Shown: positions 1 to 32,668 of the stretch, piece by piece
Layout of the letters: the number at the start of each line of letters is the position of its first letter
Position numbering within the stretch: position 1 is the stretch's first letter
Sequence record: DRR378314_226
Length of the DNA: 32,668 bases
Direction: 5' to 3' (one strand)
Translations under genes and position numbers: made by a program
Notes under the pieces: model-generated
Databases searched by the model: none
What the model was told of the DNA's origin: nothing
Seen by the model: the letters and a program-made list of their open reading frames with translations, nothing else

Positions 1-23
1 CCCTATCTTATTTTTAATATGTT

Positions 24-497
24 CTATCTGGAAATTTCCAAAATTTCAAATTTCAATGTTCCATTGGGAACGGTGATTTCTGCAGTTTCCCCTACTTTTT
101 TGCCCAACAGCCCTTTACCTATGGGCGAACTCACAGAAATTTTTGCCGTCTTTAAATCAGCTTCACTTTCTGCCACAAGGGTATATTTCATTTCCATTCC
201 GTTATTCATGTTCTTCAGTTTAACGGTAGACAGCACCAGCACCTTGGAGGTGTCCAGTTGCGATTCATCTATTAACCTGGCATTGGCCAAAGTCTCTTCC
301 ATCTTGGAAATTTTCATCTCCAACAAACCTTGTGCCTCCTTGGCGGCATCATACTCGGCATTTTCAGACAAATCCCCTTTATCCCTGGCCTCTCCAATTG
401 CTTGCGACGCTTTTGGACGCTCAACATCCTTAAGATAATTAAGTTCATCTCTCAATTTTTTTAGCCCCTCTGCTGTATAATAAGATACCTTACTCAT
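24..497 (-). CDS. greA: Transcription elongation factor GreA
   Basis: 157 aa with the GreA signatures GDLSENAEYDAAKEAQ and ISVSSPIGKGLLGKKVG. Confidence 0.97.
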   Translation of the reverse strand: MSKVSYYTAEGLKKLRDELNYLKDVERPKASQAIGEARDKGDLSENAEYDAAKEAQGLLEMKISKMEETLANARLIDESQLDTSKVLVLSTVKLKNMNNGMEMKYTLVAESEADLKTAKISVSSPIGKGLLGKKVGETAEITVPNGTLKFEILEISR

Positions 498-521
498 AAG
501 TTCTACATTAAATAAATAGGA

Positions 522-547
522 AAATCCTCTTTTTTTAAAGAGGATTT
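522..547 (-). terminator. Terminator-like hairpin in the greA 5' leader (candidate attenuator)
   Basis: AAATCCTCTTT-4nt-AAAGAGGATTT perfect 11-bp inverted repeat between the -7 promoter (552-559) and the greA ATG (497); followed on the minus strand by TCCTATTTATTT. Confidence 0.55.
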
Positions 548-551
548 AAGA

Positions 552-559
552 CAAATATA
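552..559 (-). promoter_or_regulatory. Bacteroidota sigmaA -7 element for greA
   Basis: Minus strand TATATTTG matches TAnnTTTG. Confidence 0.65.
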
Positions 560-608
560 CATAAATTTTGTTCAATTTTGTTTAAGTTATTTAAATAGGC
601 ACAGCGGT

Positions 609-1046
609 ATGAAACGCATATTGGGATTATTATTTTTATTTTTTTTATTGTCCTGCGACAAGAACTCCACCAATAGAAATCCGTACCTACAGGAAATTAG
701 CTTTAGGTTTGATCTTAATTTGAACCTACCATCATATAGCGCTTTGACCAATACAGGCAGCGCCGTATATGTGGGAAACGCCGCAGTAGGTACCCGAGGG
801 GCATTTGTCATCAATACTGGATTTAATTCGTATATGGCCTGGGAAGCCAGCTGCCCCAACCATGCCCCCAACGACTGTTCCACAATGTCATTAAATGGAC
901 AGCTGGTTACCTGCTCCTGTGAAGGGTATGAATACAATTTGTTTACCGGACAATTAATGAACAGACCGGAGGACGGCAAGACTTATCACGACCTACTTTT
1001 TTACCGCGCCACCTATAGCGGCAATTCCGTAATCATCTCCAATTAA
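609..1046 (+). CDS. Lipoprotein with a degenerate Rieske-like [2Fe-2S] ferredoxin domain
   Basis: Lipobox LLSC; motifs SCPNH...C...VTCSCEG...YNLFTG resemble Rieske boxes 1 and 2. Confidence 0.7.
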   Translation: MKRILGLLFLFFLLSCDKNSTNRNPYLQEISFRFDLNLNLPSYSALTNTGSAVYVGNAAVGTRGAFVINTGFNSYMAWEASCPNHAPNDCSTMSLNGQLVTCSCEGYEYNLFTGQLMNRPEDGKTYHDLLFYRATYSGNSVIISN

Positions 1047-1052
1047 CAACCC

Positions 1053-2042
1053 TTAGATCTGACCTAATATTTTATCCATTATCCAGCTGGTATGCAATCC
1101 CGACTTTCCAGTTGAAGGATGCTCCCTGTTTTCCAACATATGCGCCCGTATGTTTTCCACATGGAATTGCTGCACGTGCTTTGGGTGATCAATAAAGAGA
1201 TTTTGAGTACCCTTTTCATTGCTTAGGACGACATCCCCTTCATCAAACACGGGAAAGGATATTTTACCGGTACTGCCTATAATCTCCACATTATCCACCC
1301 TTTCATAAGTGCCAAAATTCCAACTGCCTTCGCCAGTAACTCCATTTTTGTATATCCAACAAGCAGCGATGGCATCTTTTGCGGTATATAATTTTTGCTG
1401 ATTTGTACTTACCCCAAAGGCATTTTCAATATCCCCAAGATAAAACGAAAACAAGTCCAACCCATGGCTGGCCAAATCATCAAAATAACCCCCAGGTGCA
1501 ATTTCACCATCAGTCCTCCAATTGTATGTTTTGTCAAGATCTTCCGTACTTGGAGGTTTGGACAGATGCCAACGGATATGTCTTACATCTCCAATCTCAC
1601 CCTTATCTAGCCATTCCTTAATTTTTAAAAACCTTGGCAAGGAGCGCCTATAATACGCCACAAAAAGTGGCAATTTTCTTTCACTAAAAACATTGTATAT
1701 CTCCAAACTGTCCGCATAGCTTGGTGCCATGGGCTTCTCTACGCAGCAAGGCTTCCCGGCCTCAGCCACCATTAAGGCATAATGCTTATGGGTGTCCGGG
1801 GGTGTAGCAATGTACACCGCATCTACCTCTGGATCCCCGATCAAGTCCTCTGCTTTTGAGTAAAATTTTGGAACACCATGTCTTTTGGCATAGTCCTCCG
1901 CCTTTTCTTCATCCCTGCGCATAACGGCAATCAATTGAAAATCTTTGGTCTGTTGATAAGGTGGTCCGCTTTTTACCTCAGTAACCGCTCCACAACCAAT
2001 TATTCCCCATCGCATTGGTTTCGCGTAACTAGTATTGTTCAT
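1053..2042 (-). CDS. Gfo/Idh/MocA family oxidoreductase (cytoplasmic)
   Basis: WGIIGCG Rossmann motif, VYIATPP, VEKP, DLASHGLD. Confidence 0.92.
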   Translation of the reverse strand: MNNTSYAKPMRWGIIGCGAVTEVKSGPPYQQTKDFQLIAVMRRDEEKAEDYAKRHGVPKFYSKAEDLIGDPEVDAVYIATPPDTHKHYALMVAEAGKPCCVEKPMAPSYADSLEIYNVFSERKLPLFVAYYRRSLPRFLKIKEWLDKGEIGDVRHIRWHLSKPPSTEDLDKTYNWRTDGEIAPGGYFDDLASHGLDLFSFYLGDIENAFGVSTNQQKLYTAKDAIAACWIYKNGVTGEGSWNFGTYERVDNVEIIGSTGKISFPVFDEGDVVLSNEKGTQNLFIDHPKHVQQFHVENIRAHMLENREHPSTGKSGLHTSWIMDKILGQI

Positions 2043-2340
2043 TATTTAGAATTTTCAGGTTTTTGGTTATCTACATGCATCACAAAAATAAGGGTTAAAA
2101 TATGAATAAATCGGCCCAAATTCCCTGATTCATCATAAATATGTAAAGAATGTTCCAATATTATGAAAGATAAAATAATAAAGGACAATCTTCCAATTGA
2201 ATCTATAAGAATACCGGCTAAAATATCTGGCAAGAAAGACAACATATAGCATTTTTAATTAACCGGCCATCATCAACTTCACAATTCTTAACTCTACTTA
2301 ATGGTATTTTACCAATACTTAGGGTTGCTCTAAATTTTGG
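2042..2340 (-). pseudogene. Possible eroded remnant of a membrane (MFS-like) transporter gene
   Basis: Hydrophobic fragments in two frames (FRATLSIGKIPLS; SFLPDILAGILIDS); the last frame ends in a TAATG stop/start overlap with the Gfo/Idh/MocA gene. Resemblance to flavobacterial MFS C-termini is from memory only. Confidence 0.25.
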
Positions 2341-2498
2341 CAGATAAAATTGGAAAAAGACATAGTTTTTAAATAGATTTATAAAAAAACGGGGTAACAT
2401 TAAGAATACTTGAATGTACTTCTTAATAATTTAAGAACTGTTTTGTTAATCATAGACCAAATTCCAATTTATAATATCACCGTTAAATCCTTAATAAA

Positions 2499-3095
2499 AT
2501 GAAAGCCAAAATAATTTGTACGTTTCTGATAGTGAATTTTATTACGTTAAACATGTTTGCACAAGACCCAGTACTTAAAAGTGCTTTTAACGGAAAAAAT
2601 CTGAAAGGGTGGGTTGTTCCTGAAAACAACATATGGTGGTCCGTGGAAAACGGAATATTACGGGCCAAAAGTGGTCCCGATAAAAAGGGATCTATTCTAT
2701 GGACCGACAAGGAATATACCGATTTTGTAATAGAAACCGACTTCAGATATGATGAAGGAACGGTAGATACAGGGATTTTCCTCAGAAACGACAAAGAACA
2801 GATACAAATGGGGATTTCGGGCTCCTTAAAGCGTGATATGACCGGCTCTCCCTATATTGTAGGAAAAAAATATCCCGTAGAAGCCCAAAACGTCAAGGAA
2901 ATTCTAAAGCCCAACGACTGGAATACCATAAAAGTGATAGCTATTGCAGGGTATTATGAAGTTTGGCTCAACAACAAGCATGTCATGAGCTACACCTCCG
3001 ACAGTTATATTAAAACAGGACCCATAGGGTTGCAACTACATCCAAACACCGAAATGACCGCCAGCTTCCGTAACATAAAGATTGGAAAAATGTAG
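2499..3095 (+). CDS. DUF1080 / 3-keto-disaccharide hydrolase-family protein, secreted
   Basis: Signal peptide; FNGKNLKGW, WSVENG, DTGIFLR, WNTIKV, GPIGLQLH, FRNIKI. Confidence 0.9.
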   Translation: MKAKIICTFLIVNFITLNMFAQDPVLKSAFNGKNLKGWVVPENNIWWSVENGILRAKSGPDKKGSILWTDKEYTDFVIETDFRYDEGTVDTGIFLRNDKEQIQMGISGSLKRDMTGSPYIVGKKYPVEAQNVKEILKPNDWNTIKVIAIAGYYEVWLNNKHVMSYTSDSYIKTGPIGLQLHPNTEMTASFRNIKIGKM

Positions 3096-3149
3096 TGGAA
3101 TTATTAGGTCTAGGAACAAATTAATCTAATCAAATATCGACCAACAAGA

Positions 3150-4244
3150 ATGAACACAAGAACATTACTTCTTAAATTTGGTTTAAGCAGTGTTATAGCC
3201 CTATTATTTATAGTGTCCTGTAAACAGGCCAAGTCTGATAAATCGGCCGGGGCCGACATTCAACCCAAGGCAGAAAAAAGAATAAAACTGGTCCGCAACG
3301 ACCAAGAAAAAAAGGTGGATGTATTTATAGATGACAATCTATTTACCTCCTACATCTACCCTACCAACATTAAAAAACCAGTGCTATATCCTTTGGTCAC
3401 ACCAAAGGGCACCAAGATTACCAGAAAATATCCCCTAGAGCCATCTGTGGGCGAAAGAGTGGACCATCCGCATCACGTAGGGGTCTGGTTTAATTACGGC
3501 GATGTTAACGGATTGGATTTTTGGAACAATTCAGATTCCATTAAAGTAGAAAAGAGAGGAAGTTACGGTACTATTCTTCACAAGGAAATACTGGGCATGG
3601 AAGACGGCAATGAGGAAGCAAGCCTAAAGGTGGCCATGGATTGGGTTTCCAACGAAGGAAAAGTATTGCTTAAAGAAAACACCACTTTTATTTTTAGGGG
3701 CGATCACGATGAATATTCCATAGATCGCATCACCAGGCTTTCTGCCCCCAACGAAAAAGTAATTTTCAAGGACAATAAGGAAGGGGTCCTCGGCATTCGG
3801 GTTACACGCGAATTGGAACATCCCTCCGACAAGCCCGATATTTTTACCGATTCCAATGGAATCCCTACCGGTGTCCCTGTACTAAACAATGAAGGTGTTA
3901 ATGGAAATTACATTAATAGTGAAAATATTGAAGGGAACGACTGTTGGGGAAAAAGATCGAATTGGGTAAATTTAAGATCCAACATTGGTGATGAAAAAAT
4001 TTCCCTTGCCATCTTGGACCATACTTCCAATGCCGGCTATCCTACCTATTGGCACACCCGCGGCTATGGCCTTTTTGCTGCCAATCCCCTAGGACAGGAA
4101 GTCTTTAGCGATGGAAAGGAAGCCTTAAACCTAAGCCTGGACCAAGGTGAGGAAGTTACCTTTAGACATAGAATTATAGTAGCTAGTAAGAATTTGGAAA
4201 AGGCCGAGCTTGATGCGGAATTTGACAAATTTTCAGCACAATAA
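3150..4244 (+). CDS. DUF6807 (so-called PmoA-family) lipoprotein
   Basis: Lipobox IVSC; KPVLYP, DHPHHVGVWF, DFWNN, WHTRGYGLFAANP. Confidence 0.85.
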   Translation: MNTRTLLLKFGLSSVIALLFIVSCKQAKSDKSAGADIQPKAEKRIKLVRNDQEKKVDVFIDDNLFTSYIYPTNIKKPVLYPLVTPKGTKITRKYPLEPSVGERVDHPHHVGVWFNYGDVNGLDFWNNSDSIKVEKRGSYGTILHKEILGMEDGNEEASLKVAMDWVSNEGKVLLKENTTFIFRGDHDEYSIDRITRLSAPNEKVIFKDNKEGVLGIRVTRELEHPSDKPDIFTDSNGIPTGVPVLNNEGVNGNYINSENIEGNDCWGKRSNWVNLRSNIGDEKISLAILDHTSNAGYPTYWHTRGYGLFAANPLGQEVFSDGKEALNLSLDQGEEVTFRHRIIVASKNLEKAELDAEFDKFSAQ

Positions 4245-4301
4245 ATTGCTGCACGTCTTATCAAAAAAAATAATCATCAATACCATTAATAAAACTTAAA
4301 T

Positions 4302-5678
4302 ATGGACAACAGAAGAGACTTTATTAAAAAAACTACCCTTGCCAGTACAGGCGTTGTTGTGGGGGCATCTGCCTTTTCCGCAAAATCTTACGGGAACATT
4401 TTGGGTGCCAACGACCGTGTGGTCCTAGGGTCTATTGGTGTCAGGGGTCGTGGAAGTAATTTGTTGGAAAATTTTTCCGAGATGTACAATGATGGAGTAC
4501 ATATTAAAACCGTTTGTGATGTTGACTCTGCCGTTTTGGGCGACAATGTAAAAATGGCTGCCAAAAACCAAAAAGGCAACAAACCAGGTACGGAGGAAGA
4601 TATGCGCCGTGTATTTGAGGACAAGGAAATAGACGCTGTAGTCGTGGCCGTTCCCAATCATTGGCATGCACTGGCCACCATCTGGGCCTGTCAGGCCGGA
4701 AAACATGTATATGTTGAAAAACCTAGTTCCCATAATGTATGGGAGGGAAGAAAAATGGTAGAGGCCGCACGAAAATACAATCGGGTAGTTCAGGTAGGAT
4801 TCCAAAACAGATCCATAAGCAATGTTATGCAGGCTATGGATTTCTTACATCGTGGTGGTATTGGGGAAGTATTTCTATCCCGAGGCACATGTTTTAAACC
4901 TAGGGATTCTTTTGGAATTACCCCAGATAGTGTATCACCATCAACCTTGAACTACGATCTTTGGTTGGGCCCGGCCACCTATAGGCCTTATAATGAAAAA
5001 AAGGGGCACTATAATTGGCACTGGCACTGGGATACCGGCAATGGTGACACAGGCAACCAAGGGCCACACCAATTTGATATTGCCCGATGGGGCCTGAATA
5101 AAAAAATACATCCGGTAAAAGTTCAGTCCATGGGAGGTATTTTTGGATTTACACCACAGGAATGTTCGCAGGAAACACCAAACACCCAAACTTCCGTATT
5201 TGAGTATGGGGACGGAAAAATATTGGAATTTGAAACTAGGGGCAGATACACCAATCATGAGGCCAATTTAGGAGTGAAAATTGGTAATATGTTTTACGGA
5301 ACGGAAGGTTGGATGGAAGTAAACGGATCTACCTGGAAAGCATACAAAGGCAAGGAGACCGAACCTTTTGCAGGTTCTGAAATGGCCGGAAGTGCTGCCG
5401 TTGGTGGTGACACCTCCTTTTTGACCGCCCCCGATAGCAAGGGACATTATGGCAATTTTATAGACGGGGTACGCTCAGGAAACCATCATGATTTAAATTG
5501 CGATATAGAGACAGGGCATATGTCCACAGTGCTGCCATTGATAGCAAATATTGCCCTGAGGGTCGGGGAAACCTTAAAATTTAATGGGGAGTTCGAGAAA
5601 TTTATAAACAATGAAGAAGCCGATCTTATGCTTACCAGAAAGTACAGATATCCCTATATAGTGCCGGAAAATGTATAA
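4302..5678 (+). CDS. Tat-exported Gfo/Idh/MocA family oxidoreductase
   Basis: Twin-arginine signal NRRDFIKK; IGVRGRG, PNHWH, VYVEKP, GNQGPHQFD. Confidence 0.92.
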   Translation: MDNRRDFIKKTTLASTGVVVGASAFSAKSYGNILGANDRVVLGSIGVRGRGSNLLENFSEMYNDGVHIKTVCDVDSAVLGDNVKMAAKNQKGNKPGTEEDMRRVFEDKEIDAVVVAVPNHWHALATIWACQAGKHVYVEKPSSHNVWEGRKMVEAARKYNRVVQVGFQNRSISNVMQAMDFLHRGGIGEVFLSRGTCFKPRDSFGITPDSVSPSTLNYDLWLGPATYRPYNEKKGHYNWHWHWDTGNGDTGNQGPHQFDIARWGLNKKIHPVKVQSMGGIFGFTPQECSQETPNTQTSVFEYGDGKILEFETRGRYTNHEANLGVKIGNMFYGTEGWMEVNGSTWKAYKGKETEPFAGSEMAGSAAVGGDTSFLTAPDSKGHYGNFIDGVRSGNHHDLNCDIETGHMSTVLPLIANIALRVGETLKFNGEFEKFINNEEADLMLTRKYRYPYIVPENV

Positions 5679-5756
5679 TAGTCACGAACTTCTTTTATAG
5701 AAATAAATCCTATTTAATTTAATAATACTAATCTTGGGCGTATTATTAAAAATGAA

Positions 5757-5798
5757 AAAACCCCGATGTTGGTACAATTGAACCAACATCGGGGTTTT
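5757..5798. terminator. Bidirectional intrinsic terminator
   Basis: 17-bp perfect inverted repeat AAAACCCCGATGTTGGT / ACCAACATCGGGGTTTT between convergent genes. Confidence 0.88.
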
Positions 5799-5827
5799 AA
5801 GTTTCCAAATAAAGCGGTAGACCTCCC

Positions 5828-7999
5828 TTAAAAACTTATGGATGCCCCTAAGAGAAAATTAATCCCTGCCTGAGGATAGTAACCAGCTCCTTCATAAGTA
5901 GTAACGGTTCCAGGCACAGAATAATCATCATCAAAAGTATAAAAGTATCCATTGGACACAAATAAGGAATCGAAGATATTATTGACCAGTCCAGATAAAA
6001 CGATGCTCTTAAAAAACCCGTTGGTAGTGATCTCATACTGTACATTAAAATCGGTTTGCGAATACGAATCCAACTTGGAACCTTTAGAATCTATATTACC
6101 CATATATTGCTCTCCAACAAACTTGGTCAACACGCTAAATTGAACATTTTCCTTAGGCTGATAGGTTAAAACGTTTCCTACAATAATATCTGGCGAAAAG
6201 GAAATATGGGTATCCCCAAGTTCTTCTAGTTCACCATCACGCTGAAACACAAAATCCCTGTTTCTGTTTCTGCTCAATGCCACATTGGGCCGTATTTTAA
6301 ATTGATTCCCCAAAGCTATGGTGGCATCCACTTCCAAACCTAAACGGTAACTGTCCCCAACATTGGCACGTAAAGGGGCTCCAACATCATTTAATTCGCC
6401 AGTGAGCACCAATTGATCCTTATATCCCATATAATACACATTGGTGTTCAACTGTACATCCGGGGAAATATAGCGCCATCCCAACTCATAATCGTTCAAT
6501 TTCTCCGGCTTTGGGCTACCACTTTCATAGTCATTTCTGTTAGGCTCACGATTGGCCCTGGCATAAGAGAGATAAAAATTATTGTTCATGTTTAGATCGT
6601 AGGTAATCCCAACCTTTGGGTTAAAAAAATTAAAGGTGTCATCTACGATTCCTGTGTCTTCGCCATTGGCTGTATAGCCTATGGTCCTATACTGTAAATC
6701 CCCATAAGCACTCCATTGGTCGCTAAATTTATAATTCGCCTTGGCAAAAAGATTTAGATCCGTTTTGGTGGAACTATCATCATAATATCTGTCTTCATAA
6801 TCCTTATTATTGGAATAACGGGCCCAAATAATTTCCCCAAAATGGCTTCCTTCATATTTGTTCCAACCTCCTCCAAGAATTAAATTCAAACTCTCTTGGT
6901 CATAATTGACAGAAAAAGTGGTACCGTAAAAATCATTGTCCAGCCAACGCCTTCTTATTAGATCGGTCTTATCCACTTCTTCCCCATCAACCATTATAGG
7001 CACAATTCCATAGGTGCTAAAGTCATCGTTTTCCTTGTACTGTTCAAAAAAACCTCTTCCCTTAGTAAAATGAAATGCCAGATTGGTATTCCAATTATCC
7101 GCAATTTGTTCATTCCAATGCAATTGAAAATGATTTTGCCTATAATTATCCTCTTCGTGGTCATAGAATTGGGTATTTCCATTTTCATCGGTATAGATTC
7201 CCGCAGAATTAAAGGTTCTGTCAGACTCCAATGTTTCTGCATCTATCCCGTTCCAAGCCTGATAGGTAATTTCATGTCCCCCGAACAACAATGCCTTTAC
7301 CAAAGTATTGTCATCAACATAGGAGCCTTGCAAAAAGTAAGAATCCAATTCGGAAGAAGCCCTATCAATATAACCGTCCGAGGTTATTCTGGACAAACGT
7401 CCTGCAATTTCAACATGATCGTTCAAAAGACCGGTGCTAAACTTCAAATTGTTCCTGAGTGTTCCAAAGCTGCCTATGGAAGACGAAATTTGACCAAAGG
7501 CCTCGTCGGAAACGGCATCGGTCAACAAATTTAAACTGGCTCCAAAGGCTCCTGATCCGTTTGTTGATGTTCCTACCCCACGCTGCAATTGCAAACTTTC
7601 TGTGGAAGAGGCAAAATCGGGCATGTTTACCCAAAACGAACCGTGTGATTCCGCATCGTTGTAGGGAATCCCGTTAATGGTAACGTTGACCCGTGTACCA
7701 TCACTACCACGGACTCGGATACCTGTGTAGCCTATACCGGCCCCGGCATCGGAAGTGGTAACCACTGCTGGCAGAAAATTCATAAGGATAGGAATATCCT
7801 GCCCTAAATTTCTAGGTTTGATCTGTTCTTTGGTCAGGTTGGTGAAAGTTACTGGAGATTGTTTGGTAACCCTAACAGCGGATACCAATACCTCATCCAA
7901 GGCAATTTCTTTTCCTTCCAAAGAATCTTTGGGTTTCTCTTGGCCAATCGCCAAAAGCGTAGTCGCTACGATAGCGACAGTTGTGAACATAGTTTTCAT
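5828..7999 (-). CDS. TonB-dependent receptor, probable thiamine uptake
   Basis: Signal peptide, TonB-box-like LDEVLVSA, plug motifs GYTGIRVRG and RVNVTINGIPYND, C-terminal Phe; TPP riboswitch directly upstream. Confidence 0.9.
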   Translation of the reverse strand: MKTMFTTVAIVATTLLAIGQEKPKDSLEGKEIALDEVLVSAVRVTKQSPVTFTNLTKEQIKPRNLGQDIPILMNFLPAVVTTSDAGAGIGYTGIRVRGSDGTRVNVTINGIPYNDAESHGSFWVNMPDFASSTESLQLQRGVGTSTNGSGAFGASLNLLTDAVSDEAFGQISSSIGSFGTLRNNLKFSTGLLNDHVEIAGRLSRITSDGYIDRASSELDSYFLQGSYVDDNTLVKALLFGGHEITYQAWNGIDAETLESDRTFNSAGIYTDENGNTQFYDHEEDNYRQNHFQLHWNEQIADNWNTNLAFHFTKGRGFFEQYKENDDFSTYGIVPIMVDGEEVDKTDLIRRRWLDNDFYGTTFSVNYDQESLNLILGGGWNKYEGSHFGEIIWARYSNNKDYEDRYYDDSSTKTDLNLFAKANYKFSDQWSAYGDLQYRTIGYTANGEDTGIVDDTFNFFNPKVGITYDLNMNNNFYLSYARANREPNRNDYESGSPKPEKLNDYELGWRYISPDVQLNTNVYYMGYKDQLVLTGELNDVGAPLRANVGDSYRLGLEVDATIALGNQFKIRPNVALSRNRNRDFVFQRDGELEELGDTHISFSPDIIVGNVLTYQPKENVQFSVLTKFVGEQYMGNIDSKGSKLDSYSQTDFNVQYEITTNGFFKSIVLSGLVNNIFDSLFVSNGYFYTFDDDYSVPGTVTTYEGAGYYPQAGINFLLGASISF

Positions 8000-8030
8000 C
8001 CGTAATACATTTGTTACGAATAAAAGGGGC
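7994..8030 (-). promoter_or_regulatory. Riboswitch expression platform: hairpin sequestering the start codon
   Basis: RNA UUUUAUUCGUAA-caaaugua-UUACGG-AUG-AAA forms 12 bp (2 G-U) covering the AUG; the adjacent GCCCCUUU is complementary to the aptamer 5' AAAGGGGU. Confidence 0.6.
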
Positions 8031-8119
8031 TATTATTCTTGTTAAAAATTGATTTTTGTTTTTTTCCGATTACAAAATTGTATCGAAAATAAAACGTTGG
8101 AAATTCCAAAACGCGATTT

Positions 8120-8197
8120 TCGCATCCCTTGGCAGCATTACCTGCCCAGGTTCCTTGGGTATAATCTCAGCCTGACCTAACAAGCACCCCTTTGAGA
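8120..8197 (-). ncRNA. TPP (thiamine pyrophosphate) riboswitch aptamer
   Basis: Minus strand GGGGTGC...GCTGAGATTATACCC..GAACCTG-GGCAGGTAATGCTGCC-AAGGGA contains the THI-box core elements (CUGAGA, ACCC, GAACCUG, UAAU loop, AGGGA). Confidence 0.92.
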
Positions 8198-8203
8198 CGG
8201 GCG

Positions 8204-8211
8204 CAAATTTA
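8204..8211 (-). promoter_or_regulatory. sigmaA -7 element for the TPP riboswitch/TBDR transcript
   Basis: Minus strand TAAATTTG a few nt upstream of the aptamer. Confidence 0.7.
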
Positions 8212-8315
8212 CATACGACCATTCTAATATCATAATAAAAAGCAATAAATAATTAACTATAATTTATAGACCAATGGGACTTGAAATACGTAAATTAGAA
8301 TAAGGGCCGCAAAAA

Positions 8316-10799
8316 ATGGAATCATTAATGAACAAGACAAAGAACAAATTCACCTTTAAAATAATGTTCAGCTATCTAATGCTTGGGATATTGACCCTGG
8401 TAGTAGCCTATTTTATATTTTCAGAAATTAAGGTATTTGTATCTACAGACACAGCAACGGAAAACGATGCCAAATTACTAAAAACAGGCTCCCTATTAAC
8501 AGAACTATATGAGGCGGAAAGTCTTTCCAAACTGGCACTCCAAAAAAAGACCCCAAAAAGCTTTACGGCCTATGCCCAAAAGATAGATTCCATTTTTATC
8601 ACGATAGACTCCCTTAAACTTCTTACAGTTAATGACTACCAAAAGGAGATGTTGGATAGTGTGCAGGGGCTTCTTAAAAAAAAGGTATTCAACAGTAATG
8701 AATTGCTGCGCTTAAAAAGAAAAAGCGAAACCAACAATTCTATAGACAATGCCCTCAAGGAATTTAGCAAAATTGAAGAGTCTCTTGGAAAAATTACTCC
8801 GGAAAGCCTAAATCCCAATTATTCGGACTTACCTCCTGATGCTCAGAATACCTTAAAAAAATGGGCAGAATATCTAAGTGAAAACGTCCCACAAGACACC
8901 AGTAACATTCCTGTTGCCCAACGGGTAGATTCTGTTTTAACGGTTTCCAAATCGCTTTTGGCAGAGGCCAAACAGAGCAATACCAAGGCCTTGCGTTCGG
9001 TAGCACAGAAAGAATTGCAATTAAGCAGGGCCGATCTGGAAATTTCACAGCAGTTGCGCAGTATTATTTCGGCCTTTGAACAGGAGGTAATTACAAAATC
9101 CTACAACGACAACCTAAAAAAACAAACCGCCCTAAAAAGAAGCCTGCGTGTGGCCGGTTTTGCCAGCTTGCTGGGTATAGCTATTGTGGGACTCTTCACT
9201 TTCCTAATTACCAAAGATTATTGGAAGGTACAATTGTATAGGCAGCAACTGGAGAAAGAAAAGAAATTTTCCGAATCCCTTTTAAGAAGTCGGGAACAAT
9301 TAATTTCTACGGTTAGCCATGACCTGCGAACACCATTGAATACCATAACAGGTTATTCCGAATTAATGGAAAATACCGGGCTTTCCGGCAAACAGGTGTC
9401 CTATTTAAAGAATGTAAAATCCGCTTCCAAATATGTGGATAGTCTAGTAAACGATCTATTGGATTTTTCCAAATTGGAGGCAGGAAAAATAAAAATAGAC
9501 CAGACAGCATTTATACTTTCCGACCTTATCAGGGAAACTGCCGAAAACCTCAAGGAAATACATTTGAAGAAACCCATAGAACTCCAGGTAATAATCGACA
9601 GGCAATTGGATAAGCCCGTTTTGGGAGATCCATTTAGGATAAGACAAATTTTGACCAACCTAATCGGCAATGCCTATAAATTTACCAATGAAGGTTTCAT
9701 AAAGGTTGAGGCCAAGGTACTAAACGAAGCGAACGGAAACTACCAAACCTTAATTCAGGTCACTGATACTGGCATAGGGATTAAAAAAGAAAAACAAGAA
9801 CACATTTTTAAAGAGTTTACCCAGGCAGAGGACCATACGGATAAAAAATATGGCGGTTATGGTCTAGGTCTTACTATTTCCAAGAAACTCACCGAACTGT
9901 TGGGTGGAGAAATTAGCCTCCATAGCGAGGAAAATAAAGGAAGTACATTTTCGGTTGAAATTCCTCTCGAGATATCAAAAAAACCTTTGAACTCCCCTAA
10001 GAAAATGGAAATCAGCCCAAAAGTGGAGTTGTCCCTTCTTATCATTGATGATGACCCTGCCATGCTAAAACTGCTCAAGGAAGTCTGTCAACATTTGGGA
10101 CTCGCTGCCCATACCTACAATAGTTTTGATGATGTTACTAGAATAGGGACACTTAATTACAACATGGTTTTGACCGATATACAAATGCCCAATATAACTG
10201 GTTTTGAAGTATTGGGCAAACTGCAAAACGGCACCTATTCGCATTATGCCGGGCAACCCATAGTAGCCATGACGGGGCGGAAGGATCTAAAAAGGAAGCA
10301 GTATATTGAAGCAGGTTTTTCAGATATCCTTCAAAAACCCTTTACCAAAGATATGTTCTTGGAAGTATTGAGCAACTTGTTCCCCCAAGCAGTTCGTAAA
10401 AAAGCTGAAAATACAGAAAAACCTAATATCGCCTCTGGTTCAAACTTATTCCACTTGGGGGTTATTTCCTCTTTTTTGGGAGATGATTATGAAGGCATAG
10501 CCGAAGTTTTGCGGACCTTTATTACCGATACCAAAACCAACATGGAAAAACTGAAAGTGGCGGTAGATGATATGGATATTAAGACGGTGAATGTTGTTTC
10601 ACATCGAATGCTCCCCATGTTCAGACAATTAAACAGTAAGGAGATAGTTCCAATATTAGAGCAATTGGAGATTTTGGAAATTGGCCAATGGGAACCTAAG
10701 GTCTTGAAACAAACCTACAGGGACATTCAGAATAAGTCCACCGTTTTGATCCTGGCCATTAAATCATATTTGGCTACAAGTCCAAATTATAGTGATTAA
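8316..10799 (+). CDS. Hybrid sensor histidine kinase (2 TM, periplasmic sensor, HisKA, HATPase, REC, Hpt-like)
   Basis: H-box VSHDLRTPL, N-box QILTNLIGNAYKFT, G-boxes DTGIGI and GYGLGLTI, receiver IIDDD...TDIQMP...KPF, C-terminal SHRMLPMF Hpt-like His. Confidence 0.93.
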   Translation: MESLMNKTKNKFTFKIMFSYLMLGILTLVVAYFIFSEIKVFVSTDTATENDAKLLKTGSLLTELYEAESLSKLALQKKTPKSFTAYAQKIDSIFITIDSLKLLTVNDYQKEMLDSVQGLLKKKVFNSNELLRLKRKSETNNSIDNALKEFSKIEESLGKITPESLNPNYSDLPPDAQNTLKKWAEYLSENVPQDTSNIPVAQRVDSVLTVSKSLLAEAKQSNTKALRSVAQKELQLSRADLEISQQLRSIISAFEQEVITKSYNDNLKKQTALKRSLRVAGFASLLGIAIVGLFTFLITKDYWKVQLYRQQLEKEKKFSESLLRSREQLISTVSHDLRTPLNTITGYSELMENTGLSGKQVSYLKNVKSASKYVDSLVNDLLDFSKLEAGKIKIDQTAFILSDLIRETAENLKEIHLKKPIELQVIIDRQLDKPVLGDPFRIRQILTNLIGNAYKFTNEGFIKVEAKVLNEANGNYQTLIQVTDTGIGIKKEKQEHIFKEFTQAEDHTDKKYGGYGLGLTISKKLTELLGGEISLHSEENKGSTFSVEIPLEISKKPLNSPKKMEISPKVELSLLIIDDDPAMLKLLKEVCQHLGLAAHTYNSFDDVTRIGTLNYNMVLTDIQMPNITGFEVLGKLQNGTYSHYAGQPIVAMTGRKDLKRKQYIEAGFSDILQKPFTKDMFLEVLSNLFPQAVRKKAENTEKPNIASGSNLFHLGVISSFLGDDYEGIAEVLRTFITDTKTNMEKLKVAVDDMDIKTVNVVSHRMLPMFRQLNSKEIVPILEQLEILEIGQWEPKVLKQTYRDIQNKSTVLILAIKSYLATSPNYSD

Positions 10800-12132
10800 T
10801 TTTGTTGTATAGCGTTTTCCTAGTAATCTGAAGGAGTTTGGCCGCTTTGGATTTATTAAAATTTGATTGTTTCAAGGCCTTTACTATTTGTTCCTTCTCA
10901 TAATCGGCCTTGGAAAAGTTATCGACTTTAGCATTGCTTTCCTTACTCTTATATACTTCTTTGGGCAAGGCAGCTTTCTCTACCATATCCCCACTGGTCA
11001 ACAGAACCGCCCTTTTTATAACATTCTGCAATTCACGTAGATTTCCGGGCCAATGATATTGCTTAAATATATCCTTTACATCCTCCGAAAAACCTTGCAC
11101 TACTTTTCCCAAGGATCGGTTGGCCTTTTTCAAAAAGAAATCAGCGAAAAGTGGTAGGTCTTCAAAGCGTTCCTCCAAGGACGGGATTTCTACAGAAAAT
11201 TCGTTGATCCTATGAAAAAGATCTTCCCTAAAACTACCGTTTTCAACAGCCTCTGTTAGGTCTTCGTTCGTGGCCGTTACAATTCGGATATCTACCTCTA
11301 TCTCCTTGTTACTACCAACTCTTTTAATTTTTCTTTCCTGTAGGGCCCTTAACAACTGTATCTGGTTTTCATAGGAAAGGTTCCCTATTTCGTCCAAAAA
11401 TAAGGTACCCCCATTGGCCGCCTCAAAATGTCCCTTTTTATCCTCCACTGCTCCAGTAAAACTTCCTTTAACATGCCCAAAAAATTCACTCGTAGCAATT
11501 TCTTTGGGAATGGCACCGCAATCTACGGCCACAAAATTGTGTTCATTGCGCTTACTATTATCGTGTATCGCCCTTGCAGTTACCTCCTTTCCTGTCCCAC
11601 TTTCCCCTGTAATTAAAACGGACATGTCCGTAGGGGCCACCAGCTTTATGTACTCGTGCAATTTTTTGGAAGCCTCACTTATTCCAATAACAACCCTATC
11701 GTCCTGGGGATCAACTACCAAATTTTCGCTTTTATGGCTATCCTTTGGCGCACTATCCAATTGCCTCTCGGTCTCTTGGTTTAAGGCGCTTTTAATCTGC
11801 ATTAGAATTTCCTCTGGAGTAAATGGTTTGGAGATGTAGTCGTAGGCACCCTTTTTCATGGCCTCAACGGCAGACCCAACCTCGGCATAACCGGTCATAA
11901 CAATAACCTGTGTCTTTGGATTTACCTCCTTGATATCGGATAAAAGTTGAAGCCCATCATAATTGGGAAGTCGCAAATCTGTTAAAACTAGATCATAGGT
12001 GCTTGCCTTGAATTTGGTCTTGGCATCCTGGGCAGTAAAACTTTCGTCGACATCGTAACCGTTTCTAATCAAAAACTTTTGAAGCATTTGACAAAAAGCG
12101 GCGTCATCTTCAATGATAAGGAGTTTGGGCAT
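10774..12132 (-). CDS. Sigma54-dependent (NtrC-family) response regulator
   Basis: REC (IEDD...TDLRLP), Walker A GESGTGKE, GSFTGA loop, LFLDEIG, WPGNLRELQN, Fis-type HTH NKSKAAKLLQITRKTLYNKI. Confidence 0.96.
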   Translation of the reverse strand: MPKLLIIEDDAAFCQMLQKFLIRNGYDVDESFTAQDAKTKFKASTYDLVLTDLRLPNYDGLQLLSDIKEVNPKTQVIVMTGYAEVGSAVEAMKKGAYDYISKPFTPEEILMQIKSALNQETERQLDSAPKDSHKSENLVVDPQDDRVVIGISEASKKLHEYIKLVAPTDMSVLITGESGTGKEVTARAIHDNSKRNEHNFVAVDCGAIPKEIATSEFFGHVKGSFTGAVEDKKGHFEAANGGTLFLDEIGNLSYENQIQLLRALQERKIKRVGSNKEIEVDIRIVTATNEDLTEAVENGSFREDLFHRINEFSVEIPSLEERFEDLPLFADFFLKKANRSLGKVVQGFSEDVKDIFKQYHWPGNLRELQNVIKRAVLLTSGDMVEKAALPKEVYKSKESNAKVDNFSKADYEKEQIVKALKQSNFNKSKAAKLLQITRKTLYNKINHYNLDL

Positions 12133-12211
12133 ACCTTTCTATTACAATTTACTATAGATGGTAAAAATACCATAAGAAAGTTAGTTGCCTTTAAAAATTT
12201 TCATAAAAAAT

Positions 12212-12242
12212 AGAGGGGGATTGTATAAAACAATCCCCCTCT
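12212..12242 (-). terminator. Intrinsic terminator of paralogue 1
   Basis: AGAGGGGGATTGT-5nt-ACAATCCCCCTCT followed by ATTTTTT on the minus strand. Confidence 0.85.
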
Positions 12243-12283
12243 TACCAAACCAACTTGATACAAAACAAATAATTCAAGTTTTA

Positions 12284-12586
12284 CTATAGTTCTATCCAGT
12301 TACCGTCTTTATCGGCATACAAAGTACCTGTAGTACCATCCTCCAAAGTTACTTCCAACTTATATTGCTCCTGCTTATTTACATAAGCTTTACTGATGGT
12401 CCCCGAAGGATAGTCAGTAGAAACAGCTGTTGCAACCGCTTCTGGTAAATCACTTGTTTCTATTTCAGAGAAGTCGTCCTGAGCTATTGCAGTTTGTGTA
12501 GTTACTAGTGCTACATCTTCACCTGCTTGAGCAAATGCGGTTAGACTTCCGAATGATAATACTGCTACAAAAAATAATTTTTTCAT
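12284..12586 (-). CDS. Small secreted PepSY-like/DUF2874-like protein, paralogue 1 (100 aa)
   Basis: Start moved to MKKLFF (signal peptide ending AFA); LPEAV...YP..TISKAY...YKLEV...LYADKDGNWI. Confidence 0.8.
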   Translation of the reverse strand: MKKLFFVAVLSFGSLTAFAQAGEDVALVTTQTAIAQDDFSEIETSDLPEAVATAVSTDYPSGTISKAYVNKQEQYKLEVTLEDGTTGTLYADKDGNWIEL

Positions 12587-12621
12587 GATTTTCATTTTAA
12601 TAGTTAAACTTGTTATATCTA

Positions 12622-12639
12622 TTGAAAATATGATACCAA
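12622..12639 (-). promoter_or_regulatory. Sigma54-like promoter of paralogue 1
   Basis: TTGGTATCATATTTTCAA (GG-N10-TC; non-canonical -12). Confidence 0.45.
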
Positions 12640-12712
12640 AATTCAACGAACACTTAAAATATACGTAACCACCTATATATGTGTGTGTTATGATTCGTGC
12701 ACAAAAAATTGA

Positions 12713-12762
12713 ACTGTGTATTTTTGGGTATCAAACTTTTTTAATGGGTAAAAACTAAACAC
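12713..12762. promoter_or_regulatory. Conserved upstream motif (candidate enhancer/UAS), copy 1
   Basis: ACTGTGTA-TTTT-TGGGTAT-N13-TGGGTAAAAACTAAACAC; repeated at 13383 and 14073. Confidence 0.65.
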
Positions 12763-12899
12763 TATTTCTTATGTATCCTTATTGTATGCCAGAAACAGAT
12801 TCTTTATTACCTAATAATTAATTGTGCCAAATCGCCAATCAAATGACAATGCCATCAAGTTACCGCCATATTTCACCTTATAAAACACCAAAAACAAAA

Positions 12900-12925
12900 A
12901 ATGGGATCGTTTAAACGATCCCATT
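12900..12925 (-). terminator. Intrinsic terminator of paralogue 2
   Basis: Palindrome AATGGGATCGTTTAAACGATCCCATT followed by TTTTGTTTTT on the minus strand. Confidence 0.8.
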
Positions 12926-12963
12926 ATCATTGGTATGCCCAATAATATCATAATAAACACATC

Positions 12964-13266
12964 CTATCTTTCTATCCAATCCCCATCCTTATCGGCATAT
13001 ATGGTACCGCTATTGCCTTCCTTCAAAATTATATCCAACCTGAATTGTTGGAAATTGTTAACATAGGCCTTATTGATAACCGCAGAAGGATAATAGGTGT
13101 CTATTGCCTTGGTCACTGCTTCGGGCAATTCTGCAGCACCTATTTCGGAGAATTTATCTTGAGCAATGCTCATTTCCGTAACCGCCCCTGTTGCTGCTTT
13201 GTTCTCTTGAGCACAGGCGGTTAAACTTGTTATTGATAATGCAATTCCAAAAAATAGCTTTCTCAT
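12964..13266 (-). CDS. Small secreted PepSY-like/DUF2874-like protein, paralogue 2 (100 aa)
   Basis: Start MRKLFF; LPEAVTKAIDTYYPSAVINKAY...IYADKDGDWI; a Cys in LTAC might form a lipobox. Confidence 0.8.
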   Translation of the reverse strand: MRKLFFGIALSITSLTACAQENKAATGAVTEMSIAQDKFSEIGAAELPEAVTKAIDTYYPSAVINKAYVNNFQQFRLDIILKEGNSGTIYADKDGDWIER

Positions 13267-13299
13267 GATTCTAATTTTAATAATTATTACCATTACCAA

Positions 13300-13316
13300 A
13301 GGAAAAACGATACCGA
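13300..13316 (-). promoter_or_regulatory. Sigma54-like promoter of paralogue 2
   Basis: TCGGTATCGTTTTTCCT (GG-N10-CC), aligns with the paralogue 1 element. Confidence 0.4.
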
Positions 13317-13382
13317 AATCAATAAAAAACCTTCATTACACTGACTTTCAATAACTTAAAGTAGTTTTGCTATTACACAAAG

Positions 13383-13432
13383 ACTGTGTAATAATGGGTA
13401 TTAAGGAATTCAATTGTGTTAAAATTACACAC
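13383..13432. promoter_or_regulatory. Conserved upstream motif (candidate enhancer/UAS), copy 2
   Basis: ACTGTGTA-ATAA-TGGGTAT-N13-TGTGTTAAAATTACACAC; same 50-bp span as copy 1. Confidence 0.65.
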
Positions 13433-13560
13433 CATAACCTCAGATAGGGGAACAATGACAACTTGAAAACCCATGAACAGGACTAAATATGGCAACGGCT
13501 TACACTATTCTACTAAGACATAAATAATAGTTGGGTGCCACTTTCCAATAGAAACGCATA

Positions 13561-13582
13561 AGGGCCACCATAAGGTAGCCCT
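13561..13582 (-). terminator. Hairpin downstream of paralogue 3 (probable terminator)
   Basis: Minus-strand RNA AGGGCUACC-UUAU-GGUGGCCCU (9 bp, one G-U); weak U tail. Confidence 0.55.
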
Positions 13583-13622
13583 GCTAATTCAAATAACTCA
13601 TATAACTCACTTTACCAATGCA

Positions 13623-13934
13623 TTACATATCTATCCAGTTGCCTGAAGCATCGGCATATAATTCGGAATTGGTTCCATCTGAAAAAGTAACCTCCAACTT
13701 ATATTCAGCCTCTTCATTTACATATGCTTTGTTTATTACGGCTCCGGCATGATCCTTCTCCAAAGCCTTTGTAATTGTGTCGGGCAATTGATCAAGATCT
13801 ATTTCAGTAAATTCTTGAGCAATAATTACTTCCATAATTCCATCGTGAAATATTGGAGGTGACGCCAAAACTGGACCTAAACTTCCCATTGCCATCGCTG
13901 TGGCAAAAACCAAGCTTTTCATATCATTTTTCAT
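13623..13934 (-). CDS. Small secreted PepSY-like/DUF2874-like protein, paralogue 3 (~100 aa)
   Basis: Start MKNDMKSLVF (alternative ATG at 13922); LPDTITKAL...AVINKAY...YKLEV...LYADASGNWI. Confidence 0.8.
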   Translation of the reverse strand: MKNDMKSLVFATAMAMGSLGPVLASPPIFHDGIMEVIIAQEFTEIDLDQLPDTITKALEKDHAGAVINKAYVNEEAEYKLEVTFSDGTNSELYADASGNWIDM

Positions 13935-13982
13935 ATCTCTAGTGTTTTGTGTGAATACTATTTGTTTCTCACAGCAGATAGA

Positions 13983-13998
13983 AGGAAAATTGTGCCAA
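13983..13998 (-). promoter_or_regulatory. Sigma54-like promoter of paralogue 3
   Basis: TTGGCACAATTTTCCT: canonical -24 TGGCAC, non-canonical -12. Confidence 0.5.
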
Positions 13999-14072
13999 CA
14001 ATCAAATTTCAATAATTAAATTTACACCACATTGACAATCAGTTATTTATGCAAAATCTATTATTTATGGGG

Positions 14073-14127
14073 AATGTATAAATATGTATAGCACCGCAAA
14101 AAGTGTATAAAAATTATACACTTTTTG
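14073..14127. promoter_or_regulatory. Conserved upstream motif (candidate enhancer/UAS), copy 3, with a perfect palindrome
   Basis: AATGTATA-AATA-TGTATAG-N12-TGTATAAAAATTATACAC; includes the 14-bp inverted repeat CAAAAAGTGTATAA-AAA-TTATACACTTTTTG (14097-14127). Confidence 0.6.
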
Positions 14128-14187
14128 GGCACAATACCTGATATATTTGTTGGAAATGGGAAATAGTCCCATATGTGGTCCATAAAT

Positions 14188-15726
14188 CTATTTTACCTGA
14201 TGAGCAGGTTTTAATAGGTCGTTGACCGTTTTTACAGGATTGAAGGTCACCAAGGGAACTTCAACAAAAATAGTATTCCAAAAGGCCATGGCACCGTTCC
14301 ATAGACCTGGCAGCTCCAGAGCTTTTAGATCTTTTCCTTCTTTTGTTTTTTGGGTGATAAAACCTTGTTTGGCATCTACATAATTGAGCAAATTAAATTT
14401 CTCTCCCTTATAATTTCTTACCCCGCAGACCAAATCTACCGGGTTAAAGTGGGTAGAGTTTTTTAAGATATCGACCTGTGCCGCATTATCCATATCTACT
14501 TGTGCAGATTCTATAATTTGAAGTGAAATATGACCGTGGGCATCCCTTATCCAAAACGGACCGCCTCCAGGTTCGCCTTCATTCTTGACCATTCCACAAA
14601 TACGAATGGGACGGTTTATCTTATCCTTTAAAATTTCTATTTGTTGCCCTATACTAAAACCCCCGAATTTATCTGAGAATCGGACATTTAAATCCTTTTC
14701 CAAAAACGATTTTATAGTTTCCAATAATTCAGAAGTTAAATTATCCCCGTCCAATAGCTTGGCGTATTCAAACGCCTTGCTTTGTAATTCCAACAACAGT
14801 CCGGCCAATATCTTTTTGCTTTTGGCAACGTCGTCAGAAAATCTTGGAACCACCACATTATCAATATTCTTTATAAAAATAATGTCCGCATCCTGCTCGT
14901 TCAGGTTCTCTATCAAGGAACCGTGACCAGCTGGCCTGAACAACAGGGAGCCATCCGAATTTCTGAAAGGTTTGTTGTCCAAAGTTACAGCGATAGTATC
15001 CGTAGAAGGCTTCTGAAAGGAATAGTTAACCGTAAAGGAGGTTTTAGCATCCTTTGCCACACGCTCCCCGGCAGTCTTAAATTCTTTGTTGAACATTTCA
15101 CCATGCTGCTCAGAAATGGTAAAATGTAGATTTGCCTCGTTATTCACCTGGGCGTAGGCAATAGCCTCCTTTAAATGTTCCTCGAAAGGTGTGGCGGTGT
15201 GCTTGCCATAGTCATGAAAGGGCAAAAGGCCTTTTGGGTAAAATCCGAAATCCAAGCCTTCAGGCAATAACATCTCCTTTACAAAAAGGTACTTTTCCTC
15301 ATCCTGGGAGCTTGTCTTACCAGCTATCCTTTTTTGAATAAGGTCATAAAAGGCAAATTTTTTATACCCTTCAAAGAAGGCCTTCACATCCTTATCCTTG
15401 GTTCTGTCCAAATAGGCCTCGAATTTTTCGGCTTTGGGATCATAGGTATCCAAAAAATTGAACATTGCCTTGAACATTCGGGATGCAGCACCGGAAGCCG
15501 GTACAAATTTCAGAAGTGAAATTTTCTTCTTTGCATCCTCAAATTTTTTAATAAGCCCTTGCTCCTCAGCCTCGGAAAATTTGGAAATGCCATCGGATAC
15601 TACCGCGGCCTTTTCCAATCTCACAAAAGGAATACCCTCCTTAAATGTCTCAATTTGACCAAGAACTTTTTCTTTAGAAATACCCTTCTTTTCTAATTGT
15701 TTTTTGTCTGCTTCCGTTAATTCCAT
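14188..15726 (-). CDS. DUF4301 family protein (putative nucleotidyltransferase fold)
   Basis: KFVPASGAASRMFK, RPAGHG, IKNIDN, GEPGGGPFW, THFNPVDLVCG, LELPGLWNGAMA, FNPVKTVNDLL. Confidence 0.88.
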   Translation of the reverse strand: MELTEADKKQLEKKGISKEKVLGQIETFKEGIPFVRLEKAAVVSDGISKFSEAEEQGLIKKFEDAKKKISLLKFVPASGAASRMFKAMFNFLDTYDPKAEKFEAYLDRTKDKDVKAFFEGYKKFAFYDLIQKRIAGKTSSQDEEKYLFVKEMLLPEGLDFGFYPKGLLPFHDYGKHTATPFEEHLKEAIAYAQVNNEANLHFTISEQHGEMFNKEFKTAGERVAKDAKTSFTVNYSFQKPSTDTIAVTLDNKPFRNSDGSLLFRPAGHGSLIENLNEQDADIIFIKNIDNVVVPRFSDDVAKSKKILAGLLLELQSKAFEYAKLLDGDNLTSELLETIKSFLEKDLNVRFSDKFGGFSIGQQIEILKDKINRPIRICGMVKNEGEPGGGPFWIRDAHGHISLQIIESAQVDMDNAAQVDILKNSTHFNPVDLVCGVRNYKGEKFNLLNYVDAKQGFITQKTKEGKDLKALELPGLWNGAMAFWNTIFVEVPLVTFNPVKTVNDLLKPAHQVK

Positions 15727-16289
15727 TATTTTCTCAATAGTTGGTTAATGTAGTTCTGGGCCGTTATCAGCCTTGTTTTTTTATCACCCTTTAAGATAAT
15801 AAAATTCCTGTTATATTTTTCCAAAGTATCCTTGAAATAAAGAAACATTCGTTCACGGTCATTTGGTTTATCCCTTAGGTCATCCTTTTCCCACGGAATG
15901 TCTATATAGGTCAGAAAATAGATATCGTAAGTGTTCTGCAATGCGTAAGTCTCCAAAACTGGATCACAATATCCCAAATAGTAGGCTTCGGAATAAACTT
16001 TGGTCTCCAAAAGATCGGTATCGCATATTAAGACTTCATTAGCCTTCTTGGTCAGGGAATTTTCCAATTTGATCTGTCCCTCAGCTATGGGCAATAAATC
16101 TTTTGGCTCACAGGTTTTCCTTTCTTTATCCCATTTGTCCTGAAGGTATTCACGTGCATATTCCGGTACCCAAACGGTATTGTAATGCTTGGCCAAATCT
16201 TGGGACAAGGTTGTCTTTCCCGTAGATTCCGGTCCAAATAACACTACTTTAATAATACTTGAGGGCTCTTGTTTAAACTTTTCTTCCAT
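15726..16289 (-). CDS. NadR-like stand-alone P-loop kinase (ribosylnicotinamide kinase-like, AAA_28)
   Basis: GPESTGKTT, VPEYAREY, ICDTD, PWEKDDLRD; overlaps pnuC by 46 bp and shares TAATG with DUF4301. Confidence 0.88.
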   Translation of the reverse strand: MEEKFKQEPSSIIKVVLFGPESTGKTTLSQDLAKHYNTVWVPEYAREYLQDKWDKERKTCEPKDLLPIAEGQIKLENSLTKKANEVLICDTDLLETKVYSEAYYLGYCDPVLETYALQNTYDIYFLTYIDIPWEKDDLRDKPNDRERMFLYFKDTLEKYNRNFIILKGDKKTRLITAQNYINQLLRK

Positions 16290-16882
16290 GCAAGGTATCC
16301 GAAAATGGCAATAATAGTGAACAATAAATATTGCAGAGATGTAAATATAAGTCCTTTATAAAGATATAATGGAACCGATATTACATCACCGATAATCCAA
16401 TATACCCAATTTTCAAGTTTTTTCTTGGCCATGAGCCACATTCCCACAAAGAATACGGCCGTTGTAAAGGTGTCTATATAAGCTGTCCAACTATCCAACT
16501 TATCAAATACCACGTATACAAAAACAACAAATAAAATAGTAGCAACAAATAAAAAAACAGTCCATTTTTTCTCTTTGGGGGTCGTTGTAGTTATTGGAAT
16601 AAAATGGGTCTCATCTACCTTTCTAGTCCATATATACCATCCGTAGACACTCATGGCGAAGTAATAGGCATTGATCAGCATATCTCCCAATAACCCAAAA
16701 ACAAAAAGGATATATACAAACAGCCCCGTACTAAGGATTCCTGTAGGGAAAACCAATATATTTTCCCTCATGGAGTACCAAACACTTAAAAATCCGAAAA
16801 ACACCCCTACCATTTCCAAAATTATCAAATGGGTAGGAGTATCTTGGTACTGGGCAAAAATCCATTCAAAAATGGGGCTCAT
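16244..16882 (-). CDS. pnuC: PnuC-family vitamin/nucleoside transporter
   Basis: About 7 hydrophobic segments; YGWYIW, DTFTT, MAKKKLENWVYWIIGD. Confidence 0.9.
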   Translation of the reverse strand: MSPIFEWIFAQYQDTPTHLIILEMVGVFFGFLSVWYSMRENILVFPTGILSTGLFVYILFVFGLLGDMLINAYYFAMSVYGWYIWTRKVDETHFIPITTTTPKEKKWTVFLFVATILFVVFVYVVFDKLDSWTAYIDTFTTAVFFVGMWLMAKKKLENWVYWIIGDVISVPLYLYKGLIFTSLQYLLFTIIAIFGYLAWKKSLNKSPQVLLK

Positions 16883-16970
16883 AGTTACTCCGGTCAGATT
16901 TTAGAATTTACATTTTTATCAAACCACTTTCCAACAATCCCAATGAAGATTTGTTTCCACATTCAAACCT
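16866..16970 (-). pseudogene. Remnant of a small gene (probable YkoF/thiamine-binding-protein family) upstream of pnuC
   Basis: Minus frame reads ...LGLLESGLIKM*ILKSDRSNYEPHF*, with an in-frame TAA at 16908-16910 and a stop overlapping the pnuC start; it resembles the KIVKSDRSDYEPHF ending I recall from intact flavobacterial genes at this position. Confidence 0.6.
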
Positions 16971-17215
16971 TACTTAAACACTGAAGTTATATACGTGATC
17001 CAATAGGTTTATTTTGGTGATTTTAGCAAGGCTTTAAATAATTAATGTTGATCAAAAATAGCCTTTCCCAATAAAAATATTAGGGTTTTTCAGAAAAAAT
17101 ACTTCGGAATTGGTAGGATTATCGCATTTATTCCCGAACAGACAACTAACTAAATCCAAGATTATGAAGCAGTAATATTGGCTATAATAAGACTGGCTGT
17201 AAAGATTTCAGCCCA

Positions 17216-17848
17216 CTAATTTTTAATGGCATACACACAGGTATATCCCTCAAACTCCAAAAATATAATATTGTAGTGGGAGGCCTTTCCCTTATAAAGA
17301 ATGGTGCCAGTAGTCTCTGAGTCGGACAAAGAAAAATCCGTAATATCTATATGGTGCAAAAAACTTAGGCCATGTTGGGCATAAATCTTGTACAAAGATT
17401 CCTTGGCTCCCCAAACAATGGTAAGTTTTCTTACCAAGGCATCCGCATTTGCCACGGTTTTATATTCCTCCAATGGGGTATACTTGTTTGCTATCCTTAG
17501 AATCTTATCACGTTGCATTTCAATGTCGATTCCTACCTCTTTGGTATCCGAAATAATAATTCCCGTAAATTCGTGTGAATGTGTAATGGAGATAAACTTG
17601 CCATCTGTCAAATGCGGTTTGCCCGCATCATCATAAAATAGATCGTGATCAACATAACCCTCTATTGCCATTAAATGTCTTATACTCAAGAACCCCCTTC
17701 TATGCAATTCCGACTTCATTCCCATCATACGTTTTTGGCAATGCGGAGTAAGCACAACCCCTTCAGAAAGTTGGGATTCCGTTTCTTCAACTTTCCAAAT
17801 CAAGACTTTAGCATCGTCCCCGACTGTTATTGTTTTGTAAAGAGGCAT
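17216..17848 (-). CDS. 4'-phosphopantetheinyl transferase (Sfp-like)
   Basis: GKPHL, ISITHS, VGIDIE, WGAKESLYK. Confidence 0.93.
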   Translation of the reverse strand: MPLYKTITVGDDAKVLIWKVEETESQLSEGVVLTPHCQKRMMGMKSELHRRGFLSIRHLMAIEGYVDHDLFYDDAGKPHLTDGKFISITHSHEFTGIIISDTKEVGIDIEMQRDKILRIANKYTPLEEYKTVANADALVRKLTIVWGAKESLYKIYAQHGLSFLHHIDITDFSLSDSETTGTILYKGKASHYNIIFLEFEGYTCVYAIKN

Positions 17849-17868
17849 TAGATTATTTAAGTTATTAC

Positions 17869-17876
17869 TACCTTTG
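17869..17876 (+). promoter_or_regulatory. sigmaA -7 element for ahcY
   Basis: TACCTTTG followed by CA, about 160 nt upstream of the ATG. Confidence 0.55.
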
Positions 17877-18037
17877 CAAATGCAAAATACAAGTATATTG
17901 TTCTATTACTAAAATAAAAATAAAAAAGGAGAAGAAATAGGCTATTCGAAGATATTCTTCATTTAAATTGTTTTTAATTTATTCTTCCGATTTATTTTCA
18001 AACGAATACGAACAACTAACTATAACAAAAAAAGTTT

Positions 18038-19354
18038 ATGAGTACTAAAACCATTCCTTACGTACCCCATAAAGTAAAAGACATTGGCCTGGCCAAATGG
18101 GGAAGAAAAGAAATTGAACTTGCGGAAGCCGAAATGCCCGGACTAATGTCCTTAAGGGAAGAGTACGGAAAAGAACAGCCTCTTAAAGGCGCCCGTATTG
18201 CCGGGTGTTTGCATATGACCATACAAACAGCGGTACTCATCGAGACCTTGGTTGCCCTTGGCGCAGAGGTGACTTGGAGTTCATGTAATATTTTCTCTAC
18301 CCAAGATCAGGCTGCTGCTGCTATAGCCGCAGCCGGGGTTCCTGTATATGCATGGAAGGGAATGAACGAAGAAGAATTTAATTGGGCCATTGAACAGACC
18401 TTGTTTTTCGGAGAAGATCGTCAACCCTTAAACATGATCTTGGATGATGGGGGAGATCTTACCAACATGGTATTGGACAAATACCCAGAATTGGCTTCAG
18501 GTATCAAAGGCCTTTCCGAAGAGACTACCACTGGTGTTCATAGGCTTTATGAAAGGGTGAAAAAAGGAACCTTGCCAATGCCCGCCATCAATGTTAACGA
18601 TTCTGTTACAAAATCCAAATTCGACAACAAATACGGTTGTAGGGAAAGTGCAGTGGATGCTATTCGCAGGGCTACGGATACAATGCTTGCGGGCAAAAGA
18701 GTTGTAGTTGCCGGATACGGTGATGTAGGAAAGGGTACAGCAGCTTCTTTTAAAGGTGCGGGGTCTATTGTTACAGTTACCGAAATTGATCCAATTTGTG
18801 CCTTACAGGCAGCTATGGACGGTTTTGAGGTAAAGAAAATGGATACAGTGGTTGGAAATGCCGATATCGTAATAACCACTACCGGAAATAAGGATATTAT
18901 TCAGTCGCAGCATTTTAAAGCGATGAAAGACAAAGTCATAGTGTGTAATATTGGCCATTTCGACAATGAAATAGACATGTCATGGTTGAACAAAAATTAC
19001 GGCCATACCAAGGATGAAATAAAACCACAGGTTGACAAATACACCCTTGAAGGAAAGGATATTATTGTTTTGGCAGAAGGTAGATTGGTAAACTTGGGAT
19101 GCGCTACCGGTCATCCAAGTTTTGTAATGAGCAACTCCTTCACCAACCAAACCTTGGCGCAAATGGAACTATGGAACCATAGTGACAAATACAATAATGA
19201 CGTTTATATGCTTCCAAAACATTTGGACGAAAAAGTGGCCGCTTTGCACCTATCCCGATTGGGAGTGGAATTGGAAACTTTAAGACCAGAACAGGCAGAA
19301 TATATTGGAGTAACCGTAGAGGGTCCTTTTAAGCCCGATTATTATAGGTACTAG
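18038..19354 (+). CDS. ahcY: Adenosylhomocysteinase
   Basis: [60 protein letters not shown]-terminal YRY. Confidence 0.98.
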
Positions 19355-19402
19355 ACTGCCTTCTTGTTTGGAAAGATTCAAGAATCCATTATAATACAAA
19401 AC

Positions 19403-19444
19403 CAAAATCCTTATCACTCAAACAGATAAGGATTTTGATTTTTT
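19403..19444 (+). terminator. Intrinsic terminator after ahcY
   Basis: CAAAATCCTTATC-9nt-GATAAGGATTTTG followed by ATTTTTT. Confidence 0.8.
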
Positions 19445-19462
19445 AATTCCTACACCAACTTA

Positions 19463-20566
19463 ATGAACATACTCTTAACCGGAGCTACTGGAACCTTAGG
19501 TTCTAGAGTATTATTTTCGCTTTTGGAACTTCGCTTTCAAAGTATAGACAACATTTACCTCCCCGTTCGTAAGAAAACTTCTGTTGGACCTGAACAACGA
19601 ATCATAAATGTAGTATCAAGCGAGTTCGCAACAGATTTTGTAAAAAAGAACCTTCCTGAAGTCTTAAAAAAAATAGTCACGGTAGATGCGGAAGAATTAT
19701 TAAATCCGGCTTCTTTTCTAGGAAATAATAAGTTGGATTATTTTATACACTCGGCCGGGTATGTCAATTTATCAACTGATCCTGCCGCCAAGGAGGAAAT
19801 ATTCTATCAAAATTTACAGTTTACCAAAGATATATTCAATACCTATTGCAGCCATATTGTAAAATTCGTCTATATAAGTACGGCATTTGCCGCAGGAAAT
19901 ATAGGCGGATTATTGCACAACGATTATACCAACATAAAAAACGGTAATTACCGCAATCATTACGAAGCCTCCAAACACGCTTCGGAAAAGTTCCTGTTAA
20001 AAGCTGGTAAGGCAAAAAATATTCCAATTCAAATTTTGCGGCCCAGTGTACTTGGGGGAAATATTTATGGGAGCCCAAATTATTTTATATCAAAATACAT
20101 GGTCTTTTATCTCTTTGCGAAGTTTTTTCACAATAGCAGCTCGAAGGACGCCATACGTATTACTACCAAAACGGACACTGGGTTAAATATTATTCCAACG
20201 GACTATGCCGCTCAGGTAATTGCCATGGTCATTTCTACAGAAATTCAACAACTGAACATTGTTAATTCCAAAGAGACGAACATGAAAAAAGGCATTGCCA
20301 AAATTTTGAAGGTCGTAGGCTTCTCCAATTTTAGCTTTACCGAAGATAAAATTAATACCTCAACAGGATTTTCTTCAAAGTTGGAAGAGTTTTACTACGA
20401 AACCATTGGACTGCATTTACACCCCTACATGACCTCTAAACCCAATGAATGGGACACAAGCCTATTAGAGAGTATCTTGCCCATACCTAACTACAACCTA
20501 GTGGATTATTTATCTGAAACAGTTGCTTTTGCCAAGGCCAAGAATTTTAGAAATCAGAAGTGGTAA
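19463..20566 (+). CDS. Extended SDR oxidoreductase (male-sterility/thioester-reductase-like)
   Basis: LTGATGTLG, IHSAGYV, YISTAF, catalytic YEASK, ILRPS. Confidence 0.85.
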   Translation: MNILLTGATGTLGSRVLFSLLELRFQSIDNIYLPVRKKTSVGPEQRIINVVSSEFATDFVKKNLPEVLKKIVTVDAEELLNPASFLGNNKLDYFIHSAGYVNLSTDPAAKEEIFYQNLQFTKDIFNTYCSHIVKFVYISTAFAAGNIGGLLHNDYTNIKNGNYRNHYEASKHASEKFLLKAGKAKNIPIQILRPSVLGGNIYGSPNYFISKYMVFYLFAKFFHNSSSKDAIRITTKTDTGLNIIPTDYAAQVIAMVISTEIQQLNIVNSKETNMKKGIAKILKVVGFSNFSFTEDKINTSTGFSSKLEEFYYETIGLHLHPYMTSKPNEWDTSLLESILPIPNYNLVDYLSETVAFAKAKNFRNQKW

Positions 20567-20592
20567 ATACGCTACTTAAAAATTTCCGGATC

Positions 20593-21618
20593 TTAATTGG
20601 CATTGTCAAGTCCCAGCTTTTCCAAATCATAAAGATAAAAATTCCGTTCGTCGTTCATGGCCACAAAAAGTCCATTTTTAAACGTCGAATTAAGAGGTAC
20701 AGTAACCACCTCACAGCCATCGGTTTCCCGTGTGGATAGGTTCACGGCCTTTATAAATTGGTTGGTAGTTCTTGAAAAAATATTGAACTGACCTTTTTGT
20801 TGGTCGGATACAATTAAATAACCCTCGCCATTGTCATAACGGGCAATTGCGATTCCTTCTATATCCGATTTAAAATAGTCCATTCCAAAACAGCTTATTT
20901 CGGCATTGCCCATAGTAGGTTCTGCATAATATTTTCGAATACAATGTTGCTCATCAGAATAATAAATAAAACCCAGTTCATGATCCACAGCAATAGCCTC
21001 TATCTCTTTTTTACCACTGAATTTTCCAAACTTACGCACCAACTCTGCCTTTACATTGCCCCTGTTTCCGGCAGACAATTTATATTGCTCCAAATAATTG
21101 TCCAAAGGTCCTGTTTTACGACCCACTATGGCATAAATTGTACTGTCTTTGGGCGACCTATACAAACTTACACCCATTGGCAGCTTTAGTTCTGGATCAG
21201 TTTCCTCGGTAAAAACCAGAATCCCCCCACCATCAAGGGGCTCCATATCCGGAACGGAAAACACTCGGATCTGGCTTTTTTCGCGCTCAGTAAATACCAA
21301 GATATCAACTCTGGTGGAATCATTTAATTTAAGACCATATGCCACGTCCACATTATTTGGCCTTTTCATGTTTTTAAGGGACTTATCCTCAATTATCTTG
21401 CCCTCCAAATCGAAGGCATAAATTGCCCCATTGGATTCCTTATCAGTTCCAAACACAATACTCTTGGAGCTATCTGCAGGGTTTATCCAGATAGCGGGAT
21501 CATCGGTATCGTTAATTGTTCTTTCTGTAATTACATTGGGCGCTATTGGCGGTAACTTACTGAATTTACATGAAACCGAAATGACAATTGTAAATGCAGT
21601 GAAAAAAAGTTTTTTCAT
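20593..21618 (-). CDS. Beta-propeller phytase (3-phytase), lipoprotein
   Basis: Start moved to MKKLFF with lipobox SVSC; DTDDPAIWI, PNNVD, EIEAIAVD, DIEGIA, VSDQ, ETDG, GLFVAMND. Confidence 0.92.
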   Translation of the reverse strand: MKKLFFTAFTIVISVSCKFSKLPPIAPNVITERTINDTDDPAIWINPADSSKSIVFGTDKESNGAIYAFDLEGKIIEDKSLKNMKRPNNVDVAYGLKLNDSTRVDILVFTEREKSQIRVFSVPDMEPLDGGGILVFTEETDPELKLPMGVSLYRSPKDSTIYAIVGRKTGPLDNYLEQYKLSAGNRGNVKAELVRKFGKFSGKKEIEAIAVDHELGFIYYSDEQHCIRKYYAEPTMGNAEISCFGMDYFKSDIEGIAIARYDNGEGYLIVSDQQKGQFNIFSRTTNQFIKAVNLSTRETDGCEVVTVPLNSTFKNGLFVAMNDERNFYLYDLEKLGLDNAN

Positions 21619-21700
21619 TATAGAATATTTAATATGACCATCAATAATTTTAAAGGCCCTTTTACCTAATAAAGTTAATCTTGGTACCAAGACTTTAATC

Positions 21701-24565
21701 CTATTTTTTAAACAAGTCATACTTTAGACCAAAGGTCAAGCGTTGTCCATAGTATTCCATCTGCTGGGTACGGCTCTTAACACTTTGAAAATAACGCAAA
21801 GGTTGATCGGTAATATTATTAATTTCGGCATAGACTCTTAAGCTTCTACTGATGGCAAAGGAAGCATTGAAATCCAGGAAAAATTGTGTGTCGTAATAGC
21901 GATCCTCAAACTCGTTTCCACCTAGCTCATCAATATAGGCATCCGAAAAATTGGCCGAAAGTCGCGCTGAAAACTTTTTATCGCTGTATCCTAGGGAAGC
22001 ATTAAAAGTATTTGGAGTTGTATTTGGCAGATCTATATCCTCGCGCTCGTCCCCATCCTCATTCCTAATGCCGTTGGCAGAGGAGGAAATATAAGTATAG
22101 TTTAGATATAAACCTAGGTATTTTGCAAAACCGGGAAGAAAATCCAACTGACGTTGAAAAGCAAATTCTGCACCAAATATTGAGGCTCCATCCCCATTAA
22201 GGGGTTGAAATACCTCGTATCCCGAAGTGCCTGCACCATAAAAATCATCTGTAGCCTCCCCTCTATTGGTATAAATAAAATTATCTATACTCTTATAAAA
22301 CAAGCCACCTGAAATAATACCCACATTCTTAAAATAATGCTCGGCCATCAAATCAAAATTCATAGAGGTTGTTGCTTCCAGTTCGGGGTTACCCACTACA
22401 ATTTCTTCATCCCCCGAAATAATATCCAGAGAAGGAACCAGATCAGCGTAGTTTGGCCTTGCCAGGGTATTGGTCCAAGCAAAACGCAATATGGAGTTAT
22501 CAGTAAGATTGTATTTAAAATGTACACCTGGCATTATATTGGTATAAGAACTCTTTTCTGTAATCTCGCCTTCCAAGTTTTCTTCATCTGCTATTCTATT
22601 ACCGACTGCCGTAACATTAGTGGCCTCCAACCTTAACCCTACCAGCATACTGAAATTGTACGTAATTTTTTGATTGGTCATGGCATAGCCGGCATAAACA
22701 GATTCATCCACATTAAAATTAGCTCTTAGGAATTCATCCGGCACCGATTCCCCGTCTACCAGATTTAATCCGCCCAACCATTTTTCGTCCGCGAAAGAAC
22801 CAATTAAATATTGGCTGCCAGCTAAAAAATTATAGTCAGAATAGTCCTTTACGGGTACATCGGCCAAGGTGGGATAGCTATCCTCTAGGTCAAATTCAAA
22901 AAAATTATTATCCCTAAATTTTGACTTCAATCTCGCCTTTCCTCCAAATTTAATGGTCCCGTCCCCAGCACCAAAAAAGTCGGAAGGCAGTACAAAATTT
23001 ACAAAAATGTTAAAATCCTCTTCCTCTGTATATTGGTTTTCCTCTGTAAGTTCATCATATTCAAAATTACCAAGGCTAGCATCCAACTCGTTCTCCACTC
23101 TCATAATAGGAAATCTGGTATTGCTATTATCGTTTAAAACTGAATACTCTGACGTAAAGCTCACATATCGTTCATTCAATCTTTCCTCGGAGGCTTTGGC
23201 ATAGGAGACCATCCAATCCAGCTTTAAGGCACCTAATAAATGATCTCCTCCCAAACTGTAGTTTTGCATACGTTGATCTTCCAAGCGCCTGTTTTTACCC
23301 CTCTTATTATCAATACCCCCTTTGGTTTCCCTTGCTGCTTCCACAGGGAATCTTGTGAGCCTTCCATTGGTTATAGTAAAATCCGACAGCTCAATATCCT
23401 CAGGATCCAATATCTCACTCTGTAGTCTAAATCTATTTTCCCTATCGTCTCTCCAGTTATAAATGGTTTTTACAAAAATGGAGTTATTGGCATTAAACCT
23501 GTAGTCCATATTTGCTGAAAAACTTCTTCTTATACGCTGCACCAAATACTCGCGCTGTTCGTAAACATTTGTGTAGGGCGCAACGTCCACTTCTTCCAGA
23601 ATAGGCTCACCTTCTGCATCATCCACACCGGTATAGTACTCAAATTCATCTGTCCACTCCGCTTCCACGTTGTCAGAACCAAAATCATTATTGTTATATG
23701 AAGAAGATATCATCCAGCCAAATTTGCCATTTTTACTCCTATCACCCAAAAGAAATGAACCGTTCCAAATAGGTTTATCCGTAATAAAATTAATTCCGGA
23801 CCCGGTCGTGGCAGATAGTCTAAATCCTTGAGGGGAAGCTCTAGTAATCAAATTAATCGATCCCCCTAAGGCATCTGCATCCATATCCGGTCTAACCGCC
23901 TTACTGACCTCTATGGTCTGGATCATATCCGCCGGTATAAGATCCATCTGAACATTTCTATTGTCACCTTCCGCGGAAGGAATGCGACTACCATTTAAGG
24001 TCACCGAATTCAATTGAGGAGAAAGTCCACGCACTATAACATTCCTTGCCTCCCCTTGATCAACCTGCATGGTAATACCAGGAATACGCTTCACGGCATC
24101 CCCTATATTGGAATCTGGAAATTTACCAATCTGATCTGTAGAAACCACATTGGTAATATTTAAATTGTTCTTTTGTGTATTAAGCGCCTTGGCCTGACTT
24201 CCCAAACCAAAACCAGTAACCACAGCACCTTCCAATTCCACAGCTTTAGGGCTTATAAAAATGGTAACAGTGGCAGTTTTATCAGCCTCCACCAATACTT
24301 CTTGTTCCACATCCGTGTAACCCAAATAGGTAAAAGTAAGGGTATGTACCCCAGCAGGGACATTTATTAGGGAAAAACGTCCGTCAAAATCGGATATTGC
24401 TCCTTTATCTATATCGGATATTACAATATTGGCTCCTGGTAAGCTTAGACCGTTTTCATCTGATACCGTACCTTGAATATTTCCATTTTGGGCGAATATT
24501 GACCCACTAAAACAAGCAACAAATAGTGTAAAAAATACTAATTTTAAGAATTTAGCTGATTTCAT
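21701..24565 (-). CDS. TonB-dependent receptor associated with phytase
   Basis: Start moved to MKSAKF; N-terminal carboxypeptidase-regulatory-like domain, plug IGKFPDSNIGDAVKRIPG and DQGEAR...VRGL, barrel end FGLKYDLF. Confidence 0.92.
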   Translation of the reverse strand: MKSAKFLKLVFFTLFVACFSGSIFAQNGNIQGTVSDENGLSLPGANIVISDIDKGAISDFDGRFSLINVPAGVHTLTFTYLGYTDVEQEVLVEADKTATVTIFISPKAVELEGAVVTGFGLGSQAKALNTQKNNLNITNVVSTDQIGKFPDSNIGDAVKRIPGITMQVDQGEARNVIVRGLSPQLNSVTLNGSRIPSAEGDNRNVQMDLIPADMIQTIEVSKAVRPDMDADALGGSINLITRASPQGFRLSATTGSGINFITDKPIWNGSFLLGDRSKNGKFGWMISSSYNNNDFGSDNVEAEWTDEFEYYTGVDDAEGEPILEEVDVAPYTNVYEQREYLVQRIRRSFSANMDYRFNANNSIFVKTIYNWRDDRENRFRLQSEILDPEDIELSDFTITNGRLTRFPVEAARETKGGIDNKRGKNRRLEDQRMQNYSLGGDHLLGALKLDWMVSYAKASEERLNERYVSFTSEYSVLNDNSNTRFPIMRVENELDASLGNFEYDELTEENQYTEEEDFNIFVNFVLPSDFFGAGDGTIKFGGKARLKSKFRDNNFFEFDLEDSYPTLADVPVKDYSDYNFLAGSQYLIGSFADEKWLGGLNLVDGESVPDEFLRANFNVDESVYAGYAMTNQKITYNFSMLVGLRLEATNVTAVGNRIADEENLEGEITEKSSYTNIMPGVHFKYNLTDNSILRFAWTNTLARPNYADLVPSLDIISGDEEIVVGNPELEATTSMNFDLMAEHYFKNVGIISGGLFYKSIDNFIYTNRGEATDDFYGAGTSGYEVFQPLNGDGASIFGAEFAFQRQLDFLPGFAKYLGLYLNYTYISSSANGIRNEDGDEREDIDLPNTTPNTFNASLGYSDKKFSARLSANFSDAYIDELGGNEFEDRYYDTQFFLDFNASFAISRSLRVYAEINNITDQPLRYFQSVKSRTQQMEYYGQRLTFGLKYDLFKK

Positions 24566-24586
24566 TTTATTGGTTTTTTGTACATC

Positions 24587-24594
24587 CAAAAATA
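24587..24594 (-). promoter_or_regulatory. sigmaA -7 element for the TBDR-phytase operon
   Basis: Minus strand TATTTTTG, 22 nt before the ATG. Confidence 0.6.
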
Positions 24595-24626
24595 TGTAAA
24601 TCAACACTGTACAATGTTTTTTTAAG

Positions 24627-24677
24627 GGAAACAAAAAGGAAACATTTTTACAATACCAAGGAAACAAGAAGGCAACA
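24627..24677. repeat. 11-bp-periodic direct-repeat array (candidate operator)
   Basis: GGAAACA at 24627, 24638 and 24660; GGCAACA at 24671. Confidence 0.7.
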
Positions 24678-24731
24678 AAAAGAATTAATTTACATTAAAA
24701 TAACCCTTTGTAAACAAATGGCAATATGCCT

Positions 24732-26327
24732 CTAAAAACCCATCAAAAAATGGCTCAATTCCTCTTTTGAGGTAATAGGTAACTTTTTTCGAAGTCGGTA
24801 CCTGGCTACACGGATGCTATCTGGAGTAAGCCTTAAAATTGATGCTATCTCCTTGGATGATAGATTGAGGCGCAGCAGGATGCCCAACCTTAATTCTGCC
24901 GGCGATAAAACATCCAACGCCGCCTCCGAGATTCTTTTGACAAAATCTGGATGGATTTCTTTAAATAAAACAATAAACTCATCCCATTCCCGTTCTTGAG
25001 CCAGGTTAAAATCAATTTCGCGCACCACCGCATCCAGCTTCCTTTTTAGATCCATATTATTGCGCTCCAAACTCTTTTTTAATGTTTGTGACAAATTGGA
25101 AAGCATTTTATTCTTTTGGGACAAGTGTAGGCTATATCTGGAAAGGGCTGCATTCTTGAGCTGTATCGCATTTTGCAAACTTTCTTCTTCGGCTTGTCGC
25201 ACATCCAATTCAGCCTTCAGAATTCGTTGCTCATATTTTAACAACTTCTGACCTTCAACGCGCTTTCTTCGAAAATGCAAATAACCAATAAAAGTAATAG
25301 CCAAAACCGCTAATATTGAAATAAGTAGCAATGTATTCTGCGCCTTTTCTATTTTGTTATTTTGCAACAGCAATTGTATCCTCCCATCCTTTTCCTTAGT
25401 ATCATAAATTCTTTGAAGTGCACTGGCCTGATTGGCATTATATACATTATTATTCTCCTCCTCCAATTCGGTAGATAAGCTTAACATATTGAATGCCGCC
25501 TCATAATCATGTAATAGATTGTAACTCTTGGAAAGATCCCTATAAGCACTAACCTCTTCCTTTCTGTTTCCAATGAATTGAGCAATGGCCAAGGATTCCT
25601 CAGTATACCCCAAGGCCTTCTTCAAGACACCTGTCTTTCTATAAACATCACCCAGATTGTTCAATATATTCGCCAGTCGAGCGTTTCTTTCCTTTCCATG
25701 ATAAGCCAAGGCCTTCTCAAAATAATGCTGGGCCAAGGAAAAATCCTCTAAATCCTCATAAATACTACCAATATTTTCATTGACAATCGAAACCCCAGCA
25801 GTATCCTTTAATTCATTGTACAATAACAAACTCTCGTTCTGGTATTGCAATGCTTTTAAATAATTCCTTTTTTTTTCATAACATGCTCCCAAGTTACTCT
25901 TAGAAAAGGCGAGGGCCTGTAGATTTCCCAAATTAGTTGCCTCCAGAATTCCATTTTGAAAATAACCTTCGGCAATATCATAGTTTTTCAGAAAAAGATG
26001 AATACTACCAATTCGATTCACCAAATCCACGTACAAAGTATCGTGTCCTACTCCCTCCAAAACCATAATAGCCTTGTTAAATTGATCTATAGCCTCCGTA
26101 AATACTCCATTTTGCTCGCAAAAAGAACCTAACTTTAAACGGGCAAGGGCTATGTCGTATGGTTTCCCAATTCCTTGCTGCCTTTTTAGATTTTCATTTA
26201 ATTCAAAAAAGATATTATCAATCTTTTGAATATCGGGCCGAAATCCGTTTTCTGTTTGTGCCAGTAGGGATGAGAAAAAAAAGAAAGACAAAACCAGTGA
26301 AATTATACCAAAATCTCTATATGTCAT
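24732..26327 (-). CDS. Membrane-spanning TPR sensor with a C-terminal LuxR/CsgD-like HTH
   Basis: Signal-like N-terminus, several TPRs (SNLGACY, ENIGSIY, NNLGDVY), TM LLLISILAVLAITFIGYL, HTH LSPAELRLGILLRLNLSSKEIASIL...VARYRLRKKL. Confidence 0.88.
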   Translation of the reverse strand: MTYRDFGIISLVLSFFFFSSLLAQTENGFRPDIQKIDNIFFELNENLKRQQGIGKPYDIALARLKLGSFCEQNGVFTEAIDQFNKAIMVLEGVGHDTLYVDLVNRIGSIHLFLKNYDIAEGYFQNGILEATNLGNLQALAFSKSNLGACYEKKRNYLKALQYQNESLLLYNELKDTAGVSIVNENIGSIYEDLEDFSLAQHYFEKALAYHGKERNARLANILNNLGDVYRKTGVLKKALGYTEESLAIAQFIGNRKEEVSAYRDLSKSYNLLHDYEAAFNMLSLSTELEEENNNVYNANQASALQRIYDTKEKDGRIQLLLQNNKIEKAQNTLLLISILAVLAITFIGYLHFRRKRVEGQKLLKYEQRILKAELDVRQAEEESLQNAIQLKNAALSRYSLHLSQKNKMLSNLSQTLKKSLERNNMDLKRKLDAVVREIDFNLAQEREWDEFIVLFKEIHPDFVKRISEAALDVLSPAELRLGILLRLNLSSKEIASILRLTPDSIRVARYRLRKKLPITSKEELSHFLMGF

Positions 26328-26416
26328 AGCCAACAAGAAAATGACACAAGATATCCTACCCAGGTTAAATAGGTATTAAGAGCGTATTATTTTAAAGTGA
26401 AGTCCATATAAACAAA

Positions 26417-26444
26417 AAACTCTTTCCAACTAAGGAAAGAGTTT
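26417..26444 (-). terminator. Intrinsic terminator after rpmA
   Basis: AAACTCTTTCC-6nt-GGAAAGAGTTT followed by TTTGTTT on the minus strand. Confidence 0.82.
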
Positions 26445-26469
26445 CTTAATATTTAAAAGCTGGAATGTA

Positions 26470-26730
26470 TTAAGCCTCAAAAGGCTCAATAGAAACATAG
26501 GATTTACCTCCTGCTTTCTTTTGGAATTTTACAAGACCGTCTACCCTTGCATGCAAGGTATGATCTTTTCCAGCATAAACATTTTCACCTGGGTTATGTT
26601 TAGTACCACGTTGTCTTACAATGATGTTCCCAGCAATGGCAGCTTGTCCACCATAAATCTTAACGCCCAAGCGTTTTGATTCTGATTCCCTACCGTTTTT
26701 AGAACTACCTACACCTTTCTTATGTGCCAT
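26470..26730 (-). CDS. rpmA: 50S ribosomal protein L27
   Basis: [24 protein letters not shown]...IIVRQRGT. Confidence 0.99.
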
Positions 26731-26754
26731 GATATATTGTTTTAATTCTTGTTA

Positions 26755-27288
26755 TTAACTTAAAGCGGCAATCAATTCTGCTTTTTTCATTGAAGAATAA
26801 CCTTCAACTCCCTTAGCTTTTGCCAATTCTCTTAGCTCTGCAACCGTATTTTTACTCAAATCCTCGGTAGCTTTAGCTTCCTCCTTCTTTGGAGCTTCTG
26901 CTTTTACCTCTGCTTTTTTAGCAGCAGGTTTAGCTTCTTTTTTTGGTTCCGCCTTTTTCTCAGATTTTTTGGCTCCAGAGGCAATAATACCCTCTATTAC
27001 CAATTCAGTCAAATATTGACGGTGACCGTTTTTCTTTTTGTAACCTTTACGTCTTTTCTTTTTAAAGACAATTACCTTATCACCTTTTAGGTGCTTAATG
27101 ACTTTAGCCTCAACAGCGGCTCCGTCTATAGCTGGGGCGCCAATTGTAATGTTACTACCATCTTCCAACAAAAGAACGTTATCAAAGGTTACTTTGCTAC
27201 CTTCTTCGTCTTGTAAACGGTGAACATACACTTTTTGGTCTTTCGCAACTTTAAATTGCTGCCCTGCTATCTCTACAATTGCGTACAT
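26755..27288 (-). CDS. rplU: 50S ribosomal protein L21 with a C-terminal Rho-N-like extension
   Basis: MYAIVEIAGQQFKV...FKKKRRKGYKKKNGHRQ, then a K/A/E-rich linker and TVAELRELAK...GYSSMKKAELIAAL. Confidence 0.97.
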   Translation of the reverse strand: MYAIVEIAGQQFKVAKDQKVYVHRLQDEEGSKVTFDNVLLLEDGSNITIGAPAIDGAAVEAKVIKHLKGDKVIVFKKKRRKGYKKKNGHRQYLTELVIEGIIASGAKKSEKKAEPKKEAKPAAKKAEVKAEAPKKEEAKATEDLSKNTVAELRELAKAKGVEGYSSMKKAELIAALS

Positions 27289-27318
27289 AGCTTGTGTTAT
27301 TTATAAATTTAAGAACAA

Positions 27319-27350
27319 GCCTAATATTTACTTAGGCGGGTGCAAATATA
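27319..27350 (-). promoter_or_regulatory. rplU promoter -7 element and 5'-leader hairpin
   Basis: TATATTTG (27343-27350) followed by GCCTAA-7nt-TTAGGC (27319-27337). Confidence 0.6.
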
Positions 27351-27388
27351 CTCCTAAATCCTTAATCCACAAGTGATTTTTGAGATTT

Positions 27389-27844
27389 TTAAACCGATTT
27401 TCTTTTGAGGTTGTTCGAAGTCTTGAACAACTGCATAAATGACAGAGTCAGAACCAAGGTAGTTGCAAAGCCCATAATGGCCACGGTAAAGAAAACAATA
27501 CCCTCCGATGTGTTATAATCGCGGAACCATACTTTGGAGAGTTCATCCAAAAATCCCAGATTAATCTCCGTAGCATAAAAGGCGAAAAACAATGTAAAGA
27601 TCAATGTCCCTACAAAACCGGTAACAATCCCCGCCGTAAAACCTTTGCCATAATTAAAGGATGGCCCTTCCTTGAGCCTAAAATATTTTATGGCCTCATA
27701 TATCCCGAATCCCGTAATTACACCATTAAAAAGACTATAAAAAATATTGGTGTGAAGATTAAAAAGGGACAACAATAAGAAATAGGCAATTAATGAGCCG
27801 CTAACAGCTATGCCAAACCTAATAGGGAGTGCAAATTGTTTCAT
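27389..27844 (-). CDS. DUF4199-like 4-TM membrane protein
   Basis: Four hydrophobic segments, motif FNYGKGFTAGIVTG. Confidence 0.75.
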   Translation of the reverse strand: MKQFALPIRFGIAVSGSLIAYFLLLSLFNLHTNIFYSLFNGVITGFGIYEAIKYFRLKEGPSFNYGKGFTAGIVTGFVGTLIFTLFFAFYATEINLGFLDELSKVWFRDYNTSEGIVFFTVAIMGFATTLVLTLSFMQLFKTSNNLKRKSV

Positions 27845-28271
27845 TGTATAGTATTTTCTAGGTTATGCATTTAATTTACAGAATTTTAATGATTTATGCA
27901 CGCAAATTAACAAGGAATTGATTTTATAGTCGATTTTACCCTCGATACGCATTGGCACACCTTACAATACCCGTATTTATAGGATAAACGGATTGTTCCT
28001 TTCCCAAAAGCTTGTTAATAAAACTGGCATCATTGGGGTTAGGGTCGATATTTTGATTGAATTATCATCAAAATAATTCAAGTGTACAAAATAACACCTG
28101 TCGATTTTCGCGAAAATGGGATTCGATTGCAGTTATAAAACGTTCACAATTCAGTATCTTTGATATCTTATAAAGTAATGGTGCAGACCATTTAAAAAAA
28201 CGTCCGCCCAACTTAAAAAATTATCTTAAAAGGCCACTTTAGCCACGCGTAACAACATTAAACTTTACCTG

Positions 28272-28688
28272 ATGATAAAAAAATTAACCCTTATCCTATC
28301 CGTCGTAATAGCGGTTGCCTACTCCTGTAAAGATGAAAACAAGGAGAATTCACAAATGAAAGGCGTAATGGCTATCCATGATGAGGTAATGCCAAAAATG
28401 GGGACTATAGGCCAATTAGTGGCTCAATTGGACGAAAAAATTACGAGCGATGCCTCTTCCGACGACTATGTAGCTGCCAGAGAGGAATTAAAGGCTGCAC
28501 ACAAGGCTATGATGGACTGGATGAAAAGCTTTGGCGATAGATTTGATGGCGACGAGATACTGAACGGAAAAGCGTTGACGGAAGAAAAACAAAAATGGCT
28601 GGATGAGGAAGAGACAAAAGTCAAGGCCCTTAAGGATCAAATAAATTCCAGTATTAAGCAAGCGGAGGACTTATTACAAAGCAATTAA
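28272..28688 (+). CDS. Conserved helical lipoprotein of unknown function
   Basis: Lipobox AYSC; motifs VMAIHDEVMPKMG and AMMDWM. Confidence 0.8.
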   Translation: MIKKLTLILSVVIAVAYSCKDENKENSQMKGVMAIHDEVMPKMGTIGQLVAQLDEKITSDASSDDYVAAREELKAAHKAMMDWMKSFGDRFDGDEILNGKALTEEKQKWLDEEETKVKALKDQINSSIKQAEDLLQSN

Positions 28689-28695
28689 AGCAATG

Positions 28696-29250
28696 CTACT
28701 CCGTCCAGCGTAAGGATTCAATAATTTTGCGAATATCCTTTTGCAGATGTACCGCAGCTGGCAAAATAGAATCATAATTAGGTTTGGCATAAAAATACAA
28801 TGACCCGGTTACGAAGTGCTTTGTACTGTCCGTTACATAAAACTGGGATTGCGAAGCTGCATTACCCTTTACTTCATAATACATTCCATATACCTTGTGA
28901 GGTTCGTTAACAACGGGTTCCTCATAAATACCGTCGGCCTTCACAACGTGCTCGTAGCTTAGTTTTTGAGCATCGGTAAGCAGTTTGTCCAAATTGCCGT
29001 TCACCGCCTTATAATTAATAAAAATAGAACCTTTCATAAGGGGGTAGTCCAATGTAAAGGAGGTATTGGACTCGGATTTCAATTTGGCCATTTCATTGTA
29101 TTTGACAGAAAAGTGTTCTGTTTCCAAGATTGCTTCCTTACCCTCGGGATATTCCAGCCTAAGCATTGCCTTAGGTTTCGGCAAAACATCGTCCTTACAT
29201 GACGATGCAAGACACAATAATAAAACAATAAGTCCGAGATTAAGCTTCAT
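28696..29250 (-). CDS. gldD: Gliding motility lipoprotein GldD
   Basis: Lipobox ASSC, PKPKAMLRLEYP, GNAASQSQFYVTDS, PNYDSILPA; directly downstream of gldE. Confidence 0.95.
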   Translation of the reverse strand: MKLNLGLIVLLLCLASSCKDDVLPKPKAMLRLEYPEGKEAILETEHFSVKYNEMAKLKSESNTSFTLDYPLMKGSIFINYKAVNGNLDKLLTDAQKLSYEHVVKADGIYEEPVVNEPHKVYGMYYEVKGNAASQSQFYVTDSTKHFVTGSLYFYAKPNYDSILPAAVHLQKDIRKIIESLRWTE

Positions 29251-30568
29251 GGGGCAATGTAATTTTTATTTGCTTCAATCGCTTTTTATCCAAGCTCTCC
29301 ACAATAAATTGATACTCTTTGAACATTACCACCTCACCTCTTTTGGGAAAACTTCCTGCAATTTCCAGGACAAAACCTGCAACCGTTTCGGACTCGCCCT
29401 TTTTCTCCTCAAAATCGTCCTCATCCTCAATTTTGGCCACTCTATAAAAATCCTTCAAAGCAGTTTTGCCATCGAAGACAAAGTTAAAATCGTCCAGCTT
29501 AGAGAAAATTAAGTCCTCATCATCAAACTCATCACTGATATCCCCAACAATTTCCTCAATAATATCTTCAAGGGTAACTATTCCGGAAGTACCCCCGTAC
29601 TCATCTACCACAATGGCCAAATGATTTTTCTTGGTCTGAAAATCCAGCAACAGGTTGTCCAGTTTCTTGTTTTCAGGAACAAAATAGGGCTCCCTGATCA
29701 ACGACATCCAATTAAAGGTTTTTCGGTCTATATAAGGCAGGAGATCCTTAACATAAAGAACCCCCAGTACGTTGTCCATATTCTGGGAAAAAACTGGTAT
29801 CCTTGAGTAGCCATGGGTTTTTATCTCCGCCAAAACTTCCAAAAACTTCATTTCTTCATTAAGGGCAAAAATATCAATCCTGGGTCGCATCACCTGTTTG
29901 GTATCCGTATTTCCAAAAGAAACGATCCCTTCAAGTATTTTCTGCTCTTCCACGGTAGTATCCCCCTCGGAGGTGAGCTCCAATGCCTGGGACAAATGAC
30001 CCACGTTAAGATTGGATTTCTGTTTGCCCAATTTGTTATATAGGAAAATGGTAGCAGACCTCATTGGCAAACTTAAAGGCGAAAACAGAAAATCCAGTAC
30101 CTTTAAAGGAAAAGCCATGAAAAAGGCGAAGGTAAATCTATTGCGATTGGCGTATACTTTGGGTAAAATCTCCCCAAACATCAATATTAAAAAGGTAACC
30201 ACTACTACCTCCAGAAGAAAGCGCACCGGAACAAGTCCTAAAATAACATAGGTAATATCGGCGAAAATGGTGTCGCCAATATTATTGAACAATAATACCA
30301 CCCCAATATTTATGGCATTGTTGGCAATCAATATTGTGGCCAAAAGTTTTTTGGGGCGATCCAAGAGGGCTACAATAATTTTTCCTTTGGCCGTCTTTTT
30401 TTCCTCTATCTCATTAACATCGGTTTGGGATAAGCCAAAAAAAGCCACTTCAGCCCCAGAAATTAGGGCAGAAAAAGACAATAAAATAAAAAGGAATGCG
30501 ATTTTAAAAGCAAAACCGCTATCGACTGCAATAAAATTCAATAATAAACTAAGGGGGTCTGGGTCCAA
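29240..30568 (-). CDS. gldE: Gliding motility-associated protein GldE (CNNM/CBS/CorC-HlyC domains)
   Basis: MDPDP start, SGAEVAFF, FGEILPK, AIVVDEYGGTSGIVTLEDIIEEIVG. Confidence 0.94.
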   Translation of the reverse strand: MDPDPLSLLLNFIAVDSGFAFKIAFLFILLSFSALISGAEVAFFGLSQTDVNEIEEKKTAKGKIIVALLDRPKKLLATILIANNAINIGVVLLFNNIGDTIFADITYVILGLVPVRFLLEVVVVTFLILMFGEILPKVYANRNRFTFAFFMAFPLKVLDFLFSPLSLPMRSATIFLYNKLGKQKSNLNVGHLSQALELTSEGDTTVEEQKILEGIVSFGNTDTKQVMRPRIDIFALNEEMKFLEVLAEIKTHGYSRIPVFSQNMDNVLGVLYVKDLLPYIDRKTFNWMSLIREPYFVPENKKLDNLLLDFQTKKNHLAIVVDEYGGTSGIVTLEDIIEEIVGDISDEFDDEDLIFSKLDDFNFVFDGKTALKDFYRVAKIEDEDDFEEKKGESETVAGFVLEIAGSFPKRGEVVMFKEYQFIVESLDKKRLKQIKITLPHEA

Positions 30569-30593
30569 TAGTCAGTCTTTAAATTTAATTAAT

Positions 30594-31061
30594 CTAGAAT
30601 GGTAAATCATCTTCCTCTTCAGGTCCGTTGTTACCTAACGGCTCATTAACCTTATTTGTTGTGGCAGTTGTACCTTGCTGTGGTTGATTCTGGCTGCTCG
30701 CCTGGGCATTGGCCATACTTTCCTTTTTGGTGGTCAAAAAGGTAAAATCCTGAACATGAACCTCGGTAGTATACCTGGTATTCCCATCTTCCCCTTGCCA
30801 TTGACGGTTTTTAAGTCGGCCTTCCACGTAAATCTTGTCCCCTTTACTTAGGTATTTTTCACATATTTCAGCTGCCTTGTTCCGAACCACTATGTTATGC
30901 CAATCAGTATTGGTTACCCTTTCCCCTGTCTGCTTATTGGTATAGGTCTCATTGGTAGCCAATGGAAATCTCCCAATACAGTTTCCACCTTCAAAAAAGT
31001 GAATTTTAACCTCATCTCCCAAATGCCCAATCAGCATTACCTTATTTAGTGTTCCGCTCAT
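30594..31061 (-). CDS. ssb: Single-stranded DNA-binding protein
   Basis: LNKVMLIG, TDWHNIV, VEGRL, acidic tip DDLPF. Confidence 0.97.
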   Translation of the reverse strand: MSGTLNKVMLIGHLGDEVKIHFFEGGNCIGRFPLATNETYTNKQTGERVTNTDWHNIVVRNKAAEICEKYLSKGDKIYVEGRLKNRQWQGEDGNTRYTTEVHVQDFTFLTTKKESMANAQASSQNQPQQGTTATTNKVNEPLGNNGPEEEDDLPF

Positions 31062-31085
31062 AACTCAAATTAAAGTTCAAAAGTA

Positions 31086-32123
31086 CTAAATTTTAAACGT
31101 TTTTATAAAATCTGCAATTAAAACTGGAACAGGATATTTATGAAGTTCAGCTATTTGTATTCCATTTTCAAGATTGGATTCAAAGGTGATGATCCAAAAC
31201 CGGGTATGCAAATGTTGGTGCGAAAGTTTATGAACTATTTTACTTTCATTGTAAAGGTATATTTCCGAGGGTTCCTGCAACGATACCAATTCTTTCAAAT
31301 TCCCCGCAACTTCTCCCTGATCAATATACTTTTCGGATTCCAGCAATGGAAACTCATATAAATTTTGCCAAATACCATTTCCCTTTCGCTGTTGCAATAA
31401 AGTCTGTTTATTTTCGTCTACCAATACCAAATAATTGAAATACCGATTGCGCACCTTATTCTTTTTTATTTTTACCGGTAGATTATCAATGCTATTGGTA
31501 GCGAAGGCCACACATGATTTTTGCAGGGGACAGCTACCGCAGTCCGGATTCTTTGGCGTACATTGCAGGGCTCCGAATTCCATAATTCCCTGATTGTAGT
31601 CCCTTATATTCTTGGCATCCATAATGTCTTTTGCCAATTCTTTAAAGTATAAAACACCCTCCGAACTGTTTATGGGCAGGTCTATACCATAATATCTGGC
31701 CAAGACCCTATAGACATTTCCATCTACAACAGCTTCTGGACGGCCAAAGCAAATTGAGGCTATTGCAGAGGCGGTATAATCGCCAATACCTTTCAACTGC
31801 AACAGCTCCTTATAGGTATCTGGAAATTTTCCATTATATTTTTCTGTAATTATTTTTGCAGTGGCATGTAAATTTCTTGCCCTTGAATAATACCCCAACC
31901 CTTGCCACAACTTAAGCACCTGCTCTTCGGATGCCGCAGCCAAATCCTGCACTTTGGGGAAAGCCTCCACAAACTTCATATAATAAGGTATACCTTGCGC
32001 TACACGGGTCTGTTGCAGCATAATTTCCGACAGCCATATGCGGTAAGGCTCCTTGGTTCTACGCCAAGGCAGAAGCCTTTTATTTTGCTCGTACCACTCT
32101 AAAATAATTCTGGAAAAGTTCAT
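31086..32123 (-). CDS. mutY: A/G-specific adenine glycosylase MutY
   Basis: SEIMLQQT, WQGLGYYSRARNL, HhH GIGDYTA, VDGNV, Fe-S motif CTPKNPDCGSCPLQKSC. Confidence 0.97.
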   Translation of the reverse strand: MNFSRIILEWYEQNKRLLPWRRTKEPYRIWLSEIMLQQTRVAQGIPYYMKFVEAFPKVQDLAAASEEQVLKLWQGLGYYSRARNLHATAKIITEKYNGKFPDTYKELLQLKGIGDYTASAIASICFGRPEAVVDGNVYRVLARYYGIDLPINSSEGVLYFKELAKDIMDAKNIRDYNQGIMEFGALQCTPKNPDCGSCPLQKSCVAFATNSIDNLPVKIKKNKVRNRYFNYLVLVDENKQTLLQQRKGNGIWQNLYEFPLLESEKYIDQGEVAGNLKELVSLQEPSEIYLYNESKIVHKLSHQHLHTRFWIITFESNLENGIQIAELHKYPVPVLIADFIKTFKI

Positions 32124-32141
32124 TTACTAGGGCCTAATTTA

Positions 32142-32149
32142 CAAAAGTA
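32142..32149 (-). promoter_or_regulatory. sigmaA -7 element for the mutY operon
   Basis: Minus strand TACTTTTG. Confidence 0.55.
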
Positions 32150-32205
32150 ATGGTTTACCCACTTAAAATTAAGTTCCTTAGCAAGGAAAGATTGAATTTA
32201 ATTCA

Positions 32206-32213
32206 TATATTTG
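32206..32213 (+). promoter_or_regulatory. sigmaA -7 element for the HU gene
   Basis: TATATTTG followed by CA. Confidence 0.65.
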
Positions 32214-32254
32214 CATCCCGAAAAAAAAATTCTTTAGAAATTTATTTAGTTAAA

Positions 32255-32545
32255 ATGACGAAAGCGGAAATTGTAACGAAAATCTCAGAAAAACTGGGAA
32301 TTGAAAAAGGAGATGTGCAAGCAACTGTGGAATCTTTCATGGATGAGGTAAAAACATCTTTAGAAAGCGGAGACAACGTATACTTAAGAGGTTTCGGCAG
32401 TTTTATCATTAAAACAAGAGCTGAAAAAACAGGTAGGAACATATCCAAAAATACTACCATTAAAATCCCCGCACACAACATCCCTGCCTTTAAACCGGCA
32501 AAGGTTTTTGTAGAAGGTGTAAAAAGTAATGTACAAGTCAAATAA
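32255..32545 (+). CDS. HU/IHF family DNA-binding protein (96 aa)
   Basis: Start moved to MTKAEIV; VYLRGFGSF...RAEKTGRNI...IPAFKPAK. Confidence 0.95.
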   Translation: MTKAEIVTKISEKLGIEKGDVQATVESFMDEVKTSLESGDNVYLRGFGSFIIKTRAEKTGRNISKNTTIKIPAHNIPAFKPAKVFVEGVKSNVQVK

Positions 32546-32575
32546 AATATTATTAATCTAAAAAAGTAGACCTCT

Positions 32576-32665
32576 ATGCCTAGTGGTAAAAAAAGAAAAA
32601 GACATAAGGTAGCTACCCACAAGCGTAAAAAACGCAGGAGAGCTAACCGACACAAGAAAAAGTAG
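32576..32665 (+). CDS. 29-aa basic peptide, small ribosomal protein bS22-like (AURKAIP1/COX24/mS38-like)
   Basis: My translation: MPSGKKRKRHKVATHKRKKRRRANRHKKK*; absent from the ORF track. Confidence 0.85.
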   Translation: MPSGKKRKRHKVATHKRKKRRRANRHKKK

Positions 32666-32668
32666 TTG

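Follow-up and report, generated by a model that had tools for sequence, protein, structure and literature searches.

Next to a hybrid sensor kinase gene and the gene of an NtrC-type enhancer-binding response regulator (the activator), the 32,668-nucleotide stretch of sequence record DRR378314_226 (the window) carries three tandem genes for small secreted proteins (P1, P2 and P3). The question is whether these small genes are the regulatory outputs of the kinase/activator pair or simply its neighbours. We consider it likely, with a probability of roughly 0.7, that a phosphorelay controls a sigma-54 regulon here and that the conserved output of this regulon consists of small secreted PepSY-like proteins.

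The locus and its proteins

The gene arrangement given in the preliminary description of the window, i.e. an HK-REC-Hpt kinase and a REC-AAA+-HTH activator beside three secreted paralogues of about 100 residues, is borne out by the domain and gene calls (Table 1). The kinase and activator genes are convergent and overlap by 26 bp.

Table 1. Positions of genes, terminators, promoter boxes and predicted upstream sites in the window
Feature	Position	Strand	Basis
Hybrid sensor kinase, 827 aa	8316-10799	+	Pfam HisKA, HATPase_c, Response_reg
NtrC-type activator, 452 aa	10774-12132	-	Pfam
Activator's own promoter region, downstream of P1 terminator	12133-12211	-	
P1 intrinsic terminator, 13-bp stem + T-run	12212-12242	-	terminator scan; folding z -4.67
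P1, small secreted paralogue, 103-aa precursor	12284-12595	-	
P1 promoter box TGGTAT-N5-TTTC	12624-12638 (TGGTAT 12633-12638)	-	
P1 upstream half-sites TACACA-N11-TGTGCA, TACCCA motifs before them	12698-12720	-	
P2 intrinsic terminator, 11-bp stem + T-run	12900-12925	-	terminator scan; folding z -3.45
P2, small secreted paralogue, 100-aa precursor	12964-13266	-	
P2 promoter box CGGTAT-N5-TTCC	13301-13315 (CGGTAT 13310-13315)	-	
P2 upstream activator sites (predicted), whole span	13374-13431	-	
P2 upstream site TGTGTA-N5-AACACA	13415-13431	-	
P2 upstream site TACACA-N5-TGTGTA	13374-13390	-	
P3 3' hairpin, 9-bp stem, one G-U pair, weak U-tract	13561-13582	-	folding
P3, small secreted paralogue, 103-aa precursor	13623-13934	-	
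P3 promoter box TGGCAC-N5-TCCT	13983-13997 (TGGCAC 13992-13997)	-	
P3 upstream activator sites (predicted), whole span	14075-14127	-	
P3 palindrome, perfect 14+14 around TGTATA-N5-TATACA	14097-14127	-	
P3 direct repeat TATACA-N4-TATACA	14075-14090	-	

In the kinase, a first transmembrane helix (residues ~17-35) is followed by a periplasmic sensor (~36-280), a second transmembrane helix and the HisKA (326-390), HATPase_c (437-552) and REC (575-684) domains. The C-terminus is a divergent HPt domain with the invariant histidine at residue 763 (10602-10604). The Hpt model of Pfam makes no call on the window protein itself, but it matches the C-termini of 39 out of 50 kinase orthologues, in which one histidine is invariant; the best match in a PDB profile search is the HPt domain of RcsD/YojN (1sr2, E 0.013), and the NCBIfam alignments to ArcB, EvgS and TorS extend into this region. 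The sensor is predicted to be entirely helical (pLDDT 79). Its best structural neighbours are the HBM domain of McpS (Z 15.6) and four-helix-bundle kinase sensors including TorS and QseE (13.0 and 11.4 for the latter), although matches among helical bundles are generic at these Z scores and count as weak evidence.

The activator contains Response_reg, Sigma54_activat (231.9 bits), AAA_lid_14 and HTH_8 domains, a sigma-54 interaction loop of the form GSFTGA and a Fis-type HTH that ends in ..ITRKTLYNK... Its best NCBIfam matches (PEP-CTERM response regulator, NtrC, ZraR, AtoC and GlrR) all fall under the equivalog cut-offs.

P2 and P3 are 41-53% identical to P1, and the three proteins have the motif LP..A...I.KAYVN...L...G...YAD..G.WI in common. 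The Sec signal of P1 ends in AFA and leaves an acidic mature protein of ~81 residues, that of P2 ends in LTAC, a possible lipobox judging from the residues, and mature P3 begins with SPPIFHDG, a subtype that usually comes first in multi-gene clusters. The predicted structure of P1 is a single PepSY-like (DUF2874/BLIP-like) repeat, and the top 12 Foldseek matches of the small-protein model are all DUF2874/PepSY-like/BLIP-like periplasmic proteins. Along with sub-threshold matches to PF11396 (DUF2874/PepSY_like) in 34 of 67 family members, this modelling supports the PepSY-like fold proposed earlier. Pfam-type profile searches gave no CpxP/Spy/ZraP-type family match. We tentatively suggest, at slightly less than even odds, that the small proteins bind or inhibit a target in the envelope as periplasmic modules; that they feed back directly on the kinase is less probable.

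Conservation, promoter boxes and upstream sites

Among 151 genomes, one per genus of the family, an activator orthologue is present in 55, a small protein in 51 and both in 49; orthologues (E 2.5e-155 or better) are separated by a clear gap from paralogues (E 6.6e-109 or worse). In 44 of the 49 genomes, the activator gene is immediately preceded on its own strand by one or more small genes. Of the 42 such loci that were fetched, 41 contain the convergent kinase and the other is truncated by a contig end. The small genes, with one to six paralogues, co-occur with the kinase/activator pair, and the module spans about a third of the genera in one bacterial family. We found no description of it in the literature. 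Some genomes have the pair with no PepSY-like gene detected, and at least one of them (L094) has a different small secreted protein behind the same kind of box.

Each paralogue has its own 3' hairpin and its own GG-containing -24-like box (TGGTAT, CGGTAT and TGGCAC), just as first described. The hairpins of P1 and P2 are called by the terminator scan, whereas that of P3, on which the scan made no call, is seen on folding only (z -2.2; 5 of 200 shuffles fold equally well) and is spanned by an RNA-library contig. Counted back from the ATG, the first G of the box is at 42 nt in P1, 48 nt in P2 and 62 nt in P3. The upstream repeats are present at all three genes and have half-sites in common, but they are not copies of one 50-bp sequence, and the element of P1, with half-sites only, is the weakest. 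Separate wiring without an operon holds in the genus of the window, but the small genes form one operon in other genera. Chance is excluded as an explanation of these elements because they are conserved across genera; the window alone would be insufficient.

The pattern GGYAY-N5-TYYC occurs 25-140 nt before the ATG of 56 out of 83 small genes, whereas only 1 of the 313 other ORFs has it, shuffles gave 0.19 and the opposite strand none, in a test whose regular expression was fixed after the data had been seen. The register is fixed (T12 in 62 and C15 in 58 of 63 boxes), but the boxes were picked with a score that gave preference to T and C at -12, and the box matrix is partly biased as a result. 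Small genes unlinked from the activator retain the box at three loci (L097, L100 and L102), the first two of which also keep the palindrome. Of the 27 small genes without a box, many are either internal to an operon or may have been given a wrong start in our analysis.

Of the 63 boxes, 51 have a canonical -24 half (TGGCAC, TGGCAT or TGGTAT), and the GG and the conserved C are spaced exactly as in GG-N10-GC. The -12 element, on the other hand, has a G at position 14 in only 1 of 63 boxes, and no canonical TTGC box precedes any of the 83 small genes or any of the 313 control ORFs from the loci. The paralogues of the window have no GG-N10-GC element. Canonical TGGCAC-N5-TTGC sites do exist in the same species, 11 of them as opposed to 2 in the control, and one lies where a gdh-like gene adjoins another activator gene. 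Of the 47 sigma-54-type promoters mapped in Flavobacterium psychrophilum, 46 carry the -12 G (our hand count of supplement 3 of PMC9723704), among which TGGTAT and TGGCAT -24 halves also occur. From these sequences we strongly infer sigma-54 dependence of the small genes, and go no further than that because the -12 element lacks the G of canonical sigma-54 promoters. The -12 flavours differ between first-in-cluster and activator-proximal genes, a difference that is kept across genera.

Another conserved part of the architecture is a TGTGTA-N5-TACACA palindrome with extra half-sites, ~110-140 nt further upstream of the box; TGTGTAA/TTACACA was counted in 43 of the 63 upstream regions, where the expected number is 3. 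When one residue of the activator's recognition helix differs, so does the half-site: 50 regions of ..TRKTLYN activators contain 92 TACACA and 6 TCTACA/TCCACA, while 8 regions of ..DRKTLYN activators contain 2 and 19, respectively. The D-type motif was defined after looking and the D-type activators are probably one clade, so this co-variation may equal a single evolutionary event. Together, the synteny, the conserved -24/-12-type box and the co-varying palindrome suggest that the small genes are the conserved, and probably the only, outputs of the pair.

Pattern scans were made of one genome that is 98% identical to the window's. It has a single rpoN, four true activators (three besides the window's type) and small paralogues at this locus only. 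No other place with both palindrome and box was found, and to the extent covered by these scans of one near-identical genome the regulon may be self-contained. The P1 box is the only match at this locus, the P2 site at 13415-13431 is one of 8 matches with at most 1 mismatch, and the P3 palindrome is one of only 2 TGTRTA-N5-TAYACA sites; across the whole genome, a relaxed form of the box shows no enrichment (27 versus 31 in the control).

Terminators separate the transcription units, and the activator promoter is of a different, conserved type. It carries GCTTTCTTATGGTATTTTTAC, kept in the closer genera, which we rejected as a -24/-12-type promoter as its GG is not conserved. In the same region, the T-rich TATTTTTAC is similar to the -7 box of Bacteroidota sigma-A promoters, which PMC9723704 quotes as TAnnTTTG.

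Proposed mechanism and its alternatives

In the regulon that we propose, the hybrid kinase would sense a periplasmic cue via its long helical-bundle domain, and phosphate would pass from His to Asp (REC), to His (HPt) and to the Asp of the activator. The phosphorylated activator would assemble on TGTGTA-N5-TACACA and the adjacent TAYACA half-sites ~110-140 nt upstream, and remodel the sigma-54 holoenzyme at the TGGYAY-N5-TTTC/TYCC box. Each small gene would give its own transcript that stops at its own hairpin, with activator and kinase expressed separately.

With the same wiring, the small proteins could instead be part of the sensor, as periplasmic partners of the helical domain of the kinase. 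They would be either negative-feedback modulators, which ZraP and CpxP are said to be, or co-sensors needed for activation such as TorT, LuxP and QseG, and three differently tuned promoters would set the loop gain. In favour of this, no conserved outputs other than the small genes were found, these genes always travel with the pair, the -12 flavours are kept across genera, and two structural neighbours, TorS and QseE, whose structures were determined together with TorT and QseG, respectively, use a periplasmic partner. We nevertheless find this rather unlikely, given that such helical-bundle matches are generic and that the pair occurs without a detected PepSY-like gene, or, at L094, with a different small secreted protein.

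It is more improbable still that the box serves some other factor or belongs to a sigma-A-type promoter, with the true sigma-54 targets elsewhere and the small genes mere neighbours. The missing -12 G, conserved in the canonical sites of the species and in the F. psychrophilum promoters of PMC9723704 (46/47), and the unenriched relaxed pattern would fit this, but the largely canonical -24 half (51/63), whose TGGTAT and TGGCAT forms are among those mapped promoters, the exact GG-to-C spacing and the position of the box at enhancer distance from a palindrome whose sequence changes with the activator HTH argue against it, as does the lack of a TTGC box before the small genes and control ORFs alike. 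We give very little credence to sigma-54 control by a different activator, with adjacency reflecting synteny without regulation. Three other true activators are available in the near-identical genome, but the half-site shifts when the recognition helix of the window-type activator shifts, and small protein and activator keep together (49/51 and 49/55) while at least one paralogous activator (E 1e-90 or better) is present in 136 of 151 genomes.

Comparison with known systems

In general design, the module is ZraPSR-like. The enterobacterial system consists of the ZraS kinase, the sigma-54 activator ZraR and the small periplasmic protein ZraP, and both combine a kinase and an NtrC-type activator with an adjacent gene for a small periplasmic protein that is a sigma-54 target, in the module a predicted one. 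The window activator scores 389.5 bits against the NCBIfam ZraR model, far under the cut-off of 760, and is thus not a ZraR equivalog. Moreover, the window kinase is of the hybrid type, with REC and HPt domains, the outputs belong to the PepSY-like rather than the CpxP/Spy/ZraP type, there are one to six paralogues (in the window each with its own promoter), and the -12 element lacks its G.

The QseE/QseG/QseF system (GlrK/YfhG/GlrR) likewise brings together a sigma-54 activator, a kinase whose periplasmic sensor is a helical bundle, and a small envelope protein from the same locus, in this case QseG, which contacts the sensor. The QseE-QseG complex (9m08) is among the structural neighbours of our sensor model. 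However, QseG is an accessory protein whose gene lies between those of kinase and regulator and is not a sigma-54 target, it has no PepSY-like fold, and the window activator stays under the GlrR cut-off (359.2 versus 763 bits).

The solved DUF2874/PepSY_like (PF11396) proteins of Bacteroidales, BVU2987 (3due), BT0923 (3db7), BDI_1975 (3u1w) and BF1215 (4fr9), have the same fold (Foldseek probability about 1.0, TMq 0.45-0.63) and are also secreted, but they contain two or more repeats in 126-250 residues, as opposed to a single ~60-residue repeat behind an acidic linker in the module proteins, whose PF11396 scores are under the Pfam gathering cut-off. A 'possible inhibitory function' is mentioned for the solved proteins (PMC2954215). 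PepSY-like genes next to two-component systems are also found in BT0922-0923 of Bacteroidales (PMC10434189) and in P. gingivalis, where the secreted PG0717 is encoded beside HaeSR. Unlike the module's components, PG0717 is a four-repeat lipoprotein and HaeR a 25-kDa classical regulator, not a sigma-54 activator (PMC3764172). The portions of these two papers available to us describe no comparable promoter or site architecture for either locus.

The closest promoter data are those of the sigma-54 (SM4) regulon of F. psychrophilum, which belongs to the same bacterial family (PMC9723704). Substring searches of its supplement 3 table found no promoter of the module's class, so the module may be missing from that strain or silent in it. 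Its -12 elements are TTG-N in the 46 of 47 rows counted by hand, as opposed to TTTC/TYCC in the module. The -24 halves (TTGGCAC, TTGGCAT, TTGGTAT) are the same as in the module, and the SM4 targets reported there include exported proteins of unknown function and envelope functions.

Genes and proteins of the locus

The preliminary description had placed a hybrid kinase and an activator of the REC-AAA+-HTH type beside three small paralogous genes, and both the Pfam domains and the gene coordinates agree with this picture (see table). The kinase and regulator genes are convergent and overlap by 26 bp. The regulator has the NtrC-type architecture, i.e. a receiver, an AAA+ sigma-54 interaction domain and a Fis-type helix-turn-helix, and its Pfam scores are all over the cut-offs (Response_reg 99.1, Sigma54_activat 231.9 and HTH_8 49 bits). 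The loop by which enhancer-binding proteins contact sigma-54 has the consensus GAFTGA; in the regulator it reads GSFTGA, a single change.

Genes of the locus and their neighbours, with coordinates in the window
Feature	Position	Strand	Domains or location
Hybrid kinase, 827 aa	8316-10799	+	HisKA, HATPase_c, receiver (Pfam)
Response regulator, 452 aa	10774-12132	-	REC, sigma-54 AAA+, AAA lid, Fis-type HTH (Pfam)
P1	12284-12595	-	upstream of regulator, same strand
P2	12964-13266	-	upstream of regulator, same strand
P3	13623-13934	-	upstream of regulator, same strand
Neighbours: DUF4301, AAA_28 (NadR-like kinase), PnuC-type transporter (upstream); TonB-dependent receptor (beyond the kinase)	14188-16882 and 5828-7999		Pfam

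The domain content of the kinase identifies it as a hybrid kinase, and a putative C-terminal HPt domain is indicated by its relatives. Pfam Hpt gives no match on the window kinase itself and matches 39 of 50 orthologue C-termini at E <=0.1 (best 3.6e-7); one histidine, residue 763 of the window protein, is invariant. A phmmer search of the C-terminus of the window protein against PDB returned no relevant match; a profile of the C-terminus had HPt domains as its top matches there (E 0.013-0.39, the first being RcsD/YojN, 1sr2, at 0.013). The sensor domain has no Pfam match, and the periplasmic part of the kinase is predicted to consist of long helices. The structure nearest to the sensor model is the helical bimodular domain of McpS (Z 15.6, 173 aligned, rmsd 11.8), and among further neighbours are four-helix-bundle sensors such as TorS (Z 11.8, 197 aligned) and QseE, such scores being common for helical bundles. 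Beyond the kinase, Pfam identifies a TonB-dependent receptor gene. Several other genera also have the 3' end of DUF4301 shortly upstream of their small-gene cluster.

The three products of about 100 aa had been described as signal-peptide paralogues with a common motif, and so they are: each has an N-terminal signal peptide, the motif is common to all three, and P2 and P3 are 41-53% identical to P1. The P2 signal peptide (13203-13266) and its same-genus orthologue read ..SLTAC-AQEN, as opposed to ..SLTAF-AQ in the other paralogues; since LTAC is a possible lipobox, this genus alone may have P2 as a lipoprotein. The mature part of P1, modelled from a 67-sequence alignment, comprises a disordered acidic linker and one beta-alpha-beta3 unit (pLDDT 79 overall, about 90 in the folded part), in which a helix packs on a small antiparallel sheet as in a BLIP-like repeat. 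Foldseek ranks 1-12 with this model are all DUF2874/PepSY-like/BLIP-like periplasmic proteins of Bacteroidales (E 0.013-0.23, probability 0.90-1.0; chains 3u1w, 3due, 4dsd, 3db7, 3elg, 4fr9, 4poi, 4qoa and 4k61). The PepSY-like fold suggested earlier is thus supported by the structural model. Pfam PepSY_like (PF11396), whose gathering cut-off is 28.3, scores only 19.5-20.7 bits on P1 and matches neither P2 nor P3 at E <=0.01; 34 of the 67 family members match at this level, again under the Pfam cut-off. Neither His nor Cys is among the conserved residues. Since the solved relatives have at least two repeats and the small proteins here have one, it is plausible that they form dimers. The helical family of ZraP, CpxP and Spy gave no Pfam or NCBIfam match, and the small-protein model is alpha/beta, not a helical hairpin.

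Conservation of the module among genomes

The window's own genome was represented by G001, which is 98% identical over the locus and was searched by pattern and family searches. It contains one rpoN and four true enhancer-binding proteins, and has small paralogues at this locus only. In a family sample of 151 genomes, essentially one per genus, the small-protein profile matches 51 and the regulator orthologue class occurs in 55 (E <=2.5e-155, separated by a clear gap from paralogues at >=6.6e-109). Both are found in 49 genomes, and in 44 of these the regulator is directly preceded, on its own strand, by one to four small genes. Co-occurrence and synteny, by which the preliminary description proposed that the module be checked, therefore both bear it out. 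The exceptions are G099, where the small genes are 10 kb off, and G072, G044, G097 and G034, where they are elsewhere. Of the 44 loci, 42 were fetched (for G045 and G001 the coordinates alone were used); 41 contain the convergent kinase, and the 42nd is cut by a contig end. The module is thus present in about one third of the sampled genera of one large marine and freshwater family. Six genomes have the regulator without the small protein, two of them with a weak match beside the regulator in a local profile search (L090, L095), and two have a small-protein match without the regulator, one at E 3e-4. In a phylum sample of 401 genomes the small-protein family was found in 18 of 29 genomes from this bacterial family, in 4 of 7 from a second and in two from a third, and in none of the rest.

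A few loci carry the kinase-regulator pair without a PepSY-like gene. In L094 (5661-5972, -) a box of the kind discussed below precedes an unrelated, secreted, Lys/Glu/Ala-rich protein of 85 aa, which suggests that what is conserved is the output of a small secreted protein and not PepSY itself. In L093 (~2177) and L103 (~2613) a box lies upstream of the regulator with no clear ORF after it.

Promoter boxes, transcripts and upstream sites

The aligned DNA ahead of the small-gene start codons contains a conserved box, TGGYAY-N5-TTTC, followed by WW-TA, and in 56 of 63 kept boxes its first G lies 41-73 nt ahead of the ATG. The pattern GGYAY-N5-TYYC, searched 25-140 nt ahead of the ATG, is found at 56 of 83 small genes as opposed to 1 of 313 other ORFs of at least 150 aa in these loci; shuffle sets gave 0.19 each on average, and the opposite strand none. 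The -24 hexamers are TGGCAC-like (TGGCAC 17, TGGCAT 14, TGGTAT 20 and TGGTAC 4 of 63; TGGTAT, CGGTAT and TGGCAC in the window), where GG was required by the search pattern and the flanking T1 (55/63) was not. The spacing is fixed: no gaps are needed to align the 63 boxes, of which 62 have T12 and 58 have C15, a register partly biased by the scoring used to pick the boxes. The -12 tetramers are TTTC (39), TTCC (10), TCCC (3), TCTC (3), TCCT (2) and others (6); position 14 is G in one box of the 63, and TTGC occurs at none of the 83 small genes. The geometry is that of sigma-54 promoters, i.e. GG, ten bases and a -12 dinucleotide. The -24 half, which the preliminary description had noted ahead of each gene, is canonical; the -12 half is not. 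The boxes are accompanied by rpoN, by enhancer-binding proteins and by upstream sites.

Canonical promoters are found in the same species. TGGCAC-N5-TTGC has 11 sites in G001 vs 2 in a reversed control. One of them, TGGCACCCTAGTTGC at L008 954-968 (-), equivalent to G001:C3:785645-785659, stands between the gene of another enhancer-binding protein (~150 nt before it) and a glutamate-dehydrogenase-like ORF (~200 nt after it), an arrangement that resembles a classical sigma-54 unit of the nitrogen type. G001 contains the same 15-mer, TGGCACAACCATTGC, at three places. A generic GG-N10-GC scan of the window gave an uninformative 148 matches vs 138 expected, none ahead of a small-gene start. In Flavobacterium psychrophilum, G occupies the -12 position in question in 46 of 47 transcription start rows with a sigma-54 motif, by a hand count in supplement 3 of PMC9723704; the set was made by a motif finder and by construction would leave out G-less promoters. 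Substring searches of its start-site table gave only unrelated rows for the present box class.

The relaxed box pattern is not above control genome-wide (27 vs 31 in G001) and is therefore unusable alone to define a regulon. Where a small gene has no box, it is mostly the second or a later member of an operon with gaps of 30-70 bp (L064, L068, L069, L074, L075), and a species-rich genus supplies three more loci in which one box serves two to six genes. The earlier statement that the paralogues do not form an operon consequently applies to this genus and some others, where each has its own box, but is not a trait of the module. In ten multi-gene loci (L048-L051, L055-L057, L059, L100 and the window) a C-rich -12 element (TCCT, TCCC, TCTC, TTCC) tends to go with the gene most distant from the regulator, and TTTC with the proximal one. 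Many of these distal genes belong to a subtype whose mature N-terminus is PIFHDG-like. Tandem boxes, TGGCAC.. and then CGGCAT-N5-TTTC 26 nt on, precede a five-gene small-paralogue operon in L106 (~5700-5930, -), from one species of the species-rich genus. The box is kept by small genes unlinked from the regulator in L097, L100 and L102.

A hairpin had also been assigned to the 3' end of each paralogue. The intrinsic terminators of P1 and P2 are strong (folding z -4.7 and -3.5); P3 has just a 9-bp hairpin with a poor U-tract, and an RNA contig of the public run X3 (13377-13817) crosses it. The RNA data are assembled contigs, from which starts, strands and levels are not readable; their depth cannot rank genes, and uncovered stretches (e.g. 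most of the activator in run X4, intergenic regions) carry no meaning. Two RNA libraries from different studies gave contigs identical or near-identical to the window over P1, over a part of P2 and over P3, those of P1 being 12308-12591 in X3 (no differences) and 12243-12583 in X4 (two differences). The X4 and X2 contigs end at 12583 and 12585, and a contig of the DNA-like run X1 spans this place (12440-12742). At best, this hints weakly that a transcript ends close to the start of P1. Two more exact TGGCAC hexamers, 13535-13540 and 12824-12829 (-), come 20-70 nt after the P3 hairpin and the terminator of P2, respectively, with A/T-rich sequence (TATT, ATTA) at the -12 place, and the former is covered by the X3 contig 13377-13817. 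They could be decoy sigma-54 sites, small-RNA starts or chance occurrences.

Upstream of the boxes, TGTGTAA/TTACACA is present in 43 of 63 regions vs 3 expected. The usual layout is AAAAAG-TGTGTA-N5-TACACA-CTTTTT about 110-140 nt before the GG, then 10-15 nt later one or two extra TAYACA half-sites about 10 nt apart, sometimes with TACCCA ahead. The preliminary description gave each paralogue a copy of an upstream motif; P3 has a perfect 14+14 palindrome with TATACA-N4-TATACA and P2 has paired sites (TGTGTA-N5-AACACA and TACACA-N5-TGTGTA), but P1 has half-sites only. Unlinked small genes in L097 and L100 keep the palindrome as well. Eight loci carry TTCTACA/TTCCACA repeats instead, and these are exactly the loci in which D, not T, precedes RKTLYN of the regulator's recognition helix: 50 regions of T-type regulators contain 92 TACACA vs 6 TCTACA/TCCACA, and 8 regions of D-type regulators contain 2 vs 19. 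Because the D-type motif was chosen once the data had been inspected, and because the D-type loci may all belong to one clade, this co-variation may reflect a single event; even so, direct binding of the regulator would predict such a pattern.

Genome scans of G001 found two sites for TGTRTA-N5-TAYACA, one being that of P3, and eight vs five in the control for TGTGTA-N5-TACACA with at most one mismatch, one being that of P2. No other upstream-type site in G001 lies near a box-like sequence. This supports a small regulon and agrees with the earlier view of a self-contained one, but further targets with degenerate sites may exist. The regulator gene follows a terminator and has its own conserved promoter motif, different from the box, so there is no sign of sigma-54 autoregulation. 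Just before its ATG, 12133-12165 (-) reads ATAGTAAATTGTAATA, found in the window and a same-genus locus only. It is closely similar to ATAGTAAATTGCAAAA, which in supplement 3 of PMC9723704 is an example of the unassigned motif SM5 and precedes a sigma-54-dependent regulator gene of F. psychrophilum.

Proposed circuit and comparison with known systems

The best reading, to which we give a probability of about 0.7, is that a phosphorelay would end in the NtrC-type activator, which in turn would switch on sigma-54-type promoters of small secreted PepSY-like proteins. Its main uncertainty is the G-less -12 element. As to the products, the view that we prefer is that they would act in the periplasm on a target in the envelope, as binding or inhibitor modules. 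That they feed back on the kinase, or sense together with it, is rather unlikely; a complex prediction of kinase residues 36-280 with P1 residues 17-81, run with no supplied alignments used, scored 0.02 vs a mark of 0.34 and speaks neither for nor against binding. Less likely still is a combined proposal, speculative as a whole, of a Flavobacteriaceae-specific envelope stress circuit in which a TorS/HBM-like hybrid kinase would be tuned by its own sigma-54-driven PepSY-like products, which would bind its sensor and be read from a class of sigma-54 promoters without the -12 G. Under this proposal the promoters would keep the -24 element and the -12 C, the loss of G would alter the fork-junction 'lock', and induction would be graded and paralogue-specific, with a C-rich -12 at the first gene and TTTC at the activator-proximal one.

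To our knowledge, sigma-54 regulons are poorly charted in Bacteroidota. Within the best reading, the locus offers a compact case known from sequence alone, with one kinase, one activator, a defined binding site, a putative specificity-changing residue (T vs D before RKTLYN) and a promoter class. PepSY-like/DUF2874 proteins, of which many crystal structures exist, gain a testable regulatory context, and the boxes are a natural set of sigma-54-type promoters with which to ask the role of the -12 G.

In design the locus resembles ZraPSR and, less closely, QseEGF, the likeness being drawn from the general biology of the two systems. The regulator scored 389.5 against the ZraR equivalog of NCBIfam (cut-off 760), 359.2 against GlrR (763) and 392.4 against NtrC (558.6). 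With scores so far under the cut-offs and outputs of another fold, the module belongs to neither ZraPSR nor QseEGF. PepSY-like proteins beside classical two-component systems are on record, PG0717 next to HaeSR in Porphyromonas gingivalis (PMC3764172) and BT0922-0923 in Bacteroides thetaiotaomicron (PMC10434189); in the accessible parts of these sources neither case involves sigma-54. PMC2954215 does not mention two-component systems. The preliminary description knew of no account of the module in Flavobacteriaceae, and a full-text search of the open-access literature likewise found none. Should its products feed back on the kinase, the module would amount to a functional counterpart of Zra and Cpx, in a phylum for which no such circuit is known to have been described.

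Follow-up and report, generated by a model that had tools for sequence, protein, structure and literature searches.

The NadR pathway, in which an NMN adenylyltransferase is combined with a ribosylnicotinamide kinase, is described in PMC2330246 and PMC7221760, and PMC5749112 gives a motif, WxxW(x)3D/N, that is common to the Pnu-family channels PnuC and PnuT. The window analyzed here, a stretch of 32,668 nucleotides from sequence record DRR378314_226, carries a pnuC gene followed by a kinase gene of the NadR type and a gene of the DUF4301 family (table 1). DUF4301 is a large family (2,899 clusters at 50% identity, with E ≤ 0.001) to which, as far as we know, no function has been assigned so far, and a search of the full-text literature found its name in a single paper and its accession, PF14134, in none. 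A first-pass annotation of the locus had proposed that DUF4301 might be the missing nucleotidyltransferase of a vitamin salvage pathway.

Table 1. Features of the pnuC-kinase-DUF4301 locus (positions in the window)
Feature	Coordinates	Strand	Evidence
pnuC, Pnu-family facilitator, 212 aa	16244..16882	-	PF04973, TIGR01528
Stand-alone P-loop kinase of the NadR type, ribosylnicotinamide-kinase-like, 187 aa	15726..16289	-	PF13521, TIGR01526
DUF4301, predicted UDPGP-fold nucleotidyltransferase, 512 aa	14188..15726	-	PF14134, AF2, Foldseek, VIA, hhalign
Relic of a MTH1187/Thiamine_BP-like gene (last 28 codons)	16869..16952	-	tblastn

The open reading frames and their junctions bear out the earlier description of three coupled genes: the pnuC and kinase frames overlap by 46 bp (16244-16289), and one base belongs both to the stop codon of the kinase and to the start codon of DUF4301 (TAATG; junction sequence ...gagaaaaTAATGgaatta). 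The kinase start at 16289 is supported by the invariance of M1, E2 and Q7 among 32 aligned kinases. A scan for sigma-70 promoters and terminators gave counts at the level of shuffled sequence, with a consensus that is unsuited to Bacteroidota.

The PnuC frame matches PF04973 (E 4.7e-54) and scores 113 bits against TIGR01528, whose cut-off is 42.45, so it is a PnuC by these measures. Its family motif, read from the translation, is WVYWIIGD; the presence of the motif in PnuT as well means that it does not fix the substrate. The sole Pfam match of the kinase is AAA_28 (PF13521, E 4.6e-43), which covers residues 14-173 and thus fills the protein. Against TIGR01526, the NadR model of 325 positions, the kinase scores 103.7 bits over positions 164-320 only, and among solved NadR chains it matches just the C-terminal kinase domain (9x6f 172-312, 8x7f 165-333 and 1lw7 172-326). 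Pfam, TIGR01526 and the PDB comparison found in it no HTH, no NMNAT domain and no PF01467/HxGH match, and PF01467 (CTP_transf_like) matches none of the three window proteins. The C-terminal ribosylnicotinamide kinase domain of NadR is therefore present and its N-terminal HTH and NMNAT domains are not, as the first-pass annotation had read from the sequence.

In many Flavobacteriaceae loci an 86-aa PF01910 (Thiamine_BP/MTH1187) gene lies immediately 5' of pnuC. Its remains in the window were recognized by tblastn with six orthologues of 86-89 aa (43-61% identity, E 1e-4 to 2e-7), and correspond to orthologue residues 59-86 (62-89 in the 89-aa orthologue). The persistence of this relic, and the position of its intact homologues before pnuC, would fit a thiamine module in which a DUF4301 protein acts on thiamine phosphate alongside a thiamine kinase and a channel of the PnuT type. 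We consider such a module very improbable, since the kinase matches the kinase domain of NadR, the intact relic homologue (L112:3034-3294) matches PF01910 weakly (28.1 bits, cut-off 24.9), and a TPP riboswitch lies upstream of pnuC neither in the window nor in any of 20 related loci. An Rfam scan of the window gave no match; in the 20 related loci it found two Flavo-1 sRNAs, one tRNA and, in L073, a single TPP element that lies downstream of DUF4301 at a distance of 3 kb.

The DUF4301 frame matches its family, PF14134, over its whole length, with residues 4-510 on profile positions 1-507 and a score of 731 bits (cut-off 27). All six of the motifs to which the first-pass annotation drew attention are present in the translation and in order: ASGAASRM (77-84), PAGHG (265-269), KNIDN (286-290), EPGGG (385-389), HFN (426-428) and FNPVK (495-499). 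Among 52 aligned members that are 40-75% identical, the key positions of these motifs (P76, S78, G79, R83 and M84; G267, H268 and G269; N287, D289 and N290; and G387, G388, N428, F495 and K499) show either invariance or at least 90% conservation, far beyond chance expectation. A DUF4301 gene is also present in Bacteroides thetaiotaomicron. Another invariant block, E471, P473-G478, M480 and W483, is specific to DUF4301. The match to the UDPGP family (PF01704) is 19.8 bits, below the cut-off of 22 (E 3.7e-4), and is confined to residues 401-506; the DUF4301 genes of two other genomes (G254 and G068) are also weakly matched. An hhalign comparison with a canonical UGPase (L113, the only one found) gave E 8.6e-4 and paired the ESAQ motif, HFN with YFN, and FNPVKTVNDLL with FAPVKTTNDLL. 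DUF4301 is thus a remote relative of UDPGP that lies outside PF01704 as currently drawn.

Searches of PDB sequences with the single protein and with a 52-sequence profile gave no match at E ≤ 10, and PDB relatives were found by fold comparison only. The AF2 model (pLDDT 94.3) has as its top Foldseek matches UGPase, UAP or USP in every case (E 4e-11 to 3e-9, prob 1.00), and VIA superposes it on these enzymes with Z of 19-21.5 over 325-348 residues (rmsd 3.2-3.5 Å); scores against GlmU-type transferases are lower (Z 17 over 224-228 residues). Both the N-terminal helices and the Rossmann-like core are superposable, and the catalytic motifs of the UDPGP superfamily, with presumably the same roles, occur in DUF4301 in the same order, including the PVK lysine. 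Together with the C-terminal motifs that align with UGPase, the model confirms a predicted UDPGP, or GT-A-like, nucleotidyltransferase fold, so the pyrophosphorylase-like fold foreseen in the first-pass annotation has held up. The ESM Atlas offered no usable look-alikes among its named clusters that lack PF14134.

A protein with this fold might be expected to make nucleotide sugars, and the company kept by DUF4301 elsewhere leans in that direction. Two protein clusters (P0271 and P0275) have a WecA-like GT4 transferase fused to DUF4301 (TIGR02380, 142.6 bits, below the cut-off), and two more (P0279 and P0300) have weakly ManA/MPI-like N-termini. A galactokinase (GHMP) lies immediately upstream of DUF4301 in L094, an APH-family kinase immediately downstream in L097, and in L005 its direct neighbor is a glycogen synthase of the GT3 type, each of these neighbors being seen at one locus. 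Other fusions of DUF4301 involve unrelated partners, namely a PurM-like domain and a response regulator with PP2C, and the fusions of this family are therefore weak guides in either direction. The motifs that DUF4301 has in common with UGPases presumably include sugar- and uracil-binding ones, and it is on such roles of UDPGP residues that we base a putative UTP and sugar specificity. Candidates for the residues at the uracil and sugar sites are Q238, H268, E406, N428, W476 and W483. Taken together, we put the chance that DUF4301 is an NDP-sugar-type pyrophosphorylase at about even.

The distribution of sugar-nucleotide genes gives this assignment little more shape. In one draw of 301 genomes, 50 DUF4301-positive and 251 negative, canonical GalU was found above cut-off in a single genome and was missing from the other 300 regardless of DUF4301. 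GlgC occurs in 24 of the 50 positive and 118 of the 251 negative genomes. DUF4301 is present in 9 of 14 genomes with a GT3 glycogen synthase versus 41 of 287 without one, and no GT3 synthase was found in 23 Flavobacteriaceae genomes. There is thus no pattern of displacement of GalU, canonical UDPGP, GT3 or GlgC by DUF4301, only a loose GT3 enrichment, and nothing in the phyletic patterns is complementary in the way that a simple housekeeping role with sugars would require. The nearest genome (G001) has a GlgA-like gene (262 bits) and no GlgC; this lead was dropped when GlgC was found in 13 of 20 DUF4301-positive Flavobacteriaceae genomes. This lack of fit to the known sugar-nucleotide roles, the family's own invariant block and extra helical segments, and the limited part of the protein (325-348 of 512 residues) that aligns to known structures would all suit a DUF4301 that nucleotidylates some other phosphorylated metabolite, such as ribose-1-phosphate or the phosphate of an unknown riboside, with the kinase fusions described below reflecting that pathway. 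We think this rather improbable, as positive evidence for any particular substrate is absent and the context of DUF4301 elsewhere leans to sugars.

The relationship to the channel and the kinase is real, and is bound to one lineage. Among 80 DUF4301 loci (62 Flavobacteriaceae-type and 18 from other Bacteroidota), the order pnuC-kinase-DUF4301 is found in 57 of the 62, and the other five (L064, L069, L074, L091 and L101) have no kinase beside DUF4301. Neither gene accompanies DUF4301 in any of the 18 loci outside this clade, two of which cannot be judged because their upstream DNA is too short. The expectation of a conserved linkage thus holds within one bacterial family and fails beyond it. 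In-frame fusions join the kinase to DUF4301 in 10 of the 80 loci, all of them among the 57 three-gene loci, and protein searches found four clusters with the same fusion (P0036, P0129, P0184 and P0204). Of 9 Flavobacterium loci, 8 retain the fusion, and matches to PF14134 and PF13521 lie in one open frame in 8 of the 11 genomes of genus g18. On the tree the fused state needs four changes, of which well-supported branches force at least three. Conversely, DUF4301 is absent from three Flavobacteriaceae genomes that retain the pnuC-kinase pair in the same synteny. When genomes rather than loci are compared, the co-occurrence with the kinase that had been anticipated is partial: AAA_28 is present in 32 of the 50 DUF4301-positive genomes and none was seen in the other 18, an absence that is not firm because 11 candidates were scored per genome, and with the same scoring the kinase is found in 76 genomes without DUF4301. 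Co-occurrence of DUF4301 and AAA_28 follows lineage, not function.

The recurrent fusions are a reason to look beyond sugars. The only type of product that we know of for a NadR-type kinase is a 5'-phosphoriboside, not a sugar-1-phosphate, and a fusion that is retained in nearly all Flavobacterium loci and has arisen more than once argues for a pathway common to DUF4301 and a kinase that makes 5'-phosphoribosides, and against a sugar-1-phosphate. DUF4301 could then join NMN, or whichever related 5'-phosphoriboside the kinase makes, to an NTP to give a dinucleotide, and the pair would be a non-homologous analogue of the NMNAT-RNK of NadR. The gene order in the Flavobacteriaceae-type loci, the one-base stop/start overlap in the window and the parallel with the fusion of NMNAT to RNK in NadR favor this proposal. 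The linked kinase resembles the NadR kinase domain (104-117 bits against TIGR01526) and its paralogue, which does not match that model, does not. The chemistry would be of the same type as in the pyrophosphorylases, a phosphate monoester attacking the alpha-phosphate of an NTP. Yet DUF4301 has no gap in the pathway to fill: each of the five Flavobacteriaceae genomes checked, whether it has DUF4301 or not, carries both CinA/PncC and NadD-sized CTP_transf_like genes. The premise that a nucleotidyltransferase is missing is thus not supported. The three genomes that retain pnuC and the kinase alone, the loci in which DUF4301 stands without the kinase, the positive genomes with no visible AAA_28 and the presumed sugar- and uracil-binding motifs also speak against a DUF4301 that uses the kinase product, and we regard such a role as unlikely, though the likeliest of the alternatives. 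The first-pass interpretation as a whole therefore survives in part: the nucleotidyltransferase fold, the Flavobacteriaceae linkage and the fusions agree with it, and the missing-transferase premise, the occurrence of DUF4301 independently of the kinase and its sugar-leaning context do not. The more specific idea that Flavobacteriaceae recruited DUF4301 to nucleotidylate the product of a NadR-type kinase, either as a third, non-homologous solution to the conversion of NMN to a dinucleotide or as a new riboside-dinucleotide route, with the Flavobacterium fusion a convergent counterpart of NadR, is a shade more doubtful still.

The three window genes are a co-directional, translationally coupled string. 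PnuC would let in by diffusion a vitamin of the riboside type, with nicotinamide riboside the likeliest, and the NadR-type kinase would trap it by phosphorylation, as for Pnu transporters generally. Under the assignment of DUF4301 as an NDP-sugar-type pyrophosphorylase, this protein, which diverged within the superfamily of eukaryote-type UDP-sugar pyrophosphorylases (UGPase/UAP/USP), would most likely convert an NTP (UTP by analogy) and a sugar-1-phosphate-like substrate to an NDP-sugar and pyrophosphate. For this it would use the conserved loop arginine R83, its GHG and NIDN motifs and K499, the lysine of PVK. We infer this reaction type, the use of UTP and a sugar-phosphate acceptor from the relationships above. 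The core role of DUF4301 would be independent of PnuC and the kinase, and the coupling and fusion to the latter would be an arrangement specific to Flavobacteriaceae.

Assigned to the superfamily of UDP-sugar pyrophosphorylases, DUF4301 becomes an enzyme that can be assayed, and raises the question of how UDP-glucose-type donors are synthesized in Bacteroidota, given the single GalU in our sample. Its recurrent fusion to a kinase of the NR-kinase type may point to a new step that is NAD-related or that activates a riboside. If DUF4301 makes only a common UDP-sugar, the annotation is useful and ordinary.

In comparison with solved enzymes, DUF4301 resembles UGPase (2i5k, 3r2w and 2icy), UAP/AGX (1jv1 and 2yqh) and USP (3oh1) in its N-terminal helices and central core, and the eukaryote-type UDP-sugar pyrophosphorylases in its motif order of glycine-rich loop, GHG, N-x-D-N, GG, FN and PVK then DLL. 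It differs from them in its loop, ASGAASRM, where the UDP-sugar pyrophosphorylases have GGxGT(R/S/T)(M/L)G, and in about 165-185 residues that align to none of their structures; judged by the secondary structure of the model, these probably correspond to helical segments at 86-153 and 294-370. It ends 13 residues past K499 and so has no counterpart of the UGPase C-terminal domain; the alignments end at residues 374-402 of chains of 455-469 residues. Bacteroides FKP and AmgK-MurU reportedly salvage sugars with kinase and pyrophosphorylase pairs, and DUF4301 is like them in lying beside kinases in L094 and L097, as in those pairs the NDP-sugar pyrophosphorylase acts after the phosphorylating enzyme or is fused to it. 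The kinase fused to DUF4301 is, unlike theirs, of the P-loop NadR type, a class not known to us for sugar-1-phosphate production, and we know of no characterized kinase-pyrophosphorylase pair that contains DUF4301. With the PnuT thiamine systems the locus has in common a Pnu-family channel and a trapping kinase, but the kinase is of a different type and no TPP control of the pnu operon is seen in the window. In the NadR/PnuC system a Pnu channel is likewise followed by an RNK-type kinase, although here the HTH and HxGH NMNAT domains are absent, the partner domain has an unrelated fold, the fusions put the kinase first and the linkage is limited to one bacterial family. In Flavobacterium the likeness goes further, since there the kinase, like that of NadR, is fused to a domain with a predicted nucleotidyltransferase fold.

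The source of the locus is an Arenibacter-like bacterium of the family Flavobacteriaceae; its closest homologues carry Arenibacter names, and the DUF4301 protein is 96% identical to that of A. troitsensis (locus L029). The first-pass annotation described three coupled genes, the second encoding a NadR-like protein reduced to its kinase domain, and the ORF listing and Pfam/NCBIfam searches confirm this in every detail. The pnuC and kinase ORFs overlap by 46 bp, and the kinase stop and DUF4301 start meet in TAATG. The kinase aligns with positions 164–320 of the NadR model TIGR01526, which is the kinase part only, and solved NadR chains align to it solely through their C-terminal kinase domain. 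The motif series noted in DUF4301 is also real: all six motifs are present, with key residues invariant or nearly so among 52 family members of 40–75% identity.

Features at the pnuC-kinase-DUF4301 locus of the window
Feature	Coordinates	Strand	Remarks
MTH1187/Thiamine_BP-like gene relic	16869-16952	-	last 28 codons only
pnuC	16244-16882	-	212 aa; PF04973 and TIGR01528, each exceeding cut-off
Kinase	15726-16289	-	187 aa; AAA_28 sole Pfam assignment
DUF4301	14188-15726	-	512 aa; PF14134 full-length, 731 bits
Three tandem paralogous ORFs	12284-12646, 12964-13299, 13623-14012	-	111-129 aa; just downstream of DUF4301
452-aa ORF	10774-12132	-	resembles sigma-54-dependent response regulator, by eye

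The tandem small paralogues have signal-peptide-like N-termini and a common ...YADKDGNWIE-like tail, and related loci carry one to three copies; the one examined has no Pfam match. By eye, the 452-aa ORF appears to contain a receiver domain, a GESGTGKE Walker motif and a C-terminal HTH, and in related loci its counterpart of 448–473 aa is kept 3' of the small paralogues. On the other side, many loci have an 86-aa gene 5' of pnuC, overlapping it in many Flavobacteriaceae, which in the window's lineage has decayed. This gene's weak match to PF01910 (Thiamine_BP/MTH1187) could link the whole module to thiamine, but the probability of this is low; the kinase is NadR-like, and no TPP riboswitch was found upstream of pnuC in 20 loci or in the window. 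Algibacter pectinivorans has a TPP riboswitch (L073:10590-10687, plus strand; 71 bits) 3 kb downstream of DUF4301; this element precedes a 619-aa ORF and is unrelated to pnuC.

Neither the DUF4301 sequence nor its profile matched a PDB chain. An AlphaFold2 model built from a 52-sequence alignment is confident (pLDDT 94.3, pTM 0.92), and all of its listed Foldseek matches are eukaryote-type UDP-glucose, UDP-GlcNAc or UDP-sugar pyrophosphorylases (E 4e-11 to 3e-9, prob 1.00, 10–14% identity). VIA-align superposes it on UDP-sugar pyrophosphorylases over 325–348 residues (Z 19–21.5, rmsd 3.2–3.5 Å), with a lower Z of 17 for GlmU-type transferases. The GT-A-pyrophosphorylase-like fold that had been proposed from the motifs is thus upheld. 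Sequence comparisons agree: the Pfam UDPGP model (PF01704) scores 19.8 bits on DUF4301 against a cut-off of 22 and weakly matches DUF4301 genes in two further genomes, and profile comparison with L113, the sole canonical UGPase found among 301 Bacteroidota genomes, gives E 8.6e-4 and pairs ESAQ, HFN with YFN, and FNPVKTVNDLL with FAPVKTTNDLL. DUF4301 is very probably a UDPGP-fold enzyme, predicted to take an NMP from an NTP, attach it to a phosphate monoester and release PPi. In two genomes of one genus (G114 and G158) the DUF4301 match is in two pieces (profile positions 1–321 and 364–507) that share one shorter open frame of 453–460 aa, which means that the middle helical region is incomplete in both copies; genome G314 has an additional copy with an internal TAA.

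The first-pass annotation suggested that DUF4301 may be the missing nucleotidyltransferase of a vitamin salvage pathway. We regard transfer to NMN (or a riboside-5'-phosphate) as unlikely, but the long-lived and repeated fusion of DUF4301 to a NadR-type kinase is hard to dismiss. In-frame fusions occur in ten loci (Flagellimonas, Croceivirga and eight Flavobacterium) and need four changes on the tree, at least three of them forced by well-supported branches; others form separate protein clusters (P0036, P0129, P0184, P0204), and in one genus both domain matches share a single open frame in 8 of 11 genomes. This arrangement parallels the NadR architecture outlined in excerpts of PMC2330246 and PMC7221760, and an excerpt of PMC5749112 has trapping kinases generally accompanying Pnu channels. 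The linked kinase is the NadR-like one of two AAA_28 paralogues in Flavobacteriaceae; it scores 104–117 bits against TIGR01526 in free and fused forms alike, and also where DUF4301 is absent. The second (L109:5664-6230 in G001, the nearest genome) scores 156 bits to Pfam, has no NCBIfam/NadR match and is not recovered by phmmer when the window kinase is the query; its gene adjoins one for a RecQ-like helicase, beyond which lies a formyltransferase gene.

Conserved linkage to pnuC and the kinase, which that proposal called for, holds within one group only. Among 80 named loci, the best-scoring of 608 and skewed towards the window's relatives, kinase and pnuC lie directly upstream of DUF4301 in 57 (in one, L058, the kinase is matched over its C-terminal third only), pnuC without kinase in three (L074, L091, L101) and neither in 20, including L093 and L096, whose ~255 bp of upstream DNA are too short to judge. 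A FastTree phylogeny of DUF4301 domains places 62 loci within Flavobacteriaceae-type clades, where 57 have the linkage, whereas none of the 18 outside does (Prevotella, other Bacteroidales, Saprospiraceae, Cytophagales-type and Lentimicrobiaceae, counting L082, which was missed in ORF calling). Three Flavobacteriaceae genomes without DUF4301 retain the PPT, PcrB-like, 86-aa (below the ORF filter in one), pnuC, kinase and arfB-like genes, the kinase being followed by its next neighbour with DUF4301 missing in between; two Aquimarina loci have kept DUF4301 and lost both pnuC and kinase, and three further loci have DUF4301 without kinase. A single draw of 301 Bacteroidota genomes has DUF4301 in 50 and AAA_28 (threshold E <= 1e-10) in 108. 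Co-occurrence is partial: 32 of the 50 have the kinase, while 18, among them all 14 outside the window's class, have none detected (soft absences, since 11 candidates were scored per genome), and another 76 genomes encode the kinase but no DUF4301. Nor is a step of the NAD route missing, because CinA/PncC and NadD-sized CTP_transf_like genes occur in all five genomes checked, DUF4301 present or not, and NMN deamidation would let NR reach NAD. The surrounding genes are mixed in function (phosphopantetheinyl transferase, PcrB-like, MTH1187-like, RF-1-domain), and tight packing is therefore weak evidence for a shared pathway.

Our preferred reading, at even chances, is a sugar-1-phosphate-type acceptor with UTP as the nucleotide, because the motifs follow UGPase most closely, because DUF4301 plainly works without PnuC or kinase, and because its context outside the Flavobacteriaceae leans the same way. 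Searching longer proteins turned up 33 fused forms (P0271-P0303), with four partner types besides the NadR-type kinase: a WecA-like GT4 phosphosugar transferase (P0271, P0275; TIGR02380 142.6 bits, below cut-off), a weakly ManA/MPI-like N-terminus (P0279, P0300), a PurM-like AIRS domain (five clusters), and a response regulator with a PP2C (SpoIIE/PP2C) phosphatase (twenty-three clusters). Outside the Flavobacteriaceae, gene neighbours are diverse: RelA/SpoT in five loci (four titled Prevotella, the fifth grouping with these on the tree), LD-carboxypeptidase in two Saprospiraceae loci, and, at single loci, galactokinase directly upstream (L094), an APH-family kinase directly downstream (L097) and an adjoining GT3 glycogen synthase (L005). 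Of the 301 genomes, 14 encode a GT3 glycogen synthase, and nine of these also have DUF4301. Prevotella bryantii is described, in an excerpt of PMC7935935 (which cites Lou et al. 1997), as having no glgC and a UDP-glucose-dependent synthase. Together these partners and neighbours lean to sugar nucleotides, each hint being thin. Broader phyletic tests are flat: GalU (TIGR01099) exceeds its cut-off in one genome of 301 irrespective of DUF4301, and GlgC occurs in 24/50 DUF4301-positive versus 118/251 DUF4301-negative genomes. Full-length canonical UDPGP is likewise present in one genome, and GalU, UDPGP and DUF4301 (50/301) leave UDP-glucose synthesis in most sampled genomes unexplained. In seven genomes (loci L114-L120), open frames of 1113–1231 aa contain a stretch that resembles part of UDPGP (profile positions ~160–295), and several of these frames lie ~3 kb from a partial GalU-like match.

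In the open-access literature searched, the name DUF4301 appears in one paper and PF14134 in none, and no function is assigned to the family. Compared with UGPases, about one third of DUF4301 fails to superpose, probably the helical segments ~86–153 and 294–370 judging from secondary structure, and the protein ends 13 residues past the PVK lysine, so that the UGPase C-terminal domain has no counterpart. Within the UDPGP superfamily, DUF4301 forms a remote branch of its own, outside PF01704 as currently drawn.
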